Of a stretch of DNA of 64,000 nucleotides, positions 1 to 64,000 are shown piece after piece. Below the pieces are notes generated by a model. That model ran no database searches. It was given only the letters and a program-made list of their open reading frames with translations, and was not told where the DNA came from. The translations under genes were made by a program, and so were the position numbers. How positions within the stretch are numbered: the first letter of the stretch is position 1; the number at the start of each line of letters is the position of its first letter. Source of the stretch: Bacteroidales bacterium (GTDB lineage Bacteria; Bacteroidota; Bacteroidia; Bacteroidales; UBA932); NCBI GenBank assembly GCA_017465225.1, contig JAFTWQ010000003.1, positions 3,104 to 67,103 of the forward strand, given 5' to 3'.

Positions 1-2
1 GG

Positions 3-533
3 GAGAAGGAATACCGGAAATATGCACCTTACCTGCTTACGGCATTCTTCTTCATCTTCCTGAGTAACCTGCTGGGAATCGTTCCGTTCTTCCCGGGAGG
101 AGCGAACGTGACGGGAAACATTGCTGTGACGATGGTTCTGGCTTTATGCACATTCGTCGCGATCAACCTGTTCGGAAACAGACATTATTGGAAGGAGATA
201 CTTTGGCCGGATGTGCCGATTTTCCTGAAGTTCCCTATCCCGATAATGCAGACGATAGAGATATTTGGAATGATATCCAAGCCGTTCTCGCTGATGGTCA
301 GGCTCTTTGCCAATATCATGGCCGGCCATGCGATGATCCTCGGACTTGTGTCCGTGATCTTTGTGACCGTCAAGCTGGGGCCTGTGATAAACGGATCCAT
401 GACCGCGATTTCGATGCTTTTCGGAGTCTTCATGGACTGTCTGGAACTCCTTGTGGCGTTCATACAGGCATATGTGTTCACAATGCTTTCGGCTGTGTTC
501 ATAGGCCTGTCCCGACAGGAAGAGCATGCATGA
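3..533 (+). CDS. atpB: F0F1 ATP synthase subunit a (5' truncated by window edge)
   Basis: Frame is open from base 3 (EKEYRKYAPYLLTAFFFIFLSNLLGIVPFFPGGANVTGN...). Motifs KPFSLMVRLFANIMAGH and ELLVAFIQAYVFTMLS are present. Confidence 0.96.
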   Translation, partial: EKEYRKYAPYLLTAFFFIFLSNLLGIVPFFPGGANVTGNIAVTMVLALCTFVAINLFGNRHYWKEILWPDVPIFLKFPIPIMQTIEIFGMISKPFSLMVRLFANIMAGHAMILGLVSVIFVTVKLGPVINGSMTAISMLFGVFMDCLELLVAFIQAYVFTMLSAVFIGLSRQEEHA

Positions 534-537
534 CGGA

Positions 538-564
538 TGTGATCCCGAGCTTGCCGAGGGATCT
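538..564 (+). repeat. REP-like palindrome (TGTCAT-tagged family, one head mismatch)
   Basis: tgtgatcccgagcttgccgagggatct, closely matching the reverse complement of the copy at 11723-11750. Confidence 0.75.
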
Positions 565-601
565 GAACAAAAAAGACAAACAACAATAAACATTATAGAT
601 T

Positions 602-859
602 ATGTTACTTTCAGCAATCATCCTTCAGGCTGCAGGAGCAGCCATCTGGGGAAAAGTGGCAGGCGCATTAGGCGCAGCAATCGCAGCACTGGCAGCTGCA
701 TGGGGTATCGGTAAGATCGGTCAGTCGGCTATGGAGGCTATCGCCCGTCAGCCAGAGACAGCCGGAAACATCCGTACAGCCATGCTCATCATCGGTGCTC
801 TCGTGGAAGGCGCATGCCTTTTCGCGATCATCGCATGTCTCATGGCAATCGTAATGTAG
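602..859 (+). CDS. atpE: ATP synthase subunit c
   Basis: IARQPE loop, conserved Glu in ALVEG, two hydrophobic helices, operon position. Confidence 0.97.
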   Translation: MLLSAIILQAAGAAIWGKVAGALGAAIAALAAAWGIGKIGQSAMEAIARQPETAGNIRTAMLIIGALVEGACLFAIIACLMAIVM

Positions 860-872
860 CTTTACCGCAGCC

Positions 873-1373
873 ATGAACCTGATGTTGCCGGACAGTGGTC
901 TCCTTTTCTGGATGACCATCATCTTCGCCATCGTGTTCTTCATTCTTGCGAAATTCGGCTTCCCTATCATCACGGGAATGGTCGATAAGCGCACGAAGAG
1001 GATCGACGATGCGATAGCCGCTGCCCGTAAGGCGGAGGAGTCCCTCGCAGGCCTTGCGCAGGAGCAGGAAAGGCTTCTTGCCGAAGCGAAGGCAGAGCAG
1101 GCCCGCATTCTTCATGAGGCCGCAGCCCAGCGCGACAGCATGATTGCGAAGGCACAGGACGAGGCACGCGAAGAGGCCAGGAAGATCATGGATGAGGCAA
1201 AGGAGAGGATCCGCGAGGAGAAGGAAGCAGCGCTCCGGGACGTCCGCAAGGAGGTCGCCCTGCTTTCAGTCGCCATAGCGGAAAAGGTCGTCAGAAAGGA
1301 AATATCTACGGATAAGGGACAGATGGAACTCATCGACAGGATGGTCGATGAAATGACAACCATGTCATCCTGA
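873..1373 (+). CDS. atpF: ATP synthase subunit b
   Basis: PDSGLLFW N-terminal TM segment followed by a charged coiled coil; operon position. Confidence 0.96.
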   Translation: MNLMLPDSGLLFWMTIIFAIVFFILAKFGFPIITGMVDKRTKRIDDAIAAARKAEESLAGLAQEQERLLAEAKAEQARILHEAAAQRDSMIAKAQDEAREEARKIMDEAKERIREEKEAALRDVRKEVALLSVAIAEKVVRKEISTDKGQMELIDRMVDEMTTMSS

Positions 1374-1390
1374 TTGTCACCAGAATGAAT

Positions 1391-1417
1391 TGTCATCCTG
1401 AACGTAGTGAAGGATCT
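1391..1417 (+). repeat. REP-like palindrome (TGTCAT family), preceded by truncated heads at 1363 and 1375
   Basis: tgtcatcctgaacgtagtgaaggatct. Confidence 0.85.
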
Positions 1418-1425
1418 TTAAACAA

Positions 1426-1980
1426 ATGAATGCAGGAATAGTAGCTTCAAGGTACGCAAAGGCTCTTCTGAAATTTGTGCAGGAGACCGGGAATGGGGAT
1501 AAGGTTTATGCCCAGGCCGGGGTTCTTGTGCTCCGTATGGAAGATATCGGTCAGCTGGAAGACTATATCTGCAATCATGGGGAAATCTGCCTTGAAAAGA
1601 AGATCCAACTGCTGGAAACTGCTCTTGGAGAGCCTCTTGCTATGGAGTTGAGCCGTTTTACTGCTCTTGTTGTCAGGCAGCGCAGGACAGGATTCTTCCT
1701 CCGGATGCTTCAAGCCTTTCTTGTGCTTTACCGTGAGGCCGCCGGCATGAAGCTCGGAACGCTTGTGACGGCTTTCCCTGCCGATGGACTCAAGGAAAAG
1801 ATGGAAGCGCTTTTCCGTCAGCGTACAGGAGCGGATGTGCAGCTTGAGATGAAGGTGGATCCGGAAATACTTGGCGGGTTCATATTCGAGCTGGACGACA
1901 TGCTTCTTGATGCAAGCGTCGCCTCCCGATTCCGTGAGATACGGCGCCAGCTTATAGAAAAGAATAACAGAATAGTATAA
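1426..1980 (+). CDS. atpH: ATP synthase subunit delta
   Basis: ASRYAKAL at the N-terminus; VDPEILGGF...LDASV at the C-terminus. Confidence 0.95.
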
Positions 1981-1981
1981 T

Positions 1982-3568
1982 ATGATAGATACAATCAGAC
2001 CATCCGAGATATCGGAAGTGCTGCTCAGCCAGCTCAGGGATATCGGTTCTGACCTTCAGTTCGAGGAGGTCGGACATGTCCTGCAGGTGAGTGACGGAGT
2101 GGTAAGGATCCAGGGCCTTCTCAACGCCGAGGCAGGAGAGCTTCTGCAGTTCGACGATGATATCAAGGCGGTGGTCATGAATCTTGAAGAGGATAATGTG
2201 GGAGCTGTGCTGCTCGGTCCGACCGACAGGATCAAGGAAGGAATGACCGTGCGCCGTACGGGCAGGATAGCATCCATCAATGTAGGTGAGTCCATGGTGG
2301 GACGTGTTGTGAATCCGCTCGGCGAGCCGCTTGACGGCAAAGGACGCATCGAAGGGGAACTCTGTGAAATGCCTCTTGAAAGGAAGGCTCCGGGAGTTAT
2401 CTTCCGTCAGCCTGTCACGGAACCGCTTCAGACCGGCTTGAAGGCTATCGACGCCATGATTCCGATAGGAAGAGGCCAGCGCGAGCTGATCATCGGCGAC
2501 CGACAGACAGGAAAGACAGCGATCGCGATCGACACTATCATCAATCAGCGCGAGGCATATATCGCCGGCAAGCCGGTATATTGCATATATGTGGCCATAG
2601 GTCAGAAAGGATCGACTGTCGCCAGCATCGTGCAGACTCTCAAGGAAAAAGGCGCACTTGATTATACCATCATCGTTGCCGCGACTGCCGCTGACCCTGC
2701 TGCATTGCAGTATTATGCACCTTTCGCCGGCGCCGCCATCGGGGAATATTTCCGTGACACGGGAAGACATGCGCTTGTCGTATATGACGACCTCTCGAAG
2801 CAGGCGGTAGCATATCGCGAGGTCTCTCTGATCCTCCGCCGTCCGTCCGGACGTGAAGCATATCCGGGAGACATCTTCTATCTCCATTCGAGACTTCTCG
2901 AGAGGGCCGCAAAGATCATCGGCCAGCAGGAGGTCGCCGAGAAGATGAATGACCTTCCGGCATCATTGCAGGGCAAGGTGAAGGCAGGCGGCTCATTGAC
3001 AGCCCTCCCTATCATCGAGACCCAGGCAGGCGATGTGTCCGCATATATTCCGACCAATGTGATTTCCATCACCGACGGCCAGATCTTCCTCGAGACTGAC
3101 CTCTTCAATCAGGGATTCCGTCCGGCAGTGAATGTCGGAATCTCGGTTTCGCGTGTCGGAGGAAGTGCGCAGATAAAGAGCATGAAGAAGGTTGCGGGAA
3201 CCCTGAAGATCGATCAGGCTCAGTACCGTGAGCTGGAGTCATTCTCGAAGTTCAGCAGTGACATGGATCCGATCACAGCCATGGCCCTTGACAAAGGCCG
3301 CAAGAACAACAGGCTCCTGATCCAGCCACAATACTCGCCGATGCCTGTCGGAGAGCAGATTGCAGTGCTGTACTGCGGCACAAAGGGACTCCTGAAGGAT
3401 CTCTCCATCGATCAGGTAGATGACTTCCAGACCACCTTCCTCAGCAAGATGAGGGCGTTCCATTCCGATGATGTCCTGAAGCCGCTTTCGGAGGGGCGCG
3501 TCGATGACACGGTGGCTGCAATAATCGAAAAAGAAGCATCTTCCATCATTAATGGAATGATAGAATAA
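1982..3568 (+). CDS. atpA: ATP synthase subunit alpha
   Basis: GDRQTGKT Walker A and [20 protein letters not shown]. Confidence 0.99.
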
Positions 3569-3586
3569 GACTTTATTTAGACAAGT

Positions 3587-3692
3587 CCTCTGATGTATAT
3601 GTGAAAACCATGGCCGCCCGTGGCCTTGTGAACGGGAGGGGCCCGCTCCGCAGGAGTGGGAGGGATTTAGTTTTCACATATACATCAAGAGG
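3587..3692. mobile_element. MITE-like structured palindromic insertion
   Basis: Perfect 18-bp inverted arms at 3591-3608 and 3670-3687, two internal GC hairpins, and an 11-bp flanking direct repeat ATAGAATAAGA at 3560-3570 and 3697-3707. Confidence 0.7.
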
Positions 3693-3719
3693 CGGTATAG
3701 AATAAGAAATATCAGTCAG

Positions 3720-4658
3720 ATGGCATCATTAAAAGAAATAAAGACCAGGATAGGCTCTGTGAAGAACACCCTGAAGATCACTTCTGCAATGAAGATGGTC
3801 GCATCAGCCAAACTTCACAAGGCCCAGACTGCCATAGGAAACAAACTTCCGTATGAGCAGAAGCTCCATCGTATCCTGGCCGGTCTTCTTCAGTCAGACG
3901 ACCTCCGTGATGCCCTGAAGTCAGAACTCGGATTCGGCGGCAAGAACGGCAAGGCTCCGGTCGTGCTCCAGGATGTCGCCGTCGATGAACTCCCTTCCAA
4001 GACAGATGTAGGCCGTGTAGCCCTCGTGGTATTCTCTTCCAACAGCTCCCTTTGCGGCGCTTTCAATGCCAACATCATCAGACGTTTCAACGACATCATC
4101 CGTCAATTGTCCGAAAGGGGATACTCCCATGAAGACATTGACGTGTATGCCGTCGGAAGAAAGGTCGCGGAGGCAGCATCGAAGGCAGGATTCGTGCTTG
4201 CCGGAGACTATTCCGACATGGCCGACAAACCTTCATATGACCATGCATCCGAACTTGCAACCGAACTGATCGACAGTTTCTCCGAAGGAGAAGTGGAACA
4301 GGTCGTATTCCTGTATAACCATTTCGCCTCCACATCATCCCAGCCGGCCGTCCAGGAGAATTATCTGCCTCTGGCCCTTCATGACTACGGAACCGGCAGC
4401 GGGCCGGTGGATTATATCCTTGAACCTGATCCCCTTTCTCTGGTGAAGGAACTTCTTCCGAAGGTACTCTTCCTGAAAATGTATACCGTCGTCCTTGATG
4501 CGAATGCCGCTGAACATGCCGCCCGCACCGTGGCCATGCAGATCGCATCGGACAATGCCCAGGATCTTATCTCCGAACTTACCCTGGCCTACAACAAAGG
4601 CCGCCAGCAGGAAATCACCGCCGAAATCCTCGACCTTGTCGGCGGCACCATGGCCTGA
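3720..4658 (+). CDS. atpG: ATP synthase subunit gamma
   Basis: KITSAMKMVASAKL, SLCGAFN, EHAARTVAM, RQQEITAEI. Confidence 0.98.
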   Translation: MASLKEIKTRIGSVKNTLKITSAMKMVASAKLHKAQTAIGNKLPYEQKLHRILAGLLQSDDLRDALKSELGFGGKNGKAPVVLQDVAVDELPSKTDVGRVALVVFSSNSSLCGAFNANIIRRFNDIIRQLSERGYSHEDIDVYAVGRKVAEAASKAGFVLAGDYSDMADKPSYDHASELATELIDSFSEGEVEQVVFLYNHFASTSSQPAVQENYLPLALHDYGTGSGPVDYILEPDPLSLVKELLPKVLFLKMYTVVLDANAAEHAARTVAMQIASDNAQDLISELTLAYNKGRQQEITAEILDLVGGTMA

Positions 4659-4698
4659 CGGCGTGGAGCGTAATGTGCTGACAATCAGATAGATAAAT

Positions 4699-4734
4699 AA
4701 ACCCACGTGCTGTCAAAGGGGAGCACGTGGGTTT
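4699..4734. terminator. Hairpin between convergent atpG and DUF1015 genes (probable bidirectional terminator)
   Basis: 13-bp arms aaacccacgtgct / agcacgtgggttt. Confidence 0.7.
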
Positions 4735-4775
4735 GCTTAATATGCTGTTTTTCAGGAGCTTATGCTCCACGGAAA

Positions 4776-6014
4776 TTAACTGAGCTTATGGATGGCGAGA
4801 CCAGAGCGGAGCTTCGGCTCGAACCATGTGGTCTTCGGAGGCATGATGTTGCCTGAATCGGCGATGTCTACGAGCTGCTGCATTGAGACAGGGTAGAGGG
4901 CGAATGCAACCGCCATCTCGCCGCTGTCGACTCTGCGTGAAAGCTCGCCGAGACCACGGATACCTCCGACGAAGTCGATGCGCTTGTCGGTACGGAGGTC
5001 CTTGATGCCGAGGATCCTGTCAAGCACGAGGTTCGAGAGGATTGTCACATCGAGAACGCCGATAGGATCATTGTCATCATAGCGTCCTTCCTTTGCAACG
5101 AGCGAGTACCACTTGCCGCCGAGGTACATCGAGAATTCATGGAGCTTGCCTGGCTTATAGATCTCGGCACCCTCTTCGCGAACCTCGAAATCCTCTGCAA
5201 GAGCCGCTACGAGCTGCTCAGGAGTGAGTCCGTTAAGGTCCTTCACAACGCGGTTGTAGTCGATGATCTTGAGCTGGCTGTCAGGGAATGCAACAGTCAT
5301 GAACCAATTGTATTCCTCCTCGCCTGTATGGTTCGGATTCTGTGCCTTCTTCTCTGCTCCTACAAGGGCGGCCGCAGCTGTACGGTGGTGACCGTCAGCA
5401 ACATAGAATGCCGGGATCTCTGCGAAGATCTCTGTGATGCGGTCGATGTCGGCCTGGTCGTCGATCACCCAGAAATGGTGGCCGAAACCGTCAGCAGCGA
5501 CGAAATCATATTCAGGCTCTCCAACGATATACTTGTTCACGATTGCATCGATCTCATCATTGTCAGGATATGAGAAGAACACAGGCTCGATGTTGGCGTC
5601 CTGGATGCGTACGTGGATCATACGGTCCTCTTCCTTATCCTTGCGAGTGAGTTCGTGCTTCTTGATCTTGCCTTCTGCATAGTCGTCAGTATGTGCACAT
5701 ACTACAAGTCCGTACTGTGTGCGGCCTTCCATTGTCTGTGCATATACATAATAGTATGGCTTCTCGTCCTGGACAAGCCATCCTTTTTCCTGCCATGCCT
5801 TGAAGTTCTCGACTGCCTTGTCATATGCAGGCTGGCTGTGCTCGTCGATGATAGGATCGAAGTCGATTTCAGGCTTGGTGATGTGGAGGAGGGATCTTTC
5901 TCCTGCCTCGGCCTTGGCTTCCACTGAATTGAGGACGTCGTAAGGTCTTGCAGCTACTTCCTCTACATACTGCTTTGGCGGACGTATTGCCGCGAATGGT
6001 TTAACGCGTACCAT
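4776..6014 (-). CDS. DUF1015 family protein
   Basis: PYDV, IKKHELT, YVADGHHR, MPPKTTWFEPKLRSGL; typical position after serC-serA. Confidence 0.92.
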   Translation of the reverse strand: MVRVKPFAAIRPPKQYVEEVAARPYDVLNSVEAKAEAGERSLLHITKPEIDFDPIIDEHSQPAYDKAVENFKAWQEKGWLVQDEKPYYYVYAQTMEGRTQYGLVVCAHTDDYAEGKIKKHELTRKDKEEDRMIHVRIQDANIEPVFFSYPDNDEIDAIVNKYIVGEPEYDFVAADGFGHHFWVIDDQADIDRITEIFAEIPAFYVADGHHRTAAAALVGAEKKAQNPNHTGEEEYNWFMTVAFPDSQLKIIDYNRVVKDLNGLTPEQLVAALAEDFEVREEGAEIYKPGKLHEFSMYLGGKWYSLVAKEGRYDDNDPIGVLDVTILSNLVLDRILGIKDLRTDKRIDFVGGIRGLGELSRRVDSGEMAVAFALYPVSMQQLVDIADSGNIMPPKTTWFEPKLRSGLAIHKLS

Positions 6015-6017
6015 AGA

Positions 6018-6929
6018 CTATTTGTTTACCTGGAATTTAGTGCAGCCTGTTGCAAAGTAGTTCACGATCTGGCTGGCGGCAGCGAGACCTGCATTGATGT
6101 TGGCCTCTGCTGTCTCTGCACCCTGCTTCTTTGGAGTTGCGAAGATCTGCTTTGCATACTTCTCCTTGAGCTCTGCATAGGCAACCGGAGCAATGTCGGT
6201 CGCATACTTTAGGTCAGCTCTTTCGGCAAGCGCCTTGTCAAGACCTTCCTCGCAGATGATCTCCTTGCGGGCTGTGTTGATGAGACATCCGCCCTTCGGC
6301 ATCTTTGAAAGGAGGTCGTAACCTATCATACCCTTTGTCTCTGGAGTTGCAGGAATGTTGACTGATACGAAGTTACATCTGCTGTAAAGCTCTTCGATAG
6401 TAGGAACTGTGTTCCAGCCCTGGTGCTTCTCGGCAGGCTGAGGAGCAAGGATGAGGACATTCATTCCGAGGCCGACAGCCTTCTTTGCCACGAGCTGTCC
6501 GATATTGCCGAAGCCCTGGATACCGATTGTCTTACCGCTGAGCTCGCATCCTGTGCCAGGAGTGAACTGGTTGCGTGACATATAGATCATCAGGCCGAGA
6601 GCAAGCTCTGCAACTGCATTGGAGTTCTGGCCAGGAGTGTTCATTGCCACGATGCCGCGCTCTGTGCATGAAGGGAGGTCGAGGTTGTCATAACCAGCGC
6701 CGGCACGAACGACGATCTTAAGCTGCTTTGCAGCCGCTACAACGTCGGCAGTGACCTTGTCTGAACGTACTATGAGTGCGTCAGCGTCAGCCACAGCTGC
6801 GAGAAGCTGCTCCTTCTCTGTATATTTCTCGAGGAGTGCAAGCTCATGTCCTGCGCCTTCAACGATCTCTCTGATGCCGTTCACAGCCGCTGCTGCAAAC
6901 GGTTTCTCTGTTGCTACTAAAACTTTCAT
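6018..6929 (-). CDS. serA: D-3-phosphoglycerate dehydrogenase (short form)
   Basis: RAGAGYDN, NSNAVAEL, GFGNIG, INTAR; adjacent to serC. Confidence 0.88.
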   Translation of the reverse strand: MKVLVATEKPFAAAAVNGIREIVEGAGHELALLEKYTEKEQLLAAVADADALIVRSDKVTADVVAAAKQLKIVVRAGAGYDNLDLPSCTERGIVAMNTPGQNSNAVAELALGLMIYMSRNQFTPGTGCELSGKTIGIQGFGNIGQLVAKKAVGLGMNVLILAPQPAEKHQGWNTVPTIEELYSRCNFVSVNIPATPETKGMIGYDLLSKMPKGGCLINTARKEIICEEGLDKALAERADLKYATDIAPVAYAELKEKYAKQIFATPKKQGAETAEANINAGLAAASQIVNYFATGCTKFQVNK

Positions 6930-6943
6930 TTACGGTGGTATTG

Positions 6944-6970
6944 AGATCCCCGGACTGGCCGGGGATGACG
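6944..6970 (-). repeat. REP-like palindrome (CGTCAT-tagged)
   Basis: Minus strand reads cgtcatccccggccagtccggggatct, starting just after the serC stop codon. Confidence 0.85.
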
Positions 6971-6971
6971 A

Positions 6972-8045
6972 TTATTTCTTCAAATCTTCAAACTCCTTCA
7001 TGCAGTCAACGAGTGCCTGAACACTTTCCTTAGGGCAAGCGTTGTAGATTGATGCACGGAAACCGCCTACTGAACGGTGACCCTTGATACCTACCATGCC
7101 ACGCTCCTTTGCGAAGTTCATGAACTCGTCCTGGAGATCCTCATGGCCAGGAGCCATCACGAAGCATACGTTCATGAGAGAACGGTCTTCCTTGGCAGCT
7201 GTTCCCACGAAGAGAGAGTTGCGGTCGATCTCGTCATAAAGGATCGCAGCCTTCTCCTGGTTCATCTTGTAGACAGCCTCTACGCCACCCATTTCCTTAA
7301 CCCACTTGAGGGTCTCGTTCATCACGAAGATAGAGAATACAGGAGGAGTATTGAACATTGAACCGCCGTCGATATGAGTCTGGAGGTTAAGCATTGTAGG
7401 GATATAACGGCTAACCTTTCCGAGAAGATCCTTCTTCACGATGAAGAAAGTCACACCTGCAGGACCTACGTTCTTCTGTGCACCACCATAGATCATCGCA
7501 TACTTGCTTACGTCTACTGGACGGCTCATGATGTCAGATGACATGTCGGCGATGAGCGGAACAGGGCAGTCGATGTCCTCGTGAAGCTCTGTACCGTAGA
7601 TTGTGTTGTTTGTAGTCACATGGAAATAGTCGAGATCGGCAGGAATCTCGTAACCCTTTGGTATATAGTTGAATGTAGTCTCGGCTGAAGATGCTACAGC
7701 ATATGCATTGCCAAGTCCCTTGGCCTCTTTCAAAGCCTTCTTTGCCCATACTCCGGTCTCAAGATAACCGGCCTTGTTCTCAAGGAAGTTCATAGCCACA
7801 TAAAGGAATCCCATACTTGCACCGCCACCGAGGAAGACAACCTCGTGTGTGTCAGGAATGTTGAGGAGCTCCTTCCAGAGTGCACGGCACTCGTCCATTA
7901 TGGCGCTCCACTCCTTGCTTCTGTGTGAAACGCAGATGACCGGCATACCTGTACCGGCGAAATCCTTCAGAGCTTCGATAGCTTTATCGACAGCCTGCTG
8001 TGGCAGGACGCATGGGCCTGCATTGAAATTGTGAACCTTTTTCAT
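6972..8045 (-). CDS. serC: Phosphoserine aminotransferase
   Basis: [34 protein letters not shown]. Confidence 0.98.
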
Positions 8046-8106
8046 GTTATTATAAGTGGTTATTTAAAAATTGTAATCTAAATCGCGTTAAAGATAATGA
8101 TTTAAT

Positions 8107-8559
8107 TTAGAAGATGTGTTTCGAGTCGGTGATTTTTTCGCAATAATGACATAAAAGTGAAATTTCGTTACCTTCCTCGATGGTCTTGAACCATGTGTCG
8201 ATAGGCTGATGGTTCGTCACACATTTAGGATTGCGGCATTTGGCGATGCCATGGATCTCTTCAGGCATGACCAGCTTCTTCTTCTCCACTACCTTGAAGT
8301 CGCGGATGATATTGACTGTGGCCTTCGGCGCGATGAGGGCGAGCTTGTTGAGCTCCTCGTCTTCGAAGAACTTGTTCTCGATCTTGATGATGCCCTTCTT
8401 TCCGAAGAACTTGCTGGTAAGGTTGATGCCGATGGTGATCTGGTTTTCAATACCTTTCAGGTTGAGTATGTCCAGTGCCTTGTATACATTTTCAGCGGGT
8501 ATATGGTCCAGTACGGTACCATTCTCCAATGCGCTTACTACCAATTCTTTTCTTGTCAT
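8107..8559 (-). CDS. pyrI: Aspartate carbamoyltransferase regulatory chain
   Basis: ENGTVLDHI; zinc ligands CRNPKCVT and CHYCE. Confidence 0.97.
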   Translation of the reverse strand: MTRKELVVSALENGTVLDHIPAENVYKALDILNLKGIENQITIGINLTSKFFGKKGIIKIENKFFEDEELNKLALIAPKATVNIIRDFKVVEKKKLVMPEEIHGIAKCRNPKCVTNHQPIDTWFKTIEEGNEISLLCHYCEKITDSKHIF

Positions 8560-8563
8560 GATT

Positions 8564-9472
8564 CTATCTGTAGCCTAATAAGTATGAAATGATCGCCATG
8601 CGGACATAAAGTCCGTTTTCAGCCTGCTTGAAATAATATGCATACGGAGTGTCGTCCACGTCCTGCGAGATTTCAGTGACGCGTGGAAGCGGATGGAGGA
8701 TCTTCATGTTCTTCCTTACATCCGAAAGCATCCCCGCATTGAGGGTGTAGACGTCCTTCACTCTTTCATACTCCATAAGATCGGTGAAGCGCTCCTGCTG
8801 CACGCGTGTCATGTAGAGGATGTCGCAGTCGTTGAGATGCTCGTTGAGGGATGTGGTCTCGATGTATTCGATGCCTCTGCTGTCGAGGAAGTCCTTGTAT
8901 TCCTTCGGCATCTTCAGCTCATCGGGAGCGGTGAAGATGAATTTCGGATTGAAATGGGACATGGCCTGAAGGAGCGAGTGGGTCGTACGGCCGTACTTGA
9001 GGTCTCCTACCATGTTGATTGTCAGGCCTTCCAGAGTGCCCTGCGTCTGGAGGATCGAGTAGAGGTCAAGAAGGGTCTGTGAAGGGTGCTGGTTGGCTCC
9101 GTCGCCGGCGTTCACCACAGGGACCGATGCCACCTCTGATGCATATCTCGAACTTCCCTCAAGAGGGTGACGCATCACGATCATATCGACATAATTCGAT
9201 ACCATCTTGATTGTGTCCTTAAGCGTCTCTCCCTTGCTCTGGCTTGTGTTTGTGGCGTCAGAGAAACCGATGACCTTTGCGCCGAGACGGTTGATGGCTG
9301 TCTCGAAGCTGAGCCTTGTCCTGGTCGAAGGTTCAAAGAACAGACTTGCTATCACCTTGCCTTCCAGGAAGTTCTGCACTTTGTTCTGCTCGAACTCCTT
9401 TGCGGTTTCAAGCACATGGAGTATCTCCTCCTTGCTGAAATCGCGGATTGAAATCAAACTTTTTCTGCTCAT
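8564..9472 (-). CDS. pyrB: Aspartate carbamoyltransferase catalytic chain
   Basis: [31 protein letters not shown]. Confidence 0.98.
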
Positions 9473-9475
9473 ATC

Positions 9476-10090
9476 TTATATTTCTTCAATATTACATCCT
9501 TCCACATCGCCCATCCTTTCAAGGAATGAGTCCACCAGCGACAGCCTTACGCTTGTATCCAGGCTGCACTCCATGTCGAACTTCTGGTTCTTCTGCTCCA
9601 GTCCCATGTCCTTCATGACCTTCATCACTCCGTTCATGTTGAGGTATCCGAAATGTACGCGATACATCTTGGCGGCGATCTTTTCGACGATCTCGGCATT
9701 TGCGAGGGCATCTGCCGTCGAAGTCTTGTATGCCCTGATAAGGCCCGGTATGCCGAGCTTTATGCCTCCGAAATAGCGTACGACCACAACCAGGATGTCG
9801 CTGAGGCCGCATGAGTCGATCTGCCCGAGAACGGGACGTCCTGACGAGCCGGAAGGCTCACCGTCATCATTGGCGCGGAACTTGTCCCCCTTGTAGCCGA
9901 GACGGTATGCGTACACATGATGCCTCGCGTCATAGTACTCCTTCTTGAGTGCTGCGACGATTTCCTTCACTTCTTCTTCGGTTTCAACGGGATAAGCATG
10001 GGCAATGAATCGGCTTCCATTGTCCTTGAACAGCCCCCTGGACTCGGCGGCTATGCTTTTGTAAGAATCCTGGATCTGTGCGGTGTCCAT
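9476..10090 (-). CDS. YigZ/IMPACT family protein
   Basis: ARHHVYAY, DDGEPSGSSG, VVRYFGGIKLG. Confidence 0.93.
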   Translation of the reverse strand: MDTAQIQDSYKSIAAESRGLFKDNGSRFIAHAYPVETEEEVKEIVAALKKEYYDARHHVYAYRLGYKGDKFRANDDGEPSGSSGRPVLGQIDSCGLSDILVVVVRYFGGIKLGIPGLIRAYKTSTADALANAEIVEKIAAKMYRVHFGYLNMNGVMKVMKDMGLEQKNQKFDMECSLDTSVRLSLVDSFLERMGDVEGCNIEEI

Positions 10091-10199
10091 ACGAAAACCA
10101 AAAATAGTGATTTTCCGGGTAAAATTGAAATAAATTTCAACTTTATTTCATGAGCGGTGTTTATATCATTTTTTTATACTTGCAGAAAGAAAAATTTAT

Positions 10200-10207
10200 T
10201 ACCTTTG
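10200..10207 (+). promoter_or_regulatory. Bacteroidetes -7 promoter element
   Basis: TACCTTTG matches TAnnTTTG in an AT-rich divergent intergenic region. Confidence 0.6.
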
Positions 10208-10264
10208 GCTTCGCTTCCACATAGTCTGGAGGCTTTTTTATACAAGATTCAATTCTAACTGTCT

Positions 10265-10801
10265 ATGATACTGAAATATAGAGTTTCATTGCCCGGCATA
10301 AAGGGATTTGCAAGAGTTTACGAGGTAAAGGACAATGCTTCTTTGTACAGCTTTCACAAGCAGATGAGGGCTGATATGGACTTCCCACAGGATCAGGTAG
10401 TGCTTTTCAAGGCATTCGGTCCGGACGGGGCCGTGGCTGCAAGATATAGCGTGTTTACCGATTTCGGCTTCGGTACGATTGATAATGTGACGGCAGGCGA
10501 GTGCCACAAGAGGGGAGAGGACAAGTTCATCTATTTCTATGATACCACAAACGTGAAGAGCGTCATCGTGACCTTCGAGGGTGAGGGCGAGCTTCGCAAC
10601 AACGTGCTGTATCCTCTTCTGGTGGAGCAGAAGGGACCTAATCCTATCGAGTTCGAGAACGGCTACGTCGCTTTCGAGGATCTTCCGGATGACAAGAAGA
10701 AGGATCCGGACGATGACGATTTCGAAGATGACGACGACGATGATGTAGAAGAGGATACCGACGACGAGACAGAGGAGCTCTACGACGAAGACGAGGACTG
10801 A
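10265..10801 (+). CDS. Conserved protein with acidic tail (pRiA4b ORF-3-like)
   Basis: Host-like codon usage, D/E-rich C-terminus, position upstream of miaA; the family call is from recollection only. Confidence 0.65.
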   Translation: MILKYRVSLPGIKGFARVYEVKDNASLYSFHKQMRADMDFPQDQVVLFKAFGPDGAVAARYSVFTDFGFGTIDNVTAGECHKRGEDKFIYFYDTTNVKSVIVTFEGEGELRNNVLYPLLVEQKGPNPIEFENGYVAFEDLPDDKKKDPDDDDFEDDDDDDVEEDTDDETEELYDEDED

Positions 10802-10829
10802 CCTGTCTCCAGGAAGACGAAGTCTGACC

Positions 10830-10863
10830 TGTCATCCTGAGGAGCGAAGCGACGTGAGGATCC
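10830..10863 (+). repeat. REP-like palindrome (long variant), abutting the miaA ATG
   Basis: tgtcatcctgaggagcgaagcgacgtgaggatcc; near-identical flanks to the copy at 49212-49249. Confidence 0.85.
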
Positions 10864-11724
10864 ATGAAGAAACTGCTGATAATACTGGGCCCGACAGCTG
10901 TAGGAAAGACTGACTACAGCATTGAGACCGCGCTCAGATACGGGTCTCCTGTCATCTCGTGCGACTCTCGTCAGATATATAAGGAAATGACCATAGGGAC
11001 GGCTGTCCCGGATGCTTCACAGCTGGCTGCTGTGAAGCATTATTTCATTCATTCCCATACGGTTACGGAGCTTTATACGGCCGGCAAATATGAAATCGAG
11101 GCCCTCGATCTCATAAACAGGCTTTTCGATGAGGGACATGAGACTCTTGTCATGGCCGGAGGGTCAGGCTTCTATGTGGATGCCCTTGTGAACGGACTGG
11201 ATGACTTCCCGTCGGCAGACCTGCAGCTTCGAAGCGAGCTGATGGCACGTCTGCAGACAGAGGGTGTCGAGTCGCTTCGACTGGAGCTGAAGGCACTGGA
11301 TCCGGAGAGCTATGAGACCATTGATATCGCGAACGGACAGAGGGTCGTCCGTGCTCTCGAGGTATGTCTCATGACAGGAAAACCGTTCTCCTCATTCAAG
11401 ACAGCTCCGAAAAAGAAACGTGATTTCGAAATCGAGAAAATCGGCCTTACAAGGCCGCGTGACGTGCTTTATGACCGTATAAACCGCCGTGTCATACAGA
11501 TGGTAGACCAGGGACTGGTCGACGAGGTGCGTTCGCTGACACAATACCGCGACCTTGCGGCCCTGCAGACTGTAGGATACAAGGAGATATTCGATTGGTT
11601 TGACGGCACATTGGAAAGCCTCGACCGTGCGGTCGAGCTCATACAACGCAACACCAGACGCTATGCGAAGCGTCAGATGTCGTATTGGGGCCGTGATAAG
11701 GATATCCGGTGGATTGAACTGTAG
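10864..11724 (+). CDS. miaA: tRNA dimethylallyltransferase
   Basis: GPTAVGKT, DSRQIYK, IGTA, VGYKE, TRRYAKRQ. Confidence 0.97.
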   Translation: MKKLLIILGPTAVGKTDYSIETALRYGSPVISCDSRQIYKEMTIGTAVPDASQLAAVKHYFIHSHTVTELYTAGKYEIEALDLINRLFDEGHETLVMAGGSGFYVDALVNGLDDFPSADLQLRSELMARLQTEGVESLRLELKALDPESYETIDIANGQRVVRALEVCLMTGKPFSSFKTAPKKKRDFEIEKIGLTRPRDVLYDRINRRVIQMVDQGLVDEVRSLTQYRDLAALQTVGYKEIFDWFDGTLESLDRAVELIQRNTRRYAKRQMSYWGRDKDIRWIEL

Positions 11725-11750
11725 ATCCCTCGGCTACGCTCGGGATGACA
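11723..11750 (-). repeat. REP-like palindrome overlapping the miaA stop codon
   Basis: Minus strand reads tgtcatcccgagcgtagccgagggatct. Confidence 0.85.
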
Positions 11751-11762
11751 GCCTGACGGCCG

Positions 11763-13967
11763 TCAATTCGCCACCTCGCAGAGGAACTTGATGCGGACAA
11801 GCCTTACCTCCTGCTCGTCATAGTCCGATCCGAGATCTTCCATGGCGTCAGCAAGCGAGTCTGATTCCGCCTCTTCCTTGAAATAGTCATATATCTCATC
11901 GACGATGTCGTCGTCGAGAGTCTGCTCGATGTAATAGTTGAGGTTCAGCTTCGTGCCCGAGAATACGATGGCCTCGATCTCGTCCAGAAGCTCCTCCATG
12001 TCCATGTTCTTGGCGTCAGCAATGTCCTCCAGAGGAAGCTTCCTGTCGACGCTCTGGATTATGAACACCTTGTTTACGGACTTGTTCACGATGGACTTCA
12101 TGACGAAGTCATCAGGACGCTCTATCTCGTTCTCCTCCACATACTTGGCTATGAGTTCGATGAACTCCTTTCCGAACTTGCGCGCCTTTCCTTCTCCGAC
12201 TCCCTGGCAGTTCTTCAGCTCGTCATATGTCATCGGATACATGATGGACATGTCCTCGAGAGAAGGGTCGCCGAAGATCACCCATGGCTGGAGTCTCTTC
12301 TTCTTCGCCACATCTCTACGGAGGTCCTTCAGCATGGCAAGGAGCTGTGCATCTCCGCCACCGCCGCCTCTTGCTGCGGCTGCAGCTGCTGCAACATCCT
12401 CGTCGTCATCCTCGCCCTCGGCGAACTCCCTGTCTTCCGTGAGCATGAGGGTATAAGGATTCTCGTAGAATTCAAGGCCTTCCTTGGTCACATATATGAG
12501 ACCATATGATTCTATGTCCTTGTGGAGCAGATGGAGGACCATGCCCTGATGGATCACGGCGCTCCAGAAGCGCGCAGAATGGTCTTTGCCCGCTCCGAAA
12601 AGCTCCAGCTTGTCGTGGTTGTACGACTTGATTATCGAATTCATCTCTCCTGCGAGGATGTTCGCAAGATGCTCTATCTTGAAGTGCTCCGGCAATGTCT
12701 GGATCAACTCGATGACCATTGACATCTCCTCGCGTCCGTCGAACTGCTTCTTCGGATGCAGACAGTTGTCGCATGCACCGCAGTTATCCACCTCGTAATT
12801 CTCTCCGAAGTAATTGAGCAGCAGCTTTCTGCGGCATGAGTTTGACTCCGCATAGGCTACGGTCTCCATAAGGAGCTGCTTTCCGATCTCCTGCTCCGCG
12901 ACAGGCTTTCCCTGCATGAACTTCTCAAGCTTCTGGATGTCCTTGTAGCTGTAGAATGTGATGCACTGGCCTTCCTGTCCGTCTCGGCCGGCACGTCCGG
13001 TCTCCTGGTAGTAGCCCTCGATGCTTTTAGGAATGTCGTAATGGATGACGAATCTCACGTCCGGCTTGTCGATGCCCATTCCGAAAGCGATTGTGGCCAC
13101 GATCACGTCGATCTCCTCCATCAGGAACTTGTCCTGGTTGTCCGCGCGTGTCTTGGCGTCCAGACCCGCATGATATGGAGCGGCCTTGATGCCGTTTATA
13201 TTGAGCAGCTCGGCCAGTTCCTCCACCTTCTTCCTGCTGAGGCAGTAGATTATGCCTGACTTGCCCGGGTTCTGCTTTATGTATTTGATGATGTCTCTTT
13301 TCGGGTCGGACTTGTCCCTTATCTCATAATAAAGGTTAGGCCTGTTGAATGACGATTTGAACACAGTCGCGTCGGCCATTCCGAGATTCTTGAGGATGTC
13401 GCTCTGAACCTTCGGCGTTGCGGTGGCGGTCAGGGCTATGATAGGGGCGACACTGATCTCCTCGATGATGTTCCTGATGCGTCTGTATTCAGGGCGGAAG
13501 TCGTGTCCCCATTCCGAGATACAGTGGGCCTCATCGACCGCGTAGAACGAGATCTTGATCTCCTTCAGCATCGCTACATTTTCGGCCTTTGTCAGCGATT
13601 CGGGAGCTACATACAGGAGCTTTGTGGCCCCTGACATGAGGTCACTCCTCACTTCGGCGATCTGCGCCTTGTTGAGCGATGAGTTGAGGAAATGGGCAAT
13701 GCCGTCGTTGCCCGAAACGAATCCGCGGATGGCGTCAACCTGATTCTTCATGAGGGCGATCAGCGGCGATATGACGATCGCTGTGCCCTCCATGACAAGT
13801 GCGGGGAGCTGGTAGCACATGGATTTACCTCCTCCTGTCGGCATAAGCACGAAGGCATTATTGCCGGCAACAAGGTGTCTTATGATACGTTCCTGGTCCG
13901 CCTTGAACGAGTCAAATCCGAAAAACTCCTTCAGCTTGGCGTGCAGCATTGCAGAATCTGTTGACAT
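11763..13967 (-). CDS. recQ: ATP-dependent DNA helicase RecQ
   Basis: MPTGGGKS, DEAHCISEWGHDFRPEY, QETGRAGRDG, zinc Cys cluster and HRDC region. Confidence 0.98.
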   Translation of the reverse strand: MSTDSAMLHAKLKEFFGFDSFKADQERIIRHLVAGNNAFVLMPTGGGKSMCYQLPALVMEGTAIVISPLIALMKNQVDAIRGFVSGNDGIAHFLNSSLNKAQIAEVRSDLMSGATKLLYVAPESLTKAENVAMLKEIKISFYAVDEAHCISEWGHDFRPEYRRIRNIIEEISVAPIIALTATATPKVQSDILKNLGMADATVFKSSFNRPNLYYEIRDKSDPKRDIIKYIKQNPGKSGIIYCLSRKKVEELAELLNINGIKAAPYHAGLDAKTRADNQDKFLMEEIDVIVATIAFGMGIDKPDVRFVIHYDIPKSIEGYYQETGRAGRDGQEGQCITFYSYKDIQKLEKFMQGKPVAEQEIGKQLLMETVAYAESNSCRRKLLLNYFGENYEVDNCGACDNCLHPKKQFDGREEMSMVIELIQTLPEHFKIEHLANILAGEMNSIIKSYNHDKLELFGAGKDHSARFWSAVIHQGMVLHLLHKDIESYGLIYVTKEGLEFYENPYTLMLTEDREFAEGEDDDEDVAAAAAAARGGGGGDAQLLAMLKDLRRDVAKKKRLQPWVIFGDPSLEDMSIMYPMTYDELKNCQGVGEGKARKFGKEFIELIAKYVEENEIERPDDFVMKSIVNKSVNKVFIIQSVDRKLPLEDIADAKNMDMEELLDEIEAIVFSGTKLNLNYYIEQTLDDDIVDEIYDYFKEEAESDSLADAMEDLGSDYDEQEVRLVRIKFLCEVAN

Positions 13968-14121
13968 AAGCCGAAATTTTGGATTATAAAATTAAGCAAT
14001 ATTTTCTGAATCCTCAAAATTTTTTGTCGGGAAGCCGATCTTTAAATGCAGATATTCCGTTTTTAATACAGAATTGAGCGTTATTGACCAATGAAAATGA
14101 CGGGCTTATTCAAAAAATGAT

Positions 14122-14129
14122 TACCTTTG
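14122..14129 (+). promoter_or_regulatory. Bacteroidetes -7 promoter element
   Basis: TACCTTTG upstream of the FKBP gene. Confidence 0.6.
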
Positions 14130-14175
14130 CGGGTTGTATCGGCAATTTATTATTAAACAAATAAAAACAAAAGAA

Positions 14176-14928
14176 ATGAAGACACTTAAATTTTTCGCAA
14201 TCGCAGCATGTGCGGCAGCTCTTGCAGTATCATGCAACTCGACAAAGGGCGATGTAGCAGTAGAGGCTGAGCTTCCTACAGCGGCAGAGGTTGATTCTGT
14301 AAGCTACCTTCTCGGTGTGAACATCGGTTCTTTCTTCAAGGGCAACGGCTTTGCTGATGACCTCAAGGAGATCAACATGGCTGAGTTCAAGAAGGGTATC
14401 GTTGATTTCCTCGCAGCGGAGGGTTCACCATATGATCCTGATTTCGGCGAGCAGTTCGACATCGATCCTAACGAGATGCAGCGCATCCTCAACGGCTTCC
14501 TTACAAAGAAGCAGTCATACAAGGCAGCACAGAACCTTGCAAAGGGTAAGGCATTCCTTGCAAAGAACGCTCTCAAGGAGACTGTAGACACAACAGCTTC
14601 AGGTCTCCAGTACGAGATCGAGAATGCTGGTGCAGACTACAAGGTGGCTCCACAGGATACTGTATGGGTTAACTACAAGGGTACTCTCCTTGACGGAACA
14701 GTATTCGATGAGAACGACTCTACAATGTTCGTTGCAAACCGCGTTATCAAGGGTTGGACAGAGGGTCTCGGTCTTCTCGGTGAGGGCGGAAAGGCTACTC
14801 TCTATATTCCTTCAGACCTCGCATACGGCGAAAGAGGAAACCGTGCCATCGAGCCTAACTCTGTTCTCGTATTCGACGTTGAGGTCCTCAAGGTAGGCAA
14901 GTTCGTGCCAAAGGAAGAGACTAAATAA
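14176..14928 (+). CDS. FKBP-type peptidyl-prolyl isomerase, lipoprotein
   Basis: LAVSC lipobox, YKGTLLDGTVFD, VIKGWTEGL, LAYG; start moved to the ATG at 14176. Confidence 0.94.
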   Translation: MKTLKFFAIAACAAALAVSCNSTKGDVAVEAELPTAAEVDSVSYLLGVNIGSFFKGNGFADDLKEINMAEFKKGIVDFLAAEGSPYDPDFGEQFDIDPNEMQRILNGFLTKKQSYKAAQNLAKGKAFLAKNALKETVDTTASGLQYEIENAGADYKVAPQDTVWVNYKGTLLDGTVFDENDSTMFVANRVIKGWTEGLGLLGEGGKATLYIPSDLAYGERGNRAIEPNSVLVFDVEVLKVGKFVPKEETK

Positions 14929-14930
14929 TA

Positions 14931-15344
14931 ATGGCTTTGGAACTCGAGGGCAGGATCGCCCGCAAATTCAATGTCCAGACCGGAACCTCTGCAAGAGGCG
15001 CATGGTCGAAGCAGGAGTTCATCCTGGAGTATCAGGAAGGCAACTTCCCTACACAGGTCTGCCTCAATGTATGGGGTGATGAAAAGGTCAGAGAGCTGGA
15101 CAAGTACCAGGTCGGCGACAAGGTGAAGGTTGCGTTCAATCTCAGCAGCCGTGAATACAACGGACGCTGGTATACCGATGTGAGGGCATGGAGAATCGAG
15201 CCGGCATCAGCTCCGGCACCGGCCCCTTCGCAGGGTTACAATTACGTTCAGTCAGCCGGATCGTATTCCGCACCTACAGGCGCACCGATGCCATCTGCTG
15301 ACGACATGAGCGCACCGCTCTCGGATGACGATCTTCCGTTTTAA
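14931..15344 (+). CDS. DUF3127 family (SSB-like OB fold)
   Basis: WSKQEF, SREYNGRWYTDVRAWRI, DDLPF acidic tail. Confidence 0.9.
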   Translation: MALELEGRIARKFNVQTGTSARGAWSKQEFILEYQEGNFPTQVCLNVWGDEKVRELDKYQVGDKVKVAFNLSSREYNGRWYTDVRAWRIEPASAPAPAPSQGYNYVQSAGSYSAPTGAPMPSADDMSAPLSDDDLPF

Positions 15345-15375
15345 AGACATATCGTCCTGACGGACATATTACAGC

Positions 15376-15410
15376 AGATCCGCTCACGGAATCCCGTGGG
15401 CGGATCTTGT
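15376..15410 (+). terminator. Intrinsic terminator-like hairpin whose 3' arm is duplicated at 18367-18382
   Basis: agatccgctcacgg / ccgtgggcggatct stem followed by T/A-rich sequence. Confidence 0.7.
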
Positions 15411-15443
15411 ATTATATTAACAATTAACAATAAATGCCGTTTA

Positions 15444-15524
15444 AAAGCACAAAATAGGCCTAATATGTGCTTTGGGAGTGAAAATTAAGTGTAAAAAGAA
15501 TGAAAACGATCGTTTTTGTGCTTT
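15444..15524. repeat. 51-bp-period palindromic mini-array, locus 1 (2 units)
   Basis: 30-bp units at 15444 and 15495 fitting AAAGCAC-AAAA-N8-TTTT-GTGCTTT with some mismatches. Confidence 0.75.
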
Positions 15525-15592
15525 GGGTTTACGAATAATTGATTATATTTACAAAGTCGCACTGTCATAGGTGATGATTAACATATTAAGAT

Positions 15593-15793
15593 GAAAGTGT
15601 TTCGCTTTTATCCCCACAGGAAATCTGGTAAATTTCAAATGGTACGGGTAGAGCATTCAACTTCATCACTTGGTGTGTCATATACTATTCTCAAGTATAT
15701 CACAGCAGGTGTGGGGTGTTGTTTATTTGTACCAAGGTTTTACCAGAGCCTCCTGTGAGATAAACGAACGGCCTCACACTTTCTTTGTCTTTA
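15593..15793 (+). promoter_or_regulatory. Structured 5' leader (terminator/antiterminator-like)
   Basis: 15593-15645 is complementary to 15729-15783. Alternatively 15709-15726 pairs with 15760-15779, followed by a T-rich tract. Confidence 0.55.
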
Positions 15794-15828
15794 CCTTGGT
15801 CTTTGAGGTCGGGACCATATTATGTCTT

Positions 15829-18276
15829 ATGAAAAGAATTATAGTTTTATTGATCTCTTTTTGTACATTGGTGTCCTGCGAGTTCGATGACTCGGTAATA
15901 TGGGATAAACTTGATGATCACGAAGAAAGGATTCAGGGTCTAGAAGTCCTTTGCCGTCAGATGAATACGAATATAGAATCACTCCAGACCATTTTGACTG
16001 CTCTGCAGCAGAATGATTATGTGACGGGAGTTGCTCCTATAGTGGAAGGAAAGAATGTGGTAGGATATACAATAATATTCAGCAAAAACGGAAGTGTTAC
16101 AATATATCATGGCGAAGACGGAAATGATGGTTCTGATGGCCATACTCCAAAGATAGGTGTAAGGCAGGATTCGGACGGTATCTGGTATTGGACCATAGAT
16201 GGTGAGTGGCTTCTGGATGACTACGACAACAAGGTCAGGGCGGTAGGTGCCGATGGTAACGACGGTTCAGATGGCACAGACGGCATCACTCCAGAACTGA
16301 AGATCGAATCCGGCTATTGGTATGTATCTTACGATGGGGGATCTACATGGACAAAACTTGGTAAGGCTGTTGGTGAAGACGGAACTTCAGGTGAGAATGG
16401 AGATTCGTTTTTTAAGGACGTCTTTTTGAATGAAAAGGAGGTTGTCTTTATCCTTGCTGATGGTGCTGAAATAAAAGTACCCATGAGGTCATCTCTGAAT
16501 ATGACTCTTGATACATATGATCTTGTGTGTTCTTATTGTCAGACCTTTAAAGTTGGGTATAGTATTGTCGGACCAGATTTGCCGATCGACCTGGTCGTTT
16601 TTTCTGAAGGTGGATACTTCACTGCTATTGAAGAAGAATGCGCTAATTCGGGAAAGATTGTAATAAAGACTGACATGTCATCTAAAGAAGGCAAAATAAT
16701 CGTCATGGCTTCATGCGATGGGAATACAGTAGTAAAGGCTGTCAGTGTTGTGATAAGTGCATCTGCGTCAGATGATTATATAGATGAATATGGAATTAAT
16801 CATGGTGCTGGAGTCGAGATAGATGGTGTAATCTGGGCTCCGGTAAATTGCGGATATAAGTCTTCTTCGAAAGAATCAAAAGGTTATCCATATGGAAAGT
16901 TGTATCAATGGGGCAGGAAATATGGTCAGGGTTATTCGTTGGAGTTTGATGATGCGGAGTCAGTGGTTATAGAAGGACCGGTATCATTGGAAATTGGACA
17001 GAGTGAGTTCTATTCAAGCTACTATTTTCTTTCGTTATCAAGAAATTGGTTGGATTGTAAAATTCCGGAATTGTGGAATTTGGGAACAGAAGAGAAACCG
17101 GTTAAATCTATTTACGATCCATGTCCTAAGAATTGGAGAGTTCCCACCTCATCCGAAATGGAGTCATTAATTACCCATAAGTCAGAATGGATTGATAATA
17201 ATCAGTCAAATGGTTATTGGTTTTATGGAAGTTCAGATGGCAATGATGGTGTTTTCTTGCCTGCTTCAGGATATATTAGTCAAGGAATTGCTGGGGGACG
17301 TGGCACGGTAGGAGCATATTGGACATCTATGCAAAAGAGTTCTTTAGATTTTCGGTCATCGTTTGTCAGAATGTACGAGTATGCTTTAAGTGAAGCTTAT
17401 TCAATCCGTTGTGTTAGAGAAAGTTCTATGATTGCAGTGCCGATTACCGGACTGTCTTTAAATAAGTCGAATGTTGAATTGGTAGAAGGTCAGACATTTG
17501 AATTGGATGCTATTCTTTCCCCTTCTTCAGCAACTGGCATCGTAAATTGGGTATCAGATAAACCTTCTGTAGCGAGTGTAGAAGATGGTATCATAACCGC
17601 AAACTCACCCGGAAAAGCAATAATATCAGCAACAATAGGGTCATTAAGTGCCCAATGTGAGGTTACCGTAATCGAAAAAATAACCACTGGTACGGAGAAA
17701 GGCTATGAATGGGTAGACTTGGGATTGCCTAGTGGGGTGAAGTGGGCTACATGTAATGTAGGAGCGACATCTCCTTCTGGTTATGGAACTTTTTATTCAT
17801 GGGCTGAGACTTCGCCAAAATTCGATTATTCTATGGGTACTTATTTTATGGCCACAAATTCTCCTTTTGGGGTCACTTATAATCCTTTCCATGTTGGTGA
17901 TATAGCGGGTACAGAATATGATGCAGCAACGCAAAACTGGGGTGGTAAATGGCAGATGCCTTCTAGGGATGATGCGCAGGAACTTATAGACAATTGTAAA
18001 ATGGAGTGGACGGAGAAATCTGGAACTTATGGATATGTATTTATTGGCCCCAATGGGAATTCAATATTTATGGTAGCAGCAGGTTCCAGATCGAGTAGTA
18101 ATGATTCCGGAGCTGGCGAAGGTGAGTATGGAAGTTATTGGACATCAAATTGCTGCGGTGGTAATGTTGGAGATGCAGTATATATTTATTTCCAGAGCAA
18201 TTATACTCCTTATGTGAAAGAGGGTTCAAATTATAGTAAAGGAAAGGGACGCAGTATCAGGGCGATAATCAAGTAA
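15829..18276 (+). CDS. Modular surface lipoprotein (PL29-N/DUF4988-like N-terminus, G-x-D-G repeats, Fibrobacter succinogenes major-domain-like, Big_2 Ig-like, VDLGLPSG domain)
   Basis: Signal MKRIIVLLISFCTLVSC; WYWTIDGEWL; GKLYQWGR...DPCPKNWRVPT...SIRCVRE; WVSDKPSVASV; WVDLGLPSGVKWATCNVGA. Start moved to the ATG at 15829. Confidence 0.85.
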   Translation: MKRIIVLLISFCTLVSCEFDDSVIWDKLDDHEERIQGLEVLCRQMNTNIESLQTILTALQQNDYVTGVAPIVEGKNVVGYTIIFSKNGSVTIYHGEDGNDGSDGHTPKIGVRQDSDGIWYWTIDGEWLLDDYDNKVRAVGADGNDGSDGTDGITPELKIESGYWYVSYDGGSTWTKLGKAVGEDGTSGENGDSFFKDVFLNEKEVVFILADGAEIKVPMRSSLNMTLDTYDLVCSYCQTFKVGYSIVGPDLPIDLVVFSEGGYFTAIEEECANSGKIVIKTDMSSKEGKIIVMASCDGNTVVKAVSVVISASASDDYIDEYGINHGAGVEIDGVIWAPVNCGYKSSSKESKGYPYGKLYQWGRKYGQGYSLEFDDAESVVIEGPVSLEIGQSEFYSSYYFLSLSRNWLDCKIPELWNLGTEEKPVKSIYDPCPKNWRVPTSSEMESLITHKSEWIDNNQSNGYWFYGSSDGNDGVFLPASGYISQGIAGGRGTVGAYWTSMQKSSLDFRSSFVRMYEYALSEAYSIRCVRESSMIAVPITGLSLNKSNVELVEGQTFELDAILSPSSATGIVNWVSDKPSVASVEDGIITANSPGKAIISATIGSLSAQCEVTVIEKITTGTEKGYEWVDLGLPSGVKWATCNVGATSPSGYGTFYSWAETSPKFDYSMGTYFMATNSPFGVTYNPFHVGDIAGTEYDAATQNWGGKWQMPSRDDAQELIDNCKMEWTEKSGTYGYVFIGPNGNSIFMVAAGSRSSSNDSGAGEGEYGSYWTSNCCGGNVGDAVYIYFQSNYTPYVKEGSNYSKGKGRSIRAIIK

Positions 18277-18529
18277 GAGACTTATTAGAAACAATTATAG
18301 GAAAGTAATAGGAGAAGACAATTTAAAGCCCATAACACCCTGCTATGCCCCTGATAATTGTGAGGTCGTGGGCGGATCTTGTTATTGTTCCTGGCTTGCT
18401 GAAATTCCTGCAGGCGAAGAACGTTAGGATTTTGTAATAGGTTGATTTATAAGTGTTTGTGTGAAAATGCTGTTCTTGGCCTGCAAAAAATCAAGCAAGG
18501 TAAGAACGCTGGTATATCGGGAGCAAGGT

Positions 18530-19363
18530 CTATATCGGCATCTGGACAAGCTTGCGGGCCTCGTAGTGGGCGGTCCAGCGGAAGCCGAGGGATCTGAGGA
18601 GGGCGGCGAAATGATGGAAACTGTGGCCGACGCGTGAAGGCTCATGCGAATCGGAGCCGAGGCTTATGATCTCTCCTCCCATCTCGCGGTATCTGAGGAG
18701 TACATCGTTGTCGAGTCCGACGAGGCGGCCACGGTAGCCCTGGTAGCTCTTCGTGTTGATCTCGAGCGCCTTGCCTTCATGGATGAGGTAGCGGAACATC
18801 TCGTCGAAGATGTCGCTGAAGTCGCGGTAGCGGATGGATGTGACAGGGTAGGATGCGTAGCGCACGATGTAATCGTAATGTCCCATGATGTCGAAGTCCT
18901 TGAGCCATGTCATCTCGCGGTATATGGTCTCGAGATAGCTTCCGTATGCCTTCTTCCAGTCCTTGCCTTCGTAGAACCCTCCGTAATACGGGTCGGTCTG
19001 CTCGATGTAATGGACGGATGCGATGATCTGGTCGAATGTGTTTTCGGAAAGGACCTTGCGGATGGGCTCATGGCATTCCTCGTACATTCCGATCTCTATT
19101 CCCTTGAGTATCTTTGTCTTGTCTCCTATCAGCCCCTGGACGCGTGATATCTCAGCCTGCTGCTCGGCGACGTCGAAATATTCCTTCTGAAGGTCTTCGA
19201 AGCCGGCCTTCATAGGGGGGACATAGAAGTCGCAATGGTCGGAAAAGCATATTCCTCCCAGCCCGGCTTCGACGGCGGCCATGGCGCTGGACTCGACGGT
19301 TGTCCTTTTCCCGTCGAATGAAAACTGGCTGTGATTGTGATTGTCGAACAAAACCATTGTCAT
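18530..19363 (-). CDS. PHP-family histidinol-phosphatase (HisJ/HisK-like)
   Basis: DNHNHSQFSFDG, SDHCD, GIEIG, ASVH, GHYDY, LEINT, GSDSH. Confidence 0.88.
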   Translation of the reverse strand: MTMVLFDNHNHSQFSFDGKRTTVESSAMAAVEAGLGGICFSDHCDFYVPPMKAGFEDLQKEYFDVAEQQAEISRVQGLIGDKTKILKGIEIGMYEECHEPIRKVLSENTFDQIIASVHYIEQTDPYYGGFYEGKDWKKAYGSYLETIYREMTWLKDFDIMGHYDYIVRYASYPVTSIRYRDFSDIFDEMFRYLIHEGKALEINTKSYQGYRGRLVGLDNDVLLRYREMGGEIISLGSDSHEPSRVGHSFHHFAALLRSLGFRWTAHYEARKLVQMPI

Positions 19364-19490
19364 TAACCTCAAAAACGGCGGCAAAAATACTAAAAAATTC
19401 CTATTTTTGCATTTTATATGCAGCAGTGTGCCCGGACCTGGCTTCCGGCTCATCTCAGCAGAATGTCAAATGTAATATAACAGCTTGATT

Positions 19491-20129
19491 ATGAAAATGT
19501 TCACATTCGGTTATAGCAGCAAGGTAAACGGCCCTTTGAGAGCCCTTATCGCCCTTGTGGTAGGTTTCATGATGGTCCTCCGACCTGAAAGCGCCCTTAC
19601 TACGGTTGTCAAGGTCATCGCCGCTTTCGTTCTGGCTTCAGGACTTGTTTCGCTCGTGGTGGGGCTCAAGGAGAAGAAGAACGGTTCCCTTCCGCTCATG
19701 TCATTCAATGCGGCGGTAGATATCATCATCGGTCTGGTCCTTTTCATGTTCCCTGGCTTTGTGTCCAGGTTCATCATCTATCTGATCGGATTCGTGCTCC
19801 TTGGCTTCGGTCTCGTGCAGATCTTCGCCCTTCTCAGCGCCAGACGTGCTGTGGGCATGGGCTTCGGTGCATTCATCCTTCCGATCATCGTGACATGCAT
19901 CGGCGGTTTCATCCTCTTCAACCCGTTCGCAGAGTCGGTGATGGTGATGATCGCAGGTGCTGCCATGATCGTTTACGGAGCTTCGGAGCTTCTTTCGTCA
20001 TGGAAGATGAAGAAGGCCATCGATGAGTATGAGATCCACCAGGCTCCGGCGCAGGAACAGCCTGCAGAGCAGGAGAATCCGCTCGAGAATGTGAAGGACG
20101 TCGAGTACGAAAAGGTTGATGAGCAGTAG
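19491..20129 (+). CDS. HdeD/DUF308 family membrane protein
   Basis: Six hydrophobic segments in three similar pairs; acidic C-terminal tail. Confidence 0.8.
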   Translation: MKMFTFGYSSKVNGPLRALIALVVGFMMVLRPESALTTVVKVIAAFVLASGLVSLVVGLKEKKNGSLPLMSFNAAVDIIIGLVLFMFPGFVSRFIIYLIGFVLLGFGLVQIFALLSARRAVGMGFGAFILPIIVTCIGGFILFNPFAESVMVMIAGAAMIVYGASELLSSWKMKKAIDEYEIHQAPAQEQPAEQENPLENVKDVEYEKVDEQ

Positions 20130-20132
20130 GAT

Positions 20133-22181
20133 ATGATACCTCAGGAGACGGTAAACAGGATTCTCGATTCGGCCCAGATCGTGGATGTGATAGGGGACTT
20201 CGTGACTTTGAAGAAACGAGGTGCCAATCATATCGCGTGCTGTCCGTTCCATAACGAGAAGACCCCGTCGTTTTCCGTTTCCGCATCAAAGGGCATATAC
20301 AAGTGCTTCGGCTGCGGCAAGTCTGGTACAGCTGTAGGATTTGTCATGGAACATGAGAACATGTCCTATACCGAAGCTCTGAAGTATCTTGCGAAGAAAT
20401 ATCATATCGAGGTCGTCGAGAAGGAGGAAAGTGCGGAGGAGATAGCCCAGAGGCAGAGGCATGAAAGCCTCATGCTGGTTTCGGAATATGCCGGGAAATT
20501 CTTCCAGGACAGCCTTCAGACTGATGAAGGCAGGAACATAGCCCTCCAGTATTTCAGAAGCCGTGGCCTAGAGGATGAGACCATACGTAAATACGGGCTC
20601 GGATGGGCGCCGCTCAGCCGCAGGGCTTTGTCGGAATCGGCGCGTGCAGCAGGCTACAAGGAGGAATTCCTGATCGAGACAGGCCTCAGCATCAAATACG
20701 ATGACGGAAGACTGGTGGACCGTTTCTACGACCGTGTAATCTTCCCGATCCATTCGGTGAGCGGCCGTGTGATCGCCTTCGGAGGCCGTACGCTGAAGAC
20801 CGACAAGAGCGTAGCGAAATATGTGAATTCGCCCGAGACGGAGATATATGTCAAGAGCAGGTCCCTGTACGGAATCTATTTCGCGAAGAATGAGATTTCA
20901 AGGCAGGACAGATGTATCCTTGTCGAGGGATATCTTGATGTGCTTTCGATGCATCAGCTCGGAATCACCAATGTGGTGGCTTCCAGCGGTACGTCGCTCA
21001 CTGTCGAGCAGATCCGTCTGATCAGGAAGTTCACAAACAATATCACGATCATCTATGACGGCGACGGAGCCGGTATAAAAGCGGCCCTCAGGGGCATAGG
21101 ACTGGTGCTCAAGGAGGGCATGAACGTCAAAGTCGTGCTTCTTCCAGACGGCCAGGACCCGGACGATTTCGCAAAAAGACATACATTGGAGGAGGTCCGT
21201 GACCATATCGCGCAGAATGAGCAGGACTTCATCAATTTCAAGACAGACCTGCTTCTGGACGAGGCCGGAAACGATCCTATCCAGAGGGCGAAGCTCATAA
21301 ATGACATCGCCGATACGATAGCTCTGATACCGGATGCTGTAGTCAGGGCAGTGTATGTGCGCAGCAGCGCCGCCAAGTTCGAGATCGAGGAAAGGATTCT
21401 TGCCGACAGGGTGAGCAAGACCAGGACCGAGATCCTGATGGCGGACGAGAAGCAGAAGGAGCGCGAAAGACAGCGTGCTGCCGGGAGTTACCGTCAGAGC
21501 AGTCCGCAGGACGGATCTGATGTGCCGCCTCCTATGCCGGATGATTATTATCCGGAAGAATATGGAGAGCCGGTACCTGACGCACCGCCTGTAGTGCAGC
21601 CCTTGCAGCATGAAGGTCCGATAGTCATAAATGAGCCGTATCTGGCTCCATGCGAGAAGGAACTGCTCGGGTTCATATTGGAGGAAGGCTGCTCTGAACT
21701 GCAGTTCGACGTGGATTCGAAATATTATGTAGAGGGGGAGCAGGTGAATGTGGCGGAGTTCATTGACGGAACCCTCGCCGATGATGATGCGGATTTTGTA
21801 AACCAGTCATACAGAAAGGTTTATGACGAGTATTTCCGGATGTATGACGAAGGCCTGACCCAGCAGCAGATGCAGACGAGGCTTTTGAACAGCATGGATC
21901 CGGAGATTGCGGCTGTTGCCAAGGAACTTCTTATAGAGAAGTATCAGATCACCGTTAAGAATTACGAGCAGTCGTTGACTGCGGTATCTACAAGGCTGGT
22001 CCAGTTCATACCGAAGACCTTGCTTGCATATCACTGCAAGAAGGTGGAGATGATCCTTAAGGACCTTACCGCCAGGCTGGCGGCGGAGCAGGATCCGGAC
22101 CGTCAGGTGGAGATCCTGGCGCAGATCAGCGATTACAACCGCGCCCGTACAAGATTGAACAATGAATTAGGAAGAGTATAA
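20133..22181 (+). CDS. dnaG: DNA primase
   Basis: CPFHNEKTPSF zinc finger, FGGR, KYVNSPET, VEGYLDV, YDGDGAG. Confidence 0.98.
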   Translation: MIPQETVNRILDSAQIVDVIGDFVTLKKRGANHIACCPFHNEKTPSFSVSASKGIYKCFGCGKSGTAVGFVMEHENMSYTEALKYLAKKYHIEVVEKEESAEEIAQRQRHESLMLVSEYAGKFFQDSLQTDEGRNIALQYFRSRGLEDETIRKYGLGWAPLSRRALSESARAAGYKEEFLIETGLSIKYDDGRLVDRFYDRVIFPIHSVSGRVIAFGGRTLKTDKSVAKYVNSPETEIYVKSRSLYGIYFAKNEISRQDRCILVEGYLDVLSMHQLGITNVVASSGTSLTVEQIRLIRKFTNNITIIYDGDGAGIKAALRGIGLVLKEGMNVKVVLLPDGQDPDDFAKRHTLEEVRDHIAQNEQDFINFKTDLLLDEAGNDPIQRAKLINDIADTIALIPDAVVRAVYVRSSAAKFEIEERILADRVSKTRTEILMADEKQKERERQRAAGSYRQSSPQDGSDVPPPMPDDYYPEEYGEPVPDAPPVVQPLQHEGPIVINEPYLAPCEKELLGFILEEGCSELQFDVDSKYYVEGEQVNVAEFIDGTLADDDADFVNQSYRKVYDEYFRMYDEGLTQQQMQTRLLNSMDPEIAAVAKELLIEKYQITVKNYEQSLTAVSTRLVQFIPKTLLAYHCKKVEMILKDLTARLAAEQDPDRQVEILAQISDYNRARTRLNNELGRV

Positions 22182-22193
22182 ATTTAACGACAT

Positions 22194-24416
22194 ATGGAAA
22201 AGAAATTCAACAGAACGCTTGTGACCTGTGCGTTGCCATACGCAAACGGTCCTGTCCACATCGGCCATCTTGCCGGTGTATATGTGCCTGCAGACATCTA
22301 TGTGAGGTACCTCAGAATGAAGGGTGAGGATGTGCTTTATGTCTGCGGTTCTGATGAGCACGGTGTGCCTATCACCATCAAGGCCCAGAAGGAGGGATGC
22401 ACTCCGCAGGATATCGTCGACAGGTATCACAAGATCATAAAGGATTCATTCGCAGGTCTGGGAATCAACTTCGACATATATTCGAGAACGTCGTCAAAGA
22501 CCCATCATAAGAATGCGGCTGATTTCTTCAGGAAGCTCTATGATGAGGGCAAGTTCATCGAGAAGGTGAGCGAGCAGTATTATGATGAGGAGTCGAAGAC
22601 CTTCCTTGCAGACCGCTACATTACTGGTACATGCCCACGCTGCGGCGCAGAGGGTGCATATGGTGACCAGTGCGAAAAGTGTGGCGCTACCCTCAGCCCG
22701 GATGAACTGATCAACCCTAAGTCGGCTCTCAGTGGCGGCGAGCTCGTGAAGAAGGAGACAAAGCATTGGTATCTGCCTCTGGATCAGTATGAAAAGTGGC
22801 TTTCAGAGTGGATCCTCGACGGACATAAGGAGTGGAGAAGCAATGTATACGGACAGTGCAAGAGCTGGATTGACGGCGGTCTTCAGCCGCGTGCCGTAAG
22901 CCGTGACCTCAACTGGGGCGTTCCTGTGCCTGTTGAAGGCTCGGAGGGCAAGGTGCTCTATGTATGGTTCGATGCTCCTATCGGCTACATCTCGAATACA
23001 CAGGAGCTTCTTCCGCAGTCATGGGAGACATGGTGGAAGGGCGAGGATACCAAGCTCGTTCATTTCATCGGAAAGGACAATATCGTGTTCCACTGCATCG
23101 TCTTCCCTTCAATGCTGAAGGCTGACGGAAGCTATATCCTTCCGGACAATGTTCCTGCAAACGAATTCCTCAATCTTGAGGGTGACAAGATCTCGACTTC
23201 ACGCGGATGGGCTGTATGGCTCCATGAGTATCTCGAGCAGTTCCCGGGACAGGAGGATGTGCTTCGTTATGTGCTTACAGCGAATGCTCCTGAAACAAAG
23301 GACAACGACTTCTCATGGAAGGACTTCCAGGCACGCAACAACAGCGAGCTTGTGGCTATCCTCGGCAACTTCGTGAACCGCGCAGTGGTTCTTACCCATA
23401 AGTATTTTGACGGCAAGGTACCTGCAGACCTCAAGCCGGAGCCAGTAGATGCAGAGACTCTCGCGCAGATCCAGCCTCTCAAGGCGGAGATGGAGCGTTA
23501 TCTCGACGGCTACAAGTTCCGTGAGGCACTCAAGGAGGCTATGAACATCGCACGTCTCGGTAACAAGTACCTTACTGATACAGAGCCATGGAAGGTGGCG
23601 AAGACCGATATGGACAGGACTGCATCTATCCTGAATGTGTCTCTCCAGATCTGTGCATCGCTTGCGATCGCATTCGAGCCGTTCCTTCCGTTCTCTTCAG
23701 AGAAGCTCCGTGGTATCCTGAATGTAGGCGTTGCTGCCGGATTCGACCATCGTGCTGGCGAGGAACCTCTCTGTCATTCTGAACGAAGTGAAGAATCTCT
23801 CTACGAGAACCGTTTCACTCCAGGCGAAGGCTCTGCCCTCCATACATCTTCGGCTACTGCCGGCACTCCTGTCGTAGCTGCTCTTGAGGATGGCATCGTG
23901 CTTTCATGGAATGATCTCGGAAAGACTTCCATCCTTCCTGCAGGTCATCAGCTCAACCCTGCGACCCTTCTTTTCGCGAAGATCGAGGATGAGGTTGTCG
24001 ATGGTCAGATCGCGCGTCTTGAGACTATCCGTGCCGAGCGTGAGGCTGCTGCAAAGGCTGCCGAGGCTGCAGTCGTGACTCCGCAGAAGGAAGAGTGCAC
24101 ATTCGATGATTTCCAGAAGATGGACATCAGGACAGCGACAGTGCTCGAGGCGGAGCGTGTTCCGAAGACTGACAAGCTCCTGAAGCTTACCATCGATACA
24201 GGTATCGACAAGAGAGTGATCGTTTCGGGTATCGCCGAGCAGTATTCTCCGGAGGAGATGGTCGGCAAGCAGATCTGCATCCTCGCCAACCTTGCACCGC
24301 GCAAGATTCGTGGCATCGAGTCGAAGGGAATGATCCTCATGGCTCGTCAGAATGACGGCAAAATGCGTTTCGTTACGCCTGCGGAGACTCTTTGCAACGG
24401 TGCTGAAATAGGATAG
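22194..24416 (+). CDS. metG: Methionine--tRNA ligase with C-terminal tRNA-binding domain and an internal insertion
   Basis: [40 protein letters not shown]. Confidence 0.98.
23772..23798 (+). repeat. REP-like palindrome translated in frame within metG (CHSERSEES)
   Basis: tgtcattctgaacgaagtgaagaatct, matching the intergenic copy at 1391 at 24 of 27 positions. Confidence 0.85.
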
Positions 24417-24524
24417 CATTAAATAATGCATTATTTGACTTTCAACGACCTATATTCTTTTGGATCAGTACATTGATAAGGAGAGAGTTCTCCTGCGGCT
24501 AGACTTTTAGCAGTGGATAATATT

Positions 24525-25796
24525 ATGATAAAGACCGAATACTATAAGGATCTGACGAAGATGAACACCTTCGGAATGAAGGTGAAGGCACGCTGTTTCA
24601 TAGAGTATGATTCGGTGGCTGATCTTGTGGACATCGAGTTCGAGGAGCTGGCGCGTCCGGTGCTTCACATCGGCGGCGGCAGCAATCTCCTCTTCACCGA
24701 TGATTTCAAGGGTACGGTCCTGCATTCGAAGATCGATTTCATAGAGATACTGGACGAGTGCCATCGTATTCCGGAGGCCCCCGCCTTCGCAAGCTCAGGC
24801 ACCCCCTACCCGGGGGTGGGAAAATGCCTCCTTCATACAAATGGCACATCGTCAGCAGATTTCAGCCAATCAAGCAAGGTCCTGGTGTCGGTCGGTGCGG
24901 GAGTCGTCTTCGACGATTTCTGTGCATGGGCGGCGAAGGAGGGCCTCTGGGGCGTGGAGAATCTGTCATATATTCCGGGTGAGGTCGGTGCGTCGGCGGT
25001 GCAGAATATAGGGGCGTATGGTGTTGAGGTCAAGGATGTTATCCATAAGGTTTATTGCTACGATACGCTTGAGGAGGAGTTTGTTAGTTTCTCTGTTGAG
25101 GAGTGCGGATATGGTTATCGTGATTCGTTCTTCAAGAGGCCGGAGATCAAGGGCAGGTATGTCGTGACTCATGTGGTGTTTGCGTTGAGTCGGGAGCCGA
25201 AGCCGGTGCTGGAGTATGGGCACTTGAAGGAAGCGGTTGCATCAGCATATGGCGAGTGCCAATGTGTTCCAGAGGCCCCCGCCTTCGCAAGCTCAGGCAC
25301 CCCCTACCCGGGGGTGGGAAAATGCCTCTTCCACACAAATGGCACATCGCCTGAAAGTGATGATAAACCGTCAAAGCAGCATCTGACACCAGCAATGATC
25401 AGGAAAGTGATCATCAGGAGCAGGAAGGAGAAGCTGCCGGAGCCGTCGGTGAAGGGCAGTGCGGGCAGTTTCTTCAAGAATCCGGTGATCCCGATGGAGC
25501 ATTATCTGCGCATTGAGGAGGCGGCGAAGGCCGAGTTCGGCCCTGACTATAAGGTTCCGCATTACGATCTTCCGGATGGAATGGTCAAGGTCCCGGCAGC
25601 ATGGATGATCGAGCAGTGCGGATGGAAGGGAAAACGCAGCGGCGGAGCGGCTGTATGGGACAAGCAGCCGCTGGTGATCGTGAACCATACCGGTGAAGCG
25701 TATCCGGAGGAGATCGTCGGACTGGAAAAGCGCATCATCGCATCGGTCAAGGCTAAATTCGGAGTCGAACTGCACCCTGAAGTGGAGCACATATAG
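24525..25796 (+). CDS. murB: UDP-N-acetylenolpyruvoylglucosamine reductase carrying two in-frame repeat insertions
   Basis: NTFG, GGGSNLLF, IPGEVGASAVQNIGAYG, YGYRDSFFK, SAGSFFKNP, LVIVN, FGVELHPEV. Confidence 0.95.
   Translation: MIKTEYYKDLTKMNTFGMKVKARCFIEYDSVADLVDIEFEELARPVLHIGGGSNLLFTDDFKGTVLHSKIDFIEILDECHRIPEAPAFASSGTPYPGVGKCLLHTNGTSSADFSQSSKVLVSVGAGVVFDDFCAWAAKEGLWGVENLSYIPGEVGASAVQNIGAYGVEVKDVIHKVYCYDTLEEEFVSFSVEECGYGYRDSFFKRPEIKGRYVVTHVVFALSREPKPVLEYGHLKEAVASAYGECQCVPEAPAFASSGTPYPGVGKCLFHTNGTSPESDDKPSKQHLTPAMIRKVIIRSRKEKLPEPSVKGSAGSFFKNPVIPMEHYLRIEEAAKAEFGPDYKVPHYDLPDGMVKVPAAWMIEQCGWKGKRSGGAAVWDKQPLVIVNHTGEAYPEEIVGLEKRIIASVKAKFGVELHPEVEHI
24753..24853 (+). mobile_element. 101-bp branched palindromic element, copy 1, in frame in murB
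   Basis: 92 of 101 positions identical to 25251-25351; long outer stem plus two inner hairpins. Confidence 0.85.
25251..25351 (+). mobile_element. 101-bp branched palindromic element, copy 2, in frame in murB
   Basis: Same frame as copy 1 (offset 498 nt); encodes ECQCVPEAPAFASSGTPYPGVGKCLFHTNGTS. Confidence 0.85.
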
Positions 25797-25812
25797 TCTC
25801 CTGACCCAGTCG

Positions 25813-25926
25813 AAAGCACAAAATCGGGTGATTTCATGCTTTTGAACGTGAAAAACAAAGTCGAAAGCACAAAAACGGGCAGTTTCGTGTTTTTGAACGG
25901 GAGAGCTAGGACCGGAACACGAAAGG
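25813..25926. repeat. 51-bp-period palindromic mini-array, locus 2 (2 units plus truncated third)
   Basis: Units at 25813 and 25864; remnant ggaacacgaaagg at about 25914. Confidence 0.8.
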
Positions 25927-25981
25927 AGAAGGACCGGAAACGGGAAAGTCGTGGACAGATAAGGAGGGATGTCGAGATTAC

Positions 25982-26087
25982 TGTCATGCTGAACAAAGTG
26001 AAGCATCTTTGGGGTAAAGATCCTTCGCTACGCTCAGGATGACAGGTAAAGCTGGATGACAGATGGAGCTGGATGACAGGTAAAGTA
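25982..26087. repeat. Inverted REP doublet followed by a 17-bp tandem repeat
   Basis: Copies at 25982-26008 (+) and 26018-26044 (-); ggatgacag-initiated 17-mers at 26037, 26054 and 26071. Confidence 0.85.
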
Positions 26088-26160
26088 CCAGACAGATAAT
26101 ATAGAAGTATATCATACTGAAATACTGAACAGTAGAAGTAACAACTAAAATCAAGGCGAT

Positions 26161-28467
26161 ATGAAGAAGAATTTGAAGGCATTTATGGCGGCAGCATTGG
26201 CGGCATTTCTGATGGCGGGGCTGATGGCCGGATGTTCGGGTGATGATCCTCAACCTGATGTGCCGGATTCGCCTCAGGAGAAGCCTGAGCCGGAAAAGCC
26301 TGGGGATAAGCCGGGGACAGAGAATCCGGTTCCGGGTGATGAGGTGATATCTGCCGGAGATGCTGGAGAGATGGAGTATGAGATAGGAAAGCCGGATGTT
26401 GTCGAGGGTGCAGGAGATCTTCAGATGAGCATCAGCCAGACCAGTTCATATACCGATCCGGACGGGACGGTCTTCACATGTGAGCCGGAGGCAAGGATAA
26501 ATGTAAGCGTTCGCCTTGATACTGTTTATGCAAAGGATTACAATGAACTGATAGAGCTGCTAGAATATGTCAAGCCTACCTGTTCGGAAAATGGTGAAGA
26601 TCCGGTGACCCATAGCATAGACCAGCAGTTCCGATTCGGAGATCAGACGATAGATCTGGATATGGACTATGAGGTCTATACCTACCGGAACTCCCTCGGT
26701 CAGAATATCGGGATGCCGTACATAGAGCTGCGAGAAGCTGATTTTGGAGAAGGTGGAGGAACGTCTGCCGGCGAGATCATCCGTCCGTCAGTGACGATAA
26801 GGAGGGTTGAACCGGCTACCAGGACCATAGAGGTGGAGGATACGGCTGCATATAATGTCTGCGTCCATTTCGGAGTGATGGCGGCTCCGCAGAATTTCGC
26901 CGGAGCGGAAAACAAGTTTGAGAGAGTGGAGTTCGAGGTGCAGTATATCGGTATGGTTCCGCATACTGACACCTATCCAGGTGCGGAGCTGTCGTACAGG
27001 GTTGAGGATGGCGAGGGAAATGCTCTGGAGGGCAGTGAGTTCGCAGTGGCGCCGGGGAGCAGCTTTACGCTGAATATGGTCCAGAACAGTTCCTATACCG
27101 ATCAGGATGGGGCTGTGTCTGCAAATCCGGTTGCCTGGACCAGGATTGCAACACCAGACACCTTGAGCATTGATTGTCCAGATGATCTGGCAGGAATGCT
27201 TGATAAGGTTGTGATTGAAACAAGTTCTGACGAGCTTGAAGGAAATCTCCCATATTATAAGCTTGAGGGTGTTGTGCTTGATGGTGAGGTAAGTGTTGCT
27301 GAGGTATCTAGGTCTGAAGATGGCAAGACACAAGTTTACAAAGCGACGGCAACGTATAAGCAGAAGGCTGTTCCTGTTAATATCGAAGGTGGAAAAGAGT
27401 TGGAGTTTACATACGTTGTAGAGTACTTGGGTAAGGTGTCTATTAGGCTTGTTGATGTTAAGTATGAGCAGGAAGTGATTTGGGAAGATGCTCACGATAA
27501 CATCTATACCAACTCGCAGGTTGTTGTGACCAGAAAGGCGACATATTCTGATGGCACGGTCGATGAAACTAAGTTCTACAGCACAAAGAACTTTGTGCAG
27601 GCTGCTATAGGTCGAGACCCGAAAGATTCTTCTGGTGAAATAGAATACGTTGATTATTCAAGAAATGAAACAATTAACACTTTCATTACAACTTGTGCAA
27701 CAGGTGTTCCAGACTTAGAACATTTGAGCTATGATATCTGCATTGGCGATAACGAGTTTGTCAATTTGAATGATTATCAAGCAGATAGCCTTTATATCGA
27801 GTTGTTTGACTACGAAGGTCCTGTTGGTGTTTGGACAGAATACAAACATCAAGAAACAAAAGAACTCTACAGTGCAACTGAGCAGGTAGAAGGATGGTAT
27901 GGCAAGCAGTTTGGCTATTTGTCACGTATTACAGGTGAATATATTGGTGATAGTTATCATCCTCTCCGTCAATACAATCTTTCCCTCATCTACAAAGACC
28001 GTTTCTTCTGTATAGATGGACAGCTCTTTACTTGTGACCCGCTTGAGCATACTCATAAATGGAGTGTAGAGACCATAGAAACACCGAATCGTGGCACTTG
28101 CTCTCTGCATAAGCTTGAAGCTGATGTTACTTGGTTTGGTAGAAAGTTCTACTATGCTGTTGTAGACACTGTTTATGTGAAGCAGCCGTCTGCCGCTTCC
28201 GGCCAGTCCGCTTCCACAGCATCCCGTACAGCCTCCGCTACCCGTCATTCCCGACTTGATCGGGAATCCCGTTCCGGCAGCCCGTACGTGACCGCTCCGG
28301 AGTACCAGCAGGATGACCGGTCCGGTATGTCCCTTTCGGTGGAAACCGTTCCCGGCAGCGTACCATACACGGAGCACACCCGCATCCGTCCGGACGGCAC
28401 CCGCACCACAATCCGCCGCGAAGGCATCGTACCCGACATCTCCTTAGATGTCCCCGACAAGAAATAA
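26161..28467 (+). CDS. Uncharacterised mosaic surface lipoprotein with internal domain duplication
   Basis: LMAGC lipobox, P/E/K linker, two related domains (QTSSYTDPDG vs QNSSYTDQDG). Confidence 0.8.
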   Translation: MKKNLKAFMAAALAAFLMAGLMAGCSGDDPQPDVPDSPQEKPEPEKPGDKPGTENPVPGDEVISAGDAGEMEYEIGKPDVVEGAGDLQMSISQTSSYTDPDGTVFTCEPEARINVSVRLDTVYAKDYNELIELLEYVKPTCSENGEDPVTHSIDQQFRFGDQTIDLDMDYEVYTYRNSLGQNIGMPYIELREADFGEGGGTSAGEIIRPSVTIRRVEPATRTIEVEDTAAYNVCVHFGVMAAPQNFAGAENKFERVEFEVQYIGMVPHTDTYPGAELSYRVEDGEGNALEGSEFAVAPGSSFTLNMVQNSSYTDQDGAVSANPVAWTRIATPDTLSIDCPDDLAGMLDKVVIETSSDELEGNLPYYKLEGVVLDGEVSVAEVSRSEDGKTQVYKATATYKQKAVPVNIEGGKELEFTYVVEYLGKVSIRLVDVKYEQEVIWEDAHDNIYTNSQVVVTRKATYSDGTVDETKFYSTKNFVQAAIGRDPKDSSGEIEYVDYSRNETINTFITTCATGVPDLEHLSYDICIGDNEFVNLNDYQADSLYIELFDYEGPVGVWTEYKHQETKELYSATEQVEGWYGKQFGYLSRITGEYIGDSYHPLRQYNLSLIYKDRFFCIDGQLFTCDPLEHTHKWSVETIETPNRGTCSLHKLEADVTWFGRKFYYAVVDTVYVKQPSAASGQSASTASRTASATRHSRLDRESRSGSPYVTAPEYQQDDRSGMSLSVETVPGSVPYTEHTRIRPDGTRTTIRREGIVPDISLDVPDKK
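28243..28269 (+). repeat. REP-like palindrome translated in frame (RHSRLDRES)
   Basis: cgtcattcccgacttgatcgggaatcc. Confidence 0.8.
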
Positions 28468-28531
28468 AACCTGCAACTAAAAACTTTATTACTTTTTGCT
28501 GACAAGATAATAAACTATTAAACTGAATATT

Positions 28532-29407
28532 ATGAAAACTGTGTATGATATGAAGCGTGTCTGGACGTTTGTTGCTGTTTTAGCAGCTGTTGCAGCCATG
28601 ATCGGTGGCCTTACAGGATGTTCGCTTTGCGGCGTTGATGGTGATGAGGAAGGCGTGTTCATCAAGAAGCCGTATATCTTCGGTAAGGGAGGAGTCGATC
28701 CGCAGGCTCTGACCGAGGGCTCGGAGTGGAAGGTTTTCTCGACGGATTTCGTGACATATAAGAATGTGCCTGTGAAGTATACGGAGACATTCGATGATGT
28801 GTTCTGCGATGACAATACTCCGCTGGACCTCAGCGCGCATCTTACCCTGAGGATCAAGAGGGGAAAGTCTCCGATTCTTCACATGAATTACGGTCCGGAC
28901 TGGTACAGCAACAACATCAAGGAGAATTTCCGTGAGATCGTGCGTAACTTCATCAGTACATATGACATGTATACTCTGGTGAGTAACCGCGAGGTGTATG
29001 ATTCTGTAAAGGTGGATATCACTGAGAAGCTCCAGCAGTATATCGTGAGACTTGATGCGGACAAGGAGTTTCCGGTTGATATCGTGAATGTCGTTGTGGA
29101 CAAGGCTAAGCCGAACAGCGAGGTCATGGCCGAACTGAACAAGACCGCGACGATGGCGCAGCAGAAGCAGACCCAGCTCAAGCAGCAGGAGATGGAGGAA
29201 CAGAGGCGCATCACCGAGAACAAGCGTGCGCTTGCCGACAAGGAATATCAGCGTCAGATGGGGCTTTCTCCGGAGCAGTTCATCGCTCTGCGCGCCCTCG
29301 AGCTTGAGAATCTCAAGGTCGAGATGGTCCGCGACAAGCCGAATGTGAATGTGGATGTCCTCCTGGGCAACCATTCAAATTCATTCTGGGATATAAAGCA
29401 GAAATAA
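28532..29407 (+). CDS. SPFH/band-7 domain lipoprotein
   Basis: LTGC lipobox, DEEGVFIKKP, SPFH-like core and a Q/E-rich coiled coil. Confidence 0.8.
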   Translation: MKTVYDMKRVWTFVAVLAAVAAMIGGLTGCSLCGVDGDEEGVFIKKPYIFGKGGVDPQALTEGSEWKVFSTDFVTYKNVPVKYTETFDDVFCDDNTPLDLSAHLTLRIKRGKSPILHMNYGPDWYSNNIKENFREIVRNFISTYDMYTLVSNREVYDSVKVDITEKLQQYIVRLDADKEFPVDIVNVVVDKAKPNSEVMAELNKTATMAQQKQTQLKQQEMEEQRRITENKRALADKEYQRQMGLSPEQFIALRALELENLKVEMVRDKPNVNVDVLLGNHSNSFWDIKQK

Positions 29408-29421
29408 GGAAATAGCAAGAT

Positions 29422-30735
29422 ATGAGTTCATTTGTTGTAGAAGGCGGTTATAAGCTCAGCGGAGCTATCAGGCCGCAGGGTGCGAAGAATGAGGCCCTGC
29501 AGGTCATCAGCGCTGTGCTTCTGACCAAGGAGGAGGTGACCATCACCAATATTCCGGAGATTCTGGATGTGAAGAATCTGATCATTCTTCTGGAGGGGAT
29601 GGGTGTAAAGGTCACACGCCATGAGAAGGGTGTGTATACATTCAAGGCTGATGAGATCGATGCCGGTTATGTGATGAGCGCGGATTTTGTGGCGAAATGT
29701 GCGAAGCTCCGTGGCTCGGTGATGGTCGTGGGACCGCTTCTGGCGCGTTTCGGAAGGGCTTATTTCCCGAAGCCGGGCGGAGACCAGATCGGCCGCCGCA
29801 GGGTGGATACGCATATCCAGGGCTTCATGAACCTTGGCGCGGAGCAGGAATATGACTTCGACAAGAAGGCGTTCTATCTCCATGTGCCGGAGGGCAGGAA
29901 GCTTCAGGGACGCTATATGCTTCTCGATGAGGCGTCGGTTACCGGTACAGCCAATATCGTGATGGCTGCGGTCATGGCCGAGGGCGTTACTACAATCTAT
30001 AACGCCGCATGCGAACCATATCTCCAGCAGCTGTGCAGAATGCTCGTGAGGATGGGTGCGGATATCAAGGGCATCGGTTCCAATCTCCTGACAATCACTG
30101 GAGTTCCGCAGCTTGGGGGCACTGAACATAAGATACTTCCGGACATGATCGAGATCGGTTCGTTCATCGCTCTTGCAGCAATGAACAGAAGCTCCATCAC
30201 CATCAAGGATGTGGCATATGACGAACTGGGAATGATTCCTGATGTGTTCCGTAAGCTGGGCGTGAAGCTTGAGCGTCGCGCAGACGACATCTTCATCCCG
30301 GAGCAGGGGAGCTATGAGATCGATTCATTCATGGATGGTTCCATCCTCAATATCGCGGATGCTCCATGGCCGGGAATCTCGCCGGACCTCTTGAGTGTGA
30401 TTCTCGTGATGGCGACCCAGTGCAAGGGAAGCGTCCTGATCCATCAGAAGATGTTCGAGAGCCGTCTCTTCTTTGTGGACAAGCTCATAGACATGGGTGC
30501 GCAGATCATCCTTTGCGATCCGCACAGGGCCGTAGTGGTCGGCCATGACCATCGCTACCAGCTCCGCGCCGGCCGTATGGCTTCCCCAGATATCCGCGCC
30601 GGAATCGCCCTCCTGATCGCCGCCATGTCAGCCAAAGGCACCAGCGTCATCAGCAACATCGATCAGATCGACCGAGGCTACGAGGACATCGAGCTCCGTC
30701 TTAATGCCCTCGGTGCCCGCATCACCCGTCAGTAA
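29422..30735 (+). CDS. murA: UDP-N-acetylglucosamine 1-carboxyvinyltransferase
   Basis: GAKNEAL, LRGSV, PGGDQIGRR (Asp variant), SVTGTAN, DIRAG, IDRGYE. Confidence 0.97.
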   Translation: MSSFVVEGGYKLSGAIRPQGAKNEALQVISAVLLTKEEVTITNIPEILDVKNLIILLEGMGVKVTRHEKGVYTFKADEIDAGYVMSADFVAKCAKLRGSVMVVGPLLARFGRAYFPKPGGDQIGRRRVDTHIQGFMNLGAEQEYDFDKKAFYLHVPEGRKLQGRYMLLDEASVTGTANIVMAAVMAEGVTTIYNAACEPYLQQLCRMLVRMGADIKGIGSNLLTITGVPQLGGTEHKILPDMIEIGSFIALAAMNRSSITIKDVAYDELGMIPDVFRKLGVKLERRADDIFIPEQGSYEIDSFMDGSILNIADAPWPGISPDLLSVILVMATQCKGSVLIHQKMFESRLFFVDKLIDMGAQIILCDPHRAVVVGHDHRYQLRAGRMASPDIRAGIALLIAAMSAKGTSVISNIDQIDRGYEDIELRLNALGARITRQ

Positions 30736-30767
30736 CCATCAGGCGCATCCGGACGCCTAAACCATAA

Positions 30768-30886
30768 GTCAAAAGCACAAAATCGCCTGATTTTGTGCTT
30801 TTGACGTTAGAATTTTGCTTTGAAAGCATGAAATCGCCTGTTTTCGTGCTTTTAACCTTGGATTTGGACTTCGGAAGCACGAAAGG
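30768..30886. repeat. 51-bp-period palindromic mini-array, locus 3 (2 units plus truncated third)
   Basis: Units at 30772 and 30823, remnant at 30874; the first unit extends to perfect 17-bp arms (30768-30805). Confidence 0.85.
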
Positions 30887-30891
30887 TGGTG

Positions 30892-31563
30892 CTATTTCTT
30901 GCGGATGATGTTCAGGCCGTCGCGGAGGGGGAGGATGACGGATTCGACGCGGGGGTCGGATGAGACCATGTCGTTGAAGCGGGCGATGCCGAGGGTCTGT
31001 TTGTCCTGCGGGAGGGGATCCTGGCAGACCTTGCCGTCCCAGAGGACATTGTCGGCAAGGATGAGGCCGCCGGGACGGACCATGTCGAAGACGAGGTCAT
31101 AATACTCGCAGTATTCACGTTTGTTGGCGTCCATATACACGATGTCATAGAGCATGGCGGAATCGGCGGTAGAACCCTCTGTAAGGCCCATCTCGGTGCG
31201 GAAACGCTGGAGGGTCTCCTTGCAGTCTCCGATATGGAGCGCGATCTTGCCGGAGAGACCGGCACGGTCGAACCCTTCGAGGATAAGGTCCTCGAGTTCG
31301 TCGTTGAGTTCGAGTGTGTCGAGATGTCCGTCTTCAGGGAGGGCCGAGGCAAGGCTGATTGCGGAGTAGCCGGTGAATGTGCCCAGCTCCAGTATGCGCT
31401 TTGCCCCCGATGTCTGGACGATGATCCTTAAAAGCTCCCCTTGGATCGAGCCCGAAAGCATCCTCGCATGGTTGGTCCTGATATGGGTCTGCTTCGCCAC
31501 CCAGCTCATAGCCTCACTTTCACGAGTCGCGTGCTCCTCAATATATTTATATATATGTTCCAT
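30892..31563 (-). CDS. O-methyltransferase (Methyltransf_3 family)
   Basis: ILELGTFTGYSA, YMDANK, ADNVLWDGKV, LPLRDG. Confidence 0.93.
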   Translation of the reverse strand: MEHIYKYIEEHATRESEAMSWVAKQTHIRTNHARMLSGSIQGELLRIIVQTSGAKRILELGTFTGYSAISLASALPEDGHLDTLELNDELEDLILEGFDRAGLSGKIALHIGDCKETLQRFRTEMGLTEGSTADSAMLYDIVYMDANKREYCEYYDLVFDMVRPGGLILADNVLWDGKVCQDPLPQDKQTLGIARFNDMVSSDPRVESVILPLRDGLNIIRKK

Positions 31564-31578
31564 GATTATATTTGTCTT

Positions 31579-31621
31579 CTGATCTGCCTATGTGATTACT
31601 GTAATCACATAGGCAGATCAG
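31579..31621. repeat. Perfect 43-bp palindrome (21-bp arms, 1-nt spacer)
   Basis: ctgatctgcctatgtgattac-t-gtaatcacataggcagatcag. Confidence 0.9.
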
Positions 31622-32881
31622 TTAGATATAAATAAGTTTCGATACTTTGTCCTTGTCAAAAATCTTGACAGCCATCTCGCGGACATCCTCGGCTGTGATG
31701 CCTTCCACGAGCGACCTGTTCTCCTTTCCTGAACTGACCTTGCCGTAAGCCAGGAGGCCTTTGCCCATCGAAAGACACTGGGTCTCGCCGTTGTCCCCGC
31801 TGATGGCCAGCTGACCGAGAAGCTGCTTCTTCGCCGCCTTCAGCTTACGCTCCGACAAAGGCTCGCTCTGAAGCTTGGCGATCTCCTTGTCAATGGCCTT
31901 GAGGCATTTGTCGAGATTTGCCTTGTCGCATCCTAATGTGATGGCTACCAGACCGGTGTCGGCAAACTGGGTGTATCCGCATTCAACTCCATAGACCCAT
32001 CCGTATTTCTCACGAAGGATGGAGTTGAGGATGGAATTCGTAGCCGGGCCTCCGAGAATGTTGCACAGCAGGACTGTAGCCAGCCTTTCGCGTTCCTGAT
32101 ACAGGGACGGGGCGAGGGCTCCGATCACGCAGTTGGCCTGATGGTTCCTCTTGCTGATGGTCTTGTCGAACTGCTCCGCCACAGGGGTGGAGTAGCTGCC
32201 GCATGGGAACGGCCTTTCCTCGCATCCATGTGCAGAAGGACAATCGGCCTGACTGCCTCCGAAATACTTCTCTGCCAGTTTCAGTACCCCTTTCTCCATG
32301 CGCTCTTCATCTATGTCGGCGACGACCGTGAAGGCCATCCTGCATGGCTGGAACTTCTCCTTGACAAACTTCAGCAGCTCCTTCCTTGTTATCTTCTTTA
32401 CGGAAACCGTCGTGCCCAGGATGTTACCGCTGAGGGGATGTCCCTTGAAGATCATCTCCTCGAACCTGTCGTATATATCCTCCGAAGGGGTGTCCTTGTA
32501 TGAATGGATCTCATCGATCACGACTCCTTTCTCGGTCTGGATCTCATGTTCCGGAAAGGTCGGACATGTCGCGAGTTCAAGAAGAAGAGAGGCAGCCTTG
32601 CTGAGGTCCTCCTTCAGTACGGTGGCATGGAAGACTATCTCCTCCTTCGTCGTGAATGCATTCAGCTCGCCTCCGAGCCTGTCAAGGTAACTGTTTATTA
32701 CCGAGGCACTTCTATGTTCGGTCCCTTTGAATATGGTATGTTCGACGAAATGGGCGATACCGGCATGATATCCGGCCTCGTCCCTCGTTCCGCATCTTAT
32801 GCTCAATGCGCAATATCCTACGGCAGAACCGCTTTTCTTGACTGCATACTGCAGTCCGCAGCTTGCTTTCCCACTTATCAT
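31622..32881 (-). CDS. M16 (pitrilysin-like) zinc peptidase
   Basis: GIAHFVEHTIFKGT (HxxEH), NAFTTKE, EKGVVIDEI. Confidence 0.93.
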   Translation of the reverse strand: MISGKASCGLQYAVKKSGSAVGYCALSIRCGTRDEAGYHAGIAHFVEHTIFKGTEHRSASVINSYLDRLGGELNAFTTKEEIVFHATVLKEDLSKAASLLLELATCPTFPEHEIQTEKGVVIDEIHSYKDTPSEDIYDRFEEMIFKGHPLSGNILGTTVSVKKITRKELLKFVKEKFQPCRMAFTVVADIDEERMEKGVLKLAEKYFGGSQADCPSAHGCEERPFPCGSYSTPVAEQFDKTISKRNHQANCVIGALAPSLYQERERLATVLLCNILGGPATNSILNSILREKYGWVYGVECGYTQFADTGLVAITLGCDKANLDKCLKAIDKEIAKLQSEPLSERKLKAAKKQLLGQLAISGDNGETQCLSMGKGLLAYGKVSSGKENRSLVEGITAEDVREMAVKIFDKDKVSKLIYI

Positions 32882-32887
32882 GTCCCT

Positions 32888-33742
32888 CTATTTTTTTACT
32901 CTTGAAGCTGTGATCTTGCTGATGTCCTCCGGAAGGAATCCGGCTCCGGCCTTGTTTGTGATCTTGTGCTTGCGGAAATAATAAAGCTTATGCGTCTCCG
33001 AGTCGATGAGCATCTTGTAGCAGAAAGATCCCCTGACAGGTTCAGTCGGTACGGCCACATAGCTGACAAGCGTACCGGGAGCATTATCAAGCATGTACTG
33101 GTCGGCGCTGTCCTCGTCCGTGAGGATCATCTCGTCGTCAAACGACCTGTCGATTACAGCCTGTGACACAAGACTGTTGAGGTCGTCTTCAGAGAAAACG
33201 ATGGTCATGCCTCCGGCCTTGTGGATGTTCTTTGTCGTGTTTGCAAGGCCTCCATAAGCGTTGAAGTCGGTCTCCATGGCCTCGAGGGTCTGGTTCTGGA
33301 TGATGTCCAGGAATGCAGGAAGGAATATGAGCTCCCTTCCTGAAGGGTATTCGGCTGATGCGAAAGGAAGCGAAACCACCTCAAGCATGTCACCTATGCC
33401 CTTGTCGGCCCCCTTGCCTCCCTTCACCAATGAAAGGAACTGGAGTCCGGGTGCTGTCTCCTTGCGGAACTGCCCCTGCGCAAGCAGCAGGAAATAATAC
33501 TGGTCGCTGTTCTTGAGCTTCTCGAATTCTTCGAGTGTGCAGAACTCGTACGGCGATATCCTCCACCTTGCGGTGATCTCATCTTTAAGGGATGTGTCAT
33601 AGAACGGATTGCCGTTGAGGACTACCTTCGTTATCTTCTGCGTGAAATCTTCAATCTTCACTTTCTTGGTCGTGATCTGCGCCTGTGCGCCGGCCATTAA
33701 AGGCATCAGTATCGTTGCAAACAGTATGATGAGTTTTTTCAT
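32888..33742 (-). CDS. Hypothetical secreted protein
   Basis: Signal peptide MKKLIILFATILMPLMAGAQA; host-like codon usage. Confidence 0.75.
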   Translation of the reverse strand: MKKLIILFATILMPLMAGAQAQITTKKVKIEDFTQKITKVVLNGNPFYDTSLKDEITARWRISPYEFCTLEEFEKLKNSDQYYFLLLAQGQFRKETAPGLQFLSLVKGGKGADKGIGDMLEVVSLPFASAEYPSGRELIFLPAFLDIIQNQTLEAMETDFNAYGGLANTTKNIHKAGGMTIVFSEDDLNSLVSQAVIDRSFDDEMILTDEDSADQYMLDNAPGTLVSYVAVPTEPVRGSFCYKMLIDSETHKLYYFRKHKITNKAGAGFLPEDISKITASRVKK

Positions 33743-33773
33743 GTCAATAATTGATGTAATGCGTAATCGGGTG

Positions 33774-33802
33774 CAAAGTTAACAAAAATAGTGCTATATT
33801 TG
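33774..33802. promoter_or_regulatory. Divergent Bacteroidetes -7 elements
   Basis: TAACTTTG on the minus strand (33774-33781) and TATATTTG on the plus strand (33795-33802). Confidence 0.6.
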
Positions 33803-33823
33803 TAAGTTGACCAAAGAACGGAT

Positions 33824-35566
33824 ATGTCACAGTATATAGTTTCAGCAAGAAAGTACAGGCCTGACTCCTTCGGGACATTGATCGGCCAGGACAATATCGC
33901 CCAGACCCTCAAGAATTCGATCCTGAGGGGCCAGCTGGCGCATGCATACCTCTTCTGCGGACCGCGCGGAGTCGGCAAGACCACGACGGCGCGTATCTTC
34001 GCGAAGATGATCAACTGCTCGAACCCTTCGGCTGACATGGAGCCGTGCGGAACATGCGAGTCGTGCCAGTCGTTTGCAGAAGGACGCTCATACTGCATCC
34101 ATGAGCTCGATGCCGCTTCGAACAACGGTGTCGAGGACATCAAGACCCTGATGGATCAGGTGCGCATACCTCCGCAGGTGGGAAAATACAGCGTATACAT
34201 CATCGACGAGGTCCATATGCTGTCGCAGGCCGCATTCAATGCATTCCTCAAGACATTGGAGGAACCGCCTGCACATGCGATCTTCATTCTTGCGACTACA
34301 GAGAAACATAAGATCCTGCCGACTATCCTTTCGCGTTGCCAGACCTATGATTTCAACAGGATCACGGTCGACAATATCGTGAAGAATCTGCGTATGGTGG
34401 CTTCCAGCGAGGGTGTGACCATCGATGACGAGTCGCTCCATGTGATCGCTCATAAGGCAGACGGAGCCATGCGTGACGCCCTCACCATCTTCGACCAGAC
34501 GGTGGCGTTCTGTGGCACGGACGTGAAATACCAGGATGTGCTCCGCAACCTCAATGTCCTCGACTATGAGTACAGCTTCTCATTGGTCGACGCATTCCTG
34601 AAAGGCGACTATCCGACCGCCTTGATCGCATTTGACGAAATTCTGACAAAAGGATTCAATGCCCTCCATTTCGTTGCGGCATTGTCTTCGCATCTTCGCG
34701 ACCTGATCGTCAGCAAGAGCGGAGGTCTGGAGGCTCTTCTCGAGCTTCCGGATTCCCTGAAGAAAAGATATAAGGAACAGGCGGACAGATGTCCTCTTCC
34801 TTTCCTGTATGAGGCGCTCGGTATCACTACCCAGTGCGAGTCCGGCTACAGGGCAAGCGTGAACCCTCGTCTTCATATCGAGTTCGCGCTCATGCGTCTG
34901 AGCTTCATCTGCGGCAAGCTAAGCGCTCCGCAGCCGACAGCGCAGCCAGCCGCACAGGCCCCGGTTCAGGCCGCTCCGGCCCAGGTGGCTCCTGTGGCAC
35001 CAGCTCCAGCTCCGGCTCCAGCGCCTGTCCAGTCGGCCCCTGTGCCTCCTGCTCCGGCAGCCGAACCTTCGCAGCCGGAACAGCCGCGTGAACGTCGTGC
35101 AAGGGCTGCCCGAGGTGGCGCATCGCTTTCGATGAAGGCCGCGATGCAGGATACTCCTGCTGCAGAAGCCGTTGCCGCTGCCGAGACTCCGATCCCTTCG
35201 GATGAGATACTGAAGGCAAAATGGCCGGAACTCGCGAAACTTTATGGTGACAAGCCGAGACTTGCAAGCATGCTCACAAGCACTACCCTTCAGATCGAAG
35301 AGGGAGATGATGCGAAGACTGTGATATTCAGGGTGGTGAACGATGCCCAGAAGGACTGGGTGGAGTCGAAGCTTCTGCATGAGCTGGAAGGAAACTTCAG
35401 GAAGATCGTCGGCTCGATGAAGGTATATTTGCGTGTGACTGTGATGCCGGATGATGCTCCGGAGCAGAAGAAGGTCTACATGCCGAGCGAGCAGGCCAAG
35501 GAACTGATGGCGCAGAATGAAGAGGTGAAGAGCCTTGTGAAGGATCTTGAACTAGATATAAAATAG
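33824..35566 (+). CDS. dnaX: DNA polymerase III subunit gamma/tau
   Basis: ARKYRP, GPRGVGKTT, IIDEVHML, SRCQ, GAMRDAL; Pro/Ala linker. Confidence 0.97.
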   Translation: MSQYIVSARKYRPDSFGTLIGQDNIAQTLKNSILRGQLAHAYLFCGPRGVGKTTTARIFAKMINCSNPSADMEPCGTCESCQSFAEGRSYCIHELDAASNNGVEDIKTLMDQVRIPPQVGKYSVYIIDEVHMLSQAAFNAFLKTLEEPPAHAIFILATTEKHKILPTILSRCQTYDFNRITVDNIVKNLRMVASSEGVTIDDESLHVIAHKADGAMRDALTIFDQTVAFCGTDVKYQDVLRNLNVLDYEYSFSLVDAFLKGDYPTALIAFDEILTKGFNALHFVAALSSHLRDLIVSKSGGLEALLELPDSLKKRYKEQADRCPLPFLYEALGITTQCESGYRASVNPRLHIEFALMRLSFICGKLSAPQPTAQPAAQAPVQAAPAQVAPVAPAPAPAPAPVQSAPVPPAPAAEPSQPEQPRERRARAARGGASLSMKAAMQDTPAAEAVAAAETPIPSDEILKAKWPELAKLYGDKPRLASMLTSTTLQIEEGDDAKTVIFRVVNDAQKDWVESKLLHELEGNFRKIVGSMKVYLRVTVMPDDAPEQKKVYMPSEQAKELMAQNEEVKSLVKDLELDIK

Positions 35567-35594
35567 CCTTTGAGAGGCGTATAAAGCGGATTTT

Positions 35595-36407
35595 ATGAAA
35601 CTACGTTGCGAAAATCTTGTCAAGAAGTACGGACCTAGAACGGTCGTGAAGGGTGTGTCGATGGAAGTCGAGCAGGGAGAGATCGTGGGATTCCTCGGAC
35701 CTAACGGAGCCGGAAAGACGACGAGCTTCTATATGATCACCGGACTTATCGTGCCGAATGCCGGAAGGATATTCCTTGATGACGAGGAAATCACCGGCCT
35801 GCCTATGTTCAAGCGCGCCCAGAAGGGTGTCGGCTACCTCGCCCAGGAGGCTTCGGTATTCCGTCACATGACCGTAGAGGACAATATCATGTCGGTGATG
35901 GAAATGTCGAAGCAGTATACGAAGGCGGAAAGGAAACAGCGTCTGGAGGAGCTTCTCGATGAGTTCAATCTACATAAGGTGCGCAAGAGCAAGGGAATCC
36001 AGCTTTCGGGAGGTGAGCGCCGCCGTTGCGAGATTGCGCGTGCCCTCGCCATCGACCCGAAGTTCATCCTTCTCGATGAGCCTTTTGCCGGTGTCGACCC
36101 TATCGCCGTCGAGGATATCCAGTACATCATCGCAAAGCTGAAATACAAGAATATCGGAGTCATCATCACCGACCATAATGTTGGTGAAACCCTCGCGATC
36201 ATCGACCGTGCATACCTTCTTTATGAGGGATCCATCCTCCAGCAGGGTACTCCGGAAGACCTCGCGGCAGACGATGAGGTGCGTACCAAGTATCTCGGTT
36301 CGAACTTCGTCCTCAAGCGCTCGGCTGCCTTCCTCCGCGCAGAAAAGGGCGGTCCCCAGCGTATCAATACCAAGGAGGAACACGAAGCCGCTGCGGCTGA
36401 AGAGTAA
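35595..36407 (+). CDS. lptB: LPS export ABC transporter ATP-binding protein
   Basis: GPNGAGKTT, YLAQEASVF, LSGGERRR, DEPFAGVDP, ITDHNV. Confidence 0.95.
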   Translation: MKLRCENLVKKYGPRTVVKGVSMEVEQGEIVGFLGPNGAGKTTSFYMITGLIVPNAGRIFLDDEEITGLPMFKRAQKGVGYLAQEASVFRHMTVEDNIMSVMEMSKQYTKAERKQRLEELLDEFNLHKVRKSKGIQLSGGERRRCEIARALAIDPKFILLDEPFAGVDPIAVEDIQYIIAKLKYKNIGVIITDHNVGETLAIIDRAYLLYEGSILQQGTPEDLAADDEVRTKYLGSNFVLKRSAAFLRAEKGGPQRINTKEEHEAAAAEE

Positions 36408-36456
36408 AACAAAAAACCGGTCACATCGTCGATGTGACCGGTTTTTTGTTTTACTC
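36402..36456. terminator. Bidirectional intrinsic terminator, perfect 55-bp palindrome
   Basis: 27-bp perfect arms with A/T tracts between convergent lptB and efp. Confidence 0.9.
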
Positions 36457-36461
36457 CGTCA

Positions 36462-37028
36462 TTACTTCACACGCTCACCATATGAACGGTCAGTAGTGTT
36501 CACGCGGATCTTCTCTCCGATGTTGATGAAGAGAGGTGCCATGATGATGGCGCCAGTCTCGAGAGTGATCTCCTTCTGTGCGTTTGTAGAAGCTGTATCG
36601 CCCTTTACTGCAGGCTCTGTGTAGGTAACCTCAAGCTCTACATATGTAGGGAGCTCGCAAGTGAGGCAGCGCTCCTCGTCAGCGAGGAACATCATCTCAA
36701 CGTGCTGGCCCTCCTTCATGAGGTCTGCGTTGTCAACGAGGTCAGTGTCGAGGTGGATCTGCTCGTAAGTCTCCTCGTGCATGAAGTTGAATCCGTCCTC
36801 ATCCTTGTAAAGGAACTGATATGGTCTTCTCTCCACGTTGATTGTGTCGATCTTTGCACCTGCTGTGAATGTGTTCTCGAGGATACGTCCGTTCTCGAGG
36901 TTTCTGAGTTTTGTCTTTACGAAAGCTGGACCCTTTCCTGGCTTAACGTGCTGGAACCATACGATCTGGCATGGCTTGCCGTTGTAGTTAAGGTAAAGTC
37001 CGTTCTTGAAATCAGCTGTTGTTGCCAT
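36462..37028 (-). CDS. efp: Elongation factor P
   Basis: HVKPGKGPAFVKTKL, KGDT, LETG. Confidence 0.98.
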   Translation of the reverse strand: MATTADFKNGLYLNYNGKPCQIVWFQHVKPGKGPAFVKTKLRNLENGRILENTFTAGAKIDTINVERRPYQFLYKDEDGFNFMHEETYEQIHLDTDLVDNADLMKEGQHVEMMFLADEERCLTCELPTYVELEVTYTEPAVKGDTASTNAQKEITLETGAIIMAPLFINIGEKIRVNTTDRSYGERVK

Positions 37029-37072
37029 AATATAAAATGTTAATTAATATTTCGTTTTTACAAAAGCGGCTG

Positions 37073-37080
37073 CAAAATTA
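37073..37080 (-). promoter_or_regulatory. Bacteroidetes -7 promoter element for efp
   Basis: TAATTTTG on the minus strand. Confidence 0.55.
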
Positions 37081-37107
37081 TAAAAATGTCTGCTTACTGC
37101 CAAATTT

Positions 37108-38103
37108 TTACTGATTATCAGTCTTTTCGCCGTCTGCGAACTTCTCTTCCCATGCCGGTACATACTTGTTGAGGTCGAGGATATGCTCCGCTGTCTCTTC
37201 GAGCAGCCATTTCGGGGTCGATGTCGCACCGCAGACGCCGACCTTGTCATCGGCACGGAACCATTCCCTCTTGATCTCGGCTGGTCCGTCGATGTGGTAT
37301 GTCCTGATGTTCAGCGACTTGCAGAGGTCGCAGAGGACCTTTCCGTTGGAGCTTGCCTTTCCTGAAACGAAGATGATCACGTCATGCTCAAGGGCGAATT
37401 TCGAAAGCCTTTCGTGGCGTGTCGCTACCTGCGAGCATATGGTGTCATGCACATTCAGAAGGCCTCTGCCCTTGAATCTCTCTACCGAAAGCTCATTGTA
37501 CTGCGCCATCCCTTCCTCCAGTCTTGCGCAGAGCCTTGAATACTCTGCCGGACTTTTTGTTGTCTGGCTGAACACTTCGGTAGGGACGTCAAGCCTTATT
37601 GTGCCGTCCTCTATCAGGTCTTCAAGCATGATAGTGTTCTCGACCACTATCGCTGTGCCGTCGGTCTGGCCTATGAGACCGAGGACTTCTGCATGACCAA
37701 TCTTTCCGAATATGATGATCTGGCCTGTCCCTGCCTTGAGGTGGGCGTCATATGCTTCCTTTATCCTTTTCTGGAGCTTGAGCACTACGGGACATGTACA
37801 GTCGATTATGCTGAATCCGAGACTTCCCGCCTTTTCATAGGTCTGTGGCGGCTCGCCATGGGCTCTGATCAGCAGCACCTCCCCTTGGGCATCCACCATT
37901 TCTTCAAGGTCCTCCTTGTCGATGGTCACGAGTCCCTGGTTTATGAGCCTTCCGAGCTCTGCGTCATTATGGACAATGGCTCCTAGTGAGTAGAGGCGTC
38001 TGCCTTCCTCGGTGCCGGCCTGCAGGTATTCTTCGGCTTTCCCGATGGCACGGATAACGCCCGCGCAGAATCCTGAGTTGCTGTCAATGTCAACGGTAAG
38101 CAT
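37108..38103 (-). CDS. ispH: 4-hydroxy-3-methylbut-2-enyl diphosphate reductase
   Basis: GFCAGV, IVHN, RAHG, DCTCPVV, HAEV, QTT, TIC, SSN, GATSTP. Confidence 0.96.
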   Translation of the reverse strand: MLTVDIDSNSGFCAGVIRAIGKAEEYLQAGTEEGRRLYSLGAIVHNDAELGRLINQGLVTIDKEDLEEMVDAQGEVLLIRAHGEPPQTYEKAGSLGFSIIDCTCPVVLKLQKRIKEAYDAHLKAGTGQIIIFGKIGHAEVLGLIGQTDGTAIVVENTIMLEDLIEDGTIRLDVPTEVFSQTTKSPAEYSRLCARLEEGMAQYNELSVERFKGRGLLNVHDTICSQVATRHERLSKFALEHDVIIFVSGKASSNGKVLCDLCKSLNIRTYHIDGPAEIKREWFRADDKVGVCGATSTPKWLLEETAEHILDLNKYVPAWEEKFADGEKTDNQ

Positions 38104-38115
38104 AATCTTGTATGT

Positions 38116-38796
38116 TTAGAGCCCGAAACGCTCTCTGATGATTTCCTTTATCCAGACCATCTGGTCTTCCATGGTCATATGTGAGTTGTCGAGCACGATA
38201 GCATCCGCCGCCTGTGTGAGAGGGGATGTCGCCCTGTGGGAGTCGATGTAGTCACGCTCCTGAAGGTTCTTCAGCACGTCGTTGATGTCTACATCCTGAC
38301 CTTTCGCACGCATTTCGGCGGCTCTTCTCTCTGCTCTTATCATCGGCTCGGCCGTCATGAATATCTTGAGTTCCGCGTCAGGGAATACGGTGGTTCCGAT
38401 GTCCCTTCCGTCCATTACGATGCGTTTGTTCTTTCCGAATTCGCGGAGCTTCCTGTCCACGAAGTTACGCACTTCAGGTACGGTCGCGATAGGGCTGACC
38501 TTGCCGGCCACAGCCAGCGACCTGATCTCCTTTTCGATGCATCTGTCGCCGATGTATGTGCCGCCTTCTCCGAAATGAAGATCGAGATTTTCCATCGCCT
38601 TTTCAAGTCCGGGCACGTCAATTGTACAGTCATCGGTGATGAATCCGTTCTCAATGGCGAATAAAGTGACCCCTCTGTAGAGGGCTCCGGAATCAAGATA
38701 CAGGAAAGAGAACTCGTTTGCTATGATTTTTGCAAAGGAGCTTTTTCCGGTTGAAGAGTAGCCGTCGATGGCTATTATGATATCAGGTATTTGCAT
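38116..38796 (-). CDS. cmk: Cytidylate kinase
   Basis: IAIDGYSSTGKS, DSGALYR, MDGRDIGTTVFPDA; start trimmed to the ATG at 38796. Confidence 0.96.
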   Translation of the reverse strand: MQIPDIIIAIDGYSSTGKSSFAKIIANEFSFLYLDSGALYRGVTLFAIENGFITDDCTIDVPGLEKAMENLDLHFGEGGTYIGDRCIEKEIRSLAVAGKVSPIATVPEVRNFVDRKLREFGKNKRIVMDGRDIGTTVFPDAELKIFMTAEPMIRAERRAAEMRAKGQDVDINDVLKNLQERDYIDSHRATSPLTQAADAIVLDNSHMTMEDQMVWIKEIIRERFGL

Positions 38797-38880
38797 GTGA
38801 ATCATTAAAATCAAGCAAAAATATAAAATATTGTGTAAACTCCCAAAAATGTCGATATTTGTAAATCTAATGTTATACTC

Positions 38881-40029
38881 ATGAAAATTCTTATTGTTGA
38901 TGACGAACGCTCTATCAGGAATTCGCTGAAGGAGATTCTGGTAGATGAAGGCTATGATGTCGATGTCGCCGAGAACGGTGTGCAGGGATGCGACATGGTG
39001 GACAAAGAGAAGTACAGTGTCATTTTCTGCGACATCAAGATGCCGGAGATGGATGGCATGGAGTTCCTTGACAAGATAAATGCCATGGGAGTGGATGCTG
39101 CCGTGGTCATGATTTCCGGCCATGGAGACATCCAGACTGCCGTCGAGTGCATCAAGAAGGGTGCGTTCGATTTCATCCAGAAGCCTCTGGACCTGAACCG
39201 CATCCTCATCACCATCAAGAACGCGACCGAGAAGGTTTCCCTTGTAAAGGAGACCAGGATCCTCAAGAAGAAGGTCTATGGCCAGGAGATGGTGGGCGAG
39301 TCCGAGGCTCTTCTGCATATCAAGGACATGATCGACAAGGTCGCTCCTACAGATGCAAGGGTCCTTATCATCGGTTCCAACGGCACGGGAAAGGAGCTTG
39401 TCGCGCGCAATCTCCACCAGAAGAGTCCGCGTTCGGCGATGCCTTATGTTGAGGTGAACTGTGCCGCAATCCCGTCGGAGCTCATCGAGAGCGAACTTTT
39501 CGGACATGAAAAGGGCGCGTTCACATCGGCGATCAAGCAGCATAAGGGTAAGTTCGAGCAGGCCGACGGAGGTACATTGTTCCTTGACGAGATCGGTGAC
39601 ATGTCGCTGGCAGCCCAGGCCAAGGTGCTCAGGGTGCTTCAGGAAAAGAAGCTTTCAAGGGTCGGAAGCGACAAGGACATCGTGGTCGATGTAAGAGTGC
39701 TTGCCGCTACCAACAAGAACCTCAAGGAAGAGATCGGGAAGGGACGTTTCAGGGAGGACCTCTATCATCGCCTCAGCGTGATAGTCATCAATGTGCCTAC
39801 TCTGGATGAGCGCAAGAGCGACATCCCTCTTCTCGTGGATCATTTCATCGGACAGATCTGCTCTGAGACAGGAATGCCTCCTCGCGAGGTCGATGCTGAC
39901 GCAATGCAGCTTCTTGTCGACAAGTCATGGACAGGAAACATCCGTGAGCTCCGCAATGTCGTGGAGCGTCTCCTTATCCTCTCCGGAGACAGGATAACAG
40001 CTTCAGATGTAAGGGCTTATGTGCTTTAG
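38881..40029 (+). CDS. Sigma54-dependent NtrC/NtrX-type response regulator (REC plus AAA+, no obvious HTH)
   Basis: IVDDE, DIKMP, GTGKE, ESELFGHEKGAFTSA, FLDEIG, WTGNIREL. Confidence 0.93.
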   Translation: MKILIVDDERSIRNSLKEILVDEGYDVDVAENGVQGCDMVDKEKYSVIFCDIKMPEMDGMEFLDKINAMGVDAAVVMISGHGDIQTAVECIKKGAFDFIQKPLDLNRILITIKNATEKVSLVKETRILKKKVYGQEMVGESEALLHIKDMIDKVAPTDARVLIIGSNGTGKELVARNLHQKSPRSAMPYVEVNCAAIPSELIESELFGHEKGAFTSAIKQHKGKFEQADGGTLFLDEIGDMSLAAQAKVLRVLQEKKLSRVGSDKDIVVDVRVLAATNKNLKEEIGKGRFREDLYHRLSVIVINVPTLDERKSDIPLLVDHFIGQICSETGMPPREVDADAMQLLVDKSWTGNIRELRNVVERLLILSGDRITASDVRAYVL

Positions 40030-43000
40030 GCCCGGTGCTTTGGGATGGTCACTATGAATGAGGCTCCTCCGAGGGCGAACGACTTTCTGTAGCTGATCTC
40101 ACCTTCGCATTTCTCTATGATATTCCGGCATATGGCCAGTCCAAGGCCTGTGCCGGAACTTTTTGTAGTGAAGTTCGGCGTGAAGAGCTTGTCGAGATTC
40201 TCCTCGCTTACTCCAGGACCGTTGTCGTCGAACACGATGTCATAGTATCCGTCCCTCATGCTGTTTCTCAGGCTGATGACAACCTTTCCTTCGGTGTATG
40301 CCTCTCCGCGTTCCGCCGCTTCCTTCTGGTGGATCTCGACGGCCTGGACGGCATTGGTGATGAGGTTGACGAACACACGTATGAGCTGTGGCTTCGGAGC
40401 CATCACAAATGCATTCTCCATGCCCAGATATGAGATAGATACATTCTCCTTGTTGTCGAAGAAAAGCAGCTGGTCCTTGAGGGTCTTGTCAAGGTCGAGC
40501 AGGACTGGTTCCTCGCTGTAGAGCTTGGCGAATGTAGAGAATTCGTTGGCGGTCTCGCTGAGGATGTCGATGTGCTCGAGTACTACCGCCGATACCTCGT
40601 CGAACCTCTGCTCCCAAGCAGGATTGTTGTTCTCCTTGAGTCTTATGAGCCTCTGTATCTGGAGCTTGATAGGGGTGAGAGGGTTCTTGATCTCGTGGGC
40701 CACCTGACGGGCCATCTGGCTCCATGCCTTGTCTCTTTCGGCCTGTGCCAGCTGTCTGGTGGATTCCGAAAGGTCCTTGACCATTCGGTTGTATGCGTCG
40801 ACAAGAGACGATATCTCGTCCTCTCTCTTGTATGTGATGAATTCGAGGTCATGGATGTCGGCGACATTCATCTTCTTTCCCATCTCGATGAGAGGGGAGA
40901 ACAGGGCGTTCACCTCGCGGGTACTGAACAGCAGCGAACCGATCAGCAGCAGGAGGAAGAGGTTGATGATGAGGGCGGCATGGAAGAAGGCTTCCCTGCG
41001 GAAGTCGAAGTTCCTGTCGGTGTATGGCACTTCAGCGATGGCCACGATCTGGCCTCTGTCGTTGAATATAGGTGCATAGAGTGCCCAGTACTCGAAATCC
41101 GCAATCCTTTCCCTGTGAATGAAGTACCTCTGGTACCTGTCCTTGATGTTGTAGTAGGCATCCTCGTCGATACGGCTGCCGATCACCATCCTTTCGAACA
41201 CTTCCGGTGTGGTGGAAAGGAATACCTTTCCGGAAGGGGTGTATAGGGTGATGTCGGATTTTGTGGTGTTTCCGATATTCTCCAGCGTGGCGGTGAATTC
41301 CTGTGTGTTGAGGGACTGCCAGCTGCGTACGTTCTTGGTGTGCCTTTCGACGAGGGCCTGGATCGTGGTTATCCTTGAGGACATCAGATTGTACATGTTC
41401 TCCTCGTTCCTCTTGTAGACGAACACGATGCTGATGACCGTCATGCTTATGAGGATAAGGAAGGACGATGTGGACAGGATGGTGTTGATCCTGGTCCTGA
41501 AGTAATTGCTCTTGAAGACCTTCTTCTTGTATCTTGAGCGCGAGAAGATGCTCATTATGCCGCTGAGGGCGAGGCAGAGGTATGAGAATGATGTGAAATA
41601 TACCAGTCCACCTCGTCTGGGCCTTGAAATCACGATCATCTCGTCCTCGTTCACAATGTTCATGAAATGGACATATCCGTTGTCTCTTGAGACTTCGCGG
41701 CTCTTGTCCAGAAGATGGCCTTCCTGTACATGGTCATAATTGGTAGGATAAGGGTAGTTGCCCTTGTAGGACATCAGTCTTCCGTTGTTGTACTTCGCAT
41801 ATGAATAATGGGAAGGTATGTTTATGTCGCCTGGCTTCGAGAATCTGCCGAGGATGCTGTAGTAGCCCCGGTCCTCCCTGTTGGAGTTGGATTCGATGGT
41901 CAGGAGCATCCTGATCACCCGGCCCTGCGAATGGTAGAACATGAATGCGCCGGCATAGCTGCTGTTGCCGTTGGAATCGGTCAGGAAGAGGAATCTCGAG
42001 CCGGTCGCGATCGGTGTTCCCAAGCGCAGGATGTTGTTGAAATGGGCTATTCCGGCTCTGTCGTCATCCTTGAATATGAGTACGTCAAGGTTGTAATCCT
42101 GCCTTATCCTCGTAAGGTAATAGTCGAGGATTCGGTTCTGGATCATGCCTCCGGTGTTGTCAAGGGTTGCAAGGGCCGATATCAGCTGGTCATATGCGAT
42201 GCTCTCTTCTGCGGATCTGAGCTGTATCTCAAGGCTGAGGTCCCTGTCCACGGACAGTCTGTTCGCCCATACGCTTACCCTGTCCTGCTCTTTCTTGAAT
42301 CCCAGCTGGCTTGATGTGAGGGTGAAGTATGCCGAGCAGAGGACTGCAAAGAGTATCAGGGTCTTGAGCGAGAACATGTCATACTTGAATCCAAGGAACA
42401 TCTTCACTACCGGGCGCATTATCTGCATGTGCAGGAGCAGGCAGAAGAGCAGACCTGTGTATGATACATATACCAGAATGGTGAACGGCACGTTGGTGTT
42501 CCATCTGTAGAGCTCCATAGAGATGTTAGAGTTGAGCATGAGGCTCTTGAGGGTCAGATGGATATAGATCGCCAAGGCGATTCCCGTGAGCATGGTGAAG
42601 ATGCCGTAGAAGGCCATCGCCTTGCGGTTGCTCCGTATCAGAGCGGTTATCCTGTTCCTTATCAGGAAGGTGCATGTAACGAACAGGGTGATGAACGCGT
42701 TCACCAGTACAAGCGATCCTAGGGAGAAGAACAGGGCACCGTCCGCATATACGGTAGGGGAGAAGAGTTCCGTGACTCCGTTAAGCTGGATTCCCCATAT
42801 GAAGGACATGATGAAAAGGACTGATAGTGAGGCTACTGCGATCGAGTAGACCTTCAGGGTCCTGTGTCCGGCAAGGAACATCACTATTGCCGCTGCCAGC
42901 AGGACGATCGCTATCCAGCGCAGCATGGAGTTGTCGAAGAACGGGGTCGCCTTTGCGCTGTCGTATATGATCTTGAAAAGAGGGGTCCCCTCAATCTCCA

Positions 43001-43589
43001 CTGTAGATCCTCCGCTGTGATTCAATGGCAGGACGGCATATTTGCCGGGAAGCTTCAGCCTCCTGTTCACTCCGTTGTCATTTCGGCGGACATCATCTAT
43101 CAGGGTGTTCTTTATCTCGATTCCGGCAATGAGCCTTATGCTTCCGTCGACTTCCACCGACTTGATCAGATACCATTTCGGCCCGAGATTCATGTATGAA
43201 AGCCCTTCGTCGACATCGGTGAGATATGAAACGATGCGGCTGCTCCTGTCAGTGAGTACAGGGAACATCATCCTTGTGGAAATGTCATCGTTGATAAGAG
43301 AGAACTGGTTGTTCCACGACTGGAGGGTATCGTTGATGTAGCGGTATATGACCATGTCGTCTGGAAGGCCTTCCAGAAGCATAATCTGGTCCTTGTCGGT
43401 GTTCCTCGCCTCTTCGAGGTACTTGTCCAGGACAGCGAGACGCTTCTCGATCCTCCCGGCAGTCTCTTCCGCAATCTCTTCCGTATTCCCGTCGGAATTG
43501 CCGCTTGCCATCGAAAGCACAAACAGCACGAGGGAAAGGATCAGAGCCAGAAGAGGCAGTCTTTTATGCAGCCATTCCTTGGTTTTCAT
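40026..43589 (-). CDS. Large multi-TM sensor histidine kinase (NtrY-like)
   Basis: MARQVAHEIKNPLTP, NLITNA, DDNGPG, PNFTTK, GTGLGL. Confidence 0.92.
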   Translation of the reverse strand: MKTKEWLHKRLPLLALILSLVLFVLSMASGNSDGNTEEIAEETAGRIEKRLAVLDKYLEEARNTDKDQIMLLEGLPDDMVIYRYINDTLQSWNNQFSLINDDISTRMMFPVLTDRSSRIVSYLTDVDEGLSYMNLGPKWYLIKSVEVDGSIRLIAGIEIKNTLIDDVRRNDNGVNRRLKLPGKYAVLPLNHSGGSTVEIEGTPLFKIIYDSAKATPFFDNSMLRWIAIVLLAAAIVMFLAGHRTLKVYSIAVASLSVLFIMSFIWGIQLNGVTELFSPTVYADGALFFSLGSLVLVNAFITLFVTCTFLIRNRITALIRSNRKAMAFYGIFTMLTGIALAIYIHLTLKSLMLNSNISMELYRWNTNVPFTILVYVSYTGLLFCLLLHMQIMRPVVKMFLGFKYDMFSLKTLILFAVLCSAYFTLTSSQLGFKKEQDRVSVWANRLSVDRDLSLEIQLRSAEESIAYDQLISALATLDNTGGMIQNRILDYYLTRIRQDYNLDVLIFKDDDRAGIAHFNNILRLGTPIATGSRFLFLTDSNGNSSYAGAFMFYHSQGRVIRMLLTIESNSNREDRGYYSILGRFSKPGDINIPSHYSYAKYNNGRLMSYKGNYPYPTNYDHVQEGHLLDKSREVSRDNGYVHFMNIVNEDEMIVISRPRRGGLVYFTSFSYLCLALSGIMSIFSRSRYKKKVFKSNYFRTRINTILSTSSFLILISMTVISIVFVYKRNEENMYNLMSSRITTIQALVERHTKNVRSWQSLNTQEFTATLENIGNTTKSDITLYTPSGKVFLSTTPEVFERMVIGSRIDEDAYYNIKDRYQRYFIHRERIADFEYWALYAPIFNDRGQIVAIAEVPYTDRNFDFRREAFFHAALIINLFLLLLIGSLLFSTREVNALFSPLIEMGKKMNVADIHDLEFITYKREDEISSLVDAYNRMVKDLSESTRQLAQAERDKAWSQMARQVAHEIKNPLTPIKLQIQRLIRLKENNNPAWEQRFDEVSAVVLEHIDILSETANEFSTFAKLYSEEPVLLDLDKTLKDQLLFFDNKENVSISYLGMENAFVMAPKPQLIRVFVNLITNAVQAVEIHQKEAAERGEAYTEGKVVISLRNSMRDGYYDIVFDDNGPGVSEENLDKLFTPNFTTKSSGTGLGLAICRNIIEKCEGEISYRKSFALGGASFIVTIPKHRA

Positions 43590-43601
43590 AGGCGAATACC
43601 T

Positions 43602-44075
43602 TTATTCGTGGTGGTAGGGTTCTCCTTTCATTATGGTGAATGCCCTGTATATCTGCTCCGCGAAGATAGCCCTTACCATCTGGTGGGAGAAGGTCATCCT
43701 TGACAGCGACATCTTTGAATCGGCCCTCCTGTATACATCTTCAGAGAATCCGTATGCCCCTCCGATTACGAACACTATGTCCTTGCCGATGTAGGATATC
43801 TTGTCCTGAAGCACCTTGGCGAACTCCATGGACGAATATTGCTTTCCCCTCTCGTCGAGAAGGATCACGTCGTCTGTCGGGCGTATGTTCTTGAGTATCA
43901 GCTCTCCTTCGCGTGTCTTGATCTGGTCCTTGCTGAGGGATGATACGTTCTTCAGCTCGGGTATTTCGGTCATCACGAAAGGGATATAGTGCTTGAGGCG
44001 GGACACATAGATGTCCAGCCCCTGCCTTACCCAGTCTCTGTCGGTCTTTCCTACTGTAAGCAGTGTTATCTTCAT
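43602..44075 (-). CDS. rlmH: 23S rRNA m3Psi1915 methyltransferase
   Basis: MKITLLTVGK, LDERGK, IGGAYG, TFSHQMVR, EQIYRA, PYHHE. Confidence 0.96.
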   Translation of the reverse strand: MKITLLTVGKTDRDWVRQGLDIYVSRLKHYIPFVMTEIPELKNVSSLSKDQIKTREGELILKNIRPTDDVILLDERGKQYSSMEFAKVLQDKISYIGKDIVFVIGGAYGFSEDVYRRADSKMSLSRMTFSHQMVRAIFAEQIYRAFTIMKGEPYHHE

Positions 44076-44175
44076 CAGAATCTTGTCTATACAGCGACAA
44101 ATATAATCAATTCTATGCAAATATCCCGCCAAGTAATATTTCTTCGAAAAGGATTGTTCGGCTTGGAATTTGTAG

Positions 44176-44183
44176 TATCTTTG
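44176..44183 (+). promoter_or_regulatory. Bacteroidetes -7 promoter element
   Basis: TATCTTTG upstream of the gene at 44209. Confidence 0.55.
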
Positions 44184-44208
44184 CCCGGTCAATTACAAAG
44201 ATTTTCAG

Positions 44209-44616
44209 ATGAGAAGACAGATAATCGGAGCACTTGTATCAGTGATGGCCGTTTTTTCATGCGCTGGAGCAGCCGCGCAGGAAAGCGGCTATGATGTGTT
44301 CAATCCGATAGCCAAATATCTTGCGATGGGAGATGCGGACAAGCTGTCCGCCTGGTTTTCCGACAATCTCGAAGTCACCATCTTTTCGGATTCGAACGAC
44401 TCGAGCCGCAACCAGGCCTGCCAGATAATGAAGTCATTCTTCCGCTCATATACCCCGCGTTCATTCGAGATCACCCACAAGGCCGGGCGTTCCAACATGA
44501 AATATGCATTGGGGACATTGAATGCAGGAGGCGAAATGTTCGTTGTGACGATCTTCGTCGGCTACAACGAAAAATCCTACAGGATCCAGCACCTTAAGAT
44601 CGAACGGCTGAACTGA
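44209..44616 (+). CDS. DUF4783-like secreted protein
   Basis: Signal peptide; GDADKLSAWFSDNLEV, FEITH, YALGTL. Confidence 0.75.
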   Translation: MRRQIIGALVSVMAVFSCAGAAAQESGYDVFNPIAKYLAMGDADKLSAWFSDNLEVTIFSDSNDSSRNQACQIMKSFFRSYTPRSFEITHKAGRSNMKYALGTLNAGGEMFVVTIFVGYNEKSYRIQHLKIERLN

Positions 44617-44618
44617 TT

Positions 44619-44662
44619 ATAATAAAAACCGACAGACTGAGCAGTCTGTCGGTTTTTATTAT
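44619..44662. terminator. Bidirectional intrinsic terminator, perfect palindrome
   Basis: 21-bp perfect arms with a 2-nt spacer between convergent genes. Confidence 0.88.
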
Positions 44663-45966
44663 TTCTGCCTTAGGAAGACATGCACCGGACATCCGAGGAA
44701 GTCGAAGTTCGAACGGAGCTTGTTCTCCAGGAATCTTCTGTACGGCTCGCGGATATACTGCGGAAGGTTGCAGAAGAACGCGAATGAAGGCGACCTGGTA
44801 GGAAGCTGGGTCACATACTTGATCTTGATGTACTTGCCCTTCCATGCAGGTGGCGGATAATTCTCGATCTCCGGAAGCATCACCTCGTTCAGCTCCGATG
44901 TCTTGATCTTGCGCGAATAGTTCTCATATACATGAGCCGCAGCGTCGAGTACATCCATGATCCTCTGCTTGTTGATCACCGATGTGAAGATGATAGGAAG
45001 GTCGTTGAACGGCGCGAGGCGCTCCTTGATGGCGATGGTATATTCCTTCATCGTATTGCTGTCCTTCTCGATGGTGTCCCATTTGTTCACGACAACGACA
45101 CAGCCCTTCTTGTTGCGCTGGATGAGGTTGAAGATCGCCATGTCCTGCGATTCGATGCCTGTCTGGGCATCGACCATGAGGATGCAGACGTCAGAGTGCT
45201 CGATTGCGCGGATCGACCTCATCACCGAGTAGAACTCGAGGTCTTCATGTACCTTGGCCTTCTTTCTCATGCCGGCTGTATCGACGAGCATGAATTCGTG
45301 GCCGAACTTGTTGTAGAGGGTAGCGATAGAGTCGCGTGTGGTGCCGGCGATAGGCGTAACGATGTTCCTCTCCTTGCCGAGAAGAGCGTTAGTGAGGGAT
45401 GACTTGCCTACGTTAGGCTTTCCTACGATAGTGAAGTGTGGAAGCTCGGGATGCTCGTCTGTGTCAGGATCTTCTGCAGGAAGTTCCTTTACGATGGCAT
45501 CCAGAAGGTCTCCTGTACCGCCTCCGTTGGCGGCTGAAATGCTGTAAACCTCTCCTAATCCGAGTGAATAGAACTGGAAGGCGTCGTACATCTTCTCTCC
45601 TGAATCGATCTTGTTCACTGCAAGCACTACAGGCTTTCCGCTGCGTCTGAGAAGATCGGCGATCTCCTCGTCATAGTCGGTGATGCCTGTTCCGGCCTCG
45701 ACCATGAAGAGCACCACATGTGCCTCCTCGATGGCAAGGACCACCTGCTTGCGGATCTCTTCCTCGAAGATATCGTCCGAGTTGGATGTGTATCCGCCGG
45801 TGTCGACAACGGAGAATTCCGTTCCGCACCATTCGCATCTTCCATAATGTCTGTCGCGGGTCACTCCCGCTGTTTCGTCAACGATGGCCTGTCGCATTCC
45901 GACGAGGCGATTGAAAAGTGTGGACTTGCCCACGTTAGGGCGTCCTACGATGGCTAATAAGCTCAT
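44659..45966 (-). CDS. der: Ribosome biogenesis GTPase Der (EngA)
   Basis: Two GTPase domains (GRPNVGKS and GKPNVGKS); start trimmed to the ATG at 45966. Confidence 0.98.
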
Positions 45967-46037
45967 AATAAATAATTTAGTAGTTAAAATCCCGCCTCTC
46001 GGCGATAATTGCTCATCCCTATCCGGGACCGAACGTA

Positions 46038-46292
46038 TCAATGACAGTCAGACCTTGAACCGCAGCTCGCGCACCCACCCTCGTCGCAGGCGACCGGGTT
46101 GCCGTCCTTGTCCTTCTTGCCCCAAAGCTTTATCTCTTCCTCCTTCGCGCACTTTATGCCTCTCTTGCGCATCTCCTTGTTGTTCTCTATCTCGGTCTCA
46201 GGGAACTTGCCGTCCTTCCTGAAGATGATGTTGAAGCAAAGTCCGAACACGCAGAAAGCCACGAGGGCGATGGCTGCCAAAAACAACTCCAT
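46038..46292 (-). CDS. Small membrane-anchored protein
   Basis: N-terminal TM helix, [10 protein letters not shown]...MRKRGIKC, Cys-rich end. Confidence 0.75.
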
Positions 46293-46298
46293 CCTGCT

Positions 46299-47249
46299 TT
46301 AGTTGATGAAGCTTGAACTGATCTCCTCGTAGTTGTAGACCTTTCTGATGATGTCCGCGAACATCTTGGTCATTGTGAGGACTGTGATCTTGGTCTTGTC
46401 TTTTGCAGGGTCTGCGTCCAATGGAATGGTATCCGAAACGATTACCTCCTCAAGAGCAGAGTTCGCGATCTTCTCATATGCAGGGCCAGAGAATACGGCA
46501 TGTGTGGCGCACGCACGTACGCTGAGGGCTCCCATGTCCTTGAGGACATTCGCAGCCTTCGCGAGGGTTCCGGCAGTATCGACCATGTCGTCCACGATGA
46601 CGATGTTCTTGCCTGCAACCTCTCCGATAGCGGTGATTGAAGCTACCACATTGGCCTTTTCACGTGACTTGTGGCAGATGACCACAGGGCACTCGAGATA
46701 TCTTGCATATGCGTTCGCTCTCTTTGCGCCTCCCATGTCAGGGGCAGCGATCGCAAGGTTCTCGATGTTGAGCGACTTGATGTATGGAAGGAACACGGCG
46801 CTGGCGTAGATGTGGTCAACAGGGAAATCGAAGAAGCCCTGGATCTGGTCTGCATGCAGGTCGCATGTCATCACGCGGTCACATCCGGCTGCATGGAGCA
46901 TGTTGGCTACAAGCTTTGCTCCGATGGAAACTCTTGGCTTGTCCTTGCGGTCCTGACGTGCCCATCCGAAATAAGGCATCACCGCGATCACCTTGTGAGC
47001 TGAAGCACGTTTGGCTGCATCGGCCATGAGAAGAAGCTCGAACAGGTTGTCTGTCGGAGGGAATGTCGACTGGATGATGAACACTGTCGCTCCTCTGACA
47101 CTTTCGTTGAAAGACGGCTGGAATTCTCCGTCGCTGAAAGTCAGCACGTCGGATGCTCCAAGGTTGAGATTGAGGTTCTCAGCCACTTTTAATGCGAATT
47201 CTTTAGACGCCCTGCAGGCGAAAAGTTTCATTTTATGTTCCTTATGCAT
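46299..47249 (-). CDS. prs: Ribose-phosphate pyrophosphokinase
   Basis: FSDGE, PYFGWARQDRK, DLHADQIQGFF, VDDMVDTAGT. Confidence 0.98.
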   Translation of the reverse strand: MHKEHKMKLFACRASKEFALKVAENLNLNLGASDVLTFSDGEFQPSFNESVRGATVFIIQSTFPPTDNLFELLLMADAAKRASAHKVIAVMPYFGWARQDRKDKPRVSIGAKLVANMLHAAGCDRVMTCDLHADQIQGFFDFPVDHIYASAVFLPYIKSLNIENLAIAAPDMGGAKRANAYARYLECPVVICHKSREKANVVASITAIGEVAGKNIVIVDDMVDTAGTLAKAANVLKDMGALSVRACATHAVFSGPAYEKIANSALEEVIVSDTIPLDADPAKDKTKITVLTMTKMFADIIRKVYNYEEISSSFIN

Positions 47250-47263
47250 CGTATTTTGAGGGT

Positions 47264-47875
47264 TTAGTTCTTATCTTCTTTCATTGATTCGAGCACCGAT
47301 CCTATGTAGTCCAGTATCTCTTCGCGTCCCTGTCCGGTCTCAGCCGAGCTTACGAATGTCGGCGGAAGCTCTTCCCAGAGCTCGAGGATCTGGGCCTTCA
47401 TCTTCTCTATCTGCGCATTGAGCGCATTCGGGCCGTTCTTGTCGCCTTTGGTGAATATGATCGCGAATGGAATCTGGCTCTGTCCCAGTTCGATAAGGAA
47501 GTCCATGTCGATCTTGCCGATATCGTGGCGTGAGTCGATAAGGACGAAAAGCATCACCATCTCCTGGGAGAGATTGATGTAGTTTCTGATCACCTGCTCA
47601 AGCTTCTGCTTTCCGGTTGCGGACATCTTGGCGTATCCGTATCCCGGAAGGTCGACAAGATACCATTCCCTGTTGATGAGGAAGTGGTTCACGAGTCTTG
47701 TCTTGCCTGGCTTGCTGGAAGTCATTGCGAGCTTATTGTTGCGGCAGAGCATGTTTATGAGAGATGATTTGCCTACATTGGATCTGCCGATGAAGGCGAA
47801 TTCAGGGAATTTCTGTTTCGGCTTCTCGGATATTCTTGTGCTGCTGCCTGCAAATAACGCTTCTGTGATCTTCAT
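47264..47875 (-). CDS. engB: GTP-binding protein EngB/YihA
   Basis: GRSNVGKSSLIN, PGKT, DLPGYGYA, TKGDK. Confidence 0.96.
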   Translation of the reverse strand: MKITEALFAGSSTRISEKPKQKFPEFAFIGRSNVGKSSLINMLCRNNKLAMTSSKPGKTRLVNHFLINREWYLVDLPGYGYAKMSATGKQKLEQVIRNYINLSQEMVMLFVLIDSRHDIGKIDMDFLIELGQSQIPFAIIFTKGDKNGPNALNAQIEKMKAQILELWEELPPTFVSSAETGQGREEILDYIGSVLESMKEDKN

Positions 47876-47900
47876 GTCTGTAGATGCTCAAATCAGTCGG

Positions 47901-47972
47901 CAAAGATATGAAAATTTTATTGGATTTATTATGCTATGATGGTGGTTATATGAGGAAATTTTGCTAAATTTG
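47901..47972. promoter_or_regulatory. Divergent Bacteroidetes -7 elements
   Basis: TATCTTTG on the minus strand (47901-47908) and TAAATTTG on the plus strand (47965-47972). Confidence 0.55.
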
Positions 47973-47994
47973 TTGCGATTGAAAAGAAATAACC

Positions 47995-49206
47995 ATGGAA
48001 AAGGATTTTATCGACCTGTTTGAGTTGCATTCGAGACTTAAGAAGGGGGTAGAATCGCTTTTTCCGAACCGTTTGTGGATCAGGGCCGAAGTTAGTGCTG
48101 TCAAGGCACGTAACGGAGGCCATTGTTATCTGGAGCTGTCCCAGAGTGATGACCATGGGCTTGTGGCAAAGGCAAGCGCCATCATATGGTCATCGAAATA
48201 CAGGTTCATCGGCCCGTATTTCGAGTCGGTGACAGGCTCGCCTCTTGGCGAGGGAATGATGGTTCTTGTAGAAGTGCAGGTCAATTTCAGTGAGCTGTAC
48301 GGTTTCTCTCTGATTGTCAATGATATAGATCCGGAATATTCTGTCGGCGTCAAGGAGCTTGAACGTCAGAGGACGATCGAAAGGCTGGGGAAGGAAGGCC
48401 TGCTGGAACTTCAGAAGGAACTGGAGCTTCCGCTTCTCCCGTACAGGCTGGCGGTGATTTCCGCGGAGGATGCGGCCGGATACCGTGACTTCATGCGTCA
48501 TCTGGAGGAGAATCCTTATGGATTTGTCGTCGAAACCGAACTGTTTCCTGCTCTGATGCAGGGTGCGGAGTGTCCGGCGTCGATAGTCGCCGCAATGGAT
48601 GAGGTGATCGAGGGTGGAGGGGAGTATGATGCCGTGCTGATACTTCGCGGCGGCGGTGCGAAGCTGGATCTTGCGTGCTACGATGATTATGGACTGGCGG
48701 CTGTGATCGCGCAGTTCCCGCTGCCTGTGCTTACCGCCATCGGACATGACCAGGATTTCCATGTGTGCGATATGGTCGCGTATGAGTATCTGAAGACTCC
48801 GACGGCTCTTGCGGATTTCATCATTTCCATGTACGAGGATGAGGATGCGAGGCTTTCGTCCCTTGAGAACCGCATCAGGATTGCGGTTTCCGGCCGGCTT
48901 TACCGCGAGGAATCTCTGATCGAGTCGCTTGCGGCCAGGGTCAAGGGAGCTTTCGCCTTGAAGATTGCTGCGATGGAGTCCAGGCTTCAGGTGCTCCAGG
49001 CCAGGATTGAGGCCGCCGATCCGCGCAGGATTCTTGAACGGGGATATGCCTTGGCGGCAGATGCCGATGGTGTGGTGCTGAAGGGGGCGGCTGGCCGCAG
49101 ACCCGGGGACCGTGTGGCGGTTATGTTCGCCGACGGCACATTGGAATGTACGGTGCAAGACGTCACCCTGAAAGATTGCCACGGCTTCGTTGAAGCCTCG
49201 CAATGA
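47995..49206 (+). CDS. xseA: Exodeoxyribonuclease VII large subunit
   Basis: GHCYLEL, AAGYRDF, RGGG, AIGHDQD, KTPTA, ILERGY. Confidence 0.94.
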   Translation: MEKDFIDLFELHSRLKKGVESLFPNRLWIRAEVSAVKARNGGHCYLELSQSDDHGLVAKASAIIWSSKYRFIGPYFESVTGSPLGEGMMVLVEVQVNFSELYGFSLIVNDIDPEYSVGVKELERQRTIERLGKEGLLELQKELELPLLPYRLAVISAEDAAGYRDFMRHLEENPYGFVVETELFPALMQGAECPASIVAAMDEVIEGGGEYDAVLILRGGGAKLDLACYDDYGLAAVIAQFPLPVLTAIGHDQDFHVCDMVAYEYLKTPTALADFIISMYEDEDARLSSLENRIRIAVSGRLYREESLIESLAARVKGAFALKIAAMESRLQVLQARIEAADPRRILERGYALAADADGVVLKGAAGRRPGDRVAVMFADGTLECTVQDVTLKDCHGFVEASQ

Positions 49207-49249
49207 CGTAACGTCATCCTGAGGAGCCCGGAGGGCGACGTGAGGATCT
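49173..49249. repeat. Back-to-back REP-like pair; the first supplies the xseA C-terminus and stop codon
   Basis: 49173-49208 on minus reads cgtcattgcgaggcttcaacgaagccgtggcaatct; 49212-49249 on plus reads cgtcatcctgaggagcccggagggcgacgtgaggatct. Confidence 0.85.
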
Positions 49250-49261
49250 AATATATGATTT

Positions 49262-49444
49262 ATGGCAGAGAAATTTGACTATGTGAAGGCGGTGGAGGAA
49301 CTTGAAGCGATAGCCGCCAAGGTGGAAGACCCGAAGACGGGTGTGGATGATATAGACAGATATGTGAAGCGTTCCAGGGAATTGCTTGAGGCGTGCCGTG
49401 CGTACCTGCGCGGTGCCCGTGAAACCATAGAAGAAAACCAGTGA
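49262..49444 (+). CDS. xseB: Exodeoxyribonuclease VII small subunit
   Basis: FDYVKAVEELEAI...LLEACRAYL; follows xseA. Confidence 0.88.
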   Translation: MAEKFDYVKAVEELEAIAAKVEDPKTGVDDIDRYVKRSRELLEACRAYLRGARETIEENQ

Positions 49445-49459
49445 CTTTAAATTTTTGAT

Positions 49460-51472
49460 ATGAGTAAAAAGACAAAGATGATCTATGATTCGGACAAATG
49501 GCTGAAGCCGTACAAGGACGTCATAGACCGCAGACATGAGATGATTCTTGACCTTAAGGAGAGACTGTCGGTGGACGGTTCCCTCAGCAAGGGAATGAAC
49601 AACCATATGTATTATGGACTTCATCGTGATGACAAGGGCAACTGGATATTCCGCGAGTGGGCTCCTAATGCCACCAAGATATACATCATCGGCGAGTTCA
49701 ACAACTGGAAGCGTACCGAGGCGTATGCCCTCCGTCCTATCGGCGGGGGCAACTGGGAGATAGTGCTTCCGGGGATGTTCCTAGACCACGGCACTCTCTA
49801 CAAGCTGTACATCGAGTGGAAGGGAGGCGGAGCGGAGAGGCTTCCTGCATATGTGACAAGGACTGTTCAGGATCCGGTGACAAAGACTTTCTGTGCGCAG
49901 GTCTGGGATCCGTACAAGCCTTACGAGTGGCGTAACGCGAAGCCTGGCAAGCGTCCTCATCCGCTTATCTATGAGTGCCATATAGGTATGGCCGCGGAGG
50001 AGGAGAAGGTCGGCACATTCGAGGAGTTCCGTCTGAACGTGCTTCCTAAGGTCGCTGACCTGGGCTACGATACATTGCAGATCATGGCTCTCCAGGAGCA
50101 TCCTTATTATGGGTCATTCGGCTATCAGGTGGCGAATTTCTTTGCCCTCAGCTCCCGTTTCGGTACCCCGGAGGAGTTCAAGGCCCTCGTTGACGATGCG
50201 CATGGATACGGTATCGCCGTAGTGATGGATATCGTTCATTCCCATTCGGTTGACAATGAGGCTGAAGGCCTCGGCAATTTTGACGGAAAGGAGACTCTCT
50301 ATTTCTATGACGGCTGGCAGGGCCGCCATCCGGCATGGGGCTCGCGCTGCTTCGACTATGGAAAGGACGAGACGAAGTATTTCCTCCTCTCGAACTGCAA
50401 GTACTGGATGGAGGAATATCATATAGACGGATTCCGCTTTGACGGAGTGACCAGCATGCTTTACTGGGATCACGGCCTTGAGAAGGCTTTCGTGGGATAT
50501 GACAATTATTTCAACCAGGGTGTGGACGAGAATGCGGTCGCATATCTTGCGCTTGCGAACATCCTCATCCATGAGATGAATCCGGATGCATTCACGATTG
50601 CGGAGGATGTCAGCGGTATGGCCGGTCTTGCGGCGCCGCTCGAGAATGGAGGCGTGGGCTTCGACTTCCGCATGAGCATGGGTGTGGCAGACAACTGGAT
50701 CAAGTGGATCAAGGAACTTACCGATGATCAGTGGAGCATGGGTGAGATGTGGTGGCAGCTTACCAACAAGCGTGAGGATGAGAAGACCATCAGCTATGCC
50801 GAGTGCCATGACCAGGCGATGGTGGGAGACAAGACCATCGCGTTCCGTCTGATGGACGCCGAGATGTATACGTCCATGAACAAGGAGTCGCAGTCGCCTG
50901 TCGTAGACAGGGGAATGGCCCTTCACAAGATGATCCGTCTCGTGACCATGGCCACAAGCGGAAACGGATACCTTACATTCATGGGCAACGAGTTCGGTCA
51001 TCCGGAGTGGATCGACTTCCCACGTGAAGGAAACGGATGGTCGTACAAGCATGCCAGAAGGCAGTGGTCGCTTGCCGAGCCTGACTACCTGAGGTATAGA
51101 TATTTGAGAAATTTTGACAAGGCAATGATAGAATTGTCCAGAAAAGAATCCATTCTGGACGATAGACCAGAGCTTTTTGTACAGGATGAGCAGAAAAAGA
51201 TACTTATTTTCAAAAGAAAAAGTTGTATCTTTGCGCTCAATTTCAACCCCACCGCTTCATTTACGGATTACGGCTTCGCCGTTCCTGCCGGAAAATACGA
51301 GGTGGTACTCAATACGGACGAAAACGAATTTGACGGCTTCTCCAGGATCAGGACTGGGGAGGTGCATTTTAGTGTACCGGTCCGTAGCGAGAACGGAAAC
51401 GGCAGATATGACGAGACTCTTTATCTCTACCTGCCTTCGCGCTGCGCCGTTGTGCTGAAGAAAATTGACTGA
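49460..51472 (+). CDS. glgB: 1,4-alpha-glucan branching enzyme (GH13)
   Basis: FREWAPNA, YECHIGM, DIVHSH, GFRFDGVTSMLY, AEDVSG, ECHDQ, FMGNEFGHPEW. Confidence 0.93.
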   Translation: MSKKTKMIYDSDKWLKPYKDVIDRRHEMILDLKERLSVDGSLSKGMNNHMYYGLHRDDKGNWIFREWAPNATKIYIIGEFNNWKRTEAYALRPIGGGNWEIVLPGMFLDHGTLYKLYIEWKGGGAERLPAYVTRTVQDPVTKTFCAQVWDPYKPYEWRNAKPGKRPHPLIYECHIGMAAEEEKVGTFEEFRLNVLPKVADLGYDTLQIMALQEHPYYGSFGYQVANFFALSSRFGTPEEFKALVDDAHGYGIAVVMDIVHSHSVDNEAEGLGNFDGKETLYFYDGWQGRHPAWGSRCFDYGKDETKYFLLSNCKYWMEEYHIDGFRFDGVTSMLYWDHGLEKAFVGYDNYFNQGVDENAVAYLALANILIHEMNPDAFTIAEDVSGMAGLAAPLENGGVGFDFRMSMGVADNWIKWIKELTDDQWSMGEMWWQLTNKREDEKTISYAECHDQAMVGDKTIAFRLMDAEMYTSMNKESQSPVVDRGMALHKMIRLVTMATSGNGYLTFMGNEFGHPEWIDFPREGNGWSYKHARRQWSLAEPDYLRYRYLRNFDKAMIELSRKESILDDRPELFVQDEQKKILIFKRKSCIFALNFNPTASFTDYGFAVPAGKYEVVLNTDENEFDGFSRIRTGEVHFSVPVRSENGNGRYDETLYLYLPSRCAVVLKKID

Positions 51473-51498
51473 CAATAACTTTAATGATATAAAAAAGT

Positions 51499-53439
51499 AT
51501 GGCTTTTCTTAAATTCAACAAGTCCGAGCTTGTAAACCTGGAGTATTCGCTCAAGCGTGAGATCATCGCTGCGAATGAGTCAGGTGCGTACTGCAACACG
51601 TCTATCGTGACCTGCAATACGAGGCGCTATCACGGACTGCTCGCCGTCCCTGTAGACGAGCTGGGTGGCGGAAAGTATATGCTGCTTTCCGCTCTCGATG
51701 AGAGCATCGTTCTCGGCGGCAAACAGTTCAACCTGGGCATTCACTGCTATGGTGACACCTATGAACCAAGAGGTCATAAGTACATCATCGACTTTGATGC
51801 GGACCCTGTTCCGGTAGTGACCTACAAGGTTGGTGGAATCTATTTCACCAAGACCATCATGATGGTTCCTGACAACGATCAGGTCCTCATCAAGTACGAA
51901 CTTCTTGAAGCTCCGTCGAAGGTTTCACTTCAGCTGAAGCCTTTCCTCGCCTTCAGAAGCATCCACAGCCTTACCAGTCAGAATTCTGAAGCTTACACAG
52001 CTTATGATGAAGTGGACGGCGGTGTGGCATTCTGCCTTTACGGCGGTTTCCCTGCACTCAACCTCCAGACTTCTGCAAAGGCTGCATTCAAGTATCAGCC
52101 ATACTGGTATAACGGAGTGACATATTCAGACGAGTACCGCCGCGGATTCGACTGCCGCGAGGATCTCTTCGTTCCGGGCACCTTCTCTCTCGAGCTCAAG
52201 CCGGGCGAGTCAGTGGTGTTCTCAGCATCAGTGAATGAGGTGAATCCTAGAGGCCTCAAGAGAAAGTTCACGGATGTCCTCAAGAAGTCAGACCCTATCG
52301 AGACATATCACGACCTTCTCGTGCACAATGCGCAAATGTTCAAGTGCCATAAAGGTGACAGAGCCCAGATCAATGCCGGCTTCTCATGGCTTGAGACAGG
52401 CCTTCTCCGCGAGACGATCGTTTCACTTCCTGGTCTGACCATCTTCGCAAACGGCGACTGCGACGAGTTCGAGAAGATCCTCGACACCCTCATCGCAGAC
52501 GAGCAGGAGCGTCTCTTCCGCAGGACGACCCAGTGCGAGGCTCCTCTCCGACTTACCGAGACACTCCAGCAGTACATCCGTTTCAGCGGCAAGGAAAAGC
52601 ATGTGTGGAAGAAGTACGGCGAGACCCTCAAGGGTATCATCGAAAGCTACGCGCCAGGCCGCAGAAAGGAGATAGCGATGCATCCGAACGGCCTTCTCTG
52701 GGCCCAGATGGACGGCGTGGCTCTCTCATGGATGAACGCATATGTATATGGACGTCCTGTTACAGAAAGAGCGGGCTATCAGATCGAGACAAACGCATTC
52801 TGGTACAACGCCCTCTGCTTCGCTATCGACATGGAGAACAAGTACGGTCCTCGCAAGAGCGAGTTCGTTGACCGCTGGACTCCGGTCCGTGACCTCGTGA
52901 AGCAGAATTTCCAGCCTACATTCTGGAGAGAGGAGTGGGGCTACCTTGTAGATTACGTAGGAAACGAGCCTGTAGGCCAGGCCGTAAGACCTAATATCCT
53001 TTTCCCTATCTATCTCGAGTACTGTCCTGTAGACGACGAGATCGTATCGGAGGTTGTGATGACAATCAACGACGAGCTCGTTACCAAGAGAGGACTCAGG
53101 TCGCTTTCACCTAGAAACGAGGCTTACAGGGGTGTGTACGAGGGCTCGCAGATCGACCGCGACCTCGCATACCACCAGGGCTGCGCATTCCCTGCGCTCC
53201 TCGCACCGTACATCGACCTCTGCTTCAGGATGATGGGCGAGGCCTTCTACGGAAGAGCAAAGTATCTCGTCGAGGGATTCTTCGAGGATATCAGCAAGCA
53301 TGGTGTGGGCTCATTCTCCGAGCTTTACGACGGAGACCCTCCACACGAGCCGCATGGAGCGATCGCTTCAGCTATGAGTACAGCCGCTCTCCTGCGCATT
53401 GAATATATTATGAACCAGTATAAGAAGGAGGCTAGATAA
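51499..53439 (+). CDS. Glycogen debranching enzyme (amylo-alpha-1,6-glucosidase, GH133-like)
   Basis: CNTRRYHGLL, VRPN, GLRSLSP, AYHQG, ELYDGDPPH. Confidence 0.88.
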   Translation: MAFLKFNKSELVNLEYSLKREIIAANESGAYCNTSIVTCNTRRYHGLLAVPVDELGGGKYMLLSALDESIVLGGKQFNLGIHCYGDTYEPRGHKYIIDFDADPVPVVTYKVGGIYFTKTIMMVPDNDQVLIKYELLEAPSKVSLQLKPFLAFRSIHSLTSQNSEAYTAYDEVDGGVAFCLYGGFPALNLQTSAKAAFKYQPYWYNGVTYSDEYRRGFDCREDLFVPGTFSLELKPGESVVFSASVNEVNPRGLKRKFTDVLKKSDPIETYHDLLVHNAQMFKCHKGDRAQINAGFSWLETGLLRETIVSLPGLTIFANGDCDEFEKILDTLIADEQERLFRRTTQCEAPLRLTETLQQYIRFSGKEKHVWKKYGETLKGIIESYAPGRRKEIAMHPNGLLWAQMDGVALSWMNAYVYGRPVTERAGYQIETNAFWYNALCFAIDMENKYGPRKSEFVDRWTPVRDLVKQNFQPTFWREEWGYLVDYVGNEPVGQAVRPNILFPIYLEYCPVDDEIVSEVVMTINDELVTKRGLRSLSPRNEAYRGVYEGSQIDRDLAYHQGCAFPALLAPYIDLCFRMMGEAFYGRAKYLVEGFFEDISKHGVGSFSELYDGDPPHEPHGAIASAMSTAALLRIEYIMNQYKKEAR

Positions 53440-54734
53440 TGAGAGTTCTGATGTTCGGATGGGAGTTCCCTCCTCATATCGCAGGAGGTCTCGGAACAGC
53501 ATGTTACGGAATGACCAAGGGTCTTGCGTATAACGATGTGGATGTACTTTTCGTGATGCCTTCAGCTTCAGGAGATGAAGATGAAAGCGCAGTGAAGATC
53601 ATCAACGCCAGCGATGTCGCTATCGACACCGTGAGCGCTACGGTGGATGAATTCCTCGGAAAGGTGCAGTTCGTGCATATCGGTACCAACATGGTGCCTT
53701 ATGTCGATCCTCAGGACTTTACGAAGATGGTCGAGGAAGAGCGCAAGCGCCAGATCAAGGGCTTCCGCGTACAGTACGGCCAGAAGTACAAGTTCTCCGG
53801 AAAGTACGGTGCAAACCTCATGGAGGAGGTTGCGCGCTATGCAATGGTCGGCGCGACCATTGCGATGCAGTACAAGGACCAGTTCGATGTGATCCATGCA
53901 CATGACTGGCTCACATATCTTGCAGGTATCGCTGCAAAGCAGCTTACAGGCAAGCCTCTCGTAGTTCACATGCACGCCACATCATATGACCGTGCAAGCG
54001 ACGACCAGGTGGATACTCGCGTGGTTGACCTTGAGACAAAGGGTATGATGGCTGCCGACAAGGTGATGGCCGTGAGTGAACTTACAAGAAATATCTGTAT
54101 CAATCGTTACGGTATCGATCCTGATAAGGTTGTCGCTGTCCACAATGCTGTAGACTTCAGCGGACGCGAGAAGCTCGAGGTCGAGAGGAACGTGAAGGAG
54201 AAGGTTGTGACCTTCCTCGGCCGCGTTACCTATCAGAAGGGCCCTGAGTACTTCATCGAGGCGGCTGCCAAGGTTCTCAAGAGATGCAACAACGTACGTT
54301 TCGTGATGGCAGGTAGCGGTGACATGCTCAACAGATGTATCCGCCACGTCGCACGTCTCGGCATCTCGGACAAGTTCCATTTCACAGGATTCCTTCGCGG
54401 AAAGGAGGTTCACAAGATGTTCGCCCTGTCGGATGTCTATGTGATGCCGTCTATTTCGGAGCCGTTCGGAATCTCGCCTCTCGAGGCAATGCAGACCAAT
54501 GTGCCTTCGATCATTTCAAAGCAGTCAGGCTGTGCCGAGATCCTCAAGTACGCCCTCAAGGTGGACTTCTGGGATGTGGACGCAATGTCTGACGCGATCT
54601 ACGGTCTTCTCCAGTATCCTGCGATCGCGCAGCTCGCTGCACGTTGCGGATATGACGAGGTGAACAGCATCAAGTGGAACGATGTTGCCGCAAAGATCAA
54701 GGGAATTTATCAGGAAGTAATTGACAAGAAATAA
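53439..54734 (+). CDS. Glycosyltransferase family 4 (glycogen-associated)
   Basis: GWEFPPHIAGGLG, HAHDW, QKGP, EPFGISPLEA. Confidence 0.9.
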   Translation: MRVLMFGWEFPPHIAGGLGTACYGMTKGLAYNDVDVLFVMPSASGDEDESAVKIINASDVAIDTVSATVDEFLGKVQFVHIGTNMVPYVDPQDFTKMVEEERKRQIKGFRVQYGQKYKFSGKYGANLMEEVARYAMVGATIAMQYKDQFDVIHAHDWLTYLAGIAAKQLTGKPLVVHMHATSYDRASDDQVDTRVVDLETKGMMAADKVMAVSELTRNICINRYGIDPDKVVAVHNAVDFSGREKLEVERNVKEKVVTFLGRVTYQKGPEYFIEAAAKVLKRCNNVRFVMAGSGDMLNRCIRHVARLGISDKFHFTGFLRGKEVHKMFALSDVYVMPSISEPFGISPLEAMQTNVPSIISKQSGCAEILKYALKVDFWDVDAMSDAIYGLLQYPAIAQLAARCGYDEVNSIKWNDVAAKIKGIYQEVIDKK

Positions 54735-54750
54735 ATAAAACGACATAATC

Positions 54751-56094
54751 ATGAAAAAGAGTATTTGTCTGTATTTTCAGGTACATCAGCCAAACAGATT
54801 GAGACTATACAGATTCTTCGACATCGGAAAGGATTCGCATTACTATGACGATTTCGCAAACAGAACCATCCTCCGCAGGGTAGCCCAGAAGTGCTATCTT
54901 CCTATGAACGCACTCCTTCTCGAGCTCATCGAGGCTAACAAGGGAGCATTCAAGGTGGCATTCTCTATCTCGGGTTCGGTTCTCGAGCAGTTCGACAGAT
55001 ATGCTCCAGAGGTTATCGAGAGCTTCCGCAAGCTCGCCCAGACAGGCAGCGTGGAGTTCCTTTCAGAGACTTATTATCACTCTCTCGCATCTCTTGCATC
55101 TCCAATCGAGTTCAAGAACCAGGTTCTGAAGCACAAGGCAGCCATCGAGCACTATTTCGGTGTCACTCCGAAGGCTTTCCGCAACACAGAGCTCATCTAC
55201 TCTGATGCAATCGGCGAGATGGTATATGACATGGGCTTCAAGACAATGCTTACTGAAGGCGCAAGACACGTCCTCGGATGGAAGAGCCCTAACTTCATCT
55301 ATACATGCGCACAGGCTCCTAGCCTCAAGCTCCTTCTCAAGAACTCAAGCCTCAGCGACGATATCGCATTCCGTTTCTCTGACAGAGGATGGTCTGACTG
55401 GCCGCTTACAGGCGAGAAGTATCTCTCATGGATCAAGGCTGCTGCACAGAACGACGAGATCGTCAACCTCTTCATGGACTATGAGACATTCGGCGAGCAC
55501 CAGAAGGCTGCAAGCGGAATCTTCGACTTCATGAGAGCTCTTCCGGAGATCGTGATCAAGGACGGCGAGTTCGAGTTCGTTACTCCTACCCAGGCTGCGA
55601 AGAAGCATCGTCCTGTAGGTGATCTTGACGTTATGGATCCTATCTCATGGGCAGACGAGGAGCGTGACGTGACAGCATGGCTTGGAAACGAGCTTCAGAA
55701 CGATGCTTTCAACAAGCTCAACGACCAGGCAGAGAAGCTCGCCCTTCTCAATGACGAGGCACTTTGGTCAGATTTCGGCCACCTCCAGGAGAGCGACCAC
55801 TTCTATTATATGTGTACAAAGTTCTTCTCTGACGGAGCAGTTCACAAATATTTCAACCCGTATGATACTCCATATGAGGCGTTTATCAACTATATGAACG
55901 TTTTAAGTGATTTTATTTTGCGAGTTGATGATGCAATTTCCGTTTCAGATGTTAACTTTGCACCCGCAAAAGTAAAGGCACCGGCAAAGAAGACAGCAAA
56001 GAAGACAGCAAAGAAGGCTGCTCCAAAGGCTGCTGCAAAGAAGGCGGAGCCAAAGGCAAAGAAGCCGGCTGCAAAGAAGACTGCAAAGAAATAG
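54751..56094 (+). CDS. GH57 family alpha-amylase with a Lys/Ala-rich tail
   Basis: FQVHQP, ETYYH, RNTEL, SDDIAFRF, DYETFGEH, SWAD, SDHFYY. Confidence 0.93.
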   Translation: MKKSICLYFQVHQPNRLRLYRFFDIGKDSHYYDDFANRTILRRVAQKCYLPMNALLLELIEANKGAFKVAFSISGSVLEQFDRYAPEVIESFRKLAQTGSVEFLSETYYHSLASLASPIEFKNQVLKHKAAIEHYFGVTPKAFRNTELIYSDAIGEMVYDMGFKTMLTEGARHVLGWKSPNFIYTCAQAPSLKLLLKNSSLSDDIAFRFSDRGWSDWPLTGEKYLSWIKAAAQNDEIVNLFMDYETFGEHQKAASGIFDFMRALPEIVIKDGEFEFVTPTQAAKKHRPVGDLDVMDPISWADEERDVTAWLGNELQNDAFNKLNDQAEKLALLNDEALWSDFGHLQESDHFYYMCTKFFSDGAVHKYFNPYDTPYEAFINYMNVLSDFILRVDDAISVSDVNFAPAKVKAPAKKTAKKTAKKAAPKAAAKKAEPKAKKPAAKKTAKK

Positions 56095-56096
56095 CG

Positions 56097-56173
56097 GCTG
56101 ACCAAGGTCAGCGGGGTTTACCCGGAAACTATATACCCCCGGACGGAATCTGATAAGGATCCCGGCCGGGGTA
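56097..56173 (+). terminator. Hairpins between the GH57 gene and glgP (termination or mRNA stabilisation)
   Basis: gctgacc-aa-ggtcagc and an imperfect GC stem at 56134-56173; no clear U tract. Confidence 0.35.
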
Positions 56174-56196
56174 AATAAATAATTTATTTATACATA

Positions 56197-59100
56197 ATGA
56201 AAACAGAACTTATCAAGCCTGATTATCTGTTTGAAGTTAGTTGGGAAGTGTGTAACAAGGTCGGCGGCATCTATACGGTGATCGCCACCAAGTCCCTTTA
56301 TCTGAAGAGCGAGTACAAGAGACACCACATCATGGTAGGACCGGATGTGTGGATGGATACAGAAAGCAATCCCGATTTCATCGAGGATCCTGCACTGTAC
56401 AGGGCATGGAAGGCCCAGGCTGCTTCAGAGGGTCTGAGAGTTCGTGTCGGACGCTGGAACGTTCCAGGCAAGCCGACAGCTATCCTCGTGGATTTCAAGC
56501 AGTTCCTTACAAAGCAGAATGAGATCCTTACCGATTTCTGGAAGAAGTTCGGTGTGGATTCGCTTACAGGAAACTGGGATTACCGCGAGTCAGCCCTTTT
56601 CGGATACGCTGCCGGAAGGGTGATAGAGAGTTTCTATAAGTTCAATCTTGAGTCATCTGACAAGGTCGTGGCACAGTTCCATGAGTGGATGACCGGAACC
56701 GGACTTCTCTATCTCAAGTCAGCGAATGTTCCGATCGCTACGGTATTCACTACCCATGCGACTGTGATCGGAAGATGCATCGCAGGTAACAACCTGCCTC
56801 TCTATGACGGCATTCTCAATTACAATGCAGACGAGAAGGCTCGTCAATTCAATGTTGTCGCAAGACATTCTCTCGAGAAGAAGGCTGCCCAGAACAGCGA
56901 CATCTTCACGACAGTGAGCGACATCACAGCCCAGGAATGCAGACAGTTCCTAGGCAGACCGGTAGATGTAGTGACCCCTAACGGATTCGAGCCTAGCTTT
57001 ACCCCTGCTACAGACGAAGAGTATGAAGCTCTCAGGGAAAGAGCCAGGAAGAAGCTTGTTACCGTGGCTTCGGCCATGTGTGGAGAAGAGGTGGCTGACA
57101 ATGCCATCCTCGTGGGAATCGGCGGAAGATATGAGTGGAAGAACAAGGGTATCGATGTGTTCATCGACGCTCTCGACAAGCTCAACCGTACCGACTTCAA
57201 GGGCAAGAGCGTGCATGCGTTCATCATGATCCCTTCAGGACATAACGGACCTGACAAGCAGCTCCTTGCAAAACTCGCCGGAAACGGCTCGACATATGTC
57301 ACCAGGACATCCCACTATCTGATGAATCCTGAATATGACAATGTCACAAGGCGTCTGAATGACCTCCAGCTCAACAATGCCGCAGGAGACAAGGTGAAGG
57401 TATATTTCATCCCTTCATACCTCAACGGCAATGACGGAGTCTTCAATATGCCTTACTATGATCTCCTTTCGGGTCTCGACCTTACATTGTTCCCGTCATA
57501 TTACGAACCATGGGGATACACTCCGCTCGAGAGTCTTGCGTTCAGGGTCCCTACCCTTACCACCACTCTTGCCGGATTCGGTCTCTGGGTACGTACATAT
57601 TACGGAAAGAAGCACCCTGGCATAACAGTTCTCGACAGAAACGACTCGAACTATTTCGAGGTCGTGGACGGCGTTGCGGCACGTGTTATGGAGATTGCCG
57701 GTCTGCGTAAGGATTCGCGTAAGAAATATATGCAGAACGCGAAGGAGGTTTCAGAGATAGCCCTCTGGGAAAACAACATAGTATATTATAAGGAAGCTTA
57801 TTCAAAAGCTTTGGAGAAACTAATATCAGCTGGCGGAGTGTATCCGTCGACAAGGAATGAAAAGAACATGGAATATAGAAAATTTGAAGTAAATCAGCCG
57901 ACCTGGAACAGTGTGATCGTGACACGTCACCTTCCAGAGTCACTTAAAGACCTCGAAATACTTTCCAAGAACCTTTGGTGGTGCTGGAACGAATCAGCAA
58001 AGAACCTCTTTGCATCTATCGACCCTCAGGCATGGGAGGCTTCAGGACAGAACCCTATCGCAATGCTTGACAAGGTAAGCCTCAAGAGATATCAGAAGCT
58101 CGAGAAGGACAACAAGTTCCTCTCTGACCTCAAGACTGTGATGGAGGAGTTCAACGAGTACATGGCCCTCAAGGCGGAGCGTACAACCCCTTCTGTAGCA
58201 TACTTCTGCATGGAGTACGGTCTTGACACATCTCTCAAGATCTATTCAGGCGGTCTCGGTATCCTTGCCGGTGACTATATCAAGGAGACTTCAGACATGA
58301 ACACCAACCTCGTGGCAGTAGGTCTTCTCTACCGTTTCGGATATTTCAACCAGAAGCTCACAGCTCATGGCGAGCAGGTGGCTGAGGACGTTGCACAGGA
58401 CTTCAACAAGATCCCTGCAACTCCTGTACGTGACGAGAACGGAAACTGGGTGACCATCAGCGTCGCATTCCCTGGCCGTAACCTCAATGCACGTCTCTGG
58501 AGAGTTGACGTAGGCCGTACAGAGCTCTACCTCCTCGATACAGATATTCCTGAAAACCTTCCGGAGGACAGGTCAATCACATACAACCTCTACGGTGGTG
58601 ACTGGGAGAACCGTCTCAAGCAGGAGCTCCTCCTCGGCGTCGGCGGTATCCGTGCCCTCCGTCAGCTCGGTATCAACCCTCAGGTTTACCACTGCAACGA
58701 GGGACACGCAGCATTCATCGGTCTCGAGCGTCTCCGCGAGCTCATCGCAGAGGATAACCTCGAGTTCCAGGAGGCTCTCGAAGTTGTAAGGGCTTCATCA
58801 CTCTTCACAACCCATACTCCGGTACCTGCAGGACACGACGCATTCGACGAAGGTCTTCTCCGCAAGTACATCGGCCACTATCCGCAGCGTCTCAAGATCG
58901 ACTGGGAGACTATGATGGGACTTGGAAAGAACAATGGCGCAGACGTAAACGAGAAGTTCTCGATGTCTATCCTCGCAGCAAACATCTCACAGGGCGTGAA
59001 CGGCGTTTCATGGCTCCACGGCGAGGTGAGCAAGGATATCCTCGGACACATGTGGCCGGGTTATCTCCCAGAGGAGCTTCATGTAAGCTACGTGACAAAC

Positions 59101-60435
59101 GGTGTACACTATCCTACATGGACTGCTCCGGAGTGGAAGGAGGTTCATGCGAAGGTATTCGGTGAAGAGTTCAAGACTCACCACTATGACAAGTCTTGCT
59201 TCGACGGTATATATAAGGTATCGGACGAGGAAGTATGGAACATCCGCACTTCGCTCCGCAAGAAGCTCATCGACGAGGTGAAGAGAAGACTCTCTGACCC
59301 TGCAGCCGCAAGCCACTATTCACCGAAGCAGGTGGTTACAATCAAGGAGACTCTCCGTGACGACGTTCTTACAATCGGTTTCGCACGCCGTTTCGCTACA
59401 TACAAGAGAGCGCACCTCCTTTTCCGTGACCTTGACAGACTTGCAGAGATCGTGAACGATCCTAAGCAGCCTGTACAGTTCCTCTTCGCAGGTAAGGCTC
59501 ACCCTGCTGACAAGGCAGGTCAGGACCTCATCAAGATGATCGTGGACATCTCAAAGCAGCCACGCTTCATCGGTAAGATCGTGTTCGTCCCTAACTACGA
59601 CATCACAGTAGCGAAGTTCCTCGTGCAGGGTGTTGACGTATGGATGAACAACCCTACACGTCCTCTCGAGGCTTCAGGTACATCAGGCGAGAAGGCTGCG
59701 ATGAACGGTGTAATGCACTTCTCTGTACTCGACGGATGGTGGGTTGAGGGTTACAAGCCGGGTGCCGGCTGGGCACTCCCTATGGAGCGTACTTACGACG
59801 ACCAGAACTATCAGGACGAGCTCGATGCTGCAACAATCTACAACATCATCGAGAACGAGATCGCTCCTACATTCTACAACAAGAGCCTTTCTACAGGCCG
59901 TTCATCAGACTGGATCGAGTATATCAAGAACTGTGTGGCACAGGTGGCTTGCAACTTCACAACCAACCGTATGCTCACAGACTACATCAACCAGTACTAT
60001 GTGCCGCAGGCTGCACGCGTTGACGGTATCGTAGCTGATGACTATGCAGAGGCACGCGAGATCGCTGCATGGAAGAAGAGACTCCGCAGAGAGTGGAAGA
60101 ACGTTGAGGTTGTGTCAGTTTCAATGCCTGACAGCAACAGCGACAACTTCGCTATCGGAACTGCCTTCAACGGCGAGATCGTCCTCAATATCGGTGACCT
60201 CAATGCAGAGGAGATCGGAGTAGAGCTTCTTTTCGCTACATTCGACAAGAAGGGCAAGCTCCATATCCAGGAGAAGTATGATTTCGTTCCTGTTGAGTCT
60301 GCTGACGGTGTTGCCAAGTATGCGGCGTCTATCAACCCTGACAGATCAGGTATCTATCAGGTGGCCGGCCGTATCTATGCAAAGAACGACAAGATGCCTC
60401 ACAGACAGGACTTCGAACTTGTAAGATGGTTGTAG
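56197..60435 (+). CDS. glgP: Fused glycogen synthase (GT3) and alpha-glucan phosphorylase (GT35)
   Basis: N-part: EVSWEVCNKVGGIYTV, PSYYEPWGYTP. C-part: YSGGLGILAGD, NEGH, ARRFATYKRA, EASGTSGEK. Confidence 0.94.
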   Translation: MKTELIKPDYLFEVSWEVCNKVGGIYTVIATKSLYLKSEYKRHHIMVGPDVWMDTESNPDFIEDPALYRAWKAQAASEGLRVRVGRWNVPGKPTAILVDFKQFLTKQNEILTDFWKKFGVDSLTGNWDYRESALFGYAAGRVIESFYKFNLESSDKVVAQFHEWMTGTGLLYLKSANVPIATVFTTHATVIGRCIAGNNLPLYDGILNYNADEKARQFNVVARHSLEKKAAQNSDIFTTVSDITAQECRQFLGRPVDVVTPNGFEPSFTPATDEEYEALRERARKKLVTVASAMCGEEVADNAILVGIGGRYEWKNKGIDVFIDALDKLNRTDFKGKSVHAFIMIPSGHNGPDKQLLAKLAGNGSTYVTRTSHYLMNPEYDNVTRRLNDLQLNNAAGDKVKVYFIPSYLNGNDGVFNMPYYDLLSGLDLTLFPSYYEPWGYTPLESLAFRVPTLTTTLAGFGLWVRTYYGKKHPGITVLDRNDSNYFEVVDGVAARVMEIAGLRKDSRKKYMQNAKEVSEIALWENNIVYYKEAYSKALEKLISAGGVYPSTRNEKNMEYRKFEVNQPTWNSVIVTRHLPESLKDLEILSKNLWWCWNESAKNLFASIDPQAWEASGQNPIAMLDKVSLKRYQKLEKDNKFLSDLKTVMEEFNEYMALKAERTTPSVAYFCMEYGLDTSLKIYSGGLGILAGDYIKETSDMNTNLVAVGLLYRFGYFNQKLTAHGEQVAEDVAQDFNKIPATPVRDENGNWVTISVAFPGRNLNARLWRVDVGRTELYLLDTDIPENLPEDRSITYNLYGGDWENRLKQELLLGVGGIRALRQLGINPQVYHCNEGHAAFIGLERLRELIAEDNLEFQEALEVVRASSLFTTHTPVPAGHDAFDEGLLRKYIGHYPQRLKIDWETMMGLGKNNGADVNEKFSMSILAANISQGVNGVSWLHGEVSKDILGHMWPGYLPEELHVSYVTNGVHYPTWTAPEWKEVHAKVFGEEFKTHHYDKSCFDGIYKVSDEEVWNIRTSLRKKLIDEVKRRLSDPAAASHYSPKQVVTIKETLRDDVLTIGFARRFATYKRAHLLFRDLDRLAEIVNDPKQPVQFLFAGKAHPADKAGQDLIKMIVDISKQPRFIGKIVFVPNYDITVAKFLVQGVDVWMNNPTRPLEASGTSGEKAAMNGVMHFSVLDGWWVEGYKPGAGWALPMERTYDDQNYQDELDAATIYNIIENEIAPTFYNKSLSTGRSSDWIEYIKNCVAQVACNFTTNRMLTDYINQYYVPQAARVDGIVADDYAEAREIAAWKKRLRREWKNVEVVSVSMPDSNSDNFAIGTAFNGEIVLNIGDLNAEEIGVELLFATFDKKGKLHIQEKYDFVPVESADGVAKYAASINPDRSGIYQVAGRIYAKNDKMPHRQDFELVRWL

Positions 60436-61340
60436 CAACCGGATTTTTCGACGGTGTCCACGTCGGACACCGTCTTGTAATACAGCAGCTTACGGAAGCT
60501 GCAGCAGTACGCGGGGATGAAAGCATGGTCGTGACTTTCTGGCCACATCCCCGTAATGTGCTGCAAAAGGAAGCCCGGTCACTCAGGCTTCTCACCACTC
60601 TTGCGGAAAAGAAGGATATCCTTCATGGCCTCGGAGTGGATCATGTTGAGGTCCTTCAGTTCACGAAGGATTTCAGTTCATTGACAACGGAGGATTATCT
60701 CCGTCTGCTGATGGAAAAATACAGCGCCAGGACCATTCTGCTCGGATATGACAACAGGATGGGATCTGATGCAAAAGGTGCGGATGAGGTGGCAAGAACG
60801 GCCGAGATGCTTGGCCTGGAAGTCATAAGGACTGACATGGTGCCGTCTGAAAAGGGCTATGCCGTAAGCTCTACCAAGATCCGCGAACGGATTGAGGAGG
60901 GAGATGTGGCGGGTGCATCTTCGATGTTGGGATATGAATACCAGCTCCACGGAGTGGTGGTGGCCGGCAACAGGCTCGGCCGCACGATCGGATTCCCGAC
61001 GGCGAACATGCAGCTTTATGAACCGCTGAAGCTTGTGCCTGGAAACGGCGTTTACTTCGTTAAGGTGGAAGCGCTTGACAGGAAGCTTTATGGCATGTGC
61101 AATATCGGATGCAGACCGACGGTCGGAGCCGGCAATGCACGTACGATAGAGACAAACATCTTCGATTTCGATGAGGATATCTATGGTCTTGACCTGACTG
61201 TCACATTTGTGGCAAGGATCAGGGAGGAAGTCCGTTTCGATTCTCTCGAGGATCTGAAGATGCAGCTTGAAAAGGACAGAGACGAATGTCTGACAATCCT
61301 GAATTGTCATCCCGAGCCTGGCGAGGGAACTAAATATTGA
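60426..61340 (+). CDS. ribF: Riboflavin kinase / FAD synthetase
   Basis: GFFDGVHVGH, VSSTKIR, GRTIGFPTAN, IETN, IREE. Confidence 0.96.
   Translation: MVVATGFFDGVHVGHRLVIQQLTEAAAVRGDESMVVTFWPHPRNVLQKEARSLRLLTTLAEKKDILHGLGVDHVEVLQFTKDFSSLTTEDYLRLLMEKYSARTILLGYDNRMGSDAKGADEVARTAEMLGLEVIRTDMVPSEKGYAVSSTKIRERIEEGDVAGASSMLGYEYQLHGVVVAGNRLGRTIGFPTANMQLYEPLKLVPGNGVYFVKVEALDRKLYGMCNIGCRPTVGAGNARTIETNIFDFDEDIYGLDLTVTFVARIREEVRFDSLEDLKMQLEKDRDECLTILNCHPEPGEGTKY
61305..61331 (+). repeat. REP-like palindrome encoding the RibF C-terminus (CHPEPGEGT)
   Basis: tgtcatcccgagcctggcgagggaact, resembling the copies at 538 and 11723. Confidence 0.75.
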
Positions 61341-61780
61341 TGAATATGGAAACGATCATTGGTCTGCTTTTTATTCTTCTGCCTGTGATCTTCAAGTTCA
61401 TAGGCAAGAGGCTTGAACAGTCCGGACAGTCAGATAAGGCCGGCAAGTTCAAGAAGATAGCCGAGAAACTGAATGGCGACGAAGAGGTGGAAACCCCGGT
61501 TTTCGACTGGCTTTCTGATGAGCCTGACGAGGGACCGGAAATGCCTTTCGAGGAGCCTGTCAAGCCTGCTCCTGTCGTGATTCCTGTACCTGCGGAACCT
61601 CAGATCCATCTGTGGGAGGCGGAGGCGCAGCCTGTGTCAAAGAAGAAGATCAAGCATGCGCAGAAGAGCGTAAAGGCAAGGAAACCTATGCTTGAAGAGG
61701 AAGTCCCTCAGAAGAAGCGTGAGAAGATTGACCCGAAGAAGCTGGTGATCTATTCCGAAATAATGAAACCGAAATATTGA
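61340..61780 (+). CDS. Hypothetical membrane-anchored protein
   Basis: N-terminal TM helix and C-terminal VIYSEIMKPKY. Confidence 0.75.
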   Translation: MNMETIIGLLFILLPVIFKFIGKRLEQSGQSDKAGKFKKIAEKLNGDEEVETPVFDWLSDEPDEGPEMPFEEPVKPAPVVIPVPAEPQIHLWEAEAQPVSKKKIKHAQKSVKARKPMLEEEVPQKKREKIDPKKLVIYSEIMKPKY

Positions 61781-61803
61781 AATATTAAATAACAATCGTA
61801 ATT

Positions 61804-62271
61804 ATGGCACTTCAGTACATGACCCAGGAGGGTCTTGACAAACTAAAGAAGGAACTTGCCGATGCAATCGCGCAGCGTCCTGTAATCTCTGCGGCGATCG
61901 CAGAGGCCAGGGATAAGGGTGACCTTTCCGAAAATGCTGAATATGAGGCAGCCAGGGAGGCGCAGGGCCTTCTCGAGCTCAACATATCCAAGCTTCAGAA
62001 TCTTGTTGCAAATGCAAGAGTGATCGATGAGTCGCAGATCGGTACCGACAAGGTGCAGATGCTCAATAAGGTGAAGGTCAAGAACCTTACCACCAACCAG
62101 ATCATGACCTTCACTCTCGTAAGCGAGAATGAGGCTGACTTCATGTCCGGAAAGCTTGCTGCAAAGACTCCTATCGGCCAGGCTCTCATGGGCCACGGTG
62201 TAGGTGAGGTCGTAGAGGCAAAGGTGCCTGCAGGCGTCCTCAAGTTCGAAATTCTCGACATCACTCTTTAA
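61804..62271 (+). CDS. greA: Transcription elongation factor GreA
   Basis: ARDKGDLSENAEY, TPIGQALMG. Confidence 0.97.
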   Translation: MALQYMTQEGLDKLKKELADAIAQRPVISAAIAEARDKGDLSENAEYEAAREAQGLLELNISKLQNLVANARVIDESQIGTDKVQMLNKVKVKNLTTNQIMTFTLVSENEADFMSGKLAAKTPIGQALMGHGVGEVVEAKVPAGVLKFEILDITL

Positions 62272-62273
62272 TC

Positions 62274-62681
62274 ATGGCAACAATATTCACAAAGATAGCC
62301 AAGGGCGAGATCCCGTCATACAAGGTGGCGGAGAATGAGGAGTATTATGCATTCCTCGATATAGCTCCTATGGCGAAGGGACACACGCTCGTGATCCCGA
62401 AGAACGTTGAGGATGACTATATCTTCAATCTTGATGACAGTACATATATGGGCCTTTGCGCTTTTGCAAAGAAGGTCGCTGAAGCCATCAAGGCTGCAGT
62501 GCCTTGCAAGAGGGTAGGCGTGGCTGTACTCGGAATGGAGGTCCCTCATACACATATCCATCTCGTGCCGCTCAATGTGGAGGCGGACATGGATTTCAGA
62601 AAACCAAAACTTGAGCTTTCGCAGGATGAATTCGCTGCGATCGCGTCAGCAATCTATAATGAATATGTCAAGATTCAGTAA
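62274..62681 (+). CDS. HIT family hydrolase
   Basis: IFTKI...EIP, GHTLVIPK, HTHIHLVP. Confidence 0.95.
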   Translation: MATIFTKIAKGEIPSYKVAENEEYYAFLDIAPMAKGHTLVIPKNVEDDYIFNLDDSTYMGLCAFAKKVAEAIKAAVPCKRVGVAVLGMEVPHTHIHLVPLNVEADMDFRKPKLELSQDEFAAIASAIYNEYVKIQ

Positions 62682-63807
62682 ATTCCTGATTTTCGCTGCG
62701 GCTGCAGCTTTCATGGCCGCATGTACTCCGACAGCGAAGATTGATGGTGCAATAGAGGATGCACCGTCATCAGAAGTGATTGTGAAGCTTCTGAATGTCA
62801 ACAGATATGAAGTTCTCGATACTGTCTCGACAGATGCTTCGGGCAGGTTCTCGTATAAGGTAGACGTCGAGAAGGGACAGCCGGAATTCGTGTACGTCTT
62901 CTACAAGGATACGAAGGTGGCTTCTCTTCTTCTTGAGGCAGGAGACAAGGTTTCAGTAAAGGCTGACACTCTCGGCGGATATGAGGTTGAAGGCTCGGAG
63001 GAGTGCGCAAAGCTCGCGCAGATCGAGAGCGACTACTCGGCTGCTCTTGGAAGACTTGGTGCGATAGCTTCAAGGATGGAAAAGACTACGGATCCTGATG
63101 AGGCTGCAGCCCTCAGGAGGGATATCGGAAGAGAGTATATCGATTACTACAGAAACTGTGTGAAGTATGTGCTTCAGAACAGCAAGTCTCTCACATCCGT
63201 GCCGGTGCTTTATCAGAATTTCGGTGCTGATCTTCCTGTCTTCGCCCAGAGTACAGATGCCATCCATTTCGTTAATGTGGCGGACTCGCTCGCTACCGTA
63301 TATCCTGATTCCAAATATGTCAAGGCCCTCAGGAAGGAGGCCGAGAGAAGATTCGGATACCTCGAGCTTGAGTCAAAGATGGCTTCGGCTGTGGAGGTCG
63401 GATTCCCTGATGTAGAGCTCCCGGACATCAATTCAAAGAAGGTGAAGCTCAGTGAGGTGGATGCCAAGGTGATCATGCTTTATTTCTGGAGTGCAACGGA
63501 TGCAAGCCAGAAGATGTTCAATCTTGACGTGCTCAAGTCTCTGTATGATGACTATCATTCAAGGGGCTTCGAGATCTATCAGGCAGCCCTTGATCCTGAC
63601 AAGGCGGGATGGGCCCAGGTGGTGAAGCAGCAGAATCTTCCTTGGATCAATGTGTGTGACGGACTCGGTGCTGATTCGCAGTATGTGTACACATACAATA
63701 TAGCTGCGCTTCCGGCAATCTATATCATTGCCGACGGCGAGCTTGTTGATGGTGAGGTAGTGGATGAGAAGTCTCTCCGTAGACTATTGGACAAGCTTCT
63801 AAAATAG
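62665..63807 (+). CDS. DUF4369/TlpA-like thioredoxin-fold lipoprotein (no CxxC)
   Basis: MAAC lipobox; FPDVELPD, LYFWSA, GFEIYQAALD, LPWINV, ALPAIY. Confidence 0.8.
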   Translation: MSRFSKFLIFAAAAAFMAACTPTAKIDGAIEDAPSSEVIVKLLNVNRYEVLDTVSTDASGRFSYKVDVEKGQPEFVYVFYKDTKVASLLLEAGDKVSVKADTLGGYEVEGSEECAKLAQIESDYSAALGRLGAIASRMEKTTDPDEAAALRRDIGREYIDYYRNCVKYVLQNSKSLTSVPVLYQNFGADLPVFAQSTDAIHFVNVADSLATVYPDSKYVKALRKEAERRFGYLELESKMASAVEVGFPDVELPDINSKKVKLSEVDAKVIMLYFWSATDASQKMFNLDVLKSLYDDYHSRGFEIYQAALDPDKAGWAQVVKQQNLPWINVCDGLGADSQYVYTYNIAALPAIYIIADGELVDGEVVDEKSLRRLLDKLLK

Positions 63808-63999
63808 CTTTTTCCTGCTCACTGTAGCAACGAATTCCTTAAGATAGAACGGTTCGAAGTACGCAACGTCTTCGAATCGTTTTTCTTTATATGCGGCAAG
63901 TGCCGGAGCGAGCATGGCGGAAGCCTTCGGCCAGCACTGGCAGAAATGAGCATTCGGATGCCTGATGACATCTGCGCATTTGCCGGCTCCGTCTCCGAT
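63799..63999 (-). CDS. tsaB: tRNA threonylcarbamoyladenosine biosynthesis protein TsaB (3' end only)
   Basis: Manual translation: IGDGAGKCADVIRHPNAHF...PKASAM...FEDVAYFEPFYLKEF. Confidence 0.85.
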   Translation of the reverse strand: MGDGAGKCADVIRHPNAHFCQCWPKASAMLAPALAAYKEKRFEDVAYFEPFYLKEFVATVSRKKLF

Positions 64000-64000
64000 G

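What the first reader, a model, noticed from the sequence alone, without database searches (positions are those of the whole stretch)
24753..25351. The same 101-bp branched hairpin is inserted twice, in frame, into essential murB, with compensatory covariation
Seen: copies at 24753-24853 and 25251-25351 differ at 9 of 101 positions and share an identical 57-nt core. Six of the nine differences form three base-pair swaps in the outer stem: positions 2/100 A-T to G-C, 16/84 A-T to G-C, and 21/79 G-C to A-T. Inside are two hairpins (gcct...aggc and accccc-taccc-gggggt). Both copies read in the same stop-free frame (EC..PEAPAFASSGTPYPGVGKCL.HTNGTS) and interrupt normal MurB sequence at two unrelated sites. 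The protein is about 423 aa, against roughly 330-340 aa usual from recollection, and the catalytic motifs are intact. Inference: the constraint is on nucleic-acid structure rather than peptide, so these are independent insertions from a mobile family. They may be translated as surface loops (RPE-like) or removed at RNA level.
Basis: partly seen in the sequence, partly recalled or inferred. Interest (0 to 1): 0.9.

Follow-up and report, generated by a model that had tools for sequence, protein, structure and literature searches.

The report
Knotted hairpin repeats inside essential MurB
Two copies of a 101-base folded repeat sit in frame inside the cell-wall gene murB of a gut Bacteroidales bacterium; they belong to a family of 22 copies in this genome that my searches found no description of, and are likely translated as floppy protein loops rather than spliced out, much like the palindromic elements of Rickettsia.

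Summary
In detail: 9 of 101 differences, a 57-nt identical core and three compensatory swaps. The copies belong to a repeat family of a Ca. Cryptobacteroides subclade. This genome has 22 copies: 7 in frame in genes, 14 just behind stop codons, and 20 of 22 in the transcribed orientation. Both murB sites are hypervariable loops. In 184 of 184 related loci they keep the frame and lack stops, with 45 different lengths each, several unrelated repeat families, nested inserts and deletions that destroy the fold. That argues for translation as disordered loops, not RNA-level removal. The identical core is likely a later hairpin swap, not two fresh insertions: 32 of 35 relatives with the same site-2 shell carry another core. 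New: a covarying 3-bp pseudoknot pairing (100 of 101 copies) and an extra conserved C5 run suggest a knotted, possibly triple-helical fold. The site-1 stem diverges about four times slower than synonymous sites. No mobilising enzyme was found beside the repeat (53 RAYT-like loci). Verdict: a new structured variant of RPE-like in-frame repeats.

The parts
24525..25796 (+). murB, 423 aa; the only MurB_C match in this 78%-complete genome
   Evidence: predicted fold matches P. aeruginosa MurB, TM 0.90 over the target
24753..24853 (+). Copy 1 of the repeat (site 1, residues 77-110), in a loop predicted disordered (pLDDT <50 at 79-115)
25251..25351 (+). Copy 2 of the repeat (site 2, residues 243-276), in a loop predicted disordered (pLDDT <50 at 244-285)
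24774..24830 (+). 57-nt core of copy 1, identical in copy 2
25272..25328 (+). 57-nt core of copy 2; its first inner hairpin is likely swapped in (relatives with this shell mostly carry the other hairpin type)
24778..24782 (+). First C5 run: nearly invariant, mostly without a Watson-Crick partner in the predicted fold; candidate third strand of a triple helix (inferred)
24802..24820 (+). Pseudoknot-like core: C5 (24802-24806) with G5 (24812-24816), and loop triplet 24809-24811 covarying with triplet 24818-24820; same in copy 2 at +498
24854..24875 (+). Site-1 tail: partly a reverse complement of the host codons just upstream; nearly identical in distant backbones
24421..24436 (.). Perfect 16-bp palindrome in the metG-murB spacer: likely deletion scar of a third family copy that relatives still carry here

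Best explanation
The two inserts are members of a roughly 100-base structured repeat family of one Ca. Cryptobacteroides subclade that likely spreads as a non-coding mobile element and is likely translated in MurB as two disordered surface loops, not spliced out. Shown: the family, its fold with covarying helices, its orientation with transcription, and frame-keeping at both murB loops. Inferred: an element with a conserved knotted core on a long, fast-changing paired stem lands behind stop codons or inside genes, and inside essential genes only in-frame, stop-free versions in tolerant loops survive. Inferred: those loops then keep changing through deletion between short direct repeats in the stem, nested insertion of other palindromes and exchange of inner hairpins between copies, which is the likely origin of the identical 57-nt core. 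Inferred with less support: the core folds on the antisense DNA strand (pseudoknot, perhaps a G.G-C triple helix) and is the recognition site of a mobilising single-strand enzyme, most likely a RAYT-like HUH transposase acting in trans; no such gene was found next to the repeat.
For: Family: 22 copies by iterated nhmmer and by a covariance model; core pattern in 33 of 301 genus genomes with 0 control hits; model hits in 0 of 150 other genomes across the order. Translation: both loops a multiple of 3 and the gene stop-free in 184 of 184 loci with all three anchors, 45 distinct lengths per loop; in-frame deletions that remove the core (L074, L114, L113); unrelated repeat families and nested 14- and 20-residue inserts in the same loops; several frames and both orientations used in murB, sufD-like, hemW-like, argC, folC and a THUMP-like gene; core folds confidently with the loops below pLDDT 50. 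Hairpin swap: of 35 proteins with the same site-2 shell, 32 carry the other core, 1 a deletion and 2 the core seen here; a related strain's contig follows site 2 to 25280 and continues with the other hairpin. Structure: triplet pairing kept in 100 of 101 distinct copies through three sequence variants (65, 28, 7); 98.4% of cells paired, above 500 of 500 shuffles and all slid controls; three C5/C5/G5 runs intact in 90 of 104 copies; antisense strand more stable in 59-60 of 65 clusters and a purine-rich internal loop on that strand. Nucleotide-level constraint: site-1 outer stem 16% divergent against 62% at four-fold sites, lower in 105 of 105 pairs of 15 alleles. Loss: two different deletion scars in the metG-murB spacer.
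Against: No mobiliser: no significant match beside 53 Y1-transposase loci or 5 small GIY-YIG loci; DUF559 not found in 6 genomes. No fresh filled/empty pair was obtained, so ends and target duplication are undefined and present-day mobility is not shown. Translation is inferred; loci were the best tblastn matches, which favours intact genes, and several are duplicates or kin. Strand: isolated stem mismatches favour the antisense strand only 20 to 10 (p 0.10), some coding copies have G-T wobbles on the sense strand (L074), and 20 of 22 copies are oriented with the transcript, which would fit an RNA role just as well. The C5/G5 helix never covaries, and six copies carry an uncompensated G-to-T change in it. 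The triplet covariation needs only two or three evolutionary events. The unpaired part of the site-1 tail is also conserved across distant backbones, which structure alone does not explain.
Confidence: 0.65

Rival explanations
1. The fold is selected as RNA: the repeat is a mRNA element (3' stabiliser, terminator cap or ribosome/polymerase pause) kept for what it does to the transcript, including inside murB. It is still translated there.
For: 14 of 15 intergenic copies start within about -6 to +16 nt of a same-strand stop codon and 6 of 7 coding copies are sense (20 of 22, p 1e-4 if copies were independent). No link to the GC-skew proxy for replication strand (11 of 22). The stem evolves about four times slower than four-fold sites.
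Against: Orthologous positions in relatives are usually empty or hold unrelated hairpins (purA and the TrmA/RlmD-like gene 3' ends; argC, hemW, folC loops). Core deletions in murB are tolerated. The antisense strand folds better in 60 of 65 clusters, and the pseudoknot linker lengths suit the antisense strand (own knowledge of H-type geometry).
Confidence: 0.25
2. Little or no selection on the fold: old insertions whose arms are re-matched by replication template switching, and whose low divergence reflects short-tract lateral exchange of whole loops among co-habiting species.
For: Multi-base 'perfected' stems and a flipped core (L344, L074, L077, L131). 3' arms complementary to host codons or stop codons (L057, L226, L034). 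Site-1 insert 0 of 101 different from L079 and L112 while adjacent third positions differ 15-39%, and the tail is shared with distant L074. Patchy distribution on the murB tree. Template switching can create and maintain hairpins (bioRxiv 2021.04.15.439925, abstract).
Against: The 3x3 internal loop, the bulged A and the core survive in most copies although template switching should erase them. The crossing triplet pairing covaries across three variants. Synonymous differences lie right against the insert on the 5' side, leaving little room for a recombination tract.
Confidence: 0.25
3. The inserts are removed or bypassed at RNA level (self-splicing, ribozyme or ribosome hop), giving a normal-length MurB.
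For: Strong, conserved nucleic-acid fold inside an essential gene.
Against: Frame kept and no stop in 184 of 184 loci with 45 lengths per loop. In-frame core deletions and unrelated repeats in the same loops. A contig from an RNA library spans the whole site-1 insert without gaps in a related strain, and the listed skipping joints carry other strains' loop letters, have unknown content or match DNA alleles (contigs only, DNA may be present, 10 joints not shown). No Rfam match at the copies beyond chance.
Confidence: 0.04
4. Only a local duplication or an assembly artefact.
For: The two copies are each other's best match in the genome and lie 498 nt apart.
Against: 20 further copies on 15 other contigs; core unitig at about twice flank depth in three runs; same site-2 peptide in other assemblies. 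Local copying between murB loops may still have contributed.
Confidence: 0.02

Closest known systems
Rickettsia palindromic elements (RPEs; seen as summarised in PMC10969869, PMC1779305 and PMC3733652, passages)
   Same: 100-150-bp palindromic repeats in both intergenic and coding regions, in frame in unrelated metabolic genes, lineage-specific, sometimes twice in one gene, no known mobiliser.
   Different: Different phylum; no RPE model matched in NCBIfam; several frames rather than one conserved peptide; branched pseudoknot-like core on a copy-specific stem; strong sense orientation; same loops refilled by several families.
GTAG/CGTC-tagged REPs and REPINs with RAYT (Y1 HUH) transposases (PMC3733652, PMC6006769, passages)
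   Same: Palindromic, mostly just downstream of coding regions, some in frame in genes. RAYT-like genes with their own flanking palindromes are common in this clade.
   Different: Longer and branched; no GTAG or CGTC tag seen in the alignment; not found beside any of 53 Y1 loci.
NTS/SRM repeats with SsnA single-strand nuclease (PMC11893778, passages)
   Same: Hairpin repeats recognised as single-stranded DNA and tied to recombination. A neighbouring repeat family in this genome flanks a 96-aa GIY-YIG gene and shares the MurB loops.
   Different: That is the other ([16 protein letters not shown]) family; the repeat studied here was not found beside 5 small GIY-YIG loci.
BoxC / PIT / TM-ECO intrastrand triplex repeats (PMC4666352, passages)
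   Same: On the antisense strand a C-rich run is followed by a loop and two mirror G-rich runs, the order of a class II purine triplex.
   Different: Only five uninterrupted potential triads, a whole hairpin as second loop, an added pseudoknot pairing and a long outer stem; triplex formation not tested.

Membership tests
Rickettsia palindromic elements (RPE) | Dispersed 100-150-bp palindromic repeat with intergenic and intragenic copies | tested here: met
   22 copies, 15 intergenic and 7 intragenic
Rickettsia palindromic elements (RPE) | In-frame insertion in unrelated housekeeping genes that stay intact | tested here: met
   murB twice, sufD-like, hemW-like, argC, folC, THUMP-like gene; 184 of 184 murB loci in frame
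Rickettsia palindromic elements (RPE) | Sequence homology to an RPE family | tested here: not met
   No RPE-domain model among the NCBIfam hits of the host proteins; no Rfam match beyond chance. That NCBIfam holds RPE models is recalled; RPE DNA was not compared directly.
Rickettsia palindromic elements (RPE) | Insert present in the expressed, functional protein | not testable with these tools
   Only indirect: frame conservation and predicted disordered loops
REP/REPIN with RAYT | GTAG or CGTC tetranucleotide at the foot of a 20-40-bp hairpin | tested here: not met
   No conserved tag in the 62-copy alignment; unit about 100 nt and branched
REP/REPIN with RAYT | Copies flank a cognate Y1 transposase gene | tested here: not met
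   No significant model match in 53 Y1 loci from 21 incomplete genomes; absence not shown
Classical MITE | Conserved terminal inverted repeats and a target-site duplication | tested here: inconclusive
   Outer arms are paired but differ between copies; no fresh filled/empty pair; short direct repeats at scars are explained by deletion
Ssn-related motif (NTS/SRM) | Copies flank a small GIY-YIG gene | tested here: not met
   No match in L312, L431-L433, L436
Intrastrand triplex repeats (BoxC/PIT) | Pyrimidine run, purine run and mirror purine run on one strand | tested here: inconclusive
   C5/C5/G5 intact in 90 of 104 copies, no covariation, six uncompensated changes
Intrastrand triplex repeats (BoxC/PIT) | Triplex forms in vitro | not testable with these tools
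   Needs CD, NMR or DMS probing
Self-splicing intron or small ribozyme | Match to a known family, and frame-independent removal | tested here: not met
   No Rfam match beyond chance; strict frame conservation

The most novel reading that the evidence does not exclude
A transcription-oriented mobile element whose core folds on single-stranded DNA into a pseudoknot with a G.G-C third strand, builds or extends its stem by copying neighbouring host DNA, and turns tolerant loops of essential enzymes into exchangeable cassettes that move between gut species in very short tracts.
Probability: 0.2. Interest if true: 0.78.

Novelty: new variant of a known kind. Interest (0 to 1): 0.5.

Why it matters
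In-frame palindromic inserts are known from Rickettsia, but how they arise and move is still open. This clade offers hundreds of alleles of the same MurB loops (empty, filled, nested, partly deleted, core-swapped), which makes their life cycle traceable. The covarying knotted core and the sense polarity give concrete, testable handles on the recognition structure and on whether DNA or RNA is the selected form. It also warns that compensatory changes in repeats need not mean RNA function.

Tried and rejected
Rfam: only chance-level hits (mir-3552 at 22-24 bits against a cut-off of 120; nothing at the other copies). HDV-like ribozyme topology on the antisense strand was considered and rejected by eye: no P1 partner and no catalytic C in the joining strand (own knowledge). 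Viral contigs: 2 pattern matches, only the 18-20-nt hairpin in unrelated phage spacers, not the element. Plasmids: no match. An inverted pair of copies in L203 flanks a nitroreductase-like ORF, not a mobile enzyme (name by eye). Y1, GIY-YIG and DUF559 searches gave no cognate enzyme. Link to replication strand by GC skew: 11 of 22, none. A first mismatch count (A-C 42, G-T 19) fell to 20 against 10, p 0.10, after grouping related copies. Test of whether stems are copied from host DNA: the stem reached the stop codon in 16 of 36 stop-proximal clusters, but long extensions in AT-rich flanks are unreliable and one row (C64) was a coding copy, and four intergenic copies share their arms: inconclusive. 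Orthologous empty sites at purA, the TrmA/RlmD-like gene, argC, hemW, folC and sufD were too diverged to define junctions; the sufD comparison parsed only 3 of 24 loci. RNA runs were contigs only and may hold DNA. Paper search returned nothing relevant. Earlier-finding look-ups by place and by sequence returned nothing.

Full report
OBSERVATION. The two stretches differ at 9 of 101 positions and share a 57-nt core, positions 22-78. The three stated swaps fall on predicted pairs 2/100, 16/84 and 21/79; three or more such pairs arose in 0.12% of random simulations. Both strands fold with z between -5.0 and -6.2. The ORF is a 423-aa MurB, the only MurB_C match in a genome that is 78% complete. 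R199, S315 and E419 are invariant in 68 aligned relatives; their equivalence to the E. coli catalytic Arg, Ser and Glu is recalled. In three DNA runs, which may be the source study, the core is a single unitig at about twice the depth of its flanks, as two real copies predict. The closest named relatives are Ca. Cryptobacteroides and Bacteroidales MAGs from animal guts.

THE FAMILY. Iterated nhmmer converged on 22 copies in the genome, and a covariance model found the same 22. An 18-base core pattern occurs in 33 of 301 genus genomes, own included, with no control hits. The model matched none of 150 other genomes drawn across the order. By heuristic ORF calls, 7 copies lie in frame in genes and 15 are intergenic. 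The host genes are murB twice, sufD-like, hemW-like, argC, folC and a THUMP-like gene. Fourteen intergenic copies begin within about -6 to +16 nt of a same-strand stop codon, and 6 of 7 coding copies are sense: 20 of 22 follow transcription (p 1e-4 if independent). A GC-skew proxy for replication strand showed no bias (11 of 22). Coding copies use different frames, so no common peptide is conserved.

ANATOMY. From outside in: a long outer stem that differs between copies but stays paired (median about 18-19 Watson-Crick pairs); a 3x3 internal loop, TCC/TCC in 27 of 65 clusters; a covarying 6-bp stem; a C5 run; a variable hairpin in two main types; and a C5/G5 hairpin. The loop of that last hairpin covaries with the triplet behind it: GCC/GGC 65, CCC/GGG 28, CGC/GCG 7, unpaired 1, of 101 distinct copies. 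On the 62-row alignment the named pairs are 98.4% paired and beat 500 of 500 shuffles and all slid controls, but rows are related and the C5/G5 helix never covaries. The two pairings cross, giving a pseudoknot or a switch; linker lengths suit the antisense strand (own knowledge of H-type geometry). The first C5 run is almost invariant though mostly unpaired. On the antisense strand the order C-run, G-run, mirror G-run is that of a class II purine triplex, which PMC4666352 (passages) says forms in DNA and not in RNA. All three runs are intact in 90 of 104 copies; six carry an uncompensated G-to-T change. I took the triplex idea from earlier finding e1-3943143; only the sequence pattern was tested. 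The antisense strand is more stable in 59-60 of 65 clusters, but the mismatch bias is weak (20 to 10, p 0.10).

THE MURB LOOPS. Of 190 loci (L002-L191), 184 had all three conserved anchors; 6 were left out for a missing anchor. In all 184 both loops are a multiple of three and the gene has no stop, with 45 distinct lengths per loop, -9 to 210 nt relative to the anchors. The set holds duplicates and kin and favours intact genes. The loops hold this family in two frames, unrelated palindrome families, nested inserts inside the C5/G5 loop, short empty versions and in-frame deletions that remove the core. A third loop also carries the element in L054 and P0014. AlphaFold2 folds the core confidently and leaves residues 79-115 and 244-285 below pLDDT 50; the model matches solved MurB (TM 0.90 over the target). 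In two metatranscriptome runs, a related strain's contig spans the entire site-1 insert without gaps. Listed joints that skip an insert carry other strains' loop letters, have unknown content, or equal a 39-nt deletion also seen in DNA alleles. These are contigs, DNA may be present, and 10 joints were not shown. Together this makes translation likely and RNA-level removal unlikely; neither is shown directly.

WHY THE TWO COPIES ARE SO ALIKE. Of 35 proteins with the same site-2 shell, 32 carry the other hairpin type, 1 a deletion and 2 the type seen here, while that type is found at site 1 in 69 of 120 proteins (the set was selected by likeness to the query). A related strain's contig follows site 2 up to 25280 and continues with the other hairpin. 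The two types differ by 3 nt, so a swap keeps the frame. The identical core is therefore likely a later conversion, and the three compensatory swaps are older differences between the site-1 and site-2 shells. The murB copies at all three sites form one cluster by outer stem, so copying within the gene may have seeded sites 2 and 3.

CONSTRAINT AND TURNOVER. Among 15 site-1 alleles the outer stem differs by 16% on average against 62% at four-fold sites, lower in 105 of 105 pairs, and amino-acid changes are accepted where pairing is kept. The insert is identical in L079 and L112 while neighbouring third positions differ by 15-39%. The partly unpaired tail is also shared with distant L074, and alleles are patchy on the murB tree. 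Selection on pairing and short-tract lateral exchange both fit; I could not separate them. Loss is visible: relatives carry a copy in the metG-murB spacer, and the window and L079 have two different deletion scars there. Perfected stems, a flipped core (L344) and 3' arms complementary to host codons point to template switching as a contributor (mechanism from bioRxiv 2021.04.15.439925, abstract). Four intergenic copies share their arms, so arms also travel with the element.

MOBILISER. RAYT-like Y1 genes occur in all 21 genomes searched, many framed by their own palindromes, and a 96-aa GIY-YIG gene is framed by the other repeat family. The model found no significant match in 53 Y1 loci or 5 small GIY-YIG loci, and DUF559 was not found in 6 genomes. 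A HUH enzyme acting in trans is my best guess by analogy (about 0.35).

COMPARISON AND NOVELTY. The behaviour is that of RPEs and intragenic REPs (PMC10969869, PMC3733652, PMC1779305, PMC6006769; passages; the original Ogata papers were not read). It is not a member of those families by sequence, tag or associated enzyme. Paper searches found no description of this family; the library lacks most subscription journals, and supplements were not consulted. Earlier scan notes describe similar pseudoknotted or in-frame repeats in other Bacteroidales genomes; they are unchecked leads and suggest the phenomenon is recurrent rather than unique. Verdict: real, a new structured variant of a known kind, interest 0.5.

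Noticed in passing
window 23767-23812 (metG): A different palindromic family (reads CHSERSEES) lies in frame in metG; 10 ORFs of 200 aa or more in the genome carry this peptide.
   Followed up: partly
L312 (G000:C38, ORF 1435-1725, minus strand): A 96-aa GIY-YIG gene framed on both sides by that other family, an SsnA-like arrangement and a candidate enzyme for it.
   Followed up: partly
L311, L416-L430: 300-350-aa Y1 (RAYT-like) genes, many framed by their own long palindromes; some of these palindromes recur by eye as intergenic hairpins elsewhere in the clade.
   Followed up: partly
window 24421-24436: Palindromic scar where relatives (L032, L038, L051, L064 and others) carry a copy of the family; the metG-murB spacer is itself a hot spot for several repeat families.
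   Followed up: yes
window 15443-15524, 25812-25893, 30771-30852: A third repeat family of paired AT-rich hairpins, one copy right behind murB.
   Followed up: no
window 36402-36456: A perfect 27-bp hairpin; the genome has 46 perfect hairpins with arms of 15 bp or more, and 3' hairpins behind purA differ completely between species.
   Followed up: partly
window 31622-32881 and 30892-31563: The M16 peptidase and the O-methyltransferase show apparent low-complexity loop insertions by eye; a weak model hit at 30884-30980 (10.5 bits, E 0.75) is not significant.
   Followed up: no
L344:2194-2297 (hemW-like gene): The core is inverted within its stem and the internal loop is erased, in the same loop where other genomes carry a sense copy.
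   Followed up: partly
L098, L102, L108, L142, L188, L189, L191 (murB loops): More distant rumen relatives carry similar-looking Pro/Gly inserts in the same loops that score only at chance level with the model: possibly a sister family.
   Followed up: no
G000 contigs C24, C29, C55, C56, first 110 bases: The same perfect 20-bp hairpin near four contig starts, possibly the end of a collapsed repeat or insertion sequence.
   Followed up: no
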